Virus record (IMG/VR): IMGVR_UViG_3300033148_004867
Location: 1-49,043 of that record
Length of the DNA stretch: 49,043 nucleotides
Origin: a virus
Taxonomy: Duplodnaviria > Caudoviricetes
Direction: 5' to 3' (one strand)
Shown: positions 1 to 49,043 of the stretch, piece by piece
How the letters are laid out: each line of letters starts with the position of its first letter
Position numbering within the stretch: the first letter of the stretch is position 1
Position numbers and translations under genes: made by a program
Notes under the pieces: generated by a model
The model's database searches: none
Told to the model about the DNA's origin: nothing
Seen by the model: the letters and a program-made list of their open reading frames with translations, nothing else

Positions 1-114
1 ATCGAGCTTCATTAAAATCTCCTTACGACTTTACTATCTAAATTAGGAGCATATCTTTGCATTATAATCGGTGAACTGTCAGCAACGCCACGATTTTTAT
101 CCTGTAAGGACTTA
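1..114. repeat. Terminal direct repeat, copy 1 (circular assembly overlap)
   Basis: Bases 1-114 are identical to 48930-49043. Confidence 0.97.
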
Positions 115-416
115 ATTATTTTACTCACTGTATAATCTGGTAAATCTAATTCTCGCCCGATATCATCATTCGACCAACTAAGATTTAACAGAGCAAGAAC
201 GTCCGCCTCTCTTTTTGTGAGCAATGGGAAGATTTGCGGACAGACTTGCTCTGCTTTTTTCAGCCGTTTATTTATAGCCTGCACAGAAACATTTAATTTT
301 TTGGCGGCCTGAGCAACAGTCATTCCACCGAATTCACCGCTACATAGCACAACAGCCTCAATCTGTTTCCTTGTCAATCTTCCGTTTTCATTTTTATTTT
401 TATTTTTATTTTCCAT
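12..416 (-). CDS. Tandem helix-turn-helix (sigma70 region 4/LuxR-like) DNA-binding protein
   Basis: Two HTH units: LTRKQ..MTVAQAAKKLNVSVQAINKRL and LTKREADVL..SNDDIGRELDL..TVSKII. ATG at 416 follows an AAGGG RBS (the track starts at 455). Confidence 0.75.
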   Translation of the reverse strand: MENKNKNKNENGRLTRKQIEAVVLCSGEFGGMTVAQAAKKLNVSVQAINKRLKKAEQVCPQIFPLLTKREADVLALLNLSWSNDDIGRELDLPDYTVSKIIKSLQDKNRGVADSSPIIMQRYAPNLDSKVVRRF

Positions 417-476
417 TAAAACTAATCCCTTCTGTACATACGGCGAATTTGCCAATTCTGAAACTTCTTTTTTAAT

Positions 477-710
477 TTATTTTTCGTCTCCCTCAATTTT
501 TTTTGCAAATTTTACGCAGGTTGGGTGAACAGTAACGGTTCTACCCTCTGGATAGAATAAACGAGCTACAATCCAGCCCTTTCGTTTACCTCGCTTAATA
601 GTCCGATAACTTTTTACTGGTCGCCAACACTGCTTAATCCAGACCCATGTATTAGGTTTATAGTCCGGCCCAGTCTGATACTCCTTTATAGCTGTTTTCA
701 TTCTTTTCAT
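477..710 (-). CDS. Hypothetical protein
   Basis: 77-aa ORF in a tightly packed leftward gene run. Confidence 0.6.
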   Translation of the reverse strand: MKRMKTAIKEYQTGPDYKPNTWVWIKQCWRPVKSYRTIKRGKRKGWIVARLFYPEGRTVTVHPTCVKFAKKIEGDEK

Positions 711-843
711 TTTTATTCCTTTTTCTAATTATTTTATCTTCATAAGCAGCCGGGCAGCGTAACATATTTTTTCTCTGCCGATATAAATGTAATTCCCGAC
801 ATTCACCTTTACACGGTCGTCTATTACATCCACACTTAATCAT
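658..843 (-). CDS. Hypothetical Cys-rich protein
   Basis: 61 aa; start overlaps the stop of the upstream ORF. Confidence 0.45.
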   Translation of the reverse strand: MIKCGCNRRPCKGECRELHLYRQRKNMLRCPAAYEDKIIRKRNKNEKNENSYKGVSDWAGL

Positions 844-1021
844 ATTTTTTTCCTTTACAATTAAAATGTTCAGATAACATTAAGCTTACTAATAGTCGAG
901 TTGCAGGATATTTAATCGTTTTATCTTGGTCTTGTATAAATTTTTGAAGCTCCCCCTGTTGCTCTTCAAGTAATTTCTGTATGCCTTGATGATTTTTATT
1001 TGAAAGCACTATGTTAATCAT
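836..1021 (-). CDS. Hypothetical protein
   Basis: ATGA overlap with the upstream ORF. Confidence 0.55.
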   Translation of the reverse strand: MINIVLSNKNHQGIQKLLEEQQGELQKFIQDQDKTIKYPATRLLVSLMLSEHFNCKGKKYD

Positions 1022-1200
1022 TCTTTTTCTCCAGAATTAAAAATCAGTGATTTTGTTTTTACGTCATACACAGCGATATTTTCCCAATCCGGCCAATCTG
1101 GATGGTGTAATACCTTTGCCTGTTTAATCGCTTCATTTTTATCGGTGAAGCTGTCTAAATTATGCCGGAGACCATTATTGTATTTTACTAATTGATACAT
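1018..1200 (-). CDS. Hypothetical protein
   Basis: AGGGG RBS; operon packing. Confidence 0.65.
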   Translation of the reverse strand: MYQLVKYNNGLRHNLDSFTDKNEAIKQAKVLHHPDWPDWENIAVYDVKTKSLIFNSGEKE

Positions 1201-1211
1201 TGTTTCCCCTT

Positions 1212-1481
1212 TTAGCAGTTTTTACAATTTTTACAATTTTTATATACCCTTAATAGTGTACAGAAGTAATCATAAACCTCTAAGGCATAATCCGCATCAT
1301 CTATCTCCATTATTACCTCCCCTCCCCCACTCGGAAAGTTGCCAAAAATAACCCAGAATGTTCGTAGGCATTCCTCATCAATACCATTGTCTGTAAATAG
1401 CTCGTAAAATGTTCCTCCGCAATCGTCCGAGTACTCGCCCATTTTTTGTAATTCAAAAGCATCAAATAATAAATCTACCAT
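1212..1481 (-). CDS. Acidic hypothetical protein
   Basis: AAGG RBS; ends in KNC x3 from a 9-bp repeat. Confidence 0.65.
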   Translation of the reverse strand: MVDLLFDAFELQKMGEYSDDCGGTFYELFTDNGIDEECLRTFWVIFGNFPSGGGEVIMEIDDADYALEVYDYFCTLLRVYKNCKNCKNC

Positions 1482-1497
1482 CTTTAATCCCTTTCTT

Positions 1498-1794
1498 TTA
1501 TGATTTTAATTCGTGATTTTGTTCATCATCAAACCTTGCTAACGGGTCTGATTCTCTCATTTCAGTATCTATTATATTATCATCAAGGTATCGGGGGTCG
1601 ACATAACCTGCTGAAAAATCGGGGTCATAAATAAATAATTCAACAGGATGCTGTAAATCTTCAACGTGGTGAAGCTCAAAGACTGTAGTGTCAATATAAT
1701 TCCCGTCTTCATTCCCTACGACAATAGTGATTGTCCGATTTTTATTTGGCATTTTTTGTAATTCTGTAATCATTTCTTTAATTGTCATTTTCAA
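1498..1794 (-). CDS. Acidic hypothetical protein
   Basis: 98 aa; coupled to the upstream peptidase gene. Confidence 0.6.
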   Translation of the reverse strand: MKMTIKEMITELQKMPNKNRTITIVVGNEDGNYIDTTVFELHHVEDLQHPVELFIYDPDFSAGYVDPRYLDDNIIDTEMRESDPLARFDDEQNHELKS

Positions 1795-2693
1795 ACTCCA
1801 AATTTCTGGTTTTTATTTTTGTTTCTATTCCTATCATACCTATTTACCATATCAATATCAGCCTGAGCATAGTCATAATCACTATAATTCATAAAACTAT
1901 CGAACATCTGTAAAAAACAATGCTCACAAATTAGATAATTATGAACGTATTCAACCCCTGCCATTCCACCACATACATCACACGAGCAGGGGTCGTGTGT
2001 CTGCGTATAAGACTGCTCTAACCAACCCCATTCGTGAACCCTACCAGCGAACCCCGATTGTGTTCGCTTATCAGCAACAAACTCCGTATCGTGATATTTT
2101 TTATAAAATGACCTAAACTTTCTTATTTGTTTCCTGAGAATTTTTTTATCAACAAAACAAGACTCCTGATGCCCATTTTTTATACCGATGCCGAGATTGA
2201 AACAGCAAGCCTTAGTTTCTAAATCGCAAATATCGCTATAAGAACCGACACCAATTTTCCAATAATCGGCTAATTTTTGTAGAAAATCTTTACTGCTTTT
2301 ATCATAGGCAACAACATCATCACCCCGCCTGTCAAACTCAATTATCCATTTATAATCTTTGCAATCGTGAAAAAATGCTGTTGAACGGCAAGACTCCTCA
2401 TCATCAGTGAGTAAAATGTCAGCCCGTAATTCTATACCGAGCTCGTAGGCTAACAGGCAGCCCAACCTGTCATCAAGACCGATGGCACATAGCCGCCTCT
2501 TTGTTTCTCTCACAAACTTTGGCGGGAGCACAGTGTCAAGATGGGCAACGAAAAGGATATGACCGCCATTGTCGATAAAAATACGCCGATTGTTTCCAAA
2601 GTCTGGTTCTGTTTCCTCAGTAAAAGACGAAAAATCTTCAAATAGTTTGTCGATGGGTTGTAACCAGTATTTTAGTTTGTTTAGTAATTGCAT
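1791..2693 (-). CDS. M28/M20-like zinc peptidase/deacylase with C-terminal CxxC knuckle
   Basis: AHLDTV, GLDDRLG, DEE, FDRRG, YSDI, NLGIG..H metal-ligand pattern. Start moved to MQLL (2693) to avoid overlapping the upstream gene. Confidence 0.75.
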   Translation of the reverse strand: MQLLNKLKYWLQPIDKLFEDFSSFTEETEPDFGNNRRIFIDNGGHILFVAHLDTVLPPKFVRETKRRLCAIGLDDRLGCLLAYELGIELRADILLTDDEESCRSTAFFHDCKDYKWIIEFDRRGDDVVAYDKSSKDFLQKLADYWKIGVGSYSDICDLETKACCFNLGIGIKNGHQESCFVDKKILRKQIRKFRSFYKKYHDTEFVADKRTQSGFAGRVHEWGWLEQSYTQTHDPCSCDVCGGMAGVEYVHNYLICEHCFLQMFDSFMNYSDYDYAQADIDMVNRYDRNRNKNKNQKFGV

Positions 2694-2718
2694 TTTATTT
2701 TTACTTTTATTTTTATCC

Positions 2719-3972
2719 TTATTCTTGTTTTTGTTCTTGTTCTTGCTCTTGCTTTTCACGTAATTCAGCTTCAGCATCCGCTTTGCAATCGCTGCAATAG
2801 TAATAACCGTCAATCTTAGTCAAGCTGTCCAAATAAAAATCCTCATTGCAACCGTTACAATTCCGGGCGAATGTTTCATAGCAGCCATCACAAAGTACAT
2901 CATTCTCGACACCATAACAAGCCTCATCACTGAAAAGATATCTGCAATGGCTGCAACAATGATAACTATACCTTGCACAATACTCGCAGACAATTATTTG
3001 TTTGTCTGCAATACAATAGGTCGCGTCTACACTTACAGTTTCCCCGCAATTTTCACAGGCTACAAATAACTCACCAAAGCAATACTCACAAAAGCAGTCT
3101 GTACCCTGCCAAAAGACTGACTCTTCAGATACTGCCTCTCCGCAATTTTCACAAACATAGTGGGTTTCTAACTCTCCATGCTGAGATTGTAATTCATAAT
3201 CACAACAACCAACATAAGAAATCGTCAAACCTTTTCCACAAGTACAACCGCATGTCATTGTGTCCATATATGGAATATGGCCGTCCTCGTATTCAAGGCC
3301 TGAGACTACTAAAGTTTTCAAGTCAGGCATTTTAATTTTATGACCCCATCCATGACTATCGGCATAGTCTTTCAATACATCTTTGAGGTGCTCTGCTGTT
3401 GTGTATATTCTATCCATAAAGTAATGCCCGTTATCGAGTTTGTGGACGATAGCCCTTGCAGTGTCCGCGTTATTGTATGCGATAATCATTTGAAACCGTT
3501 CAGGGTTCATTTCATATAATAGAGTATAATCGGCACAATTCCCGGTCATACATGACCGACCCCCGATGCAATCTCTATATGCCTTTGTAATTTTACTCCC
3601 TGAAACTAATTCAATTTTGTTCAATTCTTCATTTGTCCATAAATAGCTATTTATCGTATCCGCTAACTCTCGAATTTCTTTATCGTTTAGAATGCTATGA
3701 AGTTTACATTTGCGAGTGAGATATCGGGACGTTCTCAATTTCATTCGAGGTGTATCTGGTGCAGTATCATAAGCAATATAGCCAACCGATAAATCCTCCG
3801 GTTTGCCGGGCCGTTTGTAGTCTATATCACAAATAAACTGCACGGCATCAGATAATTCTGTTCCGTATGATTTATCTTGCATCACGTACTTTTCAATTAA
3901 CCCGATAATCAGAGAAGATTGCTCTTCTAATGTTTCTATCTTTATCTTTGTTTTTAATTTTGATGCTGCCAT
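2719..3972 (-). CDS. Phage protein with SCM/MDRIY/PYMDT domain and multiple CxxC zinc knuckles
   Basis: GAGG RBS; motifs GRSCM, FMDRIY, IPYMDT; about eight CxxC pairs in the C-terminal third. Confidence 0.7.
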   Translation of the reverse strand: MAASKLKTKIKIETLEEQSSLIIGLIEKYVMQDKSYGTELSDAVQFICDIDYKRPGKPEDLSVGYIAYDTAPDTPRMKLRTSRYLTRKCKLHSILNDKEIRELADTINSYLWTNEELNKIELVSGSKITKAYRDCIGGRSCMTGNCADYTLLYEMNPERFQMIIAYNNADTARAIVHKLDNGHYFMDRIYTTAEHLKDVLKDYADSHGWGHKIKMPDLKTLVVSGLEYEDGHIPYMDTMTCGCTCGKGLTISYVGCCDYELQSQHGELETHYVCENCGEAVSEESVFWQGTDCFCEYCFGELFVACENCGETVSVDATYCIADKQIIVCEYCARYSYHCCSHCRYLFSDEACYGVENDVLCDGCYETFARNCNGCNEDFYLDSLTKIDGYYYCSDCKADAEAELREKQEQEQEQKQE

Positions 3973-4000
3973 TTTACACCTCTTTTTATACTTTTTAACT

Positions 4001-4066
4001 TTAACATAATGCTAAATAGCATAACGCCGCCAACCACAATAACTCCCATAATTCTTGTTTCGTCAT
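4001..4066 (-). CDS. Putative 21-aa hydrophobic peptide MTKQELWELLWLAALCYLALC
   Basis: Translated by hand; AGAGG RBS; first ORF after the promoter at 4094-4122. Confidence 0.45.
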   Translation of the reverse strand: MTKQELWELLWLAALCYLALC

Positions 4067-4093
4067 AATTCAGCCTCTTATCTTAACTTTTAT

Positions 4094-4122
4094 ATTATAG
4101 CATATTTGCTTGTAAAAGTCAA
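4094..4122 (-). promoter_or_regulatory. Sigma70-type promoter TTGACT-N17-TATAAT
   Basis: Near-consensus -35, perfect -10, 17-bp spacer, intergenic. Confidence 0.85.
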
Positions 4123-4131
4123 GCCTTTTTT

Positions 4132-4575
4132 TCATTTTTTCTTTTCTTTTTTCTTTTTCCTTGCACATTCCCGGCAGTGATTAGACAAACCGTCTTTTTT
4201 ATTTTTCTTCTTGTAAAAATACAGGGTTGTTGCCGGGTATTGCTTCAAGCAAACTTGACACACTTTTATGGGTATGTCTATCTTCTCACCATCAATCCAT
4301 ATCCCATATCCGGCATACGGAGCAATCCTTGCAGCCTTTTCAATCTTCAATCGCTGCTCTATTAATTTACGCTGAGCATTATCTTTTTCGTAGTATTCAC
4401 GAGATAGCCGGGGCCGTCTGTCTGTTGGAATATATTCATTTCGCATATAGTTTGTAACGCATTCAATACACCAAAGCCGATACCCATCTTCTGTCGAATT
4501 ATCATAATAAAAATACCGCCTCAAAGCCGGCTTGCTTTGGCCACAACGAGTACAAACTTTATACATTATATCCAC
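4132..4575 (-). CDS. Protein with two zinc-finger repeats of the type found on phage HNH/endonuclease VII proteins
   Basis: KVCTRC..KP..F..DG..WCIEC and KVCQVC..YP..F..DGL..CREC; no nuclease core seen. Confidence 0.65.
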   Translation of the reverse strand: MDIMYKVCTRCGQSKPALRRYFYYDNSTEDGYRLWCIECVTNYMRNEYIPTDRRPRLSREYYEKDNAQRKLIEQRLKIEKAARIAPYAGYGIWIDGEKIDIPIKVCQVCLKQYPATTLYFYKKKNKKDGLSNHCRECARKKKKEKKK

Positions 4576-5020
4576 AGCACCATTCCTCTTTTAATATCTT
4601 TCTGCCTCTTTTATATTCGTTCTTTATTGCAGTATCCAAAATACCATATTCATAGTACAGCCATCCAGCTATTCTAAAAAACACTCGGTTATGTAATACT
4701 CGCCGATGGCCGGGCAGGGTCTTTGTCAAAGTTTGCGGATATAATTGACGCTGTATAGCATGAGATAATTCATGGAGTAAAACAAATAAGTTTATATCTG
4801 TTTTTTCCCGGCTAAAACATAAGTCTAATTTCTTTGATATCGGATAGTATCCTCCACTCCATCGCCCCGGTTGACGGGGTTGAGAGTAATGGATTTTTGA
4901 CAGCTTGAAATTGAAACCGTAACGGGTTTGTACTTCATGGATAATGTCTGTAATCCATACAGGCATACCCATATTAGTAATCGGCCTCTCGATTGTAGCT
5001 GTAGCTGTAGCTGTAGTCAT
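4559..5020 (-). CDS. SprT-like HExxH zinc metalloprotease
   Basis: LLHELSHA followed by HNRVF; GAGG RBS. Confidence 0.65.
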   Translation of the reverse strand: MTTATATATIERPITNMGMPVWITDIIHEVQTRYGFNFKLSKIHYSQPRQPGRWSGGYYPISKKLDLCFSREKTDINLFVLLHELSHAIQRQLYPQTLTKTLPGHRRVLHNRVFFRIAGWLYYEYGILDTAIKNEYKRGRKILKEEWCCGYNV

Positions 5021-5062
5021 TTTGTCATTACCTCAAAAACCAAAAATCAAAAATCAAAAATC

Positions 5063-5102
5063 ATTTACCGGGATGTTGCCGATTGACAGCATCCCAGTAA
5101 AT
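5063..5102 (-). terminator. Stem-loop (terminator or RNA processing site)
   Basis: TTACTGGGATGCTGTC/GGCAACATCCCGGTAA stem followed by (GATTTTT)n on the minus strand. Confidence 0.55.
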
Positions 5103-5121
5103 AATTTTTATCTTTTTTGTC

Positions 5122-5394
5122 TTATATCTCCTTTCCTAATTCTAATCTTTGTTCATCGTTTTCTAACTCAAGTATATGGGTTTTCAAATGATGGGCGAGA
5201 TGCCATACCTTGAGCACGTCGTCCCGTTCAGCCCGGCGATACTTATCACACATTCCTGTATTATCATAACCATCGCCCAACGCCATGGCAAGCTGCCATA
5301 AATCAGGTATTTCAATATCTTCAATGTTTTCCAAAATTAGCGGGTCAGCATGCGTTACTACTTTTCGTCTTATTTTTATCTTTTTTCGCTTCAT
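5122..5394 (-). CDS. Hypothetical protein
   Basis: AAGGAG RBS; 90 aa. Confidence 0.7.
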   Translation of the reverse strand: MKRKKIKIRRKVVTHADPLILENIEDIEIPDLWQLAMALGDGYDNTGMCDKYRRAERDDVLKVWHLAHHLKTHILELENDEQRLELGKEI

Positions 5395-5450
5395 TTTTAA
5401 TGCTCCTTTAACAATTTAACATTAACAATCTTTTGACTAATTTGACTAAT

Positions 5451-5487
5451 CATCGAGATACTGTCGTTACTTGACAGTATCTCAACG
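5451..5487 (-). other. Stem-loop related in sequence to the one at 5063-5102
   Basis: Perfect 11-bp stem GAGATACTGTC/GACAGTATCTC, extendable by G-U pairs on the minus strand. Confidence 0.6.
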
Positions 5488-5518
5488 AGCAGTCATGAAA
5501 GGAGATGTGTTTTATCGT

Positions 5519-5656
5519 TTATATCAACCTCCTGTTTTTCATTAGATTGTAATAGTAGTCAAGTAACGTTTTCAATGCCGATTTTTCGCCGGGTCTGCAA
5601 GTATGCAATCGCCGGAGTGTCTCAGTGTATTTTGCTTTTAATGTCGCATTACTCAT
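5519..5656 (-). CDS. Putative 45-aa first early protein (MSNATLKAKY...)
   Basis: Translated by hand; AAAGGG RBS; directly downstream of the promoter. Confidence 0.45.
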   Translation of the reverse strand: MSNATLKAKYTETLRRLHTCRPGEKSALKTLLDYYYNLMKNRRLI

Positions 5657-5711
5657 CTTATAACCCTTTATCTTATTTGCGGTTTTCATTTCATTTCACA
5701 ACGTCAAGTAT

Positions 5712-5740
5712 AATATACCATGTTATCTTGCAAAAGTCAA
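5712..5740 (-). promoter_or_regulatory. Sigma70-type promoter TTGACT-N17-TATATT with upstream A/T tracts
   Basis: 17-bp spacer; shares CTTGACTTTTRCAAG with the promoter at 4094-4122. Confidence 0.75.
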
Positions 5741-5772
5741 GTAAAATCTCAGAAAAATCAGAAAAAACTTGC

Positions 5773-5896
5773 AAAAACTTTTATAAATGTTAGATAAAAA
5801 GAAAACTCGGATATAAAAGATTAAAAACTTTTGTTGTTGTTAGACGAAAAGAAAACTCAATAAAACTTTTGCAAATGTTAGATGAAAACAAAACTC
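5773..5896. repeat. Three ~36-bp direct repeats (AAAACTTTT..TGTTAGA..AAA..AAAACTC)
   Basis: Copies at 5773-5808, 5823-5858 and 5862-5896. Confidence 0.85.
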
Positions 5897-5902
5897 AAGG
5901 GT

Positions 5903-6282
5903 CTTGTCAATCCGAAAAAGTTAGAAAAATGGCCTTAAGTCCTTGCTATTACTGGAGTTATGCAATTTTTTTAGGTACGTTTTTCATAAGTCCTTGCTAT
6001 CACTGGAGTTAAGTGCTTTTTTAGAACGTTTCAAGAAATTGTCAAGTTCTATACCACTCAATGAAAAATAAAGTACCTAATATGAGGAGGGGCAGGGGAG
6101 AGTAAAAGGTATCTATCTTTCTATATAGTAGTATGGCTCTTGACAATTTCGGAAAACGTTCGATAAATGACCTTAAGTCGTTGTCATTTCCCGATTTATG
6201 AAAAGTGTACCGAAAAAAATGACGTAAACCCTTGCTATTGCTGGAGTTACGTGCTAAAATAGAACGTTTTTGAATTGACAAG
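5903..6282. repeat. Pair of 144-bp imperfect inverted arms with four 25-bp palindromic boxes around a 92-bp core
   Basis: Arms 5903-6046 and 6139-6282; boxes start at 5936, 5987, 6174 and 6225. Confidence 0.85.
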
Positions 6283-7178
6283 ATTTTTATCGGACGTTAT
6301 TATCGTTGTTGTGCCGATTTTATTAGTTATCGGACGTTGTTGTCGCTGTTGTTTTTGTGTCGCTTTATCGTTTACCAAACGTTTTTTGTATATTTTCCAA
6401 CAATGCAAGTATTATAAGAGTTTTTTATTCTATTATAAGCTTATCTAATAGTAATCTTTGAAATTAAGAAGAACATGACCCCATCCATCCAATCCACTCA
6501 CCAACCCCCCGATTAGCATCCTTGCTTAGCATCCCGTCTCGGCTAACAGGACAGCCGCCAAGCCGTCAAATAGTCAGGTCGATACTGTCAAGTAGTATAA
6601 CGGCTCAGACGGGCCGTCAGGCTGTCATGCGGCTAATCGGCAAAGCTGCAAAGCTATAATCGGCAAGGCTGCAAGCTGCAAGCTGCAAACCCGCAAACCC
6701 GCATTTCAGGGCAGTATGGCAAAATCGCTGTTATTATCGGGCCGGGGTAGTACCCTTTGGATTTTGCAAAATGACAGGCAGAGCGGGCACTCTCAGACAC
6801 CACAAATTTCTGGCTTTTGACTTCTGCCCCTGACCTTGCCCCCACCTCTTATTTTTACTGGACTGAAACTATCGTAAACCAAAGGGCCATCGGTTTACCA
6901 ATAATTAGTAATCAAGTCGAAAATCATGTGTTTTTAAACACATCAGTATTTATGCTTTACGGCATCGACATTAAGTTATGGTGGTTATAATAGTTATGGT
7001 AGTTATAATGATTGTAAGGATTGTTAAAGGCCTGGCTAAAAAATTTTGGGAAAATTTTGGGACTTTTTTGAAAAAATTTCTGAAAAAAGGTTTCTCTCAG
7101 TGCAAATTTACCGTATATATGGAGGGAAGTATTTTTTTACTTTTGTTGGAGTTGAAATTAAAATTAAGGGGCGATAAA

Positions 7179-7544
7179 ATGGGTCTTGAAAAAATAAGTC
7201 GGCAGAAAATTGATGAGGCGGATTTAGGATGGAAAACACAGAAATATGTATATCCTATCTCCGATTTACGGGCAAATGGAGTAACTGGAGTAATTTCACA
7301 AAGGGCGGTTATCCAGCATTTTAAGCGTTGCTGGCCTGATTTAAAAATTAAGAAAATTCACTCTTTTAAGATAAACCCGATAGACCAGACTGTTACCCTT
7401 GTAATTAAGGTAACAGAAAAAGTAAATCGTAATTTACAAAAAATTGCGGAACTTGAAGGACAAGTAGATAAATTAGAGGAAGAAGTACTTGAATTAAGGG
7501 CACAGCTTAAGGATAGGGATGGAAATAGAAAGGCGGGCGAATAA
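7179..7544 (+). CDS. Hypothetical protein with C-terminal coiled coil
   Basis: AAGGGG RBS before MGLEK; heptads IAELEGQVDKLEEEVLEL. Confidence 0.7.
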   Translation: MGLEKISRQKIDEADLGWKTQKYVYPISDLRANGVTGVISQRAVIQHFKRCWPDLKIKKIHSFKINPIDQTVTLVIKVTEKVNRNLQKIAELEGQVDKLEEEVLELRAQLKDRDGNRKAGE

Positions 7545-7545
7545 A

Positions 7546-7905
7546 ATGGGCGAAAGTTTGGACGATTATGAAATTACACCATCAGACTTAGGCCAAGACC
7601 CTGAGAATGACCCAGGAGTTGTTGAAGAGGCCATTGCGTCTGCCGGGGGGCAAGAACAGAAACAAAAGCAGCCGATTCCGAAATGTTTTTCTGCTATTCC
7701 GTTTGAAGTGCGGAAAAAATATCGGAAATTGTGGGACAGCTTTGAAATCAAAGATATGTCATTTGAAGATTTTGCTATTGAATTGTATTGTGTAGAAAGT
7801 CCCACCATGATGCAACAGGATTTAGGCAGAATCATACAGCAGAAACAGACGGGCAACCGGAATATGGCCGCAAATTTAAATAAGATACGGCAGGTATTAA
7901 ATTAA
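7546..7905 (+). CDS. Hypothetical protein
   Basis: ATG immediately after the upstream stop. Confidence 0.65.
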   Translation: MGESLDDYEITPSDLGQDPENDPGVVEEAIASAGGQEQKQKQPIPKCFSAIPFEVRKKYRKLWDSFEIKDMSFEDFAIELYCVESPTMMQQDLGRIIQQKQTGNRNMAANLNKIRQVLN

Positions 7906-8028
7906 GAGTAATTTTAGGAGACTGATATGTTTAAGATAGCTCCTTTAAGAGTAATGAGTAGGGGTAGCCAGCCCTGCGGGGACGCACCCCTCTCAGAACT
8001 CAAAATTAACTCAAAAGGTATAGTATAG

Positions 8029-8574
8029 ATGGAATGGCTGGAAAATATTTTAGAAACTCTACGGAACATTTTTCCGAGAACTTTTACTATCTTCCCTGAT
8101 GAAGCAGGTGTGCGGATTACTTTCGGGACAAGAGTAAAATCACTTGGGCCGGGATGGTATGTTTTTTGGCCGCCTATTCAGCATGTTGAAAAATTAAGTG
8201 TCATGCCACAGGCGGTTGATTTACGACCTCAAAGTGTTCATACTTCTGATGGTGTGGATATGGTTATCAGCGGGGCTATTTTGTATCGTATAAGTGATGC
8301 TAAAAAGGCTATCCTTAATGTTTTAGATTATGACCGAAGCCTACAGGTTTTAGCTCTTGGGGTTATTGCTGATTTTTTCATGGGAGAACATGAGATAGAC
8401 TGGAAAATCAATCTTGACAGCCTGCGAAACAGTATATTAACCGGCATACGTGAAGAAGCCGCAGGATTTGGTTTAAAAATAATGAAAGTTTTTATTACCG
8501 ATTTGGGTTGCACTAAAAATTTAAGGGTACTTGGGCGTGCAATAACTTATGAATCAGAATTTGAAGAAGAATGA
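8029..8574 (+). CDS. SPFH/band 7 (stomatin/prohibitin) domain protein
   Basis: EAGVRITFG..LGPG.Y..WP.I, Q.VHTSDG, I.YRI.D, FGLKI..V.ITD. Confidence 0.85.
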   Translation: MEWLENILETLRNIFPRTFTIFPDEAGVRITFGTRVKSLGPGWYVFWPPIQHVEKLSVMPQAVDLRPQSVHTSDGVDMVISGAILYRISDAKKAILNVLDYDRSLQVLALGVIADFFMGEHEIDWKINLDSLRNSILTGIREEAAGFGLKIMKVFITDLGCTKNLRVLGRAITYESEFEEE

Positions 8575-8930
8575 AAGGTGTAATAATGAATAATCACGTA
8601 TTTTCAAACGACAATGCGGGCCATACAGTTCCGGCACACCCCAATGTAGCCGACCCTGTAGCAGCAAGTGGCCAGACTTTGACTAATGCCTCTAAGGATG
8701 CTGATACTGAAGCAACTGTAGTTGCTGGTGCAACTTACGCATTGACAGCACAGGAAGTAGGCGGGTTTTATCTTGGCATTGCTGATGTAGAAACTGCTGC
8801 TAACATTATCTGGGCTTGTCCTGTCCGAGAAACGATTGTAATTACTATTCCAGAAGGAGTTACTACTTTACATTACGCTACCGATACAGCTAATGCTGTT
8901 GGGTATCTTCGGAGGTTATCGACACCATGA
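8571..8930 (+). CDS. Hypothetical Ala/Thr-rich beta protein
   Basis: Overlaps both neighbours by 4 nt; may start at MNNH. Confidence 0.65.
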   Translation: MKGVIMNNHVFSNDNAGHTVPAHPNVADPVAASGQTLTNASKDADTEATVVAGATYALTAQEVGGFYLGIADVETAANIIWACPVRETIVITIPEGVTTLHYATDTANAVGYLRRLSTP

Positions 8931-9694
8931 TAAAAAAGCGTAGTTCAGAATCAAGGTCTTTATTAGTTGTATTGTTGTTATTATTTGCCCTAACAGGACT
9001 TATGGGGCTTCACATGGCAGTATTGCATCCTGCACAACCGCCTGTCCAAATAATTGTAAACCCTCCGGCTGAAGTTTTTCAGCTTGACGCTGTTATAAAA
9101 TCAATAGTAACTATTGAGATTGATGGCTATCATACTGGGTCAGGATTTATAGTTGATGATTCTGGCTTGATAATTACAGCCCGACACGTTGTGGATAGGC
9201 CAGGAAAGTATACAGTCGTATTTGCAGATGGTGCTAAACGCAAAGTTCGGGGTATTAGGATGAGTGAAGTATCCGATTGTGCGGTACTGTCGGTATCACG
9301 CAAGAATATCCAGGCCTTGAAAAGGACTGCTGATATTTATGTAACGCAATCGATTTTTGTTATTGGAACACCGTTTAATACAAAATTTACTAATTATGTT
9401 ACTGCTGGCGTTATTTCAAAAATAGGAGTATATGAAAGTTTTTTCTGCGATACTCCTTTGATAATGGTAGATGCGGATGGTAATCCTGGTAATAGCGGCG
9501 GCCCTGTGTTGAACGCAAAAGGTGAAGTTATAGGTATTCTTATTGGTGGTTTTGGACAAGGAATAGGTATCAATTATGTGGTTTCTTCGATGGATTTTGT
9601 CGATTTGCTCGAAGGTTGGGTGGATGAAGGCGAAAATTGGGACGAACAGTGGGGAGCGTGGTCAGAATATTCAGAATGGGAAGAAGAATTCTAA
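8927..9694 (+). CDS. Membrane-anchored trypsin-like (S1, HtrA-type core) serine protease
   Basis: N-terminal hydrophobic helix; GSGF, TARHVV (His), DCAVL (Asp), GNSGGP (Ser); no PDZ domain. Confidence 0.92.
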   Translation: MIKKRSSESRSLLVVLLLLFALTGLMGLHMAVLHPAQPPVQIIVNPPAEVFQLDAVIKSIVTIEIDGYHTGSGFIVDDSGLIITARHVVDRPGKYTVVFADGAKRKVRGIRMSEVSDCAVLSVSRKNIQALKRTADIYVTQSIFVIGTPFNTKFTNYVTAGVISKIGVYESFFCDTPLIMVDADGNPGNSGGPVLNAKGEVIGILIGGFGQGIGINYVVSSMDFVDLLEGWVDEGENWDEQWGAWSEYSEWEEEF

Positions 9695-9854
9695 GCCTTC
9701 TGCTTACCAGATGCGTATAACTATTGCCCTTCTTCAGGAAAAACTTGAAAAGCGGCATTTACAGGATGTATATGACAGATTCGACCTTGAATGTACCAAA
9801 CGTGAGAAAGACTACTGGAAAGAAATGTATGAAAACCTCCGCCGTAAAAAATAA
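9624..9854 (+). CDS. Possible small hypothetical protein
   Basis: Fills the gap between the protease and NinG genes; start uncertain. Confidence 0.35.
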   Translation: MKAKIGTNSGERGQNIQNGKKNSKPSAYQMRITIALLQEKLEKRHLQDVYDRFDLECTKREKDYWKEMYENLRRKK

Positions 9855-10314
9855 AAAGAAGAAAAAGAAAAAGAAAAAGGCTAAGCGTAAAGCAACCAAA
9901 CAGCCTACAATTACAGGCATGAAAAAGAAGTTGTGGGCTGTCTTTTCTAAATATATTAGGATGAGGGATTGTTTAGAAGTTACAAAAACTTTAACAAGTG
10001 GCAAATGTTGTACCTGTGGACGAAGCTACCCTATAAGTAAGTTACAGGCCGGTCATTTTATCCCCGGTCGGGCAGATTCAATTTTATTTGAGCCTACTTG
10101 TGTACATTCACAATGTTATCGATGTAATGTCTTGCGACAAGGCGAGTGGGTAAAATATTTTAGGTATATGGAAAGAAAGTATGGGTTAGGGCATATCAAT
10201 AGGCTAATGACACTAAGTGAGGAAGAACGAGAAATTACTCCTGAATGGGCAGCTATAGCTTTGAATTATTACCAAGAACAGATTTTAAAAATGGAGGCTG
10301 AGCATGGCCGATAA
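9829..10314 (+). CDS. ninG: NinG/Rap-like endonuclease
   Basis: FSKYIRMRD, CCTCG, QAGHFI, VHSQCYRCN; start uncertain. Confidence 0.85.
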   Translation: MKTSAVKNKKKKKKKKKAKRKATKQPTITGMKKKLWAVFSKYIRMRDCLEVTKTLTSGKCCTCGRSYPISKLQAGHFIPGRADSILFEPTCVHSQCYRCNVLRQGEWVKYFRYMERKYGLGHINRLMTLSEEEREITPEWAAIALNYYQEQILKMEAEHGR

Positions 10315-10726
10315 AAATAAATCAGAATCGTCATCTGAATTTGAGAAACAAAAAAAGCAGAATACCTTAATCGGCGACAAAATCCGAGCCGGGACATTAT
10401 TATCTTCTTACCTTCGTCGAATCGCACAGGAAGAAACTGAACTGGTTAAAGCTCCTGACGGCGAGCGTATGGGCACGAAGGCCGAGGCATTAGCCCGATT
10501 GATGTTTAAATTAGCTCTTGGCTATAGAGAAGAGGATGTAAAGACAGGCATTGAAAAAATTGTAGGGCCTGACCGTGGGATGATTCAATTGATTTGGGAC
10601 CGGATAGAAGGTCGTGCTGCAATGACGAATGATAATCTAAGAAAAAGACGGAAGCTCCCGGCAAAAGTATCTGATGCGAATAAGCAACGGCTGAATGATA
10701 TGTTAAGGAAGAAGGATGTTAACTGA
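10304..10726 (+). CDS. Probable terminase small subunit
   Basis: 140-aa helical protein overlapping the start of terL; position-based call. Confidence 0.55.
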   Translation: MADKNKSESSSEFEKQKKQNTLIGDKIRAGTLLSSYLRRIAQEETELVKAPDGERMGTKAEALARLMFKLALGYREEDVKTGIEKIVGPDRGMIQLIWDRIEGRAAMTNDNLRKRRKLPAKVSDANKQRLNDMLRKKDVN

Positions 10727-12638
10727 CACCTATAAGCCGACTTTAAAAGAGCCGTTTCCATTAGGCAATCAATATTGGACTTGTCCAAAGACAGGCTTGA
10801 TTGTTCCTAAGTTTGAAGATGAAAATCGAGCGTGGAGGCAAGAATTACTCCTTCAAGCCGAGCACGATACGATTCTTCAGGCCGATTTACTTGCAGCTTG
10901 TGCAGAGTCATTACTTTATTGGGTCAATGCTTTTGTTTGGACTTACCATCAATTTGACGTAGACCCTTTAACTGGTAAGCGGATTGAATCTTTAAGCCCG
11001 CATGTACCATTTATCACCTGGGAAATACAGGATGAACTTTTTAATACCTTTGAGCATCATTTGGCAAAAGCTCTTGACTTATTGATTTCTAAATGCAGGG
11101 ATATGGGAGCTTCATGGTGTTGTGTTATATTTTTACATTGGCTGTGGTTGTTCCATCCTAAGGGGCCACAGTTATTAGAAATGTCCCGTACACGGGAATA
11201 TGTAGACCAAACTGGAAACCACAAGGCATTATTTCAAAAGCATGATAAAATAAATGAATGGCTTCCAGCTTGGATGTTGCCACCCGATTGTTTGCCCGGC
11301 GGTAAATATCGGACTAAGATGCACATGCATAATGTTTTAACCGGGGCTACGATTGATGGCGAATCTACTACTAAGCATGCTGGTTCTGGAGATAGACGGT
11401 TAATAGCGTTACTTGATGAATTTTCTAAAGTAGAATTCGGTAGCGAGATGCGGTCGGCTACACGAGACGTGGCTTTGATGAGAATTGTAAATTCTACCCC
11501 GGCAGGTGCGGGTACAGAATATAGCCGATGGAAACGGTCCGGGCAGGTAAAAGTTTTTCACATGCCGTTTTGGGAGCATCCTGAAAAAGGGGCTGGTCGG
11601 CATGTTGTTGAAAAAGAGAATGGTGGCTGGGAAATCAGGTCTCCATGGTTTGATGTCGAAGAATCAGTAAGAAGTCCGAAAGAATTAGCTCAAGAAATTT
11701 TAGCTGAAGATATTGAATCAGGGGATGTATTTTTTACTTTAAGTAATTTTGAAAAGCACAAAGCCCTGTTTGCTTGCGACCCGATTTCTCGATTTAATAT
11801 AAATTTGAAATCAGACATATCGAATGAACAGGTTAGTAACTATATTAAATCAAGGAGATATGACTGTGTTAATATTCATCGTAGTATGAATGGCCCATTA
11901 CGTGTATGGACTCATCTTTTAATGGGCAGGCCGGACCAGTCAAAATCTTATCGGCTCGGTATAGATGTTAGTAAAGGTCAGGGAGCTTCTAATTCTGTTA
12001 TCTCTGTTAAATGTAGAGAGACTGGAGAAAAAATCGCAGAGTGGCGAGATGCTAACACTCCAGCCTATGAATTTGCACGGGTAGCGGTAGCTGTTGCTTT
12101 ATGGTGTGGCGGGAAACTTCCGCATAGATTACCGTTTATGAAATGGGAAATGAATGGCCCTGGTTGGGATTTTGGTCGTATGATGGTAGTTATATTTGGC
12201 TACCCGCATTATTATAAAAGAAGAACGGCAGGGCAGGTTGACGATAAAGAAACAAAAAAGTATGGCTGGCATTCAAGTCCTGATGCTAAGAATGAATTAC
12301 TAATGTTGTATGATAGAGTCATGGCACATGGTGGATATATAAATCATTCTGAGTTTGCTTTAGATGAGGCGTTTTATTATATCCATTATACGGGTGGCGG
12401 TATCGGCCCGGCTACATTAGTACAAGAAAGTTCGGCTGCCAGAAAGACTCATGGAGATTGTGTTATAGCTGATGCCTTGACACTTGAAGAAGGCAAAACT
12501 ACTTTATTAACACAAAAGTCAAAAGACATACTACCACCTCCAGGTTCTTTTGGCTATAGGATGCAAAGGAAGTTAAAGAAGCGTAAAAATGCAAAGAAAA
12601 AAACGTGGAAACACAGTTTTGATTTTCGGGATAACTAA
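10716..12638 (+). CDS. terL: Terminase large subunit
   Basis: KCRDMGASW (Walker A variant), LLDEF (Walker B), NSTP, LGIDVSKG and HGDCVIADAL nuclease aspartates. Confidence 0.92.
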   Translation: MLTDTYKPTLKEPFPLGNQYWTCPKTGLIVPKFEDENRAWRQELLLQAEHDTILQADLLAACAESLLYWVNAFVWTYHQFDVDPLTGKRIESLSPHVPFITWEIQDELFNTFEHHLAKALDLLISKCRDMGASWCCVIFLHWLWLFHPKGPQLLEMSRTREYVDQTGNHKALFQKHDKINEWLPAWMLPPDCLPGGKYRTKMHMHNVLTGATIDGESTTKHAGSGDRRLIALLDEFSKVEFGSEMRSATRDVALMRIVNSTPAGAGTEYSRWKRSGQVKVFHMPFWEHPEKGAGRHVVEKENGGWEIRSPWFDVEESVRSPKELAQEILAEDIESGDVFFTLSNFEKHKALFACDPISRFNINLKSDISNEQVSNYIKSRRYDCVNIHRSMNGPLRVWTHLLMGRPDQSKSYRLGIDVSKGQGASNSVISVKCRETGEKIAEWRDANTPAYEFARVAVAVALWCGGKLPHRLPFMKWEMNGPGWDFGRMMVVIFGYPHYYKRRTAGQVDDKETKKYGWHSSPDAKNELLMLYDRVMAHGGYINHSEFALDEAFYYIHYTGGGIGPATLVQESSAARKTHGDCVIADALTLEEGKTTLLTQKSKDILPPPGSFGYRMQRKLKKRKNAKKKTWKHSFDFRDN

Positions 12639-12640
12639 TT

Positions 12641-14470
12641 ATGGCTGATGTAGTAAATAAAGTAACGCCTCAAAAGGTTCAAGAAATTGTTAAAACCGGC
12701 TTTGACCGTATGCAGACTTATCGGCAGGCCAGAGCTATGTTTATAAAGGCTTATGTCGGACAGTATTATAGTAAACAGTTTGGTCAGACAGGAGAACAGC
12801 CGATTAACTTGTTATACTCAGCTATACGTGCGATTGTTCCGACGATTGTAAGTAGAAACCCACGTAATAAAGTTACTACGAGTCATTTGGCATATAAAGA
12901 ATATGCTGAACTACAGTCATTAGCCTTGGATAAGATTGCTCAGCGTGTTAATTTGAAAGAGATTCTACGTGCGTGGGTAGTATCTGCAATGTTTGGTCTG
13001 GGCATTGTTAAAACTGGTATATCTGCCAGTGGTAATGGCATACTTATTGATAATCAAGTTATAGACCCTGGGGATATTTATGTATCTTTAGTAGACCTTG
13101 ATGACTTTGTTATAGACCCATTATGTAAGAGTATCAAGGAATCTTCGTTTTTAGGCAATTTAGTATCAGTGCCACGACAATTTCTGTTAGATAATGATTT
13201 ATATAATCATGACCTCGTAACAAGGCTACCATCAGCTACGGCATTAACTAATGGTAAACGGGCCACAGCGGATTTATCACGGCAACACGGTGGCGTTTTT
13301 GCTATGAAAGATTTACAGGATTTAGTAAACGTAATAGAATTATGGGTTCCAGACGCAAATGCTTTAGTTACTATTCCCGACCCACGTGAAGTTACTTTTC
13401 CTAAATATCTTGGCATTACTGATTATTATGGCCCAAAAACCGGACCTTATCGGTTTTTAAGTTTTACACCACCTGTCGAAAGTAATCCTTTGCCGGTTGC
13501 TCCGGTTAGTATGACTTATGACTTACACAATGCCGGGAATCGAACCTTTACTAAAATTTTGGACCAGGCCGAAAATCAAAAAGACATTTTATTATATCGG
13601 CCATCACATGCTGACGTTGCCCAGGATATTTTAGATGTAAGCGACCAGGATTCAGCAGTGGCTACTGACGACCCGAATGCAGCTAAAACTGTATCCTTTG
13701 GTGGGCAGAATCAAGGGAACGTAGCAATGCTACAACAGATACAGGTGTGGTTTAATTATATGGCCGGAAATCCTGACCAATTATCTGGTGCAAGAAGTGA
13801 TGCTGAAACTGCTACACAGGCGAATATACTACAAAGTAATGCTATGATTTCAATTGAGGATGCAAGGGACTTATTATATGATGGCACAGCAGGTATAAGT
13901 CATGACTGTGCTTGGTATTTACACCATGACCCAATGCTTGATATGGTCCTTGCTCGTAGAAGGCCTGGCATGGAAGATGAACAAATAGTTCTTACCCCAG
14001 AGCAACGTAGAGGCGACGTTGAAGATTTTGTTTATAAAATTGTAGCAAAATCGATGACCCGATTAGACCCTGCCCTTCGGTCTAAACGTTTAATGGAGTT
14101 TTTAACTAATGCGGTCCCGGCTATGGCAAATTCAGCAATGATAATGATGCAAATAGGCATGCCGTATAATTTACAGCGTGCTATCCTTATGGCTGCTAAT
14201 GAATTAGAAATCGGCGACGAAATGCAGGAAGTTTTTGAGGACCCTGAATTTCAACAAAAATTAGAGATGTATTTAATGTTACATCAAGGTGGCGGTGGCT
14301 CTGGAGTAGGGGGCACGCCCGGTTCCACCCGTAAAGCTGGGCCGATGAGTTCACAAGGTATAATGCAGAATAATGGTTTTCCAATGAAGCGGGACATTAC
14401 CAGTCCTGAACAAGACGCAAACGCAGCGGCTCAAAGTGGAGCACCGCAAGCAGGACAGGGAATATTTTAA
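12641..14470 (+). CDS. Portal protein
   Basis: 609 aa directly after terL; G..K.G, DFVIDP and TATQA motifs, Gln-rich tail. Confidence 0.85.
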   Translation: MADVVNKVTPQKVQEIVKTGFDRMQTYRQARAMFIKAYVGQYYSKQFGQTGEQPINLLYSAIRAIVPTIVSRNPRNKVTTSHLAYKEYAELQSLALDKIAQRVNLKEILRAWVVSAMFGLGIVKTGISASGNGILIDNQVIDPGDIYVSLVDLDDFVIDPLCKSIKESSFLGNLVSVPRQFLLDNDLYNHDLVTRLPSATALTNGKRATADLSRQHGGVFAMKDLQDLVNVIELWVPDANALVTIPDPREVTFPKYLGITDYYGPKTGPYRFLSFTPPVESNPLPVAPVSMTYDLHNAGNRTFTKILDQAENQKDILLYRPSHADVAQDILDVSDQDSAVATDDPNAAKTVSFGGQNQGNVAMLQQIQVWFNYMAGNPDQLSGARSDAETATQANILQSNAMISIEDARDLLYDGTAGISHDCAWYLHHDPMLDMVLARRRPGMEDEQIVLTPEQRRGDVEDFVYKIVAKSMTRLDPALRSKRLMEFLTNAVPAMANSAMIMMQIGMPYNLQRAILMAANELEIGDEMQEVFEDPEFQQKLEMYLMLHQGGGGSGVGGTPGSTRKAGPMSSQGIMQNNGFPMKRDITSPEQDANAAAQSGAPQAGQGIF

Positions 14471-14679
14471 TGCCAAAGGCTTTTAATGAATTAGTTAAAA
14501 AGGGAGCAAGGATTCGCACTAAGCAATTATCGCACGGTAGGTATGTTCATATTGCCTATTTAAATGGTAAATCAGCTGTGGGCCATGTAAAAAAGAAAAA
14601 AGAGAAAGAATCATGGGCTACTAAGTTAAAAAGAAATGTTAAAAAAGAGTTAGCGTCCCAAAAGAAAAAGAAAAAATGA
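14470..14679 (+). CDS. Small basic protein
   Basis: TAATG coupling to the portal gene. Confidence 0.6.
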   Translation: MPKAFNELVKKGARIRTKQLSHGRYVHIAYLNGKSAVGHVKKKKEKESWATKLKRNVKKELASQKKKKK

Positions 14680-14909
14680 AAGGGCTAATGGTGGCAAAAA
14701 AAGAACAAATAGGTGGCTTTGATAAGTGGGAAGTTGAGAATGCCTATAGAACATTGGTTGAGGCGAGAGAGATTCTTAATGACGAAAAGAAAACGGCAGC
14801 AGTTAAGATTTATGCTAAGAAGGCCCAGGAAGCTGCTGCTGAAGTTTCTGCCGAATTAAAATTGGAAAAAACTGTTAGTAAAAAAATGAAACGTATGTTT
14901 GAGAAGTAA
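14676..14909 (+). CDS. Hypothetical protein
   Basis: Operon packing. Confidence 0.6.
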   Translation: MKGLMVAKKEQIGGFDKWEVENAYRTLVEAREILNDEKKTAAVKIYAKKAQEAAAEVSAELKLEKTVSKKMKRMFEK

Positions 14910-14919
14910 GGAGCTTAAA

Positions 14920-15393
14920 ATGAAAAAGTTGAAGAGTGTGCTGATTATACTGCTATGTATGGTAGTATTAGCTGTCATTGGATGTAGGAGCCTTATGGAC
15001 GAGCTTACCCCTATTAAAATAGATGAGCGGGCAATGGAATATGCCGGGGTTGAAAAAGAGTCGCTTGGCTTTATTTCACTTGCCGATGCCGAGTACCTGC
15101 GAACAGAAATAATTATTAAACATCGAGACGGTCAATTAAATCTAAAACGGATAGCTCAGGATGATAAGATAAAATACCAAGATGCCCTTGGTTTTATAGA
15201 CGCTAATATTGATGAAGCCAGGGTATTGCAAGGAATTCTTGTTGGCAATGAGGATAATCCTTATAGCCTGTTAGGATTGCTGGCTCCGATGGGTATTGCT
15301 GGTTTAGTTGGCAGACAATACTTTAGACGGCCCGGCGATTATACACCGGAAGAAGTTGAAGTGGCTATCAATAAGGCAAAGTTGGAGAGCTAA
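14920..15393 (+). CDS. Lipoprotein with C-terminal hydrophobic segment (candidate unimolecular spanin)
   Basis: AAGGAG RBS; MKKLK, hydrophobic core, VIG-C lipobox; LLGLLAPMGIAGLVG followed by RQYFRR. Confidence 0.6.
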   Translation: MKKLKSVLIILLCMVVLAVIGCRSLMDELTPIKIDERAMEYAGVEKESLGFISLADAEYLRTEIIIKHRDGQLNLKRIAQDDKIKYQDALGFIDANIDEARVLQGILVGNEDNPYSLLGLLAPMGIAGLVGRQYFRRPGDYTPEEVEVAINKAKLES

Positions 15394-15394
15394 G

Positions 15395-15748
15395 ATGTTT
15401 ATAACTGCATGTCTTAAATGCTATGACGGCAAGAAGGGTAAAATAACCGGCATTAATCGAATAGATGAAGATGAACCAATCTGCCCTGAATGTGGCAGCC
15501 CACAGTATCTTGTTTATACGAATAGAAACTATGGTGGGTGTAGCGGAGATTATAAATTGACTTCGGCATCGTTAGCTATAAGTCCATCACAAATAAAGGC
15601 ACATAAGAAATTGTTTCCAGATGTTGAAGTTCTTCCTGACGGGCAATTACAATTTACTTCGTTTCGTAGTCATGACAGATACTTAGAAAAAACAGGGCAT
15701 GTTAAGCTGCCCCAAAAAAAGAAAACTAAAGGCAAAATTATTGCATAA
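15395..15748 (+). CDS. Zinc-ribbon protein (FmdB-like)
   Basis: CLKC...CPECGS; GGAG RBS; lies between portal and scaffold. Confidence 0.6.
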   Translation: MFITACLKCYDGKKGKITGINRIDEDEPICPECGSPQYLVYTNRNYGGCSGDYKLTSASLAISPSQIKAHKKLFPDVEVLPDGQLQFTSFRSHDRYLEKTGHVKLPQKKKTKGKIIA

Positions 15749-15820
15749 GTTAATTAGTTACCTAATAGCTACTGGTAGTTACAAAAGTAATTGCCTCTAA
15801 CCCTAATGAAAGGTAAAATA

Positions 15821-16888
15821 ATGAGTAAACCAGTTGAAAAAACAGAAGTCGAATTAGATACGAAAGAGGAAAGTCTGCTTGACGAAACGCAAACACGCCT
15901 TGATAGTATCTTTGGCGACGAAGAAGGCGAGCAGGCAGAACAGGTCAGTTCTACCCCTGAAAATGAACCTGAGGATGAATCTGAGGACAAATCTAAAGAT
16001 GAGCCTGAAGATGAATCTGAAACAGAAGAAGAAGAAAATCAGGCAGAACAAACTGATTCTACCCCTGCGGACGAGCCAGAAACTGGGAAAGAAAGCACAG
16101 AGGAAGTGTCGCTGTCCGATGCAGCTTATCGTGCAGCGATTCATCAAGGATGGAAACCTGATGAAATAAAGGAGTTTTTTGAAGCGTCGCCTGAATTAGC
16201 AATACGGACGTTTAGTAAGATACAAGAGTCGACAACTAAGCTATCAAACGATTTTGCTAATATCGGTCGGGCTAAGATGAAGTCAGCTAATAAACCTGCC
16301 GATTCTCAGCCTGCTGATACTGCTAAAAAAGTTGACCTTGATGCTTTGAAAGAAGAGTATGGAGCGGATAGTAGCGTAGTTAAAGCTATTGAGGCTTTAC
16401 AGGCTTCAATACCAGTAAATACTATTCCGTCTGGAGTTACTACTCAAGCTCAGCCACAGGATACACAACCTGCACTTGACCCAAGGGTAGAAGTTATGGT
16501 CAATCAGTTCTTTACTTCCGATGCTTTAAAGCCTTATGAAGATTTTTATGGTAAAGGCAAAGACGTTAATAATTTGACGTTACAGCAAAATAAAAATCGT
16601 TGGGCTGTCTTGGATAAAGCTGATGAGATTATAGTAGGAGCGGCAGAAATGGGCCGCCCTGTTACAGTCGATGAAGCTATGGATATGGCTCATTTATTAG
16701 TAAGTGCTGACGTACAAAAGCAAGCAGTAAGGGCTGAACTTAAAGCAAAAATAGTAAAACGTTCAAAAGGGCTATCGTTAAAACCGGCAAAAAATAAGGG
16801 AGTAGCACCGGCCAAGGATGAAAAAGCTACTGCCGCAGATTTAGAAACAAAAGTACAAACAAAAATGGAAAAGATTGGACTGTTGTAA
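15821..16888 (+). CDS. Capsid scaffolding protein
   Basis: Very acidic N-terminus, helical, immediately upstream of the capsid gene. Confidence 0.75.
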   Translation: MSKPVEKTEVELDTKEESLLDETQTRLDSIFGDEEGEQAEQVSSTPENEPEDESEDKSKDEPEDESETEEEENQAEQTDSTPADEPETGKESTEEVSLSDAAYRAAIHQGWKPDEIKEFFEASPELAIRTFSKIQESTTKLSNDFANIGRAKMKSANKPADSQPADTAKKVDLDALKEEYGADSSVVKAIEALQASIPVNTIPSGVTTQAQPQDTQPALDPRVEVMVNQFFTSDALKPYEDFYGKGKDVNNLTLQQNKNRWAVLDKADEIIVGAAEMGRPVTVDEAMDMAHLLVSADVQKQAVRAELKAKIVKRSKGLSLKPAKNKGVAPAKDEKATAADLETKVQTKMEKIGLL

Positions 16889-16908
16889 GTTTGAAAGGAT
16901 AAAACACT

Positions 16909-17994
16909 ATGGGAGTAAAAAATAGTGAATTAGTTGATTTGATAGCCATTACTTTAAACGACCTGCCAAAACAGGAATTTGAAGTACAATGGACTAATAA
17001 CGACTATGAGTTCTGTCGTATTTATCAGACTGAACGAATGGTTGTTGATGGCGGGCCAAATATTGAGCGTAAGGTAATGCTGGATAATACCGGCAATGCC
17101 AGGTATCGTCGGTCTTTTGACACTGATACACCCACTGTTGGTGATGTCATGCATACGATTAAGGTTCCGTGGACTCAAATCGGAACAAATTATTCGTGGG
17201 ATAAATTTGAGATATTGCAGAATAAGTCAGCGAAAGGCTTTATTAAGCTCATGAAGGTTAGGCGTATTGACGGCCTATGGTCTTTAGCCGACCTTATTGA
17301 ACAGCGGGCTTGGTTAACCCCGACAAGTGCATCTGATGATTTATATCCTAACGGTGTTCCGTATTATTTGAAAGTTAAAAATGCGGCAGGTAGCGTTAAT
17401 TCTACTTCTGGTTTTGTTGGTGCGACTATTGATTATCAGGATGGCACGACTGGAACGATTTGTTCCGGTATTGACGCATCTTCTGAATCTAAATGGCGTA
17501 ACTATGCTGCACTTTATACGGAAATTAACAATGCGATGTTGAAAAGTTTCCGATTGGCATTTATGTATACTAAGTTTAAAGCACCGTTATTTGTTAATGA
17601 CCCACAGGATAAAAGACGTGCTCAGAAGAGAGTTTATACCGACCACGATACAGCTGCTCAGCTTATGGATTTTGCCGACCAGAGAGATGACAACCATTCT
17701 GGTAAAGACATCTTAGGTAATCTTAGAGTTGATGACGGAGGCTTAGTTACAATTAACAGATTGCCGGTTGTTGCAGTCAATGAACTGGATAATGCAAGTT
17801 ATACTCCGATTTATTGTATTGACTTTGCTAAGTTTATCCCGTATGTTCATGAAGGTTACTGGATGGATGAAGGCGAACCCGTATCGGGTGGCAATGCTCA
17901 GCATACCACATTTACAGTATTTTTGGATGGAGCACATAATAACCTGTGCTTGAATCTAAGAACATGTGGGTTCGTTTTGCACAAAGCCTCTTAA
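16909..17994 (+). CDS. Major capsid protein
   Basis: 361 aa; GG..IE, W.Q...NYS..E..QN pattern of podoviral HK97-fold capsids; strong RBS; followed by a hairpin. Confidence 0.85.
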   Translation: MGVKNSELVDLIAITLNDLPKQEFEVQWTNNDYEFCRIYQTERMVVDGGPNIERKVMLDNTGNARYRRSFDTDTPTVGDVMHTIKVPWTQIGTNYSWDKFEILQNKSAKGFIKLMKVRRIDGLWSLADLIEQRAWLTPTSASDDLYPNGVPYYLKVKNAAGSVNSTSGFVGATIDYQDGTTGTICSGIDASSESKWRNYAALYTEINNAMLKSFRLAFMYTKFKAPLFVNDPQDKRRAQKRVYTDHDTAAQLMDFADQRDDNHSGKDILGNLRVDDGGLVTINRLPVVAVNELDNASYTPIYCIDFAKFIPYVHEGYWMDEGEPVSGGNAQHTTFTVFLDGAHNNLCLNLRTCGFVLHKAS

Positions 17995-18008
17995 TTAGTT
18001 TAAATAGC

Positions 18009-18033
18009 CCTGGAGAGCAGCGTGCTCTCCAGG
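18009..18033 (+). terminator. Hairpin after the capsid gene
   Basis: 11-bp stem CCTGGAGAGCA/TGCTCTCCAGG; weak U tract. Confidence 0.6.
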
Positions 18034-18082
18034 TTAAAATTTCTTAGATGACCCCTATATGTAGGGGATAAGGAGTAAATAA

Positions 18083-18907
18083 ATGAGTCAAAATGTTACT
18101 TATAAAACAGCAGAAACAACCCCGTCAGGTGGGCCAAGTCCTATTATTTGGGCTGACTGTCCTGTAATTACTTTTGAGAAAGACCCAGGAAAAGGCATCC
18201 ATATTATGGAAGATTTCCTGTCTGGAGTCATTGCAGACGATACCAGACCGAGTCCTTACTTTACATTAGTAGGTACAAACCCAGATATTGATGGTGTTAG
18301 TGATGAAGTTGGTGGAGTAGTAGAAATAGAGGGGAGCGGTGCTGGCGATGATGAGGCATATCTCGTTAGTAATATCCTCTATGAATTGAAAAAGAACAAT
18401 CGTAAGAAAATGTGGTTCGAGGCTAAGATAAAAGTTGAAGATGCAGACGATGACAGCTGTATTATCTGTGGCTTAGGTGAGAAGTCTCTTTTAGCTGCTG
18501 ATGCTATGGCAGACGATGATACTGGCAGTACTACATTAAACGACTATGACTTTATCGGCTTTCATGCTGGTTGCGATGGTACTAACATGGACGACATCGA
18601 TTGTGTTTATCATGAGGACGGCGACGGGGGCACGGTTACCAGAGTTGATGAAGCTGTGGGCCTTACAGCCGGAACTACTACTTATGACGATACGTACATC
18701 CAACTCGGTATGTATTTTGACGGCTTGAAAACCGTTACATTTTATGTAGACGGCGTAGCTGTCGATACTACACTTGACATTGATGATTTTGCAACTAATA
18801 CTGCAGATGAGCTTGACCCACTCGGTATTATCGTTGGCATTAAAAATCTTGCAGGCACTGCCTCTTTTATGGCAATTGACTGGATTAGATTTGCTTGCGA
18901 AAGGTAA
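18083..18907 (+). CDS. Probable capsid decoration/minor virion protein (lectin-like beta sandwich)
   Basis: WFEAKI, FYVDG, IDWIR strands; acidic; paralog of 21715-22872. Confidence 0.6.
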   Translation: MSQNVTYKTAETTPSGGPSPIIWADCPVITFEKDPGKGIHIMEDFLSGVIADDTRPSPYFTLVGTNPDIDGVSDEVGGVVEIEGSGAGDDEAYLVSNILYELKKNNRKKMWFEAKIKVEDADDDSCIICGLGEKSLLAADAMADDDTGSTTLNDYDFIGFHAGCDGTNMDDIDCVYHEDGDGGTVTRVDEAVGLTAGTTTYDDTYIQLGMYFDGLKTVTFYVDGVAVDTTLDIDDFATNTADELDPLGIIVGIKNLAGTASFMAIDWIRFACER

Positions 18908-18928
18908 TTTATAGTTTATAGTTTATAG

Positions 18929-18988
18929 TTTATAAGGTCCGGCCTTGCTTCTCTTCAACAAAGGTAAAGCGGGCCGGGCCGTTATAAA
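18929..18988 (+). terminator. Long intergenic hairpin preceded by (TTTATAG)x3
   Basis: TTATAAGGTCCGGCCTTGCTT...AAGCGGGCCGGGCCGTTATAA. Confidence 0.5.
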
Positions 18989-19022
18989 CATCAAATTTTA
19001 AATCTGAGTTGAAGGGAAAATT

Positions 19023-19403
19023 ATGAAAGAAAAAAGATTTAAATTAGATTTAAGTGCGTATACTATCACTATAAATGTACGCAAAGAAGGACAGAAAGAA
19101 CTTGTCGAGGAAGTAATTGATTACCCGATTCGTAGTAATTTATCAGTATGGCTAAGAATGGCTGGTATGTTCAGAAAAGCAGAAGATGTAGCTGAGGCTG
19201 TTAGCCTTGCTAAACAAATCCGAGATGCAGAAGAAGATTATGTTATTCTTGATGAAAGGGAAGCACAAATTTTGCGGTCGGTAATAGACCGATTACTTGA
19301 ATTGTCTGCTGATGGCCAAATGGGCGATAACCCGTTTGGTGGCGAATTACATGAAGAAGTTATCTGTCGTGTTGTTAATATGGAAGAAATAGAGGCAGGA
19401 TAA
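19023..19403 (+). CDS. Hypothetical protein
   Basis: AAGGG RBS; 126 aa. Confidence 0.7.
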   Translation: MKEKRFKLDLSAYTITINVRKEGQKELVEEVIDYPIRSNLSVWLRMAGMFRKAEDVAEAVSLAKQIRDAEEDYVILDEREAQILRSVIDRLLELSADGQMGDNPFGGELHEEVICRVVNMEEIEAG

Positions 19404-19412
19404 GGGGTAAAG

Positions 19413-19529
19413 ATGGCAGAAGAAGTACAAGAATTAAATCCAGTTGAAAAAGAGTTATTAGAAAAACAGGATGTTATTTTAATAGAAATTGAAAAGATTA
19501 AACAAAAATCAGAAGCACAAATTGGTTAA
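19413..19529 (+). CDS. 38-aa coiled-coil-like peptide (MAEEVQELNP...)
   Basis: Translated by hand; AAGGGG RBS; fills the gap. Confidence 0.55.
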   Translation: MAEEVQELNPVEKELLEKQDVILIEIEKIKQKSEAQIG

Positions 19530-19556
19530 AATTTAAAAAAGATTAAGGAATATAAC

Positions 19557-20135
19557 ATGGCACAGAAAAGTTATAAAGTTGGTTCAGCAATCGAGGTTGT
19601 TTATCAGACGTTAAATGCTGCCACTGGAAAAACGGTAAACATGGAAGTTTACGATGAAACACATACACTTGTTGCAGGTGGCCCAATAGTATTGACTGAA
19701 CTTGGAGCATCAGGTAGATATTATGGTACTTTTACTCCAGATGCTGCTGGAGAGTGGTCAGTACAAATTGAGGAAGCTGATGGGACAGGTAAAGTTGTAA
19801 AGGCATTTTCAGTTGGTACACACCATCTTCAGGATGTTGGGGCTAAAGTTGACACCATTGAAACAGCTACAAATAATCTTGCCACAGAAGTAGGGATTGT
19901 TGAAGGTAAGGTTGACACCATTGATGGTGAGATAAGTACTATTGATGGCAAAGTTAGTACAGTTGATTCTAAAGTTGATACAGTCGATTCTAAGGTTGAT
20001 ACAGTTGACGCTAAAGTTGTCGATTTGGATTCAGATGTAGCTGCTGTCGACGCTAAGATTGATAGCCTTGATTCAGATATTACATCAATTGATGGTAAAA
20101 TTGATGGGTTAACGAGTCCTCCTATGATTGGTTAA
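19557..20135 (+). CDS. Probable virion protein: Ig-like head plus heptad-repeat stalk
   Basis: ELG..G.YY.TF.P...GEW motif; repeated VDSKVDT heptads. Confidence 0.7.
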   Translation: MAQKSYKVGSAIEVVYQTLNAATGKTVNMEVYDETHTLVAGGPIVLTELGASGRYYGTFTPDAAGEWSVQIEEADGTGKVVKAFSVGTHHLQDVGAKVDTIETATNNLATEVGIVEGKVDTIDGEISTIDGKVSTVDSKVDTVDSKVDTVDAKVVDLDSDVAAVDAKIDSLDSDITSIDGKIDGLTSPPMIG

Positions 20136-20138
20136 TAA

Positions 20139-20429
20139 ATGCTTGAACCGTTTGTTACAGGTCAAAATCGAATTGTTTATCAAGCCGTAGCGTTTCAGGC
20201 TGGTATAAATGTAACAGCAGTCTTTAGAGACCCATTTTTAAATGAAGGGCCGCTTCAGCAATTTAAAGAATTAGGTGAAGGCTTATACTATCTTGATTTT
20301 GATTTTAATCAAGAAGGAACATGGATAGGACTATTTTTTGAAAACGGAGTGAAAAAAGGGTCGCAAGTTTATAAAGTAGCGACATTTGTACCTACAATTG
20401 TAACTTACAAAACGCGTAAGACGGGATAA
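20139..20429 (+). CDS. Stand-alone Ig-like paralog of the preceding gene's N-domain
   Basis: Shared IVYQ...ELG.G.YY..F....G.W. Confidence 0.65.
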   Translation: MLEPFVTGQNRIVYQAVAFQAGINVTAVFRDPFLNEGPLQQFKELGEGLYYLDFDFNQEGTWIGLFFENGVKKGSQVYKVATFVPTIVTYKTRKTG

Positions 20430-20438
20430 GAGGTAAAA

Positions 20439-21650
20439 ATGGCAGAACCAACAAGTGCATTAGGATTTTATGACCTGCTTTTACGGGTAGCGGAAAAAGT
20501 AGGTGTAGCTTACTATGGTAGTGATGGCCAAGGTAAAGCAATCGTACCAGTTGATAGCTTTAACCTGGATAAAATTAAACGAATTGTTAATGACGGTTTT
20601 CGGCGGTTTGTATCAAACCCACCACCTCGTGGTTGGTATTGGCAGGAACGTATTGCAGAGATAACACTATCTGCAACTGCAACTGGCACTGCTACTGGGG
20701 GAACCCCTACTACTCTTATTGACACTACGAACCGGGATGAAGATGATGACTATTTTAATGACTGGAAATTAACTATCACCGGCGGGACAGGTGTAGGAGA
20801 ATACGCCATAGTTACTGATTTTGATAGTGATAGCAGCACACTTACTTTTTCGGCTTTATCAGGCGGCTCTACACCCGACACTACTTCAGTCTATCAGATA
20901 GAAAAGGTCAACTTGTTGCCAGAAGATTTCGGTGGCGAGGTAGATGGCCCAATTACTTTTGCAGCCAGCACAAATCGTGGGGCTGATATTGAATGGGTCG
21001 GAGAAGCTACTATTCGTAGAAATCGGGCCGATTACGTTTCTACCGGCTACACATTAAGAGCAGCGGTTAGGCCTTATCGCCCAACAGCTGGGGCCTTAGG
21101 TGCTACAAGACGGTGGGAGTTACTTGTAGACCCCGCACCTGTAGCTGCTGATGTACTGCAATTTCCATATACATCACATTTTAATAAAATGGATTGCGAG
21201 ACAGGTACTGCTACCGCAGGGTCTGCTACTTCTCTTTCTGATTCTTCCAGAGAAGAGGCTGATGATTATTTTAATGGTTGGGTATTAACAATTATTGCTG
21301 GAACTGGTTTAGGTCAGACTGCAACGATTACTGATTATACTGGTAGTACTGGTAAATTTGATTTTTCAGCATTGTCTGGAGGTTCAACGCCGGATAGCAC
21401 GTCAGTTTATTATGTAGAGCCAGCGTCTAATTTACACCCGGCAGGTTTCAAATTTGATAATGCCATTCTTCAGGCATGTCTGGCGGAAGCTGAGTTACAG
21501 ATTGAGGAAATGAATGAGGGGGCGGTAGAGTTATTTTATAAAGTAGCTTTGCCATTTGCCCATAAAATTGATGACTTATCACGCCCACGAAAATTGCGTG
21601 GCAGACAAGTAAGACGTTATAGGTCGTGGAATGATGTAACATATAATTAA
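20439..21650 (+). CDS. Probable head-tail adaptor with two internal ~73-aa repeats
   Basis: IVNDGFRRF..W.W adaptor-like start; duplicated TGTAT.G..DDYFN.W.LTI..GTG.G..SALSGGSTPD.TSVY. Confidence 0.65.
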   Translation: MAEPTSALGFYDLLLRVAEKVGVAYYGSDGQGKAIVPVDSFNLDKIKRIVNDGFRRFVSNPPPRGWYWQERIAEITLSATATGTATGGTPTTLIDTTNRDEDDDYFNDWKLTITGGTGVGEYAIVTDFDSDSSTLTFSALSGGSTPDTTSVYQIEKVNLLPEDFGGEVDGPITFAASTNRGADIEWVGEATIRRNRADYVSTGYTLRAAVRPYRPTAGALGATRRWELLVDPAPVAADVLQFPYTSHFNKMDCETGTATAGSATSLSDSSREEADDYFNGWVLTIIAGTGLGQTATITDYTGSTGKFDFSALSGGSTPDSTSVYYVEPASNLHPAGFKFDNAILQACLAEAELQIEEMNEGAVELFYKVALPFAHKIDDLSRPRKLRGRQVRRYRSWNDVTYN

Positions 21651-21714
21651 TTAATTTTAAACCAGCCCTGATGGATTTGGGCAGTGCGGTCAATGGATGA
21701 CGGAAAGGAAGAAC

Positions 21715-22872
21715 ATGAGTAGAACAAGATTTAATTTAGCGTTTGACCTTCATAATATGGTTCCAGGGCCTGCTGGCTCGTCAACTCCTAAGACTATTTA
21801 TAAGTCTGATGACGGTATCATATTAGCCTACGGTACTTCTGCACCATCAGATGCAAGTAGCGGTTATGCTGAAGGTTGTGTGTTCGCTGTTGTTAATGGT
21901 AGTGGTGGAGCTACTTTGTATGTAAATGAGGGCAGTGCTACATCTTCTGATTTCAATCTTATAATTACAGAAGATAACATTAGTGCCCAGGCGGCTTCAC
22001 TTTTAGAAGCGGCTGATGTAGCTACCATCATCGGGACAGGTGCTTCATCTATAGACGCTGATGATGCCAACACGATAGTAGATTCTGGTATGCCACCCTC
22101 TGGTACTGCCGCTGGTGTAGGGCCGAGTCCGTTAATTTGGGACGACGCACCAGTATTAGATACTATTCTTAACCCACAATTGGGCACATATTATTTCACC
22201 GATTTTAAAGAATTCGGTGGGCTTTCGCTTGCTGCGAATGGTAGCGACGGTGGGCTAACACTTGTTGAGCGTACAGAAGGTACATTAGCTAATGACCCAA
22301 CTGTACCCGGTGGTATTGTAAATTTAAGTTCAGTTAATAATACCGCCGACCAAGGTGGGACTATGCAGATATTAGGTTGTCAGTGCGAGCCAGGAGACGG
22401 TACAACTATTCGTATGGAATGGCGATGTAAAGTAAGTGAGGATGGCGGGCAGTGTTTTATGGGTCTTGCTGAAGATGCTGTGTCTGCTATCGTAGATTCT
22501 GATGACGCTATAGTAACTAATAATCTTGCTGGATTTTATAGAGACGCTGGTACAGGCGATGCAGACTGGACTGTCGGTTGTGCTGATGGGTCCTCAGCAG
22601 ATGAAGCTGACGATAAAGCAACATCTGTTAAGACGACATATAATAAGTACGGCATTGTTATTTCTGGCAAGGGGGGCGTTGCTGGCTCGACTATTAAGTA
22701 TTACTTTAATGGAGCGTTAATACATACTATTACAGATGTTAATGACATACCGCTTCTTTTGATGTGCCCCCAGTTCCAAATGGATGGGGACGATACTGAT
22801 ATAGTAACGATGAGCATTGACTGGCTCAGAGTTCTTGTTAGCCATGCGACTGGTGCATGTAGAGAAAGTTAA
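21715..22872 (+). CDS. Virion protein with C-terminal lectin-like domain
   Basis: GPSPLIWDDAPV...IDWLR matches 18083-18907; N-terminal GT.AP..LYVNEG.AT motif. Confidence 0.6.
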   Translation: MSRTRFNLAFDLHNMVPGPAGSSTPKTIYKSDDGIILAYGTSAPSDASSGYAEGCVFAVVNGSGGATLYVNEGSATSSDFNLIITEDNISAQAASLLEAADVATIIGTGASSIDADDANTIVDSGMPPSGTAAGVGPSPLIWDDAPVLDTILNPQLGTYYFTDFKEFGGLSLAANGSDGGLTLVERTEGTLANDPTVPGGIVNLSSVNNTADQGGTMQILGCQCEPGDGTTIRMEWRCKVSEDGGQCFMGLAEDAVSAIVDSDDAIVTNNLAGFYRDAGTGDADWTVGCADGSSADEADDKATSVKTTYNKYGIVISGKGGVAGSTIKYYFNGALIHTITDVNDIPLLLMCPQFQMDGDDTDIVTMSIDWLRVLVSHATGACRES

Positions 22873-22887
22873 TGTTTATATAGTTTT

Positions 22888-22921
22888 GCTGGGGGCTTCA
22901 GGCCCCCGGCTTTCCTTTTTG
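22888..22921 (+). terminator. Rho-independent terminator
   Basis: GCTGGGGGC-TTCAG-GCCCCCGGC followed by TTTCCTTTTT. Confidence 0.8.
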
Positions 22922-22931
22922 AGGTTGTAAT

Positions 22932-23864
22932 ATGGCAACATATACATTGCAAGACTTTCATAGTTCAGGCCCATTTAATTGGGGTTTTACACTACCACAT
23001 GATATTGCAGGATATTATTTTACGCTGCGAGCACAAGTTTTTACCCCAAGTGAGAGTTACCTCCTTACTCGTGTAGGCATACCATTTTCTGCTTCTACAT
23101 ACCCAAATAGTTGTACCGTAGCAATTTTTTCTACGGTAGGTGGAATACCCTCTACTTTGCTAACTTCAGGAACAGTTACTATTTCTTCCGGTTCGTGGTG
23201 GGATTATGTTAACTTTTCCCAACCTGTTAATGTAGTTGCCGGAACACAATATGCGATAGTAAGTACATCTCCCGCTTTTGGGGAAACAGAAGTGCCTTAC
23301 GACTATGGTTCTTATGACTATGTCGCAGGAAGGTCGCTTTATTGGGACGCTAATAGTGCTAAATGGATAGATGTTTGGCCGTCGGGCTTTAACTATGACA
23401 TACATTTCAGAACATATTCATCTGAAGCCGCCGTAACATTAGAAAACCCAACAGAAAACGGTACAGGTTATTACTTAAATAAAGATTGGCTTCTTGAAAT
23501 GCGATGGAACGACCCCAATGGCAGTTCAATTGATAATCACACAGTTTATTTTAATGGTGTTCCACAAAATGATAGGTCAAGATACAGCATAACGGCGTAT
23601 AAAATGTATCTCGGTATAACCCTTGAATATAATACTACTTATGAATGGTTTGTCAGAAAAGATTTAGGCGGAGGAGAATATATTGATTCAGAAACCTGGC
23701 AATTTACAACAATGGACTATGTACCGCCCGCACATTCAACACGAACACGGCCACCTTATGGCGGTGGAGATGATATAGAAGTTCCAACAGGCGAAAATAA
23801 TATAATTACAGTAGAGCGTTTAATAGCCATAGCAGATAATAAATTTTTCTATGAAGATGTATAG
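22932..23864 (+). CDS. Probable virion receptor-binding protein (beta sandwich plus Fn3-like domain)
   Basis: AQVFTP..GTQYAIV..DIHFRTY; LEYNTTYEW.V..W.FTT. Confidence 0.6.
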   Translation: MATYTLQDFHSSGPFNWGFTLPHDIAGYYFTLRAQVFTPSESYLLTRVGIPFSASTYPNSCTVAIFSTVGGIPSTLLTSGTVTISSGSWWDYVNFSQPVNVVAGTQYAIVSTSPAFGETEVPYDYGSYDYVAGRSLYWDANSAKWIDVWPSGFNYDIHFRTYSSEAAVTLENPTENGTGYYLNKDWLLEMRWNDPNGSSIDNHTVYFNGVPQNDRSRYSITAYKMYLGITLEYNTTYEWFVRKDLGGGEYIDSETWQFTTMDYVPPAHSTRTRPPYGGGDDIEVPTGENNIITVERLIAIADNKFFYEDV

Positions 23865-23872
23865 GAGTAAAA

Positions 23873-24109
23873 ATGGGCAAATCAAGACGAGTTTATTTTC
23901 CATTGCTGGGTATAAATAAAGGGCGGGTAACTTCGCAGCAACCATTCGCTACGGCTTCACGAATGTCAAATGTACGATTGTTTGATGTTTTAGATAACCG
24001 GGCAAGAGGTGGTCAACGCCCCGGCCTTACGCCTTGGGGCAATGAGGACCAAGTTGGTGCGGCTGATAATCCAGTAGTCGCAATGTGCATAGTTTCTTCA
24101 ATAATGTAA
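23873..24109 (+). CDS. Small tail protein resembling a nozzle N-terminal segment
   Basis: AGGAG RBS; FP..GIN..QP..SNVR.FD..RGGQRPG. Confidence 0.55.
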   Translation: MGKSRRVYFPLLGINKGRVTSQQPFATASRMSNVRLFDVLDNRARGGQRPGLTPWGNEDQVGAADNPVVAMCIVSSIM

Positions 24110-24125
24110 TTATATAAAGGAAAAT

Positions 24126-25811
24126 ATGGCTATTACTATAACGCCCAAGGTTAATATAAAACGCCTCATAGCAATTGGTAATGATGAATTTTGGTGGGAG
24201 ACTGACGTGGCTGCGGGAGAAATGGTAGAATTAACTGCTGCAAATGGCGATATTGATACAACAGACCAGCTTAATGTGTTTGAAGCATTTCAAAAGGCTA
24301 TTGTAGTAAATGGGTCTAATTTAAAAATTGCCGATTTTAATAACGTTAAATTAACTATTACAGCTTTAACTGATGATAGATGCCCGGCAAAAGGAGACAT
24401 TCTTACACAAGACCAAGGGGACGGTAAATATGCCTATATGGTAGTAGATTATGTTAATACTGCCAGGACAAATATATACGGCTATGCTTATTATGCTGGT
24501 GGAGCTACTGCATTTCTTACTACTAAAGATATATCGAGTAATGACGCTACTGGAAGCATGGACCCGAATCCGATACCAAATGCAAATATCTCAGCAGTTA
24601 CTGCACCGCCGCATTGGTACGATTACTCGGCATATCCAGACGTTACTATAGACAGCACGGTAACTTCTTATGGGTCATTGCCGAATAAAGCGTATCTTGG
24701 TTGCCTCTATAATGGCCGAGTAGTTTTATCCGGCGACCCAGAGCATCCATTCCAATGGTATATGTCTCGACAAGCTAATATGTTTGACTTTGCTTACGTT
24801 GCTAATGACCCTGGGACACCAGTATATGGCGGAGCTTCTGACCTTGGCGAACTCGGAGATGTCATCCGATGTCTTGCCCCGTATAAAGACGAGTATCTTA
24901 TTCTTGGCTGCTCTAATAGTATATGGGTATTGTTCGGCGACCCTGCGGCTGGTGGAGTTATACGAGAATTATCATTAACAACTGGTATATTCGGGGCTAA
25001 ATCTTTTTGCTGGGACAATAATAATAATTTTTATTTCTTAGGCAATAATGGGCTTTATCGTACAACAGTTCCAGGCACTCCAGTATGTATTTCACAACTT
25101 AAATTACCCCGATTGATAAAAGATGAAGCAGCAAGCCCGCTAACACACCGGGTTATATTAACCTATGACGCTGAACGGCACGGCATATTAGTAACTATTA
25201 CTCTATTATCTGATGGTTCTAATAGTAATTATTGGTATGATTTGAATGCTCTCGATGAGCAGGGAATCGGTGGATTTTTTCCAGAAGTCTACCCTGATGA
25301 CTGCGGAGTTTTTTCTGCCCTTTATTATGACTCCAATACTGCCGCACATCGAAGTTTAATTCTTGGCTGTGCTGATGGATATATACGTAAGTTTGATGAT
25401 ACCGTTAAAAGTGATGTAGTAGGCCAGGACAGTAATGCTATTAACAGTTATGTATGCCTTGGCCCGATTGCTATGTCTCGCAGACCTCGAAGTGAAGGAT
25501 TGCTGGCTGGAGTAGATTTAACTGTAGCTGGTGGCGGGAGTGATGAAACCTATCAAAAAAATTCTGATGACGTAGATTTTAAAATATATACAGCAAAGAC
25601 ATCGGAACAAGTTTTAGAAAGACTGGCAGCAAATACAAACCCCAATTTTGCTGGCACATTTACAGGACCGGGGAATTTCCGTGGTTCTACACGGCGACAA
25701 ACGGCACGGGACGTTTACCTTGGTATTAGGTTACAAAATACCACTGTTGACGAGTCATGGGGGTTTGAAGATTTAATTATACATTTAAAAGATTCAGGGA
25801 GAAGTAAATAA
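24126..25811 (+). CDS. Tail nozzle (tubular protein B/P22 gp10-like beta propeller)
   Basis: YNGRVVLSG..P..WYMS, LILGCSNSIWVL.GDP, G.FG.KS, GLYR blades. Confidence 0.75.
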   Translation: MAITITPKVNIKRLIAIGNDEFWWETDVAAGEMVELTAANGDIDTTDQLNVFEAFQKAIVVNGSNLKIADFNNVKLTITALTDDRCPAKGDILTQDQGDGKYAYMVVDYVNTARTNIYGYAYYAGGATAFLTTKDISSNDATGSMDPNPIPNANISAVTAPPHWYDYSAYPDVTIDSTVTSYGSLPNKAYLGCLYNGRVVLSGDPEHPFQWYMSRQANMFDFAYVANDPGTPVYGGASDLGELGDVIRCLAPYKDEYLILGCSNSIWVLFGDPAAGGVIRELSLTTGIFGAKSFCWDNNNNFYFLGNNGLYRTTVPGTPVCISQLKLPRLIKDEAASPLTHRVILTYDAERHGILVTITLLSDGSNSNYWYDLNALDEQGIGGFFPEVYPDDCGVFSALYYDSNTAAHRSLILGCADGYIRKFDDTVKSDVVGQDSNAINSYVCLGPIAMSRRPRSEGLLAGVDLTVAGGGSDETYQKNSDDVDFKIYTAKTSEQVLERLAANTNPNFAGTFTGPGNFRGSTRRQTARDVYLGIRLQNTTVDESWGFEDLIIHLKDSGRSK

Positions 25812-26488
25812 TGGCTACACGGGTTACTACACAAACTTCAAAAACTGGGGTTAGTGCGGCCTCTATTAGAGAAATACGTAAACTTTTTGAAGAGGCTAAA
25901 AAAATGTTTGCCCCGGAAGGCGAATATATGGGCGGGATAGAAGCACAGGTTAGGCGTGGCGAAAAAAGGGCGGTAACCAGTGGAATGCAAGGTTTGGCTG
26001 CTGCCGGATTAGGCAGTACTTCAATGATGGGCGGCCTTGGGAAAAAATATCAAGAAGAAGTTGCCCAGCCAGCATTAGCACAGGCACAAACTACAAGGCT
26101 ATCCCACTTGGCAAATCTTTTACAATCACAAGCAAGTGCAGAAGCACAAATGGCTCCACGCTATACTACACAGCGTATTTATACCCCAGTACAGGAATCG
26201 CCATGGGCTATACCGAAACGGTCATCTACACAGAAGCTAAAGGTCCCGGCTGGTACATCTTCACAACCCACACCTGCCGCACTTACTGTACCTTCATTAA
26301 ATCTTGGGCCGTCTTTGAATAAGCCGATTCAATGGGACAAGCCCGTATCAAGTACTTATTATGGTGCAGGTTATGCCGCCCAGCAAAGAACAAAATCGGC
26401 CCCTAAATTAAGTTCTTATTATGATTTCAATGCACCTGCATCCGAGCCTAATTATCGTAGATTATTCAGCGGTCCTTATCTAAGCTAA
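25811..26488 (+). CDS. Probable internal virion/ejection protein
   Basis: TAATG coupling; Gly/Ala/Gln-rich (LAAAGLGSTSM). Confidence 0.55.
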   Translation: MATRVTTQTSKTGVSAASIREIRKLFEEAKKMFAPEGEYMGGIEAQVRRGEKRAVTSGMQGLAAAGLGSTSMMGGLGKKYQEEVAQPALAQAQTTRLSHLANLLQSQASAEAQMAPRYTTQRIYTPVQESPWAIPKRSSTQKLKVPAGTSSQPTPAALTVPSLNLGPSLNKPIQWDKPVSSTYYGAGYAAQQRTKSAPKLSSYYDFNAPASEPNYRRLFSGPYLS

Positions 26489-26495
26489 ATAAAAC

Positions 26496-29400
26496 ATGGG
26501 CAGATTGATTTCAAAACCAAATCCTAACGACCTTAATTCTATTTGCGATGCTATTGCAAAATTAGACAATAAGCTCAATACAGCGGCAAAGCCAGTTTTT
26601 GCAGGCATGGGGGTTACTGATTTAACAGCTTTACGTCTTGTTGCCACTGATGCCAGTCAAGTTTTTACTTCTGCCGATTTAGCTTCATGGGTAGCTGGTA
26701 CGTCTAATCAAGTTTCAGTCGCAGATGATGGCGACGGAACAATTACTCTATCAACACCACAGGACATTCATACTGGAGCTACCCCTACATTTGCGGGATT
26801 ACTTTCTACAGGCGTAGTACAGGCCACCGATTTTGCAAAGACTGGTTGGCCTAAGACTCCAGGAGTTACCCTTTCATTTTCATATCCTACATTTACAGTT
26901 ACTGACGGCGGAAGTGCATACTATTATATTAACGGTGTAAAATATACCCTTAATGGAAATAAAACAGTAGATATAACGGATACTGAAGGTTTATGGTATA
27001 TCTATTTTGACGGTGCGACATTAACAGCTTCTCAAACGCCTTGGGTAATTGAAGATGACGATAAAGTACTTGTTGCCTATCTCTATTGGGATGCTACAAA
27101 TAGTAAAGAGATATTATTAGGTTATGAGTTACATACATTTCTTATGAGCGGAGCTACGCATAGCAGATTACATAACGCTGGTGGGGCAGCTTGGGGTAAT
27201 GGCTTATTAGTTTCTGATACTGGCTCGGAAACTATAAATGTAGGTATCGGCTCAATGCGTGATGAAGATATAGAAATAGATATTACCGATGGCGATGGTG
27301 GCGGACTTTTTGAGCAAGTTCTTTCCCCGGCTGAGTTGCCGATTTATTATCGAGACGGTGCGAATAATTGGCGTATTTATGAAACGACAGATAAAGCTAA
27401 TACTACTGACCTTGGGTATGTTAATGGTAGTAATGACTTAAAATATAACAAACTAAACGGCACGTGGGCGACCGCTACTGTCGGCACAAATAATTATGTC
27501 GCTTATTTTGTCGTAGCAACTAATGACCAGACTGAGCCTGTTGCTCTTATCATGGGACAAAGGGCAGATAATAAATTATCTGAAGCCAAGGCTAATAATA
27601 TATTTTCCAGCCTTAATTTAGCAGGTTTGCCGTTTCAAGAGCTTATAGTGTTAGCAAGGCTTATATTAAAAGATACGGGCAGCGGGGTTTATTATACACT
27701 TGAAGAAGTAGTTGATTTACGGTCATTTAACGCTGAAGGTAATGTAACTTCACCGTTAATAATTTCTCACGCAGGGTTATCTCAACTTGCATGGAGCGAA
27801 TCGGGGCATTATTTTGATGCAGCCGTTGACTTTAATGCCCAAGATGTTTCTAATATGGGCACGCTTAGCTGTGGGGTTATAACTCAAAGTGGCACGACTT
27901 TGGATAATACATATCAACCACTTGATGCTGGATTAACGAGTCTTGCTGCATTAAGTTATTCATCAGCCAGCTTTATCAAGATGACCGGAACGGACACTTT
28001 CGCACTTAGAACTATTGCCCAGACTGCTGACGATTTAGAAAGCTCGATAGACCATGATAATCTTGCAAATGTTCATCAAGGAGTAACAACTACTGACCGA
28101 GTTCAATTTGCATCATTGGGTATAGGAGTAGCAGGAGAACCGCCAACAAAAAGAATGATTTATGCATATAATACAGCATTATCTACTAATACTCTTTTTT
28201 ATATAATGCATGGTGAAGTAACAAAGACTGCCGGGGGTACTGATACAAATGACCACATGCGAGGACTCTACACCAGGATAACTATAAATGATACTGGTGC
28301 TACACATGGTGAACTTAGTGCTTTAGATTCTGTAGCAAAATTAGTTGACGGGGAAGTCGGAGCAAGCGGGACTTCGAGAGTTATTATGGGTGTCCGTGCA
28401 CAGGCTGAACAAAACGGTGGTATTGTTTGGGGTAGTGTATACGGAATATTTAATGTAGTTAGTCAATCAGGCGGCACTATAAAGCAGAATGTTTATGGTA
28501 ATTTTGTTTCTATGTCATTAAATGGAACTATAGACGGCACATCCTATGGGATTTATTTAACAGAAACAGGAAGTCCTGATTATGGGTTTTATCAAGACGG
28601 AACTGCTCAGAATGTTTTTGGCGGAGATATTACGGCTGCAAATTATACTGCGGCCAATCTTTTTACAGCTTGTGCTACAAGTGCAGGCAGTTTAGATTTT
28701 AGTAGCGATGTAACTTTAACAGTAGCAGAAACAGAAACTACAACGAATTATCATACTGATGCCAGGGCTGCATCCTGGCTCGCTGCTAATCACGAGACCA
28801 CTTATACGCATACTGATATTGCTTCAAATACTACACACAGGGAAACTACCTCTGGCAATCCCCACAGTGTTACACCTACAGAATTAGGTTTAGTTATCGG
28901 AACAGATGTACAGGCTCATGGAGATATACTTGATGATTTTAATACTCTTGGTGCGGCTACTTCAGATGGACAATTTATAGTAGCTACAGGAGCGGGAGCT
29001 TTAGCTTGGGAAAGTGGGTCAACAGTCAGAAACTCTTTAGACTTAGGAACAGCAGACAGGGTTCAATTTGGTACAGTAGGTATAGGTATAGCTGGAGAAC
29101 CGGCGAATAAAACGCTGTTATATACTTCAAACACAGCATTAAATACCCCCTATACTTTTTATGCTATGCGTTCTAATATCGTAAAAACTGCCGGTGGTAC
29201 AAATACTTCGGACCATTTTTATGGGCTATATAATAGAATGACCATAAATGATAATGGGGCTTCACATGGTAGCCTGCATGGGCTATATTCTGTAGCTGTT
29301 CTTACTGATGGTATCTTAGGGGCCAGCGGTACTGTAAGAAGTATATACGGTGCTCTTTGTATAACTGAACCAACTGGTGGCACTATTTGGGGCGACGCTT

Positions 29401-29729
29401 ATGCTTCTTATAATAGGATTGTGCAAGGAGCAGGCAATACAATTAAACAAAATATATACGGGGCACATATATCATTATCTATAGGGGGTACAGTAGACGG
29501 CACGTCTTATGGAATTTATTTAGACGATGGCGGTGCTGATTATGGATTTTATCAGAACGGAACTGCTCAAAATCTTTTTGGTGGTACTTTGAAAATAAAA
29601 GAATCTGCTGCCGCTAATGGAGATACTGCTGCTTATGGACAGCTATGGGTAAAAAATGATAGCCCGAATGTTTTAATGTTCACCGACGATAATGGGACAG
29701 ACTATACAGTAGATTTAACTCCAGTTTAA
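26496..29729 (+). CDS. Tail fibre protein with internal duplication
   Basis: 1077 aa, Gly/Thr-rich; PQDIHTGATPTFAGL fibre motif; duplicated DRVQF..GI.GEP...GTAQN.FGG. Confidence 0.8.
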   Translation: MGRLISKPNPNDLNSICDAIAKLDNKLNTAAKPVFAGMGVTDLTALRLVATDASQVFTSADLASWVAGTSNQVSVADDGDGTITLSTPQDIHTGATPTFAGLLSTGVVQATDFAKTGWPKTPGVTLSFSYPTFTVTDGGSAYYYINGVKYTLNGNKTVDITDTEGLWYIYFDGATLTASQTPWVIEDDDKVLVAYLYWDATNSKEILLGYELHTFLMSGATHSRLHNAGGAAWGNGLLVSDTGSETINVGIGSMRDEDIEIDITDGDGGGLFEQVLSPAELPIYYRDGANNWRIYETTDKANTTDLGYVNGSNDLKYNKLNGTWATATVGTNNYVAYFVVATNDQTEPVALIMGQRADNKLSEAKANNIFSSLNLAGLPFQELIVLARLILKDTGSGVYYTLEEVVDLRSFNAEGNVTSPLIISHAGLSQLAWSESGHYFDAAVDFNAQDVSNMGTLSCGVITQSGTTLDNTYQPLDAGLTSLAALSYSSASFIKMTGTDTFALRTIAQTADDLESSIDHDNLANVHQGVTTTDRVQFASLGIGVAGEPPTKRMIYAYNTALSTNTLFYIMHGEVTKTAGGTDTNDHMRGLYTRITINDTGATHGELSALDSVAKLVDGEVGASGTSRVIMGVRAQAEQNGGIVWGSVYGIFNVVSQSGGTIKQNVYGNFVSMSLNGTIDGTSYGIYLTETGSPDYGFYQDGTAQNVFGGDITAANYTAANLFTACATSAGSLDFSSDVTLTVAETETTTNYHTDARAASWLAANHETTYTHTDIASNTTHRETTSGNPHSVTPTELGLVIGTDVQAHGDILDDFNTLGAATSDGQFIVATGAGALAWESGSTVRNSLDLGTADRVQFGTVGIGIAGEPANKTLLYTSNTALNTPYTFYAMRSNIVKTAGGTNTSDHFYGLYNRMTINDNGASHGSLHGLYSVAVLTDGILGASGTVRSIYGALCITEPTGGTIWGDAYASYNRIVQGAGNTIKQNIYGAHISLSIGGTVDGTSYGIYLDDGGADYGFYQNGTAQNLFGGTLKIKESAAANGDTAAYGQLWVKNDSPNVLMFTDDNGTDYTVDLTPV

Positions 29730-29740
29730 TAGAGGATAAC

Positions 29741-29935
29741 ATGGATTTTACAGTAACTTTAACAGAAGATGTAAAGCGTGCCATGAGGTATCTTGGATAT
29801 TCAGAAAAAGACATCAAAGCAGAAATAGAACGCCAGTGCTCTGATATATTTGAAAACCTCATAAAACGAGCAAAAAGAAAGTGGGTAGAAAAAAGAGAAA
29901 TGAAAAATATCTTTCCAGAACCTCTTACAGAATAG
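29741..29935 (+). CDS. Hypothetical protein
   Basis: GAGG RBS; follows the fibre gene. Confidence 0.65.
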   Translation: MDFTVTLTEDVKRAMRYLGYSEKDIKAEIERQCSDIFENLIKRAKRKWVEKREMKNIFPEPLTE

Positions 29936-29944
29936 GAGATTACA

Positions 29945-30832
29945 ATGCCAAACTTTGGACAATCTTTAACATCCCAAACGGCTGCACCAGTTTCTACGCC
30001 ACAGTTGTTACTTGAAAATAATTATCGACAATTACAAGACTGGGGTCGGCGACAAGAACGAGAGTTACGGTCTCTTGGCCTTGACTATGATACCTTGGCT
30101 GATAGGATGCAAAGACTACAAATTGAATATGATAAAAAGCGGGCTGATATCGAAACTAAAATGAATACAGTCCAGCAAATTCAACATTGGATGGATTTAG
30201 GTATCATTGACCAGTCGGCAGCCGACAAACTTAAATTTAAAGCTGTCCTCCCAGAAGAAGTTACAAATATTATGTTCCCAGAATCAAAACCGGCAAAACT
30301 GGGACGCGAGCCATTTACCCCAGGACAGTTAGAAAATTTTCAACCAAGAATAAAAGCATTCGCTGAAGCAGCCGAAGTTAAAGTACCATGGGGCCGGGAT
30401 AAGCCTCCTACGTTTGAAAGGTTGCTCAAGCAATATAAAGCCTGGCAAACGAGTATCGGCTATAATGCTTTAACTAATACAGAGCAAGAACAAGTTGATA
30501 AAGAATGGGACGATTGGGTAAAAGTTACTTATCCAGAAACAGCATGGTATCCTCAGGCACGGAAAGAAATCAGAGCACTCCGGGCAAAAGGCCCAATTAG
30601 TCGTAGTGTAACTGCCCGATTCCGCCAGACCCCAATCGGCCCAAAAGAAATGGGTAGCCCACTTAAAGATAATATTGTGGCTAATCTTCCAAAGAAAAAA
30701 CAGCCTGAAATATTAGCACAGCCAAAACCAACTGAATTATCTGACGAAGATAGACAAGCTATAGCGTGGGCCAGGCAAAATCCTGGCGACCCAAGAGCAG
30801 TAAAGATATTAACTTTACATGGAGTACGATAA
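29945..30832 (+). CDS. Probable ejection protein
   Basis: AGGAG RBS; helical; directly upstream of the giant ORF. Confidence 0.55.
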   Translation: MPNFGQSLTSQTAAPVSTPQLLLENNYRQLQDWGRRQERELRSLGLDYDTLADRMQRLQIEYDKKRADIETKMNTVQQIQHWMDLGIIDQSAADKLKFKAVLPEEVTNIMFPESKPAKLGREPFTPGQLENFQPRIKAFAEAAEVKVPWGRDKPPTFERLLKQYKAWQTSIGYNALTNTEQEQVDKEWDDWVKVTYPETAWYPQARKEIRALRAKGPISRSVTARFRQTPIGPKEMGSPLKDNIVANLPKKKQPEILAQPKPTELSDEDRQAIAWARQNPGDPRAVKILTLHGVR

Positions 30833-30833
30833 T

Positions 30834-33800
30834 ATGGCTTTTGACCCTGACGCTTATTTGAAAGAACGGGAAACTACTGAGACTGCCTTTGACCCTGACA
30901 CTTATCTTGCTAAGGCTGAAATTATAAAGCCACCGATTATGTCAATGGCAGAAAAAGCAAAAGAAATGGGTAAAGGTATTTTACGTATGCCTGAACGAGT
31001 TGCGGAACAGGTCGGGCATGTTTTGGAATGGGCGGCAGATTTTAAGATGTCCGATTCTTGGATACCTGCTATGAAAGTTTATGGTAACATAGGTAAAAAA
31101 TTACAGCCTGAATGGCATAGAAGATTATCAGAGGCCAATCGAAATGTTTTACGCAGTCATGGAGAAAAAATATCTAAATACTGGCAAACAGCCGCTGCAA
31201 CAGGGATTGAAGCTCCGTCTGAAAAATATAAAAAACAGACTTGGGCTTCTGCTTTCGGTACAAAAGCAGTAACAGGGGCATTTGAATCAAGCGGGTCGTT
31301 TTTAGGAGCTATCGCAACCAGTTATATAACGAAAAATCCACAATTGGGTATTATACTATTATCTACTATGTCTGGCGGCTCTGCATTTAAGAAACAAAAA
31401 GAAAAAAATATTGACGCTAAAATTGCCCAGAACATAGGGTTATTAACAGCAGCTTGGGAAGGATTAACAGAACAAGTGCCTTTTGAAGTTATCCTGAACT
31501 CAACTTCAAAATCAATGCTTAAACGATTTTTAAAAAGCGGTACCGTCGAAGGATTTCAAGAATGGATACAAGGAATCGGAGAAAATTTATTTGAATATTT
31601 TGGTTATAACCTTAAAGACTGGAAATCAATACCTGCTGCTTTGAAAGCTGCTGTACCGCATTTATTAGATAACTGGCTGGATAACATAACAGCAGGATTT
31701 TTAATGGGTGGTGGTGCTGGTGCAGCAATTGGCCCCCGTGGTGGGGCCGGACAAGTGGGACAAGAACAAGAACAAGCTATACAAGAACCACCTGAAACTG
31801 GCGAAAAACTCCTTACAGAATTCGACCAAGCTATTCAGGACATATCGGAAGGTAAATTTGATGCCGGGATAGCTGAAAGAAAGGATGCTGGAGTAGCTGA
31901 AAAAAAGGTTGCAGCTATCCCTGGCACACAAATAGAATTCGACCAGGTAACAGCACCGATTACTGGAGTTGGTGGAGAAAATATTATTGAGTTTTTCAGG
32001 GATGGCAAGAAAGTTCATCAAATAAGAACAAAAAATGCAGCCCAACAAAAGACGCAAGCAGCAGGTTATCGGCAATTATTAGTTAAAATTCCAGCTGGAG
32101 CCACCCCAGCACAACAACAGGACAATGACACTCTTTTAAAGCAATCTAAAGCTGATGCAGTACAGCGGTCAGAAGAGCTACAACAAATGGAATATGAGGA
32201 ATTGTCTAAATTAGCTGAGGACGGTGATGAACTTGCCGCCCAGAGAATGAAGGAAATTGATGCAGAACGGGTATTGGAAGCCGGATTACCCAAATTTGAA
32301 GTGCTGTTTGCAAAGATGTTAGAGGGAGATGAAGTTGCTAAGGCTGCTTTGATGCATGGAGAATATCAGGGTGGGAGGTCGAGGCAGGAGGCTTTGGAAG
32401 GACAGGCCAGGGTAGAAGAGGGTGCAGAATCAGTAGAAAAAGGCATATCTTTAGAAAGAGCACAGCAATTAACTGGTAAAAAAATTCCATCAGCAATGGA
32501 GATAAGAGATTCTTTTGACAAAATGACACAAAATGAACAGAATATAGTCATTAAAAATGTAAAGGAAGAATTATCAGAACTCCAGGCTGAAAAAAGAACC
32601 CTTTTTCAATTACGTAAAGAAACATCTGTTCCAGATAAGCCCGTCTATACTCAAAAAATAAATGAAATAAAAAAAGCAATAGAAAGAAAAACATCCCGCC
32701 TAACAAAATTACAACAACTCTATGATACGGCCCCCAGCCCAAAAAAACTAACAGCATCAGAATTAAAGTCTCAGAATAAAATAAGGCCGAAAAGTCATGG
32801 CCTGGGCCGAGGAAGATTTTGGGAATATAGAGATGAAAAAAATATCTGGACAGTAGCACCAAATAAAGAAGAAGCTGTTAAACGAGCAAATTTAGCTTTG
32901 GAAACTACTCCTGCCCAGCCAGTTACAGGAACTGAAGGGGTTATAACAGAAGAATTTGCTCATCCAGATTTTGAAGCTCCACAAGGTCCATTAACAGTGT
33001 TCCATGGTTCTCCATCGGGCATAATCAGTAAATTCGACCCGTCATTAAAAGGCAGTAATATCGATGCAAAAACTTCTCAATTAGGCGTTTTCTTTACTAA
33101 TGACCCAGAAGTAGCAGCATTATTTTCAGGCAAGCCTAAGTCTGACCAAAGCAAAGTAACAGAAGCAAATCTTATTATGAATAAGCCATTTATTATCGAA
33201 ACTAATGATAAAGGTGATGCTTTTCATAAGTTAAAAGAATTTATTATAGATGCTGCAAGGGACGGTGGTCGGAAAAAAGTAGAAACGTGGAGTGATATAA
33301 CCACCGAAGATATAGATGACTATGTAAGGTATTTAAAACTAAGAGGAAATGACGGGATAATACTTAAAAATACTGCTGTTGATGCCGTTGAAAATGGGCA
33401 TACAATGTTCATAGCCTTTGACCCCGGACAAATTTTAACTCCTACTCCTACTCGACTCAATGCCCCTGTCGACCCTTCAGTTCCACCGACTAATGAAATA
33501 ATACGCAAGGCCGCCACTGTAAAAGCACATCACTTAGCAAAAGCACTTGGCATATTAAAGAAAGGTAAAGAAGGGAAAAAAGACTTTGCAAGAATCAATA
33601 AGGATATTACCGGCAAAGCATCCATGGAAGATATGTCGATGGAAGAGGCTAAAAGGGTAGAAGCCTATTTCATTGCAGAAGCTAAGAAGCATGGAATAGT
33701 AACTTCAACGGGCAAAGAACTTGCCGGTTTTATAAAAGCAAATACTCTGGCAAAAGATGTCCGGGCTAAAACGGAACAGTCCCTTCCTGTCTTACAAAGA

Positions 33801-35969
33801 TGGCTAAAGGCTCCCGATAAATTAGTCAGCAAATTTTGTTTCCACATGAAACACATTGAGCGATTACTCGAAGCTCTTGATGGCTTTACAGAAGGCCCAG
33901 TTTATAACTCAATTTGGACATCAGTCCAGACAGCATTAGCTGGCAGTCGCACTGCCTATGCCGACCGTGTGGGTAAGTTTAAAGAAGCGTTAGTAAATAT
34001 TTATACGCCTGAATTAAATACAACAGAAGGTGCAGTAGCAGCAGCAACAGCAATAGCAAAAGAATGGGAATCTGACCCAGCTACAACAAGAGTAACTGTT
34101 TCTCCTGAAGTAAAAAAAGCTATGAAAGCACGTAAACTTAGTAAACGGGCGATACGTAAATTAGTTGGCGATTCGCTTTGGGCCAGGTTTGTTACCCTTG
34201 GTCGGGAAACTACTGTAGAAGCATCCGAAAATGGCCCGGAATTAAAGCTATCACCTACTGAACGAATTACCGTATACTTAGCATTAAAAAATGAAAAAAG
34301 CCGGGCACACCTTCTTAACTATAATCTTGCAGCCCATAAAAACCCAATGCTGACAGCCTTAGAAATTATACAAAAAATGCCTACTGAAGAAAAACAAATA
34401 GCAGAATATATGCTCCAAGACTTAGCAGCCGATTATGGCCGGGTTAATCAAGCAGCAATCCTGGGGCTTGGCCGGGAAATAAAACGGGAAGATAATTATT
34501 TTCCAACTAAAATTAAAAATATTGAAAAAGCAAAAACAGTGGATTTCCTTTCGGCTCTTGAAGATACAATTCCAGAAACAAAGAAAAAGAAAAAAAGTCG
34601 TATTAAAGACAAACCTGGGTTTGTAGAAGAAAAAGTGGAACATGCAACCGGAGCACTCGATTTAGACGCTTTCAGCGTTTATCTTAGACATCTTAAACGT
34701 GTCGAACAATTTATTCACATGGCTCCCGTTGCTAAAAGTGTCGGCGATATTTTAAACACCGACGAATTTCAGCACGCTCTTAATAATGTAACAGCCGGAC
34801 ACGGAGCTAAAATTCTTAATAAATGGTTAAAGCATAGTGTGCAAGGTAACGCTTTTGACACTGATACCGGCTTTGCTTCTGATGTTGTATTATGGTGCCG
34901 ACAGAAAGGAGTACTTTTTACTCTGGCCCAAAACATACCGTCAACACTACGTCAGTTTATTTCCGGGTTTAATGTTGTAGCCAGCCATCCTGTATTTACT
35001 GCACACATGGCCATACATGTAACTAAAAGCATAGACCCAAGGTATTTTAAAATGCTTGAAAATCGGATGAAAAAGCTATCTCCTGAAATGAAACATCGAA
35101 ACTTTGAAAGATTCCTGGCCCGCATCAAAGATGAAGCGTCAGTAAGGGGAATAATTACAGGCAAAGAGCAGTGGTCAGAAAAAGCCTTTGCCTGGCAAAA
35201 ATGGGCCGATAATAGAACAGTAGTTATTGTTTGGAATTCAGTCTTTGACGCTGCCCGAATAAGTGAAGCTGTCCAGAAACAATTTGAAGTAGATGGGTCT
35301 GAAGATAAAGCAATTCATCTTGCTAATAAATTAGTTGCCCGGACTCAGCCAATGGGCGATGTCGAGCACTTGCCTAATTTCTTTAGGGGTGGCCCGTTTG
35401 AAACCCTTATTTCCACTTTTCAACGCCAAGTTAATAATAACTGGAATTTTTGGGCACATGATATTTATGGTATGCGAAAAGCTAAAAAGATAAGTAGAAG
35501 AATGGTAGCCTGGAGAATATTATTTTCTAATATCCTACCTTCAATGATGTTTGGTGCTATTTCTCGTGGTGGCCTGCCTGATGACTGGAAAGATGTTCTC
35601 TTTGACTGGTCTATATATACTGTCGCCCCAATATTTTTAGCAGGCCGGATGGTAATTGATGGCTTACTTGGATTTGCTGGTGGTCAAACCGCTGTTGAAG
35701 ATATAGCTCCTGCCACGATTTCAAAAACTATTGGAGCCATCGTCAGAGGAGACGTTGCAAAAACAGCAGAATATAGCTTGAAAGCTATTGGGATATTAAC
35801 AGGCAGAATTCCTCAACAATGGATACGAACCGGAGAAGGTATTTATGATATTTACACAGGTGAAACAGACGACCTTCGCCGATTGATATATTCAGACTGG
35901 TCTCTTACAAGATATGGTTGGCCGGGCGGAAAAGAAGAAGAAAATGGAGTATTTCCGAGACGTATTTAG
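30834..35969 (+). CDS. Large internal virion (ejection)/polyvalent protein with ART-like domain
   Basis: ~1710 aa; FDPD.YL x2 at the N-terminus; VFHGS..F..G.FFT..N.PF..G.DGII..F.P.QI. Confidence 0.75.
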   Translation: MAFDPDAYLKERETTETAFDPDTYLAKAEIIKPPIMSMAEKAKEMGKGILRMPERVAEQVGHVLEWAADFKMSDSWIPAMKVYGNIGKKLQPEWHRRLSEANRNVLRSHGEKISKYWQTAAATGIEAPSEKYKKQTWASAFGTKAVTGAFESSGSFLGAIATSYITKNPQLGIILLSTMSGGSAFKKQKEKNIDAKIAQNIGLLTAAWEGLTEQVPFEVILNSTSKSMLKRFLKSGTVEGFQEWIQGIGENLFEYFGYNLKDWKSIPAALKAAVPHLLDNWLDNITAGFLMGGGAGAAIGPRGGAGQVGQEQEQAIQEPPETGEKLLTEFDQAIQDISEGKFDAGIAERKDAGVAEKKVAAIPGTQIEFDQVTAPITGVGGENIIEFFRDGKKVHQIRTKNAAQQKTQAAGYRQLLVKIPAGATPAQQQDNDTLLKQSKADAVQRSEELQQMEYEELSKLAEDGDELAAQRMKEIDAERVLEAGLPKFEVLFAKMLEGDEVAKAALMHGEYQGGRSRQEALEGQARVEEGAESVEKGISLERAQQLTGKKIPSAMEIRDSFDKMTQNEQNIVIKNVKEELSELQAEKRTLFQLRKETSVPDKPVYTQKINEIKKAIERKTSRLTKLQQLYDTAPSPKKLTASELKSQNKIRPKSHGLGRGRFWEYRDEKNIWTVAPNKEEAVKRANLALETTPAQPVTGTEGVITEEFAHPDFEAPQGPLTVFHGSPSGIISKFDPSLKGSNIDAKTSQLGVFFTNDPEVAALFSGKPKSDQSKVTEANLIMNKPFIIETNDKGDAFHKLKEFIIDAARDGGRKKVETWSDITTEDIDDYVRYLKLRGNDGIILKNTAVDAVENGHTMFIAFDPGQILTPTPTRLNAPVDPSVPPTNEIIRKAATVKAHHLAKALGILKKGKEGKKDFARINKDITGKASMEDMSMEEAKRVEAYFIAEAKKHGIVTSTGKELAGFIKANTLAKDVRAKTEQSLPVLQRWLKAPDKLVSKFCFHMKHIERLLEALDGFTEGPVYNSIWTSVQTALAGSRTAYADRVGKFKEALVNIYTPELNTTEGAVAAATAIAKEWESDPATTRVTVSPEVKKAMKARKLSKRAIRKLVGDSLWARFVTLGRETTVEASENGPELKLSPTERITVYLALKNEKSRAHLLNYNLAAHKNPMLTALEIIQKMPTEEKQIAEYMLQDLAADYGRVNQAAILGLGREIKREDNYFPTKIKNIEKAKTVDFLSALEDTIPETKKKKKSRIKDKPGFVEEKVEHATGALDLDAFSVYLRHLKRVEQFIHMAPVAKSVGDILNTDEFQHALNNVTAGHGAKILNKWLKHSVQGNAFDTDTGFASDVVLWCRQKGVLFTLAQNIPSTLRQFISGFNVVASHPVFTAHMAIHVTKSIDPRYFKMLENRMKKLSPEMKHRNFERFLARIKDEASVRGIITGKEQWSEKAFAWQKWADNRTVVIVWNSVFDAARISEAVQKQFEVDGSEDKAIHLANKLVARTQPMGDVEHLPNFFRGGPFETLISTFQRQVNNNWNFWAHDIYGMRKAKKISRRMVAWRILFSNILPSMMFGAISRGGLPDDWKDVLFDWSIYTVAPIFLAGRMVIDGLLGFAGGQTAVEDIAPATISKTIGAIVRGDVAKTAEYSLKAIGILTGRIPQQWIRTGEGIYDIYTGETDDLRRLIYSDWSLTRYGWPGGKEEENGVFPRRI

Positions 35970-35977
35970 GAGTAAAA

Positions 35978-36133
35978 ATGAACGACCAAGAAAGAGATGA
36001 ACGTATAATTGAAATGCATACAGATATTAAATGGTTAAAATCAATTTGGGCAGAGCATATAAAAAGCCATAAAACTATTAAATATCTAATCTATGCTGCA
36101 TTGATAACAGCTTTTGTCGGAATGGCGGTATAA
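35978..36133 (+). CDS. Small membrane protein (holin/XhlA-like)
   Basis: AGGAG RBS; charged helix plus C-terminal hydrophobic segment; last gene of the late arm. Confidence 0.55.
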   Translation: MNDQERDERIIEMHTDIKWLKSIWAEHIKSHKTIKYLIYAALITAFVGMAV

Positions 36134-36436
36134 TTATTCACTGCCAAGTAAAACCCTGGCAATTTTTGACGGTAATTTTATCGTGTCATCAAAGGTAAAT
36201 TCTATCTTTGGCCATTTAACTTTATTGAAGTCTTGCTTATTAAAGGCCTCCATTACCCGTGCAGTATTAGCAATCCGTTCTGGCGGTATTAGCATACCCA
36301 GTCCTTTATGATTCCAAAGAATTATACCCTTACTTAAAGCTAATGTCGTAAAACTCCGGCTATCAATATAGTCAAGAATCGGCAGCGTTGTTTTATCGCA
36401 ATAGACTATGCAAATTGTTTTTTGCTCCATGTTCAT
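36134..36436 (-). CDS. Hypothetical protein
   Basis: Coupled to the upstream HTH gene; converges on the late arm with no gap. Confidence 0.6.
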   Translation of the reverse strand: MNMEQKTICIVYCDKTTLPILDYIDSRSFTTLALSKGIILWNHKGLGMLIPPERIANTARVMEAFNKQDFNKVKWPKIEFTFDDTIKLPSKIARVLLGSE

Positions 36437-36672
36437 TAGCCCACTTCCTCAATAAATTTTATAACGGCTTCTCTCGTAGTAAAATATTGTCTTAGCCGCT
36501 TAACAGTTTCAAGTCTGACTATCCTACCGTCTTTAGTACGGCATCCCCCTCCTTCTCCTTTTCTAATCCATTTATAAATTGTGTCTTTGCCCCTATGTAC
36601 CCCAGTTAATTCTACCAGGAGCTTAGGAACATCACTCATTGGAACAAGTTTATCATTTTTACCGATTGTCAT
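36436..36672 (-). CDS. DUF1580-like (excisionase/MerR-type) HTH protein
   Basis: TIYKWIRKG...VRLETV....FTTREAV.KF. Confidence 0.7.
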   Translation of the reverse strand: MTIGKNDKLVPMSDVPKLLVELTGVHRGKDTIYKWIRKGEGGGCRTKDGRIVRLETVKRLRQYFTTREAVIKFIEEVG

Positions 36673-37027
36673 TTTTTAACCTTTCAAATACATTACAAGT
36701 TTTCTGATGGAAAGCAAAAGTAGGAACATCCCCACGATATAATTCATGATTACTATCCGTGCCTACATAATGACCCCAGTCAATATAGTCTATTAAAAAA
36801 GTTCTAAGCGACCTAAAATTGTCCACCGCTATTGCCACATGGTATAGCCGACCAGCAAGGCTTTCAAACCGGACAATAAAACCGGGAGAATTACTATTAG
36901 GCAGCGGTTTAAAGCCACCAAGAAGAGTTACTGATTGGCCGGTCTGTAAGGCCCGTTTAGTCGACGGGGTAGGAGCATGGTCTTGAAGCCAGTTTATTAG
37001 GTCAGTCTTGTTTCGCCAATTTATCAC
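36659..37027 (-). CDS. Hypothetical protein
   Basis: 122 aa; overlaps its neighbours. Confidence 0.6.
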   Translation of the reverse strand: MINWRNKTDLINWLQDHAPTPSTKRALQTGQSVTLLGGFKPLPNSNSPGFIVRFESLAGRLYHVAIAVDNFRSLRTFLIDYIDWGHYVGTDSNHELYRGDVPTFAFHQKTCNVFERLKNDNR

Positions 37028-37245
37028 GGTATGTCTGTCCGAATAAATGCCTCATCATCAAGCCATTTGTCGACCCAGTAAGCCAATGTGCCGTGTAATT
37101 CAACTAACCATTCATCTTCACATCTTACACACAACCAGCGTAAACCATCACGAGATTTAACGACCTTATGGCCAAATAACCGGCAAATCATTAAATTCAT
37201 ATAATCATATAGCCAACAAATTATAGTGTTTAGCCATTCTTTCAT
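37024..37245 (-). CDS. Small protein with C..FGH..C.RC motif (DUF1660-like)
   Basis: ICRLFGHK...LCVRC; GGGAG RBS. Confidence 0.5.
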   Translation of the reverse strand: MKEWLNTIICWLYDYMNLMICRLFGHKVVKSRDGLRWLCVRCEDEWLVELHGTLAYWVDKWLDDEAFIRTDIP

Positions 37246-37246
37246 T

Positions 37247-39526
37247 TTAAACTCCCATACCATTTGCATAATTCATTTTAGCCTCCTGTATTATACGCAC
37301 TCCTTTTATGTTACCTTTGGTATATATCAGATGCGGATAATTAGATTTGAAACGCTGCGAAAATTGAGCTTTCATACCGCTGGCTATGCCGTTATGCCTA
37401 CTCCAACCACGCCATACATCGAACAATAAGTTTATATCTGCATAGAATACTCCGGGGTCCTGATTTTTATTATCTTTTGCGAATTCACAACATTCTTCTA
37501 CAAATACATATATCGGAGATGATATTGCCCTGAACTGGTTTTGAAGAACTACTGAAGTATCTGGCAAAGTAAATTTTTGATTTTTTCGTAATCGTTTTAA
37601 GCCACGAAGGGCAAAATTAATCAATTTGCCTTTGTCAGCTTCTTTATTTAACCGGGTTTTAAGGTGTCTATCCTCCCTACCAGCGTAAGAATTTTCAAAG
37701 AATAATAAATTTAAACGTGGCTCTAATGCAGAAGCATGGTCTGTAAAAGCTGGCAATTCATTCATTGCCATAGTAAAACGGCACTTTAACTGTACAGTCG
37801 GAAGCTGTGTAATCCCTTTCCGATTAATTGTTACCGGGTCGCCCCCAACAATTTGCAGTAATTTTTCTAATGCAGAGTTGGCCTGAGTAGCCCGTGGTGT
37901 CTTAGCATCCCCAATAAGGGCAGCTAATTTACCTTCTAATGGCTGTAAGCCAAATTGCCCGCATAACGATTGAAAACTGGACTCACAACATTGCTCGTAA
38001 CCCAGCATGTGCCGCATAGCCTCCAGCACTGTTGATTTACCAGACCTTGGGCGGCCAGTAAATATCATCATCTTTTCATAGGACATATCGGGTACGCAAT
38101 TATACCCCATCCATTCGGCAAGTAAATCAATCTTAGTTGAGTCATGATTAAAAATATCAAGAAGGAAGTCGTTCCACTCGTCCGATTCAAGGTCCTCATC
38201 AAAGTCATACGGTATAACATTTCTGGTAAAAAATGCCGGAGTAGGATTATGCAGGACTATTTTGCCTTTTTCATAACGGCTAACATCAAGTATACCGTTT
38301 TTAAATGAAATTAGATTTACCGGGTCAGGATGTTTCTCATCGTCCAGCCATAAAGGTGGGTCTTTAGTAATAGGACACCACCTATTAAGAGCGTCAAAAA
38401 TATCACTAACTTTTGCACGGGACGGTTTGTATGGAACAACAGTAGTTACCCCATTGGTGTCAACTTTCCTACATTGTTTACCTTCAAGGTAGCGATAAAG
38501 TTTTCCTCTTAACAATTCCACCGCCTGCTTTTTATAGCATCCTTCTGAATATTCAAGCCACGCACCTTTATATAATCGAATCCTTGGGAACCCATTCTCT
38601 AATAGCTCATCTTCCAGCCAACTTTTCGCTATGGTATGAGCTACCTCATCTTCAAAAATATTATCCGATGGAGCAGCCCCGGCCCCATCTATTTCTGTCA
38701 ATAAAAGTTCTTGTGTTAGGCCATTTTTAACCCAGGCCCGTAAATCTTTTATGCCTTCAGGCGGCATTAGTTTTACTACATTTTGTGTTAATTTACAAAC
38801 TGTCAGGAAAGTTGCTTCCATTCCAGCCTTGCCTGCTCCAGCATCGTTCTCCCCAATAATAGCTACGGCCCGATTATATAACGGCATACTCTGTAGTATC
38901 TTCAAGCCGCCCTGGGCTGATGGCCTACCGATAGCCTGAAAACCAAGGTCTAATGCAGCAAGAACATCAGTTTGTCCTTCTACTATAAGTATCGGTAAAT
39001 TCGTTTGACCTAATACAGTCTCACAGTGGGAAATATTACCCTCTGGTTTCAAAATATGTAAGAAAGTACCTTCTCCACATGGTCCAATTGAGCCTGTTTC
39101 ATTACCGCAAAGCACCGCTGCTGGATTTTCAATATCATCGGCTGATACCATGCACCATTTAGTCCGGCCACATAATGGGCAAGGTAAATCAACAGAACAA
39201 CGAACCCAATTATGGCGGCCTGGAACATAGCGTTTTTGATACTCGCCATACTCTGGATTAATAACATAAGTCAGGCCACGTTTTGAACCTTCAACGGTAC
39301 ATTTTTTGCCATCATTAAATCGGCGGGTTAGCCCGATTACTTCACCTTCAGCATTACGTTCTGCAAAAATCCAAGAAGGCCCGGTAAATTCATAGCCCAC
39401 ACCCAGGAGTTTCAAAGAGTCTGTAGTTACGCTGAGGTGCTCTGCAAGATAATTTAGCATGCCAGGGTAAACATTTTGCTTATATTCCTCAAACAAAACT
39501 GCAAAATCTAATTTGGGCTTAGGCAT
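37247..39526 (-). CDS. Primase-helicase (Zn finger + TOPRIM + D5/P4-family SF3 helicase)
   Basis: CPLCG..WC; IVEGQTD; END; ISFKNGILD; GRPRSGKST; LEGK; MNELP. Confidence 0.9.
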   Translation of the reverse strand: MPKPKLDFAVLFEEYKQNVYPGMLNYLAEHLSVTTDSLKLLGVGYEFTGPSWIFAERNAEGEVIGLTRRFNDGKKCTVEGSKRGLTYVINPEYGEYQKRYVPGRHNWVRCSVDLPCPLCGRTKWCMVSADDIENPAAVLCGNETGSIGPCGEGTFLHILKPEGNISHCETVLGQTNLPILIVEGQTDVLAALDLGFQAIGRPSAQGGLKILQSMPLYNRAVAIIGENDAGAGKAGMEATFLTVCKLTQNVVKLMPPEGIKDLRAWVKNGLTQELLLTEIDGAGAAPSDNIFEDEVAHTIAKSWLEDELLENGFPRIRLYKGAWLEYSEGCYKKQAVELLRGKLYRYLEGKQCRKVDTNGVTTVVPYKPSRAKVSDIFDALNRWCPITKDPPLWLDDEKHPDPVNLISFKNGILDVSRYEKGKIVLHNPTPAFFTRNVIPYDFDEDLESDEWNDFLLDIFNHDSTKIDLLAEWMGYNCVPDMSYEKMMIFTGRPRSGKSTVLEAMRHMLGYEQCCESSFQSLCGQFGLQPLEGKLAALIGDAKTPRATQANSALEKLLQIVGGDPVTINRKGITQLPTVQLKCRFTMAMNELPAFTDHASALEPRLNLLFFENSYAGREDRHLKTRLNKEADKGKLINFALRGLKRLRKNQKFTLPDTSVVLQNQFRAISSPIYVFVEECCEFAKDNKNQDPGVFYADINLLFDVWRGWSRHNGIASGMKAQFSQRFKSNYPHLIYTKGNIKGVRIIQEAKMNYANGMGV

Positions 39527-39562
39527 CTTATTCTTTCTTTTGTCTTAAATTTTAAGGTAAAA

Positions 39563-39612
39563 ATAAGATAGCTGGTTAAATGAACGGTGCGGTTACCTGC
39601 CAGCTATCTTAT
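39563..39612. other. Perfect 13-bp inverted repeat upstream of the primase gene
   Basis: ATAAGATAGCTGG-N24-CCAGCTATCTTAT. Confidence 0.7.
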
Positions 39613-39627
39613 CTATATAAGCTGAAC

Positions 39628-40485
39628 TTATCCGCATTCTCCGAGAACAGTATCGACAATTTTACTCCAATCTTCACCAGAAATTTCATCTTCAATTTGG
39701 CCAGGAGCAACTCGATGCATAGCTGCTGTAAAAGCAGTAGCTAATTGTTCATCACTAACAGTTTTTAGTTTATTTTCATAGCATTTAGCCCAAGCTGTTT
39801 CATACGTAAGCCCCTCACTTTTAGTAGCAGGCGGCACGGGCGGGATAGGCGGTGCAGCAGGCTTCTTATCTGCATTCTCAGGTACAGGCTCAGGTATGGG
39901 AGCCGCAGCCTCGGCTATAGCTTCAGTTTCTGTCTTTGCAGGAGGTGGCGAAGGTGGAGTTATAGCGGCTGTAGGGGCTTTAACGGTTTTAGCAGATGCA
40001 GCTTTACGGCCACCACTTAGATTCTTCAAAGCAGTAGCATATCTGGCATTCATTTTTGCCAGTTCGTCAGGGTCCAATTTTTTGACTGCACCCGTGCCAG
40101 GAACATCATCATATTTCCCGATACGTGCAACACTAGGTTTAGTTTCGTTATTAAACGTGTTAGCTACAACCTCAAATTGAACCTTAGCCCCTTCAAGGTC
40201 AAGCTCATTCAAGCCAGATAAAGAAGCCCCGTCCCACTCAAATACATTTTGAATGTCCTGTGCATGAAAAATCGGGTTGCCTGTTTTATCAAATAACACT
40301 AAATAAGCTGTAATCTCACAGTCATCCCTGGGAGTCCAGTCAACCCATACCTTTTCGTCAAAGTCATACTTTTCTAATGCCCGCAATTTTATCACAAGTT
40401 GAGGTAATTGATTTTCCTTTGTAGCACCTACGGCATGCTCTATAACAACGCCACGATAAGGTGCAAACTCTTGAATTAAACTCAT
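39628..40485 (-). CDS. Probable ssDNA-binding protein (OB-fold-like) with Pro/Ala-rich tail
   Basis: Follows the nuclease and AAA genes; Y.G.V...G..Q.V.. strand pattern. Confidence 0.5.
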   Translation of the reverse strand: MSLIQEFAPYRGVVIEHAVGATKENQLPQLVIKLRALEKYDFDEKVWVDWTPRDDCEITAYLVLFDKTGNPIFHAQDIQNVFEWDGASLSGLNELDLEGAKVQFEVVANTFNNETKPSVARIGKYDDVPGTGAVKKLDPDELAKMNARYATALKNLSGGRKAASAKTVKAPTAAITPPSPPPAKTETEAIAEAAAPIPEPVPENADKKPAAPPIPPVPPATKSEGLTYETAWAKCYENKLKTVSDEQLATAFTAAMHRVAPGQIEDEISGEDWSKIVDTVLGECG

Positions 40486-40506
40486 AATTTTCCCTTTCAA
40501 AAAGTG

Positions 40507-41424
40507 TTAATTATCTTTAATTTCTTCGTCAAATAAAAACTGCCAGATAGAGTCATCATCCGGGCCAGCAAATGCAACTACTGCTTTGTCCAACCCTAAT
40601 GTACGAGACTTTGCTCGAAAATGTGGCTCAGGGTGAACAAAAACTGCTCTTTCGTCTGTACCAGTAATTTTTTTATTCTCATTAACAACTGAAAACTGAT
40701 AGCCAATACGAAAGATATGGTCCGCCCATTCACAATAAAGAGCCTCAATATTAGCATTTTTACCACTATATAAACGTGGCCCTTCACGTAAAAAATCTTC
40801 TCCGCCTGGATTAGCGATATTGTGTGGCGTTGACTGAGCAATAATAATAACATTCTTATCACGACGTATTAAGGCATCACAATCTACTAAAATTAGCTTC
40901 ATTGTGTCATATAGATGCTGATAGCCTTTATTATAACCATACCGTACAATGCTATCCATTTTCACGCCTTTGTCATTTGTAATGTTTGCAAGTACGTAAT
41001 CTACTGCCCATTCTTGTAAATAAGTAACTTGGTCGATGATAATAGTTTCACAGCCATCATAAATATCAGCCTGTAATGCTGCTCGGACATCGGCAAAGTC
41101 AGTAATACCCGGAACATTTCGTAAACCCGGTATCAATTTCCCGCCATCATCGATGCCGATAAATACCGGGAGTGGAGCCATGCTTGCCAAAGTAGTTTTA
41201 CCCATGCCTGATTCACCATAAATAAGAATTCTTTTACCCTCACCTGCACAATTCCATGGTTGGACTGAAAAGCTCTTTACTGATACTTTAGTTTGTGCCG
41301 GGGCAATTGGTGGAGGCGGCGGCTTAGCACTGGCTACCTTTCTCGGCTGGGATTTTCTTTGTCCTTTATTCGACGCTGTAGGGGGGGTAGGTATCTTACT
41401 TATATCTAATTTTTCGATTGCCAT
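40507..41424 (-). CDS. AAA_24/Sak4-like ATPase
   Basis: ILIYGESGMGKTT, TIIID, YG..KGY, EWAD, AKSR. Confidence 0.85.
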   Translation of the reverse strand: MAIEKLDISKIPTPPTASNKGQRKSQPRKVASAKPPPPPIAPAQTKVSVKSFSVQPWNCAGEGKRILIYGESGMGKTTLASMAPLPVFIGIDDGGKLIPGLRNVPGITDFADVRAALQADIYDGCETIIIDQVTYLQEWAVDYVLANITNDKGVKMDSIVRYGYNKGYQHLYDTMKLILVDCDALIRRDKNVIIIAQSTPHNIANPGGEDFLREGPRLYSGKNANIEALYCEWADHIFRIGYQFSVVNENKKITGTDERAVFVHPEPHFRAKSRTLGLDKAVVAFAGPDDDSIWQFLFDEEIKDN

Positions 41425-41456
41425 ATTTTGCCTCCATTTTAATTTTATGATTATTT

Positions 41457-42641
41457 TTATTTTCTAACCAAGCCTTCAGGCAACTCACCATCAGGGTCAA
41501 CTCCATTATAGCAAATATCAATATAATCACATCTATATGTAGCTTCACATTGACGCTCACAATGATACCAACTCCCTAACTTGAAATGAGACTTAATTGA
41601 AGCTAAGATACCAGATAATTCATTAAAAAATCGGTCAATTTCAGCATCAGTTTTTGGTATCTCCCGACGGACAAAATAATGTTCAGGCCGTTTTGCAATA
41701 TCAACAAGAAGCCTGGCTCCGTACATTTCAGGGGTTTCACAGATTATAAAAGTTCCTTCTTTTGCACCCGGTATGACCTTAGCCTGTACGTTATCTACAT
41801 ATATTTTTTGTTCTTTCCCGTCGATTTTAGTTTCTACTACTTCAAATTTCTGCCCACAATACATACCATCATTGATAAATTGTTTGCTATCTTTTTGAGT
41901 TAATCTTTTAGGAGAAATTTGTGGCTTTCTAAAAACGCTATAAAACAGACTGTTAATAGGTTTGGTAAGCTGTGGCAATTCTCCTTTAGCCTGGAGCATC
42001 CGCATAATATAAAGGTATAAAGTAGTCTGCGTATCAAGACTTAGATGATTCCAATATCTTGAACCGGGGTCAATACTATCAGAAGTAGTTTTATGCTCAA
42101 CGATACCGAGACTCCCACCTAAATCGATTACCTTATCTACAAACCCAGTTACTTTTAAATTATTAATTACCCGACCGTTTTTATCAAAAATTGGGGTATC
42201 AAATTTAAATTCCCGGAGTACAGTATTTAAAGGTTGTCCGGCATAATACCATTGATATGCAGCCGCAGCGTAAAGAAGCCTTACCCGTTCTACAGCCCAT
42301 TTTTCAGGGTCCATTGAAGGTGGCATCCTGGAATAAGCATCATCAATTACTTTAGTTGCAGCAAGCAACGTGTCATAAGGGACCAAGCCAATGCCATCAC
42401 AAATAGGACAGCCAGCTTTAGCGGCTTTACCGTCATCTGTATTAAATACACAAGTACATGCTGTTCCAGGTTTCAGACTCATAATCTCCATTATAGTATG
42501 CCAATTTGTACCTATTCTAAAATGGTCCGGTTCCTCTGCTTTACGGATGCCTTTAATGTATCTTAAGAAATACTGATAAGGACAGGTTTTAAAACAGCTA
42601 ATTGATGATGCAGATAGCTGCCAGGATTTTTGTTTTACCAT
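41457..42641 (-). CDS. PD-(D/E)xK exonuclease (RecB/Cas4-like)
   Basis: LSASSI..F.TCP, G...H, GFVD, EHKTT, Q..LY, C-terminal Cys cluster. Confidence 0.85.
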   Translation of the reverse strand: MVKQKSWQLSASSISCFKTCPYQYFLRYIKGIRKAEEPDHFRIGTNWHTIMEIMSLKPGTACTCVFNTDDGKAAKAGCPICDGIGLVPYDTLLAATKVIDDAYSRMPPSMDPEKWAVERVRLLYAAAAYQWYYAGQPLNTVLREFKFDTPIFDKNGRVINNLKVTGFVDKVIDLGGSLGIVEHKTTSDSIDPGSRYWNHLSLDTQTTLYLYIMRMLQAKGELPQLTKPINSLFYSVFRKPQISPKRLTQKDSKQFINDGMYCGQKFEVVETKIDGKEQKIYVDNVQAKVIPGAKEGTFIICETPEMYGARLLVDIAKRPEHYFVRREIPKTDAEIDRFFNELSGILASIKSHFKLGSWYHCERQCEATYRCDYIDICYNGVDPDGELPEGLVRK

Positions 42642-42643
42642 GA

Positions 42644-42904
42644 TTATTCTCCAATAAAAGTTTTACAGTCTTTACAGCCCCCATACGTAAAGCACTTACC
42701 ACAGTGCCACCTGTCATATTTTTTATGTGGATTCACATATCGATGCCTATATTTATAATGTGCCCAAGAACAGTATAGCCATTTCTTAGGCCAGTCCAGC
42801 CACCACATTTCAGCTACAAGTTGAAACCAATACCAACGGCACAGCCAACGCAGTCTCCAGTCATCTTTTTTCCACTGTTTTATTTTTTTAGACCAATTAC
42901 TCAT
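42644..42904 (-). CDS. Trp-rich, Cys/His-containing small protein
   Basis: AAAGGA RBS; 86 aa. Confidence 0.55.
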   Translation of the reverse strand: MSNWSKKIKQWKKDDWRLRWLCRWYWFQLVAEMWWLDWPKKWLYCSWAHYKYRHRYVNPHKKYDRWHCGKCFTYGGCKDCKTFIGE

Positions 42905-42927
42905 AATTATTTTCCTTTCACAATTAT

Positions 42928-43083
42928 TTAAGGTGCATGGTGGTCAAATGTAGTATCATATTCTTCTCTTTTTGGGCAAAACTTATGCATTGCTGCTATA
43001 ATAGCTCGCCCTGCCTTTTCAGCCTCTTCTTCAGTTTCAAATTCTATGCAGTAATTTTTTGTCTCAGTACGGACAATTTTCAT
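42928..43083 (-). CDS. 51-aa hypothetical protein (MKIVRTETKN...)
   Basis: Translated by hand; TAAGGAG RBS. Confidence 0.6.
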   Translation of the reverse strand: MKIVRTETKNYCIEFETEEEAEKAGRAIIAAMHKFCPKREEYDTTFDHHAP

Positions 43084-43092
43084 TTTAGCTCC

Positions 43093-43959
43093 TTACTTAG
43101 TATAAGTATTACTTATAATACCTTCTGCTGCAAGTGGCAAACCTTCAGCCCATTCAGGCCCAGAGCTAACAATATCTAATACCTTTTGTAAATTTTCCTC
43201 AGCAGAATGGGCCGGTGTTACTGCAATAATCTCGTCATGTACATGTAACACAACCGGCAGGCCTGCTTTTTCAGTTTCGAGTATCCAATGCACTAACAAA
43301 TCACGAGCAATTGCCTGAACTATATTTTCTACCAAGCTCCCACCCCACAAATGGCCATGATAGTATTTTAAATCATTAGTTTCAGCACAGCCACGACTAA
43401 TGGAAGCCTTAGGATAGTATAATACCCGCCCAGAAGGCAGTTGAATATTAACAGTTTTATTTTTATTCCAAAAAGTAAGTAAATCTTCTGAACCTAATAC
43501 AGCATATCGCATCACTTCATGTGGGTATTTTATGACTAATCGGAAACACCTTTCAACAGATTTCCAAAGGGCCGGAATGCGAGAATAAGTCGTCCGGTAT
43601 CCTTTAATTAGCTGCTGTACAAATAGCTGGTCATACTGTCCGCTATCAAATAAAGGACGCAATCCAGGATTTTCAAGGCAACGTTGGTAGAATTTAGCAG
43701 GACCGAGTCCGAAACCTGAACCAAGAATTGTATCCTTTGCGAATCCTCTTCGTATAGAATATAAAGAATAGATTGAAGGCGGGTCAGATTTCTTAGGCTT
43801 GCGTAATCGGGCACCAAATAATTTTGCCCCGAATTCACTATAAATGTCCCGATTCTCAGCAAATGCTTGTATCATATCTTGCTGGCCTGCCAACCAAGCT
43901 AAAATTCTTGCCTCTATTTGGGCTGAATCTACTATTATAAGTTTGGATACATTAGGCAT
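43093..43959 (-). CDS. Family A DNA polymerase, C-terminal half (palm/fingers)
   Basis: Motif A DSAQIEAR, motif B R.FAKDTILGSGFG, LPSGR, ENIVQAIARD, motif C VHDE. Confidence 0.93.
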   Translation of the reverse strand: MPNVSKLIIVDSAQIEARILAWLAGQQDMIQAFAENRDIYSEFGAKLFGARLRKPKKSDPPSIYSLYSIRRGFAKDTILGSGFGLGPAKFYQRCLENPGLRPLFDSGQYDQLFVQQLIKGYRTTYSRIPALWKSVERCFRLVIKYPHEVMRYAVLGSEDLLTFWNKNKTVNIQLPSGRVLYYPKASISRGCAETNDLKYYHGHLWGGSLVENIVQAIARDLLVHWILETEKAGLPVVLHVHDEIIAVTPAHSAEENLQKVLDIVSSGPEWAEGLPLAAEGIISNTYTK

Positions 43960-44515
43960 CTTTGTTATCGTCTAATAAAGCTATATCATTTTTTATTTCA
44001 TTGCCCCACACGTCCCAGCCAGGAACCTTTTCACGGGCAAACAATTCTATACGAGGTAAGTCTCCGACAAGCTGTATTATATTATCACGAATTATATCAG
44101 GTTTACGGGAGTGTTCACGTAAAGGCGAGATAACTAAATTTCGTACAGAAGCATTGATTCGTTTAATCCTGCCTTTTGTAGCAAGCAAACATAACTCTGG
44201 ATTAGAACGGGTCCAATTTCCACCGCCGAAATGATAAGTATTTTTCCGGGTTTTTACCCAGGTAAATGCAACTGTTTTATACTGAAACCCCCATGCCTCA
44301 ATACATTTCAAAGCAAGAGGTATTTCTGAGTTCATAACCCATAAAAATAAGATGCAGTTATCGTCAGCTATTTTATTGATAGGCAGAGCAATAATATCTT
44401 CAGCCTTCATAGTATCATACATACAGTCTTTTGCCTGCTGGCTCAGCCCTTTACGCTTGCGGAAATTAAATTTCCATGGAGGGTCAGCATATATTATCTG
44501 ATATCTTTTAAGCAT
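43952..44515 (-). CDS. MT-A70 family N6-adenine methyltransferase (copy 2)
   Basis: YADPPW, LFLW, WGF.YKT, W.K, HSRKP, ELFAR, GWDVWGNE. Confidence 0.93.
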   Translation of the reverse strand: MLKRYQIIYADPPWKFNFRKRKGLSQQAKDCMYDTMKAEDIIALPINKIADDNCILFLWVMNSEIPLALKCIEAWGFQYKTVAFTWVKTRKNTYHFGGGNWTRSNPELCLLATKGRIKRINASVRNLVISPLREHSRKPDIIRDNIIQLVGDLPRIELFAREKVPGWDVWGNEIKNDIALLDDNKDA

Positions 44516-44531
44516 ACAATCCCTTTAATTT

Positions 44532-45074
44532 TTAAAAAGTTATATCACTTTCTACTTCATTACCCCATACGTCCCAACCGGGAGTTTTTTTACGAGCAAA
44601 TAATTCTATGCGAGGTAAATCTCCAAAAAGCCTAACTATCTCACCCATTATTTGAGGGGGTTTAGCAGAATGCCGACCACGGGGCCACATTTGTATCTGC
44701 TTAACATTTTTAGCCATCCTTTTAGGCCTACCTTTTTTCCCAAACAAACATAATTCTGCATTGCCGTTCACCCAATGCCCCAGCCCCGAATAAATTCCTG
44801 CCCCTTTAGGATTTAATTTAACCCAGTTAAATAAACAAGTAATATATTTAAAACCCCAAGCATCAATTACTTTCAATGCTTCAGGAAGTTTTGGCATTGT
44901 AGCCCATAACGCTAATGCACAATCGTCAGCACAAATTTTTGATACTGGCAAAGCCATAATTTCAGATAAAGGCATCGGGGGATATTTAAACCCACCTAAT
45001 TTAGGGTTGCAACCTTTACGGTCATCATATAGCCAAGGCGGGTCGGCACATATTATATTATATTTTCTAAGCAT
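44532..45074 (-). CDS. MT-A70 family N6-adenine methyltransferase (copy 1)
   Basis: CADPPW, LALW, WGF.Y, W.K, HSAKP, ELFAR, GWDVWGNE. Confidence 0.93.
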   Translation of the reverse strand: MLRKYNIICADPPWLYDDRKGCNPKLGGFKYPPMPLSEIMALPVSKICADDCALALWATMPKLPEALKVIDAWGFKYITCLFNWVKLNPKGAGIYSGLGHWVNGNAELCLFGKKGRPKRMAKNVKQIQMWPRGRHSAKPPQIMGEIVRLFGDLPRIELFARKKTPGWDVWGNEVESDITF

Positions 45075-46224
45075 ACAATAGCTCTCTCATTTTAGTTATC
45101 GATGGATGGGTACCTTGTCCAGCCCGGCCCCTGCCTCCTAAATTTTGGAGACAAATCCCCCCTGAACCCGAAAAACGGCCAGTGTGGCAGCCGAAATATG
45201 AGAGGGGTACGGGTAATTTACCGTTACACACTTTAGCCAGTTCTTTCATAGCCAAAATACGTTTTTGATGAAGCGGCCAAGACTTCACTGCCTGCCGGGC
45301 CTCCATTAAATTACGTACCTCATCTTTAGGATGAGCTAAAAGTAATTTACACCCGTCATCTGTCTTTGCAAGAGCAGGGCCAACGCCGGGCTGTCCGAGC
45401 AAGGCCGTCATTTTTTTACCCGGTCTCTTATGTGGTTTAACAGGCACAGACTCGCCCTTTGGCAGTACTGCCTGTAATGCCTCAACAAATGACAAATTAC
45501 CTGATAATTTTTTTGCCGATAGCCCGGTTTTCTCACAGGCCTCAGTAATATATTTTTGCATATCTTCAACTAACTTATCAGCTAATTCAAAATCGAAATT
45601 TAGCCGTGGCTTAAGATAAAGGTCAATTGTATGCCGAGCAATTTTTAATTCAATCTTTGGGTTAGTTAGATACGGCAGGAGTATTTTAAACAGGGCATAT
45701 TCTAATTCTATGTCATTTATGCAGTAATGATACATTGCTTGTCTTTGTTCGTCCGTCATATCGGCAAGATGCAGACCAAGAAAACTTTTAGTCTCACCTT
45801 TAGCCGGTAGCTTTTCTCGTTTTGCCATATCTTTCAGCTTATGCGACCGGCGGCTGTCAAAATGAGCGTCAAGATGTTTTAAATCAATCATATATTTTGG
45901 GCTGATTTTATAATGTTCCTGAAGGATTAAAGCATCAAACTGGACATTTTGTATCACAACTGTAATGTTTTCAAAGTCAGAGCCATAAGCAGCTTGCATA
46001 GTTACAAAATATTTCTCAAGTAAATCAGCCCATACAAAAAACGCCTCACTGTTATCGTGGGAAAACTTAAACCCACACCCGATTGTTTCAAACCTATCAT
46101 CGGTAACATAGGCCCAAGTACTCATTTTAGAGAGACTATAATCCTTATCAAAATAAGTCTCGAAGTCAAGAATTACAAAATCTGAGGGATAACCAGCCGA
46201 TTGTAAAACCTCAGTAGTAGTCAT
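45067..46224 (-). CDS. Family A DNA polymerase, N-terminal half (3'-5' exonuclease plus thumb)
   Basis: ExoI LDFET, ExoII N..FD, ExoIII YCIND, HTGRFSG..LQNL. Confidence 0.9.
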   Translation of the reverse strand: MTTTEVLQSAGYPSDFVILDFETYFDKDYSLSKMSTWAYVTDDRFETIGCGFKFSHDNSEAFFVWADLLEKYFVTMQAAYGSDFENITVVIQNVQFDALILQEHYKISPKYMIDLKHLDAHFDSRRSHKLKDMAKREKLPAKGETKSFLGLHLADMTDEQRQAMYHYCINDIELEYALFKILLPYLTNPKIELKIARHTIDLYLKPRLNFDFELADKLVEDMQKYITEACEKTGLSAKKLSGNLSFVEALQAVLPKGESVPVKPHKRPGKKMTALLGQPGVGPALAKTDDGCKLLLAHPKDEVRNLMEARQAVKSWPLHQKRILAMKELAKVCNGKLPVPLSYFGCHTGRFSGSGGICLQNLGGRGRAGQGTHPSITKMRELLYA

Positions 46225-46640
46225 TATAGTTCCTCACTTAAATAAAATCCAGTTTTGATGTTCCCTGCAACCTTTTCATGTTCCCACGCTTCAATAATAT
46301 GGTCTAATTCGACTAATAATGACTCAATCCTTTCAGGATGCTCTTTTTCGCATTCCCACCATTTTTGTATCAAATTACGGATAACGGCAAGCAAACAAGG
46401 CACTTTCAGTGGGCGAGTACTTTTTTTACCAGACTTTTGAAATCGGCTAAAAGGCAATCGACCTTCATCTTCAATTTTAGCCGGGTCGATACAATTTTTT
46501 AATTGCAGAATTCTTAATTTGTCTTGTGAAGTACAAGTTACGTTATAGGCCTTCATTAAAGTACGTTCTATCCAGCCATGATAATATCGGCGTAACTGAA
46601 ACAACCTCGGATTGCCAAATGTGAAGCCTTTTTTTGGCAC
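46224..46640 (-). CDS. Hypothetical protein
   Basis: GTG start; 1-nt overlaps on both sides. Confidence 0.6.
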   Translation of the reverse strand: MPKKGFTFGNPRLFQLRRYYHGWIERTLMKAYNVTCTSQDKLRILQLKNCIDPAKIEDEGRLPFSRFQKSGKKSTRPLKVPCLLAVIRNLIQKWWECEKEHPERIESLLVELDHIIEAWEHEKVAGNIKTGFYLSEEL

Positions 46641-46789
46641 TATTTTTTGTCCTTTAATTTTTTCATTTCCTTGTCAAATGTTTTCCGGTCAATCTTACCA
46701 TACGCTAAATCGTGCCGTAAAGCATATTCTTCATACGATACTAAGCAAGGCCTACGTCTATCACCTTTTCCAGCTTCAGATTGACTCAT
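46640..46789 (-). CDS. 49-aa hypothetical protein (MSQSEAGKGDRRRP...)
   Basis: Translated by hand; TAG overlaps the next GTG start. Confidence 0.6.
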   Translation of the reverse strand: MSQSEAGKGDRRRPCLVSYEEYALRHDLAYGKIDRKTFDKEMKKLKDKK

Positions 46790-46806
46790 TTCTCACCCTA
46801 TCGAGC

Positions 46807-47505
46807 TCAGTTTGTAAACCTACTTTTGTGGTACCTCTCTTTTATCCCACAGGGCATGATGAAATGTTGCGGGATGCCATCCAGAACTACAGCAGCAGAC
46901 AGCATTGGCCTTTTTCTGGCATTCCTGCCATAGGCGAAATTGAAAGCATCTACATCAATTAAACAGCCCGTGTCTAATCCAAATGTCCTACGTAGGGGGT
47001 TAGAAATCCATTTTATACCAGAGGCAGAGTGGCAATGTCCCATAACTGTGGACATCAACATATCTTTCATCACATTGAAAGCTGGATTGATGCCAGAACG
47101 TCCAGTGCCATGCCAATAATAAACATCATCAATAATAAAATCATTCGCCCAAGTCCAGCCAGGCGTATTCCATACATCAGAATAATTTCTTAAATACTGA
47201 GGTGGAATATTTACTGATTCGGCCAACCGGATAACTCTGATATCGTGGTTGCCGAGACAAACTTTCATTTTTGGGAAGGCTCGTCGCCATTTTTGAATAG
47301 CCCGTTTTGCAAGATGATATTCATCAAGTGCCCCGGCACACTGAGGGTTGTTTGCGTGAAAACTTATTGCTTGCATATCTACAATATCGCCGATACACAC
47401 TATTTCATTACACTTAAATTTATTACGCAAATCTCGGCAAAACGCCAAAGCTCCGGGGTGGGCTACTGGATTATGCAAATCTGGAATTATAAGCACTTTT
47501 GACAT
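46807..47505 (-). CDS. Calcineurin-like metallophosphoesterase
   Basis: PDLH, GDIVD, GNHD, HG, GHCH. Confidence 0.9.
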   Translation of the reverse strand: MSKVLIIPDLHNPVAHPGALAFCRDLRNKFKCNEIVCIGDIVDMQAISFHANNPQCAGALDEYHLAKRAIQKWRRAFPKMKVCLGNHDIRVIRLAESVNIPPQYLRNYSDVWNTPGWTWANDFIIDDVYYWHGTGRSGINPAFNVMKDMLMSTVMGHCHSASGIKWISNPLRRTFGLDTGCLIDVDAFNFAYGRNARKRPMLSAAVVLDGIPQHFIMPCGIKERYHKSRFTN

Positions 47506-47756
47506 TATTCTATATCTCCACTGGTAATAATTTTTTTATCCTCATAAGGGCCAAGTATTCTACGCTCTATTTCCGTGGCACATTGTCTTAATTCACCACA
47601 ATAATTTTTTATGCTGTTGTAAGACTTGCTGACGTGTCGCTTGAAAAATGCAAATAAAATGTAATTTAGGTCGCCATCAGCCTCTACACATTCATTGTAC
47701 ATACACTCTACAATCGGGTCTAATTCTTTCCTCCGTTTTTGTTTTATATAGGGCAT
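47505..47756 (-). CDS. Small helical phage protein (MPYIK..G.LNY type)
   Basis: GGAGG RBS; MPYIK, GDLNY, E..RR...PYED.KI...GD. Confidence 0.65.
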   Translation of the reverse strand: MPYIKQKRRKELDPIVECMYNECVEADGDLNYILFAFFKRHVSKSYNSIKNYCGELRQCATEIERRILGPYEDKKIITSGDIE

Positions 47757-47769
47757 GCTACCTCCAATA

Positions 47770-48168
47770 TTAAGCTCTAAGAAACTGATGTGTAAGCCAT
47801 GCACTTATTTCATCTATATTACTGAAGATTTGCACTGGTTTTCTTGTTTTTAGTGCGTGATTATACTCAACTAATCGGCCACCTTGTAATTCATCGCCTT
47901 TAGGAACATATACGATAACCCCGTCTTGTTGGTCGATAATTCGGCAATCAACGTCAAGAATCGCTTCTTCTGAAAGATGACCCATACTATAGGCAATTTG
48001 TACAAAAGTTTCATTCTCAGCCGGGACGTATAAATCTAATTTTGGCCCGAACCTCTCTCGAAGTTTATCCGCAATCTGCATTGCTTCTGCACAGTTTGCA
48101 TTCTGAACTTCGAGAGATGCTTTTAATCCGGCCTTACCACGTATGGCGTGTGAAAAGTAGAATTTCAT
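47770..48168 (-). CDS. Nucleoside 2-deoxyribosyltransferase/nucleotide N-glycosidase-like protein
   Basis: FYFSH.IRG, D..II...DGVIV, G...E...A....KPV. Confidence 0.65.
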   Translation of the reverse strand: MKFYFSHAIRGKAGLKASLEVQNANCAEAMQIADKLRERFGPKLDLYVPAENETFVQIAYSMGHLSEEAILDVDCRIIDQQDGVIVYVPKGDELQGGRLVEYNHALKTRKPVQIFSNIDEISAWLTHQFLRA

Positions 48169-48744
48169 TTAGCTATCCTCCTTTAGTAAAGTTAGTTCGT
48201 CAGTAAAAAATGCATAATCATCATTGCCAACTATCACAAGATGTTCATTGCCATCAGGGCCATACTGTTTTTTATATGTTCCTATATTGTTGTTATTTTT
48301 ACAAAGCGTAGCTATGGCAGATGTAGTTTTAACATCATTACGCAATTTGATTTTTACCTTATCCCCAGCCTTAAATTGCTGTACTTTCACTTTTGATGGT
48401 CGCATAGATTTTTTATAATAATGCGGCATGTTATATAAATACCTGTCATCAAATTTTTGATATATTTCTGGGTGGGCCTCAAATGTAATTAAAAAAGCTA
48501 AATTACAAGCCATGTGCCACAAATGGGACTTCCCACTTTCTAAATCATTTTCTTCACCTTTCAACCACGCAGTAAAATGCCGCATGATAGCCCCGATTAT
48601 ACGGCCATATTTTATGCCAGTCCGCCATTCTTGGGCGGCATATTTCTTAGCCCCGAAAGTCAAAATATGGCCTACTGCCTCTATAAATTCGGGTGGTAAT
48701 AAATTTAATTGATTCTTTCCACTATCATGCTTAGTTCCCATCAC
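48169..48744 (-). CDS. dATP/dGTP diphosphohydrolase-like protein (DUF5664) with C-terminal SH3/KOW-like domain
   Basis: KHDSGK..LLP, TFGAKKY...W..G, RH, D.ESG.SHL.H..CN..FL; FKAGDKVKI. Confidence 0.85.
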   Translation of the reverse strand: MMGTKHDSGKNQLNLLPPEFIEAVGHILTFGAKKYAAQEWRTGIKYGRIIGAIMRHFTAWLKGEENDLESGKSHLWHMACNLAFLITFEAHPEIYQKFDDRYLYNMPHYYKKSMRPSKVKVQQFKAGDKVKIKLRNDVKTTSAIATLCKNNNNIGTYKKQYGPDGNEHLVIVGNDDYAFFTDELTLLKEDS

Positions 48745-48941
48745 AACCCCCGCTTAACATAATCGGCTAATTGATTTTTATCTTTTTGCCAGCAACAATG
48801 CTTGTAACGCATCATACTACCACATCGACAAAGTTCATTCCTACCTCGTTTTCTATGTGTTCTTTTAATCGGTTTACGAACAGCCCGTGCTGATTTAATC
48901 CAGCCATTAAGAAATTTTGGAAGGGTAAAATCGAGCTTCAT
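48741..48941 (-). CDS. SEC-C motif protein
   Basis: GRNELCRCGSMMRYKHCC. Confidence 0.75.
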   Translation of the reverse strand: MKLDFTLPKFLNGWIKSARAVRKPIKRTHRKRGRNELCRCGSMMRYKHCCWQKDKNQLADYVKRGL

Positions 48942-49043
48942 TAAAATCTCCTTACGACTTTACTATCTAAATTAGGAGCATATCTTTGCATTATAATCGG
49001 TGAACTGTCAGCAACGCCACGATTTTTATCCTGTAAGGACTTA
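48930..49043. repeat. Terminal direct repeat, copy 2
   Basis: Identical to 1-114. Confidence 0.97.

Follow-up and report, generated by a model that had tools for sequence, protein, structure and literature searches.

The family A DNA polymerase of this uncultured phage is probably a two-gene enzyme without an intron: the protein appears to be cut at a predicted surface turn before motif A, the two chains are likely to reassemble, and the junction is likely to act as an exchangeable cargo slot. The window, i.e. the whole 49-kb IMG/VR virus record analyzed here, has terminal repeats and a single PolC match and represents a complete phage genome, which also encodes a primase, a Sak4-like annealing protein, an exonuclease, a terminase and a portal protein. 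The four genes of the locus lie in the order PolN, MT1, MT2, PolC, all on the minus strand:

45067..46224, minus strand: PolN, the 3'-5' exonuclease, thumb and N-terminal palm (TGR) of a family A polymerase, 385 aa (PF01612, phrog_17, motifs)
45067..45074, minus strand: overlap of the PolN stop and MT1 start, 8 nt, ATGCTTAG (ORF coordinates)
44532..45074, minus strand: MT1, MT-A70 amino-methyltransferase, 180 aa, DPPW intact (Pfam)
44516..44531, minus strand: spacer between MT1 and MT2, 16 nt, with a weak Shine-Dalgarno (SD) sequence for MT2 (sequence)
43952..44515, minus strand: MT2, MT-A70 amino-methyltransferase, 187 aa, DPPW intact (Pfam)
43952..43959, minus strand: overlap of the MT2 stop and PolC start, 8 nt, ATGCCTAA, no Shine-Dalgarno (ORF coordinates, anti-SD energy)
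43093..43959, minus strand: PolC, motifs A, B and C of a family A polymerase, 288 aa (DNA_pol_A, motifs)

Pfam searches matched PolN to the exonuclease family PF01612 and PolC to DNA_pol_A (PF00476), and the PHROGs agreed (exo, DNA_pol_A). PolN contains ExoI (DFE), ExoII (NVQFD), ExoIII (YCIND) and TGR, and ends with MRELLYA before its stop codon. PolC starts with MPNVSKLIIVDSAQIEAR and contains motif A (DSAQIEAR), motif B (RGFAKDTILG, with Leu at the E. coli 762 position) and motif C (HVHDE). The two inserts matched MT-A70 with E-values of 4e-28 and 2e-33; the PF05063 scores were 99 and 116 bits against a cut-off of 23.9, with model positions 1-172 covered and DPPW in both. The initial annotation had described two PolA halves with two intact MT-A70 genes between them and 8-nt stop/start overlaps at both outer junctions, and the ORF coordinates and Pfam matches confirmed this arrangement. 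The Leu at motif B position B3, given in the accessible part of PMC10201439 as the criterion for the SPO2-like and KPP25-like PolA clusters, is present. The best matches from cultured sources, KPP25-type and Rhizobium phages in the case of PolN and streptococcal prophages in that of PolC, reached only 27-33%. Scans for promoters (15 sites versus 11.5 +/- 3.4 expected) and terminators (1 versus 4.1 expected) found nothing above chance.

When PolN and PolC were aligned separately to intact relatives (67-70% identity), the two halves abutted with no residues missing. On the intact protein P0123, PolN ended at residue 384 and PolC residue 3 matched residue 385. The spacing from TGR to the motif A Asp over the break was 48 residues, versus 46-47 in 98 of 108 intact proteins. 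This analysis bears out the earlier claim that the break lies just before motif A with next to nothing lost. An AF2 model of P0123 (pLDDT 92.7), which represents an intact relative and not the window halves, placed the break in a loop (residues 383-388) before the motif A strand and matched Klenow-type folds (1d8y and others, E 5e-19). PolN carries TGR and PolC carries motifs A-C, so the palm and active site would have to be built by both chains. The two ORFs fit the genes-in-pieces pattern: both are complete, each has its own start and stop, together they tile the intact protein, and they are conserved in relatives. No intein Pfam domain and no extension was identified, as both halves align to the intact polymerase up to their ends, and this argues against a split intein at PolN/PolC.

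Both halves are under purifying selection, as judged from codon comparisons. The differences from a sister strain, in a listing that is short by 7, comprised 14 synonymous versus 5 non-synonymous codons in PolN, and 6 versus 1 in PolC. Pairs of split alleles and close relatives with measurable dS gave a dN/dS of approximately 0.05-0.23 for both halves, comparable with the intact-intact pairs listed; dS to the window was saturated for most relatives, and closer pairs and the sister-strain differences (run X1) were used. The relaxed selection that the initial annotation named as evidence against a functional pair was found in neither half. Lesions were identified in two relatives: the PolC of L107 is interrupted by a nonsense codon that is absent from the open frame of P0007, its 99% twin, and in P0242 three residues are missing from the HTGR motif. 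From these sequences, both lesions are classed as errors or decaying alleles.

We also examined the break in relatives, using 106 sequences with a PolC identity of at least 40% (105 loci plus the window). The polymerase was continuous at the site in 80 and split in 17 (including the window); 7 were cut by a contig end and 2 were unclassed. The 16 split loci besides the window collapse to 14 distinct loci, of which 7 have no insert. Three of these (L107, L117 and L150; PolC 68-72% identical) have an 8-nt overlap, one (L125) an 11-nt overlap, two (L127 and L146/147) a 1-nt overlap and one (L028/187) a 4-nt overlap. The other 7 carry other cargo at the junction: an N6_N4 methyltransferase (L116), a phrog_757 methyltransferase with a PPC motif (L036), EndoVII (L112), HNH plus a 58-aa ORF (L038), a 61-aa ORF (L181), an ORF of about 80 aa (L192) and a 146-nt gap (L163). 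The PolC frame relative to PolN is +1 or -1 depending on the lineage, gaps reach 1.1 kb, and a start codon is always present at the site.

The same termini were found in protein searches. Of the 120 proteins listed in a search at near length, 53 (one of them the query) begin with a Met no more than 14 residues before the motif A Asp; these 53, among the matches listed, show several distinct N-terminal types. The 13 closest PolN relatives all terminate at the same residue as the window PolN. A motif-B scan of IMG/VR yielded 69 loci, of which 61 were intact, 4 were split at the same site, 3 had a thumb split and 1 was open, so that intact alleles are the majority; no further cargo at the junction was found among the 69. 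Viral contigs searched with P0242 gave no match. The break had been expected to recur with zero, one or two methyltransferases; it was found without an insert and with other cargo, and a contig with one methyltransferase was seen. On this comparison, the split is judged to be older and wider than its methylases.

Split and intact alleles are closely interleaved. In a PolC tree of 270 rows (11 ambiguous rows dropped; L107 with its internal stop and the truncated L150 outside the length filter), 55 split rows required 17 changes, compared with a minimum of 45 and a mean of 50.6 in shuffles. Most split rows in this tree are proteins only, and junctions are known just for rows with a locus. In a hand-picked tree of 45 rows, well-supported branches forced at least 12 split/intact changes and the AU test rejected a single split clade (P = 2e-55); this manual choice of rows makes a shuffle test on the smaller tree uninformative. 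The changes cannot be polarised on the trees, and recombination can mimic repeated origin. The split L107/P0007 pair is 89% (PolN) and 93% (PolC) identical to the intact P0342. Small indels distinguish insert-free from intact alleles, and no remnant is visible; codon comparison suggests that a stop and an overlapping start could be exposed by one small indel.

PolC also differs from other genes of the window in its translation start. The anti-SD duplex before PolC was +0.3 kcal/mol, confirming the earlier remark that it has no obvious Shine-Dalgarno, whereas 8 of 9 window genes tested outside the insert had values of -4.6 to -10.9 kcal/mol (primase, -0.2). The MT1 start occupies the position of the PolC start in relatives without an insert, and a weak SD-like run lies upstream of MT1 within Arg-Glu codons of the PolN tail. 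The tail KMRE(L/I)L was present in 13 of 14 close split PolN proteins versus 0 of 18 close intact genes, a contrast for which the Fisher P value is inflated because the rows are related; L107 is the exception, with MRKLL in place of MRELL. In L150, L117 and L125 the Arg-Glu codons spell GGGAG just upstream of PolC (anti-SD -6.6 to -7.3). We read this tail signature as selection for independent PolC initiation. In the window, PolC likely depends on coupling to MT2. The initial proposal of a two-chain polymerase is supported, with no splicing, and so, as likely, is the coupling of its C-half to a methylase.

MT1 and MT2 are 47% identical to each other, and MT2 is 70-76% identical to stand-alone phage genes in unrelated viral contigs. 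The MT-A70 profile matched the MTA1 and METTL3 structures. A 706-nt contig from run X1 begins in PolN, includes the initial 25 nt of MT1 and continues in MT2. It skips 559 nt, the exact distance between the MT1 and MT2 starts, and the joint is a 7-nt shared stretch. This single contig (depth 3.8) persists at 95% likeness, and a one-methylase strain likely exists on its account. The sister strain likely lost MT1 or never had it, and the number of MT-A70 genes likely varies among alleles between zero, one and two. An obligate MT1-MT2 heterodimer is disfavoured by the DPPW motif in both proteins and by the one strain without MT1. A clean deletion between two short ATGC repeats would leave the polymerase halves unchanged and coupled, so the cassette would not be locked in. 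A nonsense or frameshift mutation in MT2 would have a polar effect on PolC, and coupling would protect MT2 only against these two kinds of decay. The sister contig and the harmlessness of a clean deletion to the halves weaken the earlier idea of a cassette that had made itself hard to lose.

Of the 14 distinct loci with this split, 7 have no insert and 7 hold unrelated cargo; thus the methylases do not define the locus, and it is most likely that the two methylase genes came in recently as passengers and do not belong to the polymerase. The same counts leave the replication-coupled methylation module of the initial annotation unsupported as the main reading. A slot selected for methyltransferases, with methylase output tied to the catalytic chain and perhaps physical binding at the fork, would lead to replication-coupled methylation; we consider this improbable. 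Methyltransferases of three unrelated families occupy the junction in the window, L116 and L036 (3 of 8 cargo-bearing loci including the window), and both outer junctions overlap in all three. Excluding the window, methyltransferases make up 2 of 8 cargo genes versus approximately 17-18 motif matches among 1470 flanking ORFs (P = 0.004 in a binomial test at 1.2%; range 0.004-0.02). This enrichment and the three families imply that the slot may not be neutral. The sister strain without MT1 still has a coupled methyltransferase, and methyltransferases also directly flank intact polA (upstream in L002/L003, downstream in L223). Set against this, 5 of the 14 distinct split loci hold cargo other than a methyltransferase in addition to the 7 that hold none. 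Nucleases are enriched at the junction too, and the methyltransferase:nuclease ratio (2:2, or 3:2 with the window) did not differ from the flanks (approximately 17:30; Fisher P = 0.62 and 0.36). Among 80 MT2-related viral loci, a PolA-like gene lies within 3 kb in just 1 (L223, downstream of an intact gene), and tandem MT-A70 pairs without a PolA-like gene occur in 6. No extra N- or C-terminal domain was identified in MT1 or MT2. The simplest reading of these loci is that the slot samples the pool of mobile accessory genes. An extended version, in which the palm junction would be a reversible switch exchanged among near-identical phages, its expression slot selected for methyltransferases through three independent entries and PolC conditional on methylase translation, coupling methylation to replication, is comparably doubtful.

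How the split arose and spread can be explained in other ways. Free-standing homing endonucleases may have made and spread it, as for mobE in Aeh1 nrdA, with the insert-free and methyltransferase alleles as leftovers after the nuclease was lost or replaced. EndoVII (L112) and HNH (L038) at the same site, EndoVII at a second split, in the thumb (L144 and L361), and the scatter of split alleles among close intact ones all point this way, as do the last 14 codons of the L116 PolN, which are closer to split L107 (86%) than to intact sisters (58-69%). However, a nuclease is present in only 2 of the 14 distinct split loci, none lies within the window gap, and the small indels that separate insert-free from intact alleles show no remnant of one. 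We regard homing as a possible but less probable origin, and it is compatible with the preferred two-gene polymerase as its spreading mechanism. Group I introns start after U and end in G, and the gap can be read in this way, so restoration of a single polypeptide by RNA splicing, ribosomal frameshifting or bypass was also considered; an intron was left open by the authors of the MEP401 study (accessible part of PMC10580990). An Rfam scan of 42500-47000 (E up to 5) returned two chance matches and no intron family, and the 16-nt MT1-MT2 spacer is the sole non-coding DNA in the gap, which argues against a group I or group II intron in polA. The relatives without an insert have overlapping frames and so nothing to splice, and the variable frame, constant start codon and long gaps described above tell against a single chain as well. 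The spliced mRNA raised by the initial annotation has no intron signal on the sequence side, and we consider a restored single chain very improbable.

The remaining alternative, that the polymerase is a pseudogene or the arrangement a misassembly, is highly unlikely, if slightly less so than a restored single chain. The lesions in L107 and P0242 could be taken in its favor. Misassembly had been named at the outset as a way in which the arrangement could fail, and the two sides of the insert differ in this respect. An MT1 protein 99% identical, and a PolN 89% identical with the same final residues, each come from a contig of 6124 nt; from this equal length alone, a second record likely holds both genes together and supports the PolN/MT1 side. 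The MT2/PolC junction is that of the window assembly alone, with no independent contig from the three runs across it. Against a pseudogene or an artefact stand the intact motifs, the synonymous excess in both halves, the recurrence of the same termini across many independent assemblies, the near-identical MT1 and PolN on another record, and the same break in the cultured phage MEP401.

Taken together, the recurrent break with varied or no insert, the retention of all catalytic motifs and purifying selection argue for a two-gene PolA with a cargo slot. A small frameshift indel in an intact polA would have exposed a stop and an overlapping start, and the Arg-Glu codon pair in the PolN tail would then have supplied a ribosome-binding site. 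One and then two MT-A70 genes may have entered the overlap by short-homology recombination, leaving an ATGC start/stop overlap at each end. MT1 would thereby have taken over the ancestral PolC start, and PolC, deprived of its SD, would be translated by ribosomes that re-initiate after MT2. Judged by their family, MT1 and MT2 may be adenine methylases of the ordinary orphan kind, shielding freshly replicated phage DNA against host restriction, and all that they would gain from the site is co-expression with the replication operon.

A family A polymerase would on this evidence tolerate a chain break inside the palm, and the break would arise or be exchanged repeatedly between alleles that are approximately 90% identical. 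With the P0342 versus L107/P0007 pair, assembly from two chains can be tested directly, and the break offers a natural position at which PolA enzymes could be engineered to be split or conditionally activated. What look like short 'PolA fragments' in viromes are frequently complete genes, and methylases and nucleases can find a sheltered landing site in an essential split gene.

In the main texts of the openly accessible literature, we found no description of MT-A70 genes between PolA halves or of the PolA family of this phage, nor of split/intact toggling with the SD signature; the accessible sections of PMC4889955 hold nothing on polymerase splits. Intron-less two-gene PolA is already known, and what appears to lack a prior description is the MT-A70 cargo, the toggling and the SD signature. 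The premise of the initial annotation, that phage polA is interrupted by introns, inteins or homing endonucleases, overlooked the published intron-less splits of S-SBP1-like phages and MEP401.

As far as the cited sources could be consulted, a split polymerase has been reported in a T7-like cyanophage (10.1101/325100), and in S-SBP1-like T7-like cyanophages a +1 frameshift that brought in a new stop and start has divided the exonuclease and polymerase of a family A enzyme into two overlapping genes, with a complex predicted to reassemble (PMC10201439). In contrast to this exo/pol fission, the window polymerase is split inside the palm, and both chains would be needed for the active site. The available portion of PMC2988022 describes gp43A/gp43B of Aeromonas phages 25 and 44RR and the Aeh1 nrdA split by mobE, whose non-spliced halves co-purify and are active, and suggests that the gene may already have been split when the seg endonuclease invaded it. 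However, gp43 is a family B polymerase and NrdA a ribonucleotide reductase, and the cargo there is a homing endonuclease, whereas here it is methylases. MT-A70 enzymes are beta-class amino-methyltransferases with DPPW, a class that works as homo- or heterodimers according to the accessible part of PMC7544214; MT1 and MT2 share DPPW with the family but differ as small stand-alone phage genes. The closest parallel in position is provided by the OM43 phages MEP401 and MEP402 (Zobellviridae), in which polA lies in two ORFs with a small ORF between them; their PolA is of a different lineage, with HMO-2011-type phages and ICP2 as relatives, and repeated toggling with intact alleles and methyltransferase cargo are absent from the account, all as given in the available part of PMC10580990. 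In the MEP401 genome (OP830906), gp13 (387 aa) ends after TGR and the start of gp15 (236 aa) lies four residues ahead of the motif A Asp, placing the break at the same site as between PolN and PolC. The MEP401 junction holds one 77-aa ORF as cargo and has no overlaps, whereas the window junction holds two methylases joined to the polymerase halves by 8-nt overlaps.

In this family A DNA polymerase (PolA) family, polA is an insertion hot spot for several kinds of insert. Besides the palm junction, just before motif A, a second break recurs in the thumb, at about residue 235-240 of the N-terminal half (PolN). The thumb split accounted for 12 rows, every one an independent change on the tree, and was located in the following loci and proteins of relatives.

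Thumb-split loci and proteins
L005:6690-6800, short gap that looks like a decayed nuclease start
L008:6689-6740, no insert; 8-nt overlap ATGCCTAA, identical to that seen at the palm junction
L144:5146-5593, gap occupied by an EndoVII gene
L361 (reverse-complemented, about 1981-2353), gap occupied by an EndoVII gene
Proteins P0030, P0044, P0045, P0053, P0057, P0062, P0065, P0076, P0093 and P0101

In-frame inserts of approximately 300 aa with intein-like ends were identified at the TGR motif of PolA relatives, and the C-terminal half (PolC) of three relatives carried further internal interruptions.

Other insertions and interruptions in polA
L114:4980-5884, TGR-motif insert
L164:1821-2731, TGR-motif insert
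P0128, P0139, P0171 and P0191, proteins with TGR-motif inserts
L026:5148-6001, interruption within PolC; gap contains an HNH-like ORF
L014:7752-8677, interruption within PolC
L019:7554-8419, interruption within PolC

The 146-nt gap between the halves in L163 (1071-1220) contained a small Cys-rich frame with two internal stop codons, which may be the remains of a decayed insert. In L116 (5230-6020), whose junction carries a methylase, the PolN body and PolC affiliated with an intact-type clade, but the final 14 PolN codons were closer to the split clade, and PolC started at a Met that lies internally in intact sisters. Taken together, these sequence features suggest that junction and methylase were imported jointly through recombination.

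Other features were noted in the window.

Window features
45176-45193 (-), terminator-like hairpin and T-run within the PolN coding region
8029-9694 (+), 46807-47505 (-) and 48169-48744 (-), accessory genes: SPFH/Band 7 protein, trypsin-like protease, metallophosphoesterase and dATP/dGTP diphosphohydrolase-like gene

The hairpin sits approximately 100 nt upstream of the first junction, between PolN and the methyltransferase gene MT1, and did not exceed chance in the window's terminator scan. The sister strain, a close variant of the window, carried several differences near it.

Tandem MT-A70 methyltransferase genes were also identified in phages without PolA near the pair (L262:3001-4043 and L265:728-1770); their spacer of approximately 17 nt resembles the 16-nt spacer between MT1 and MT2 in the window.
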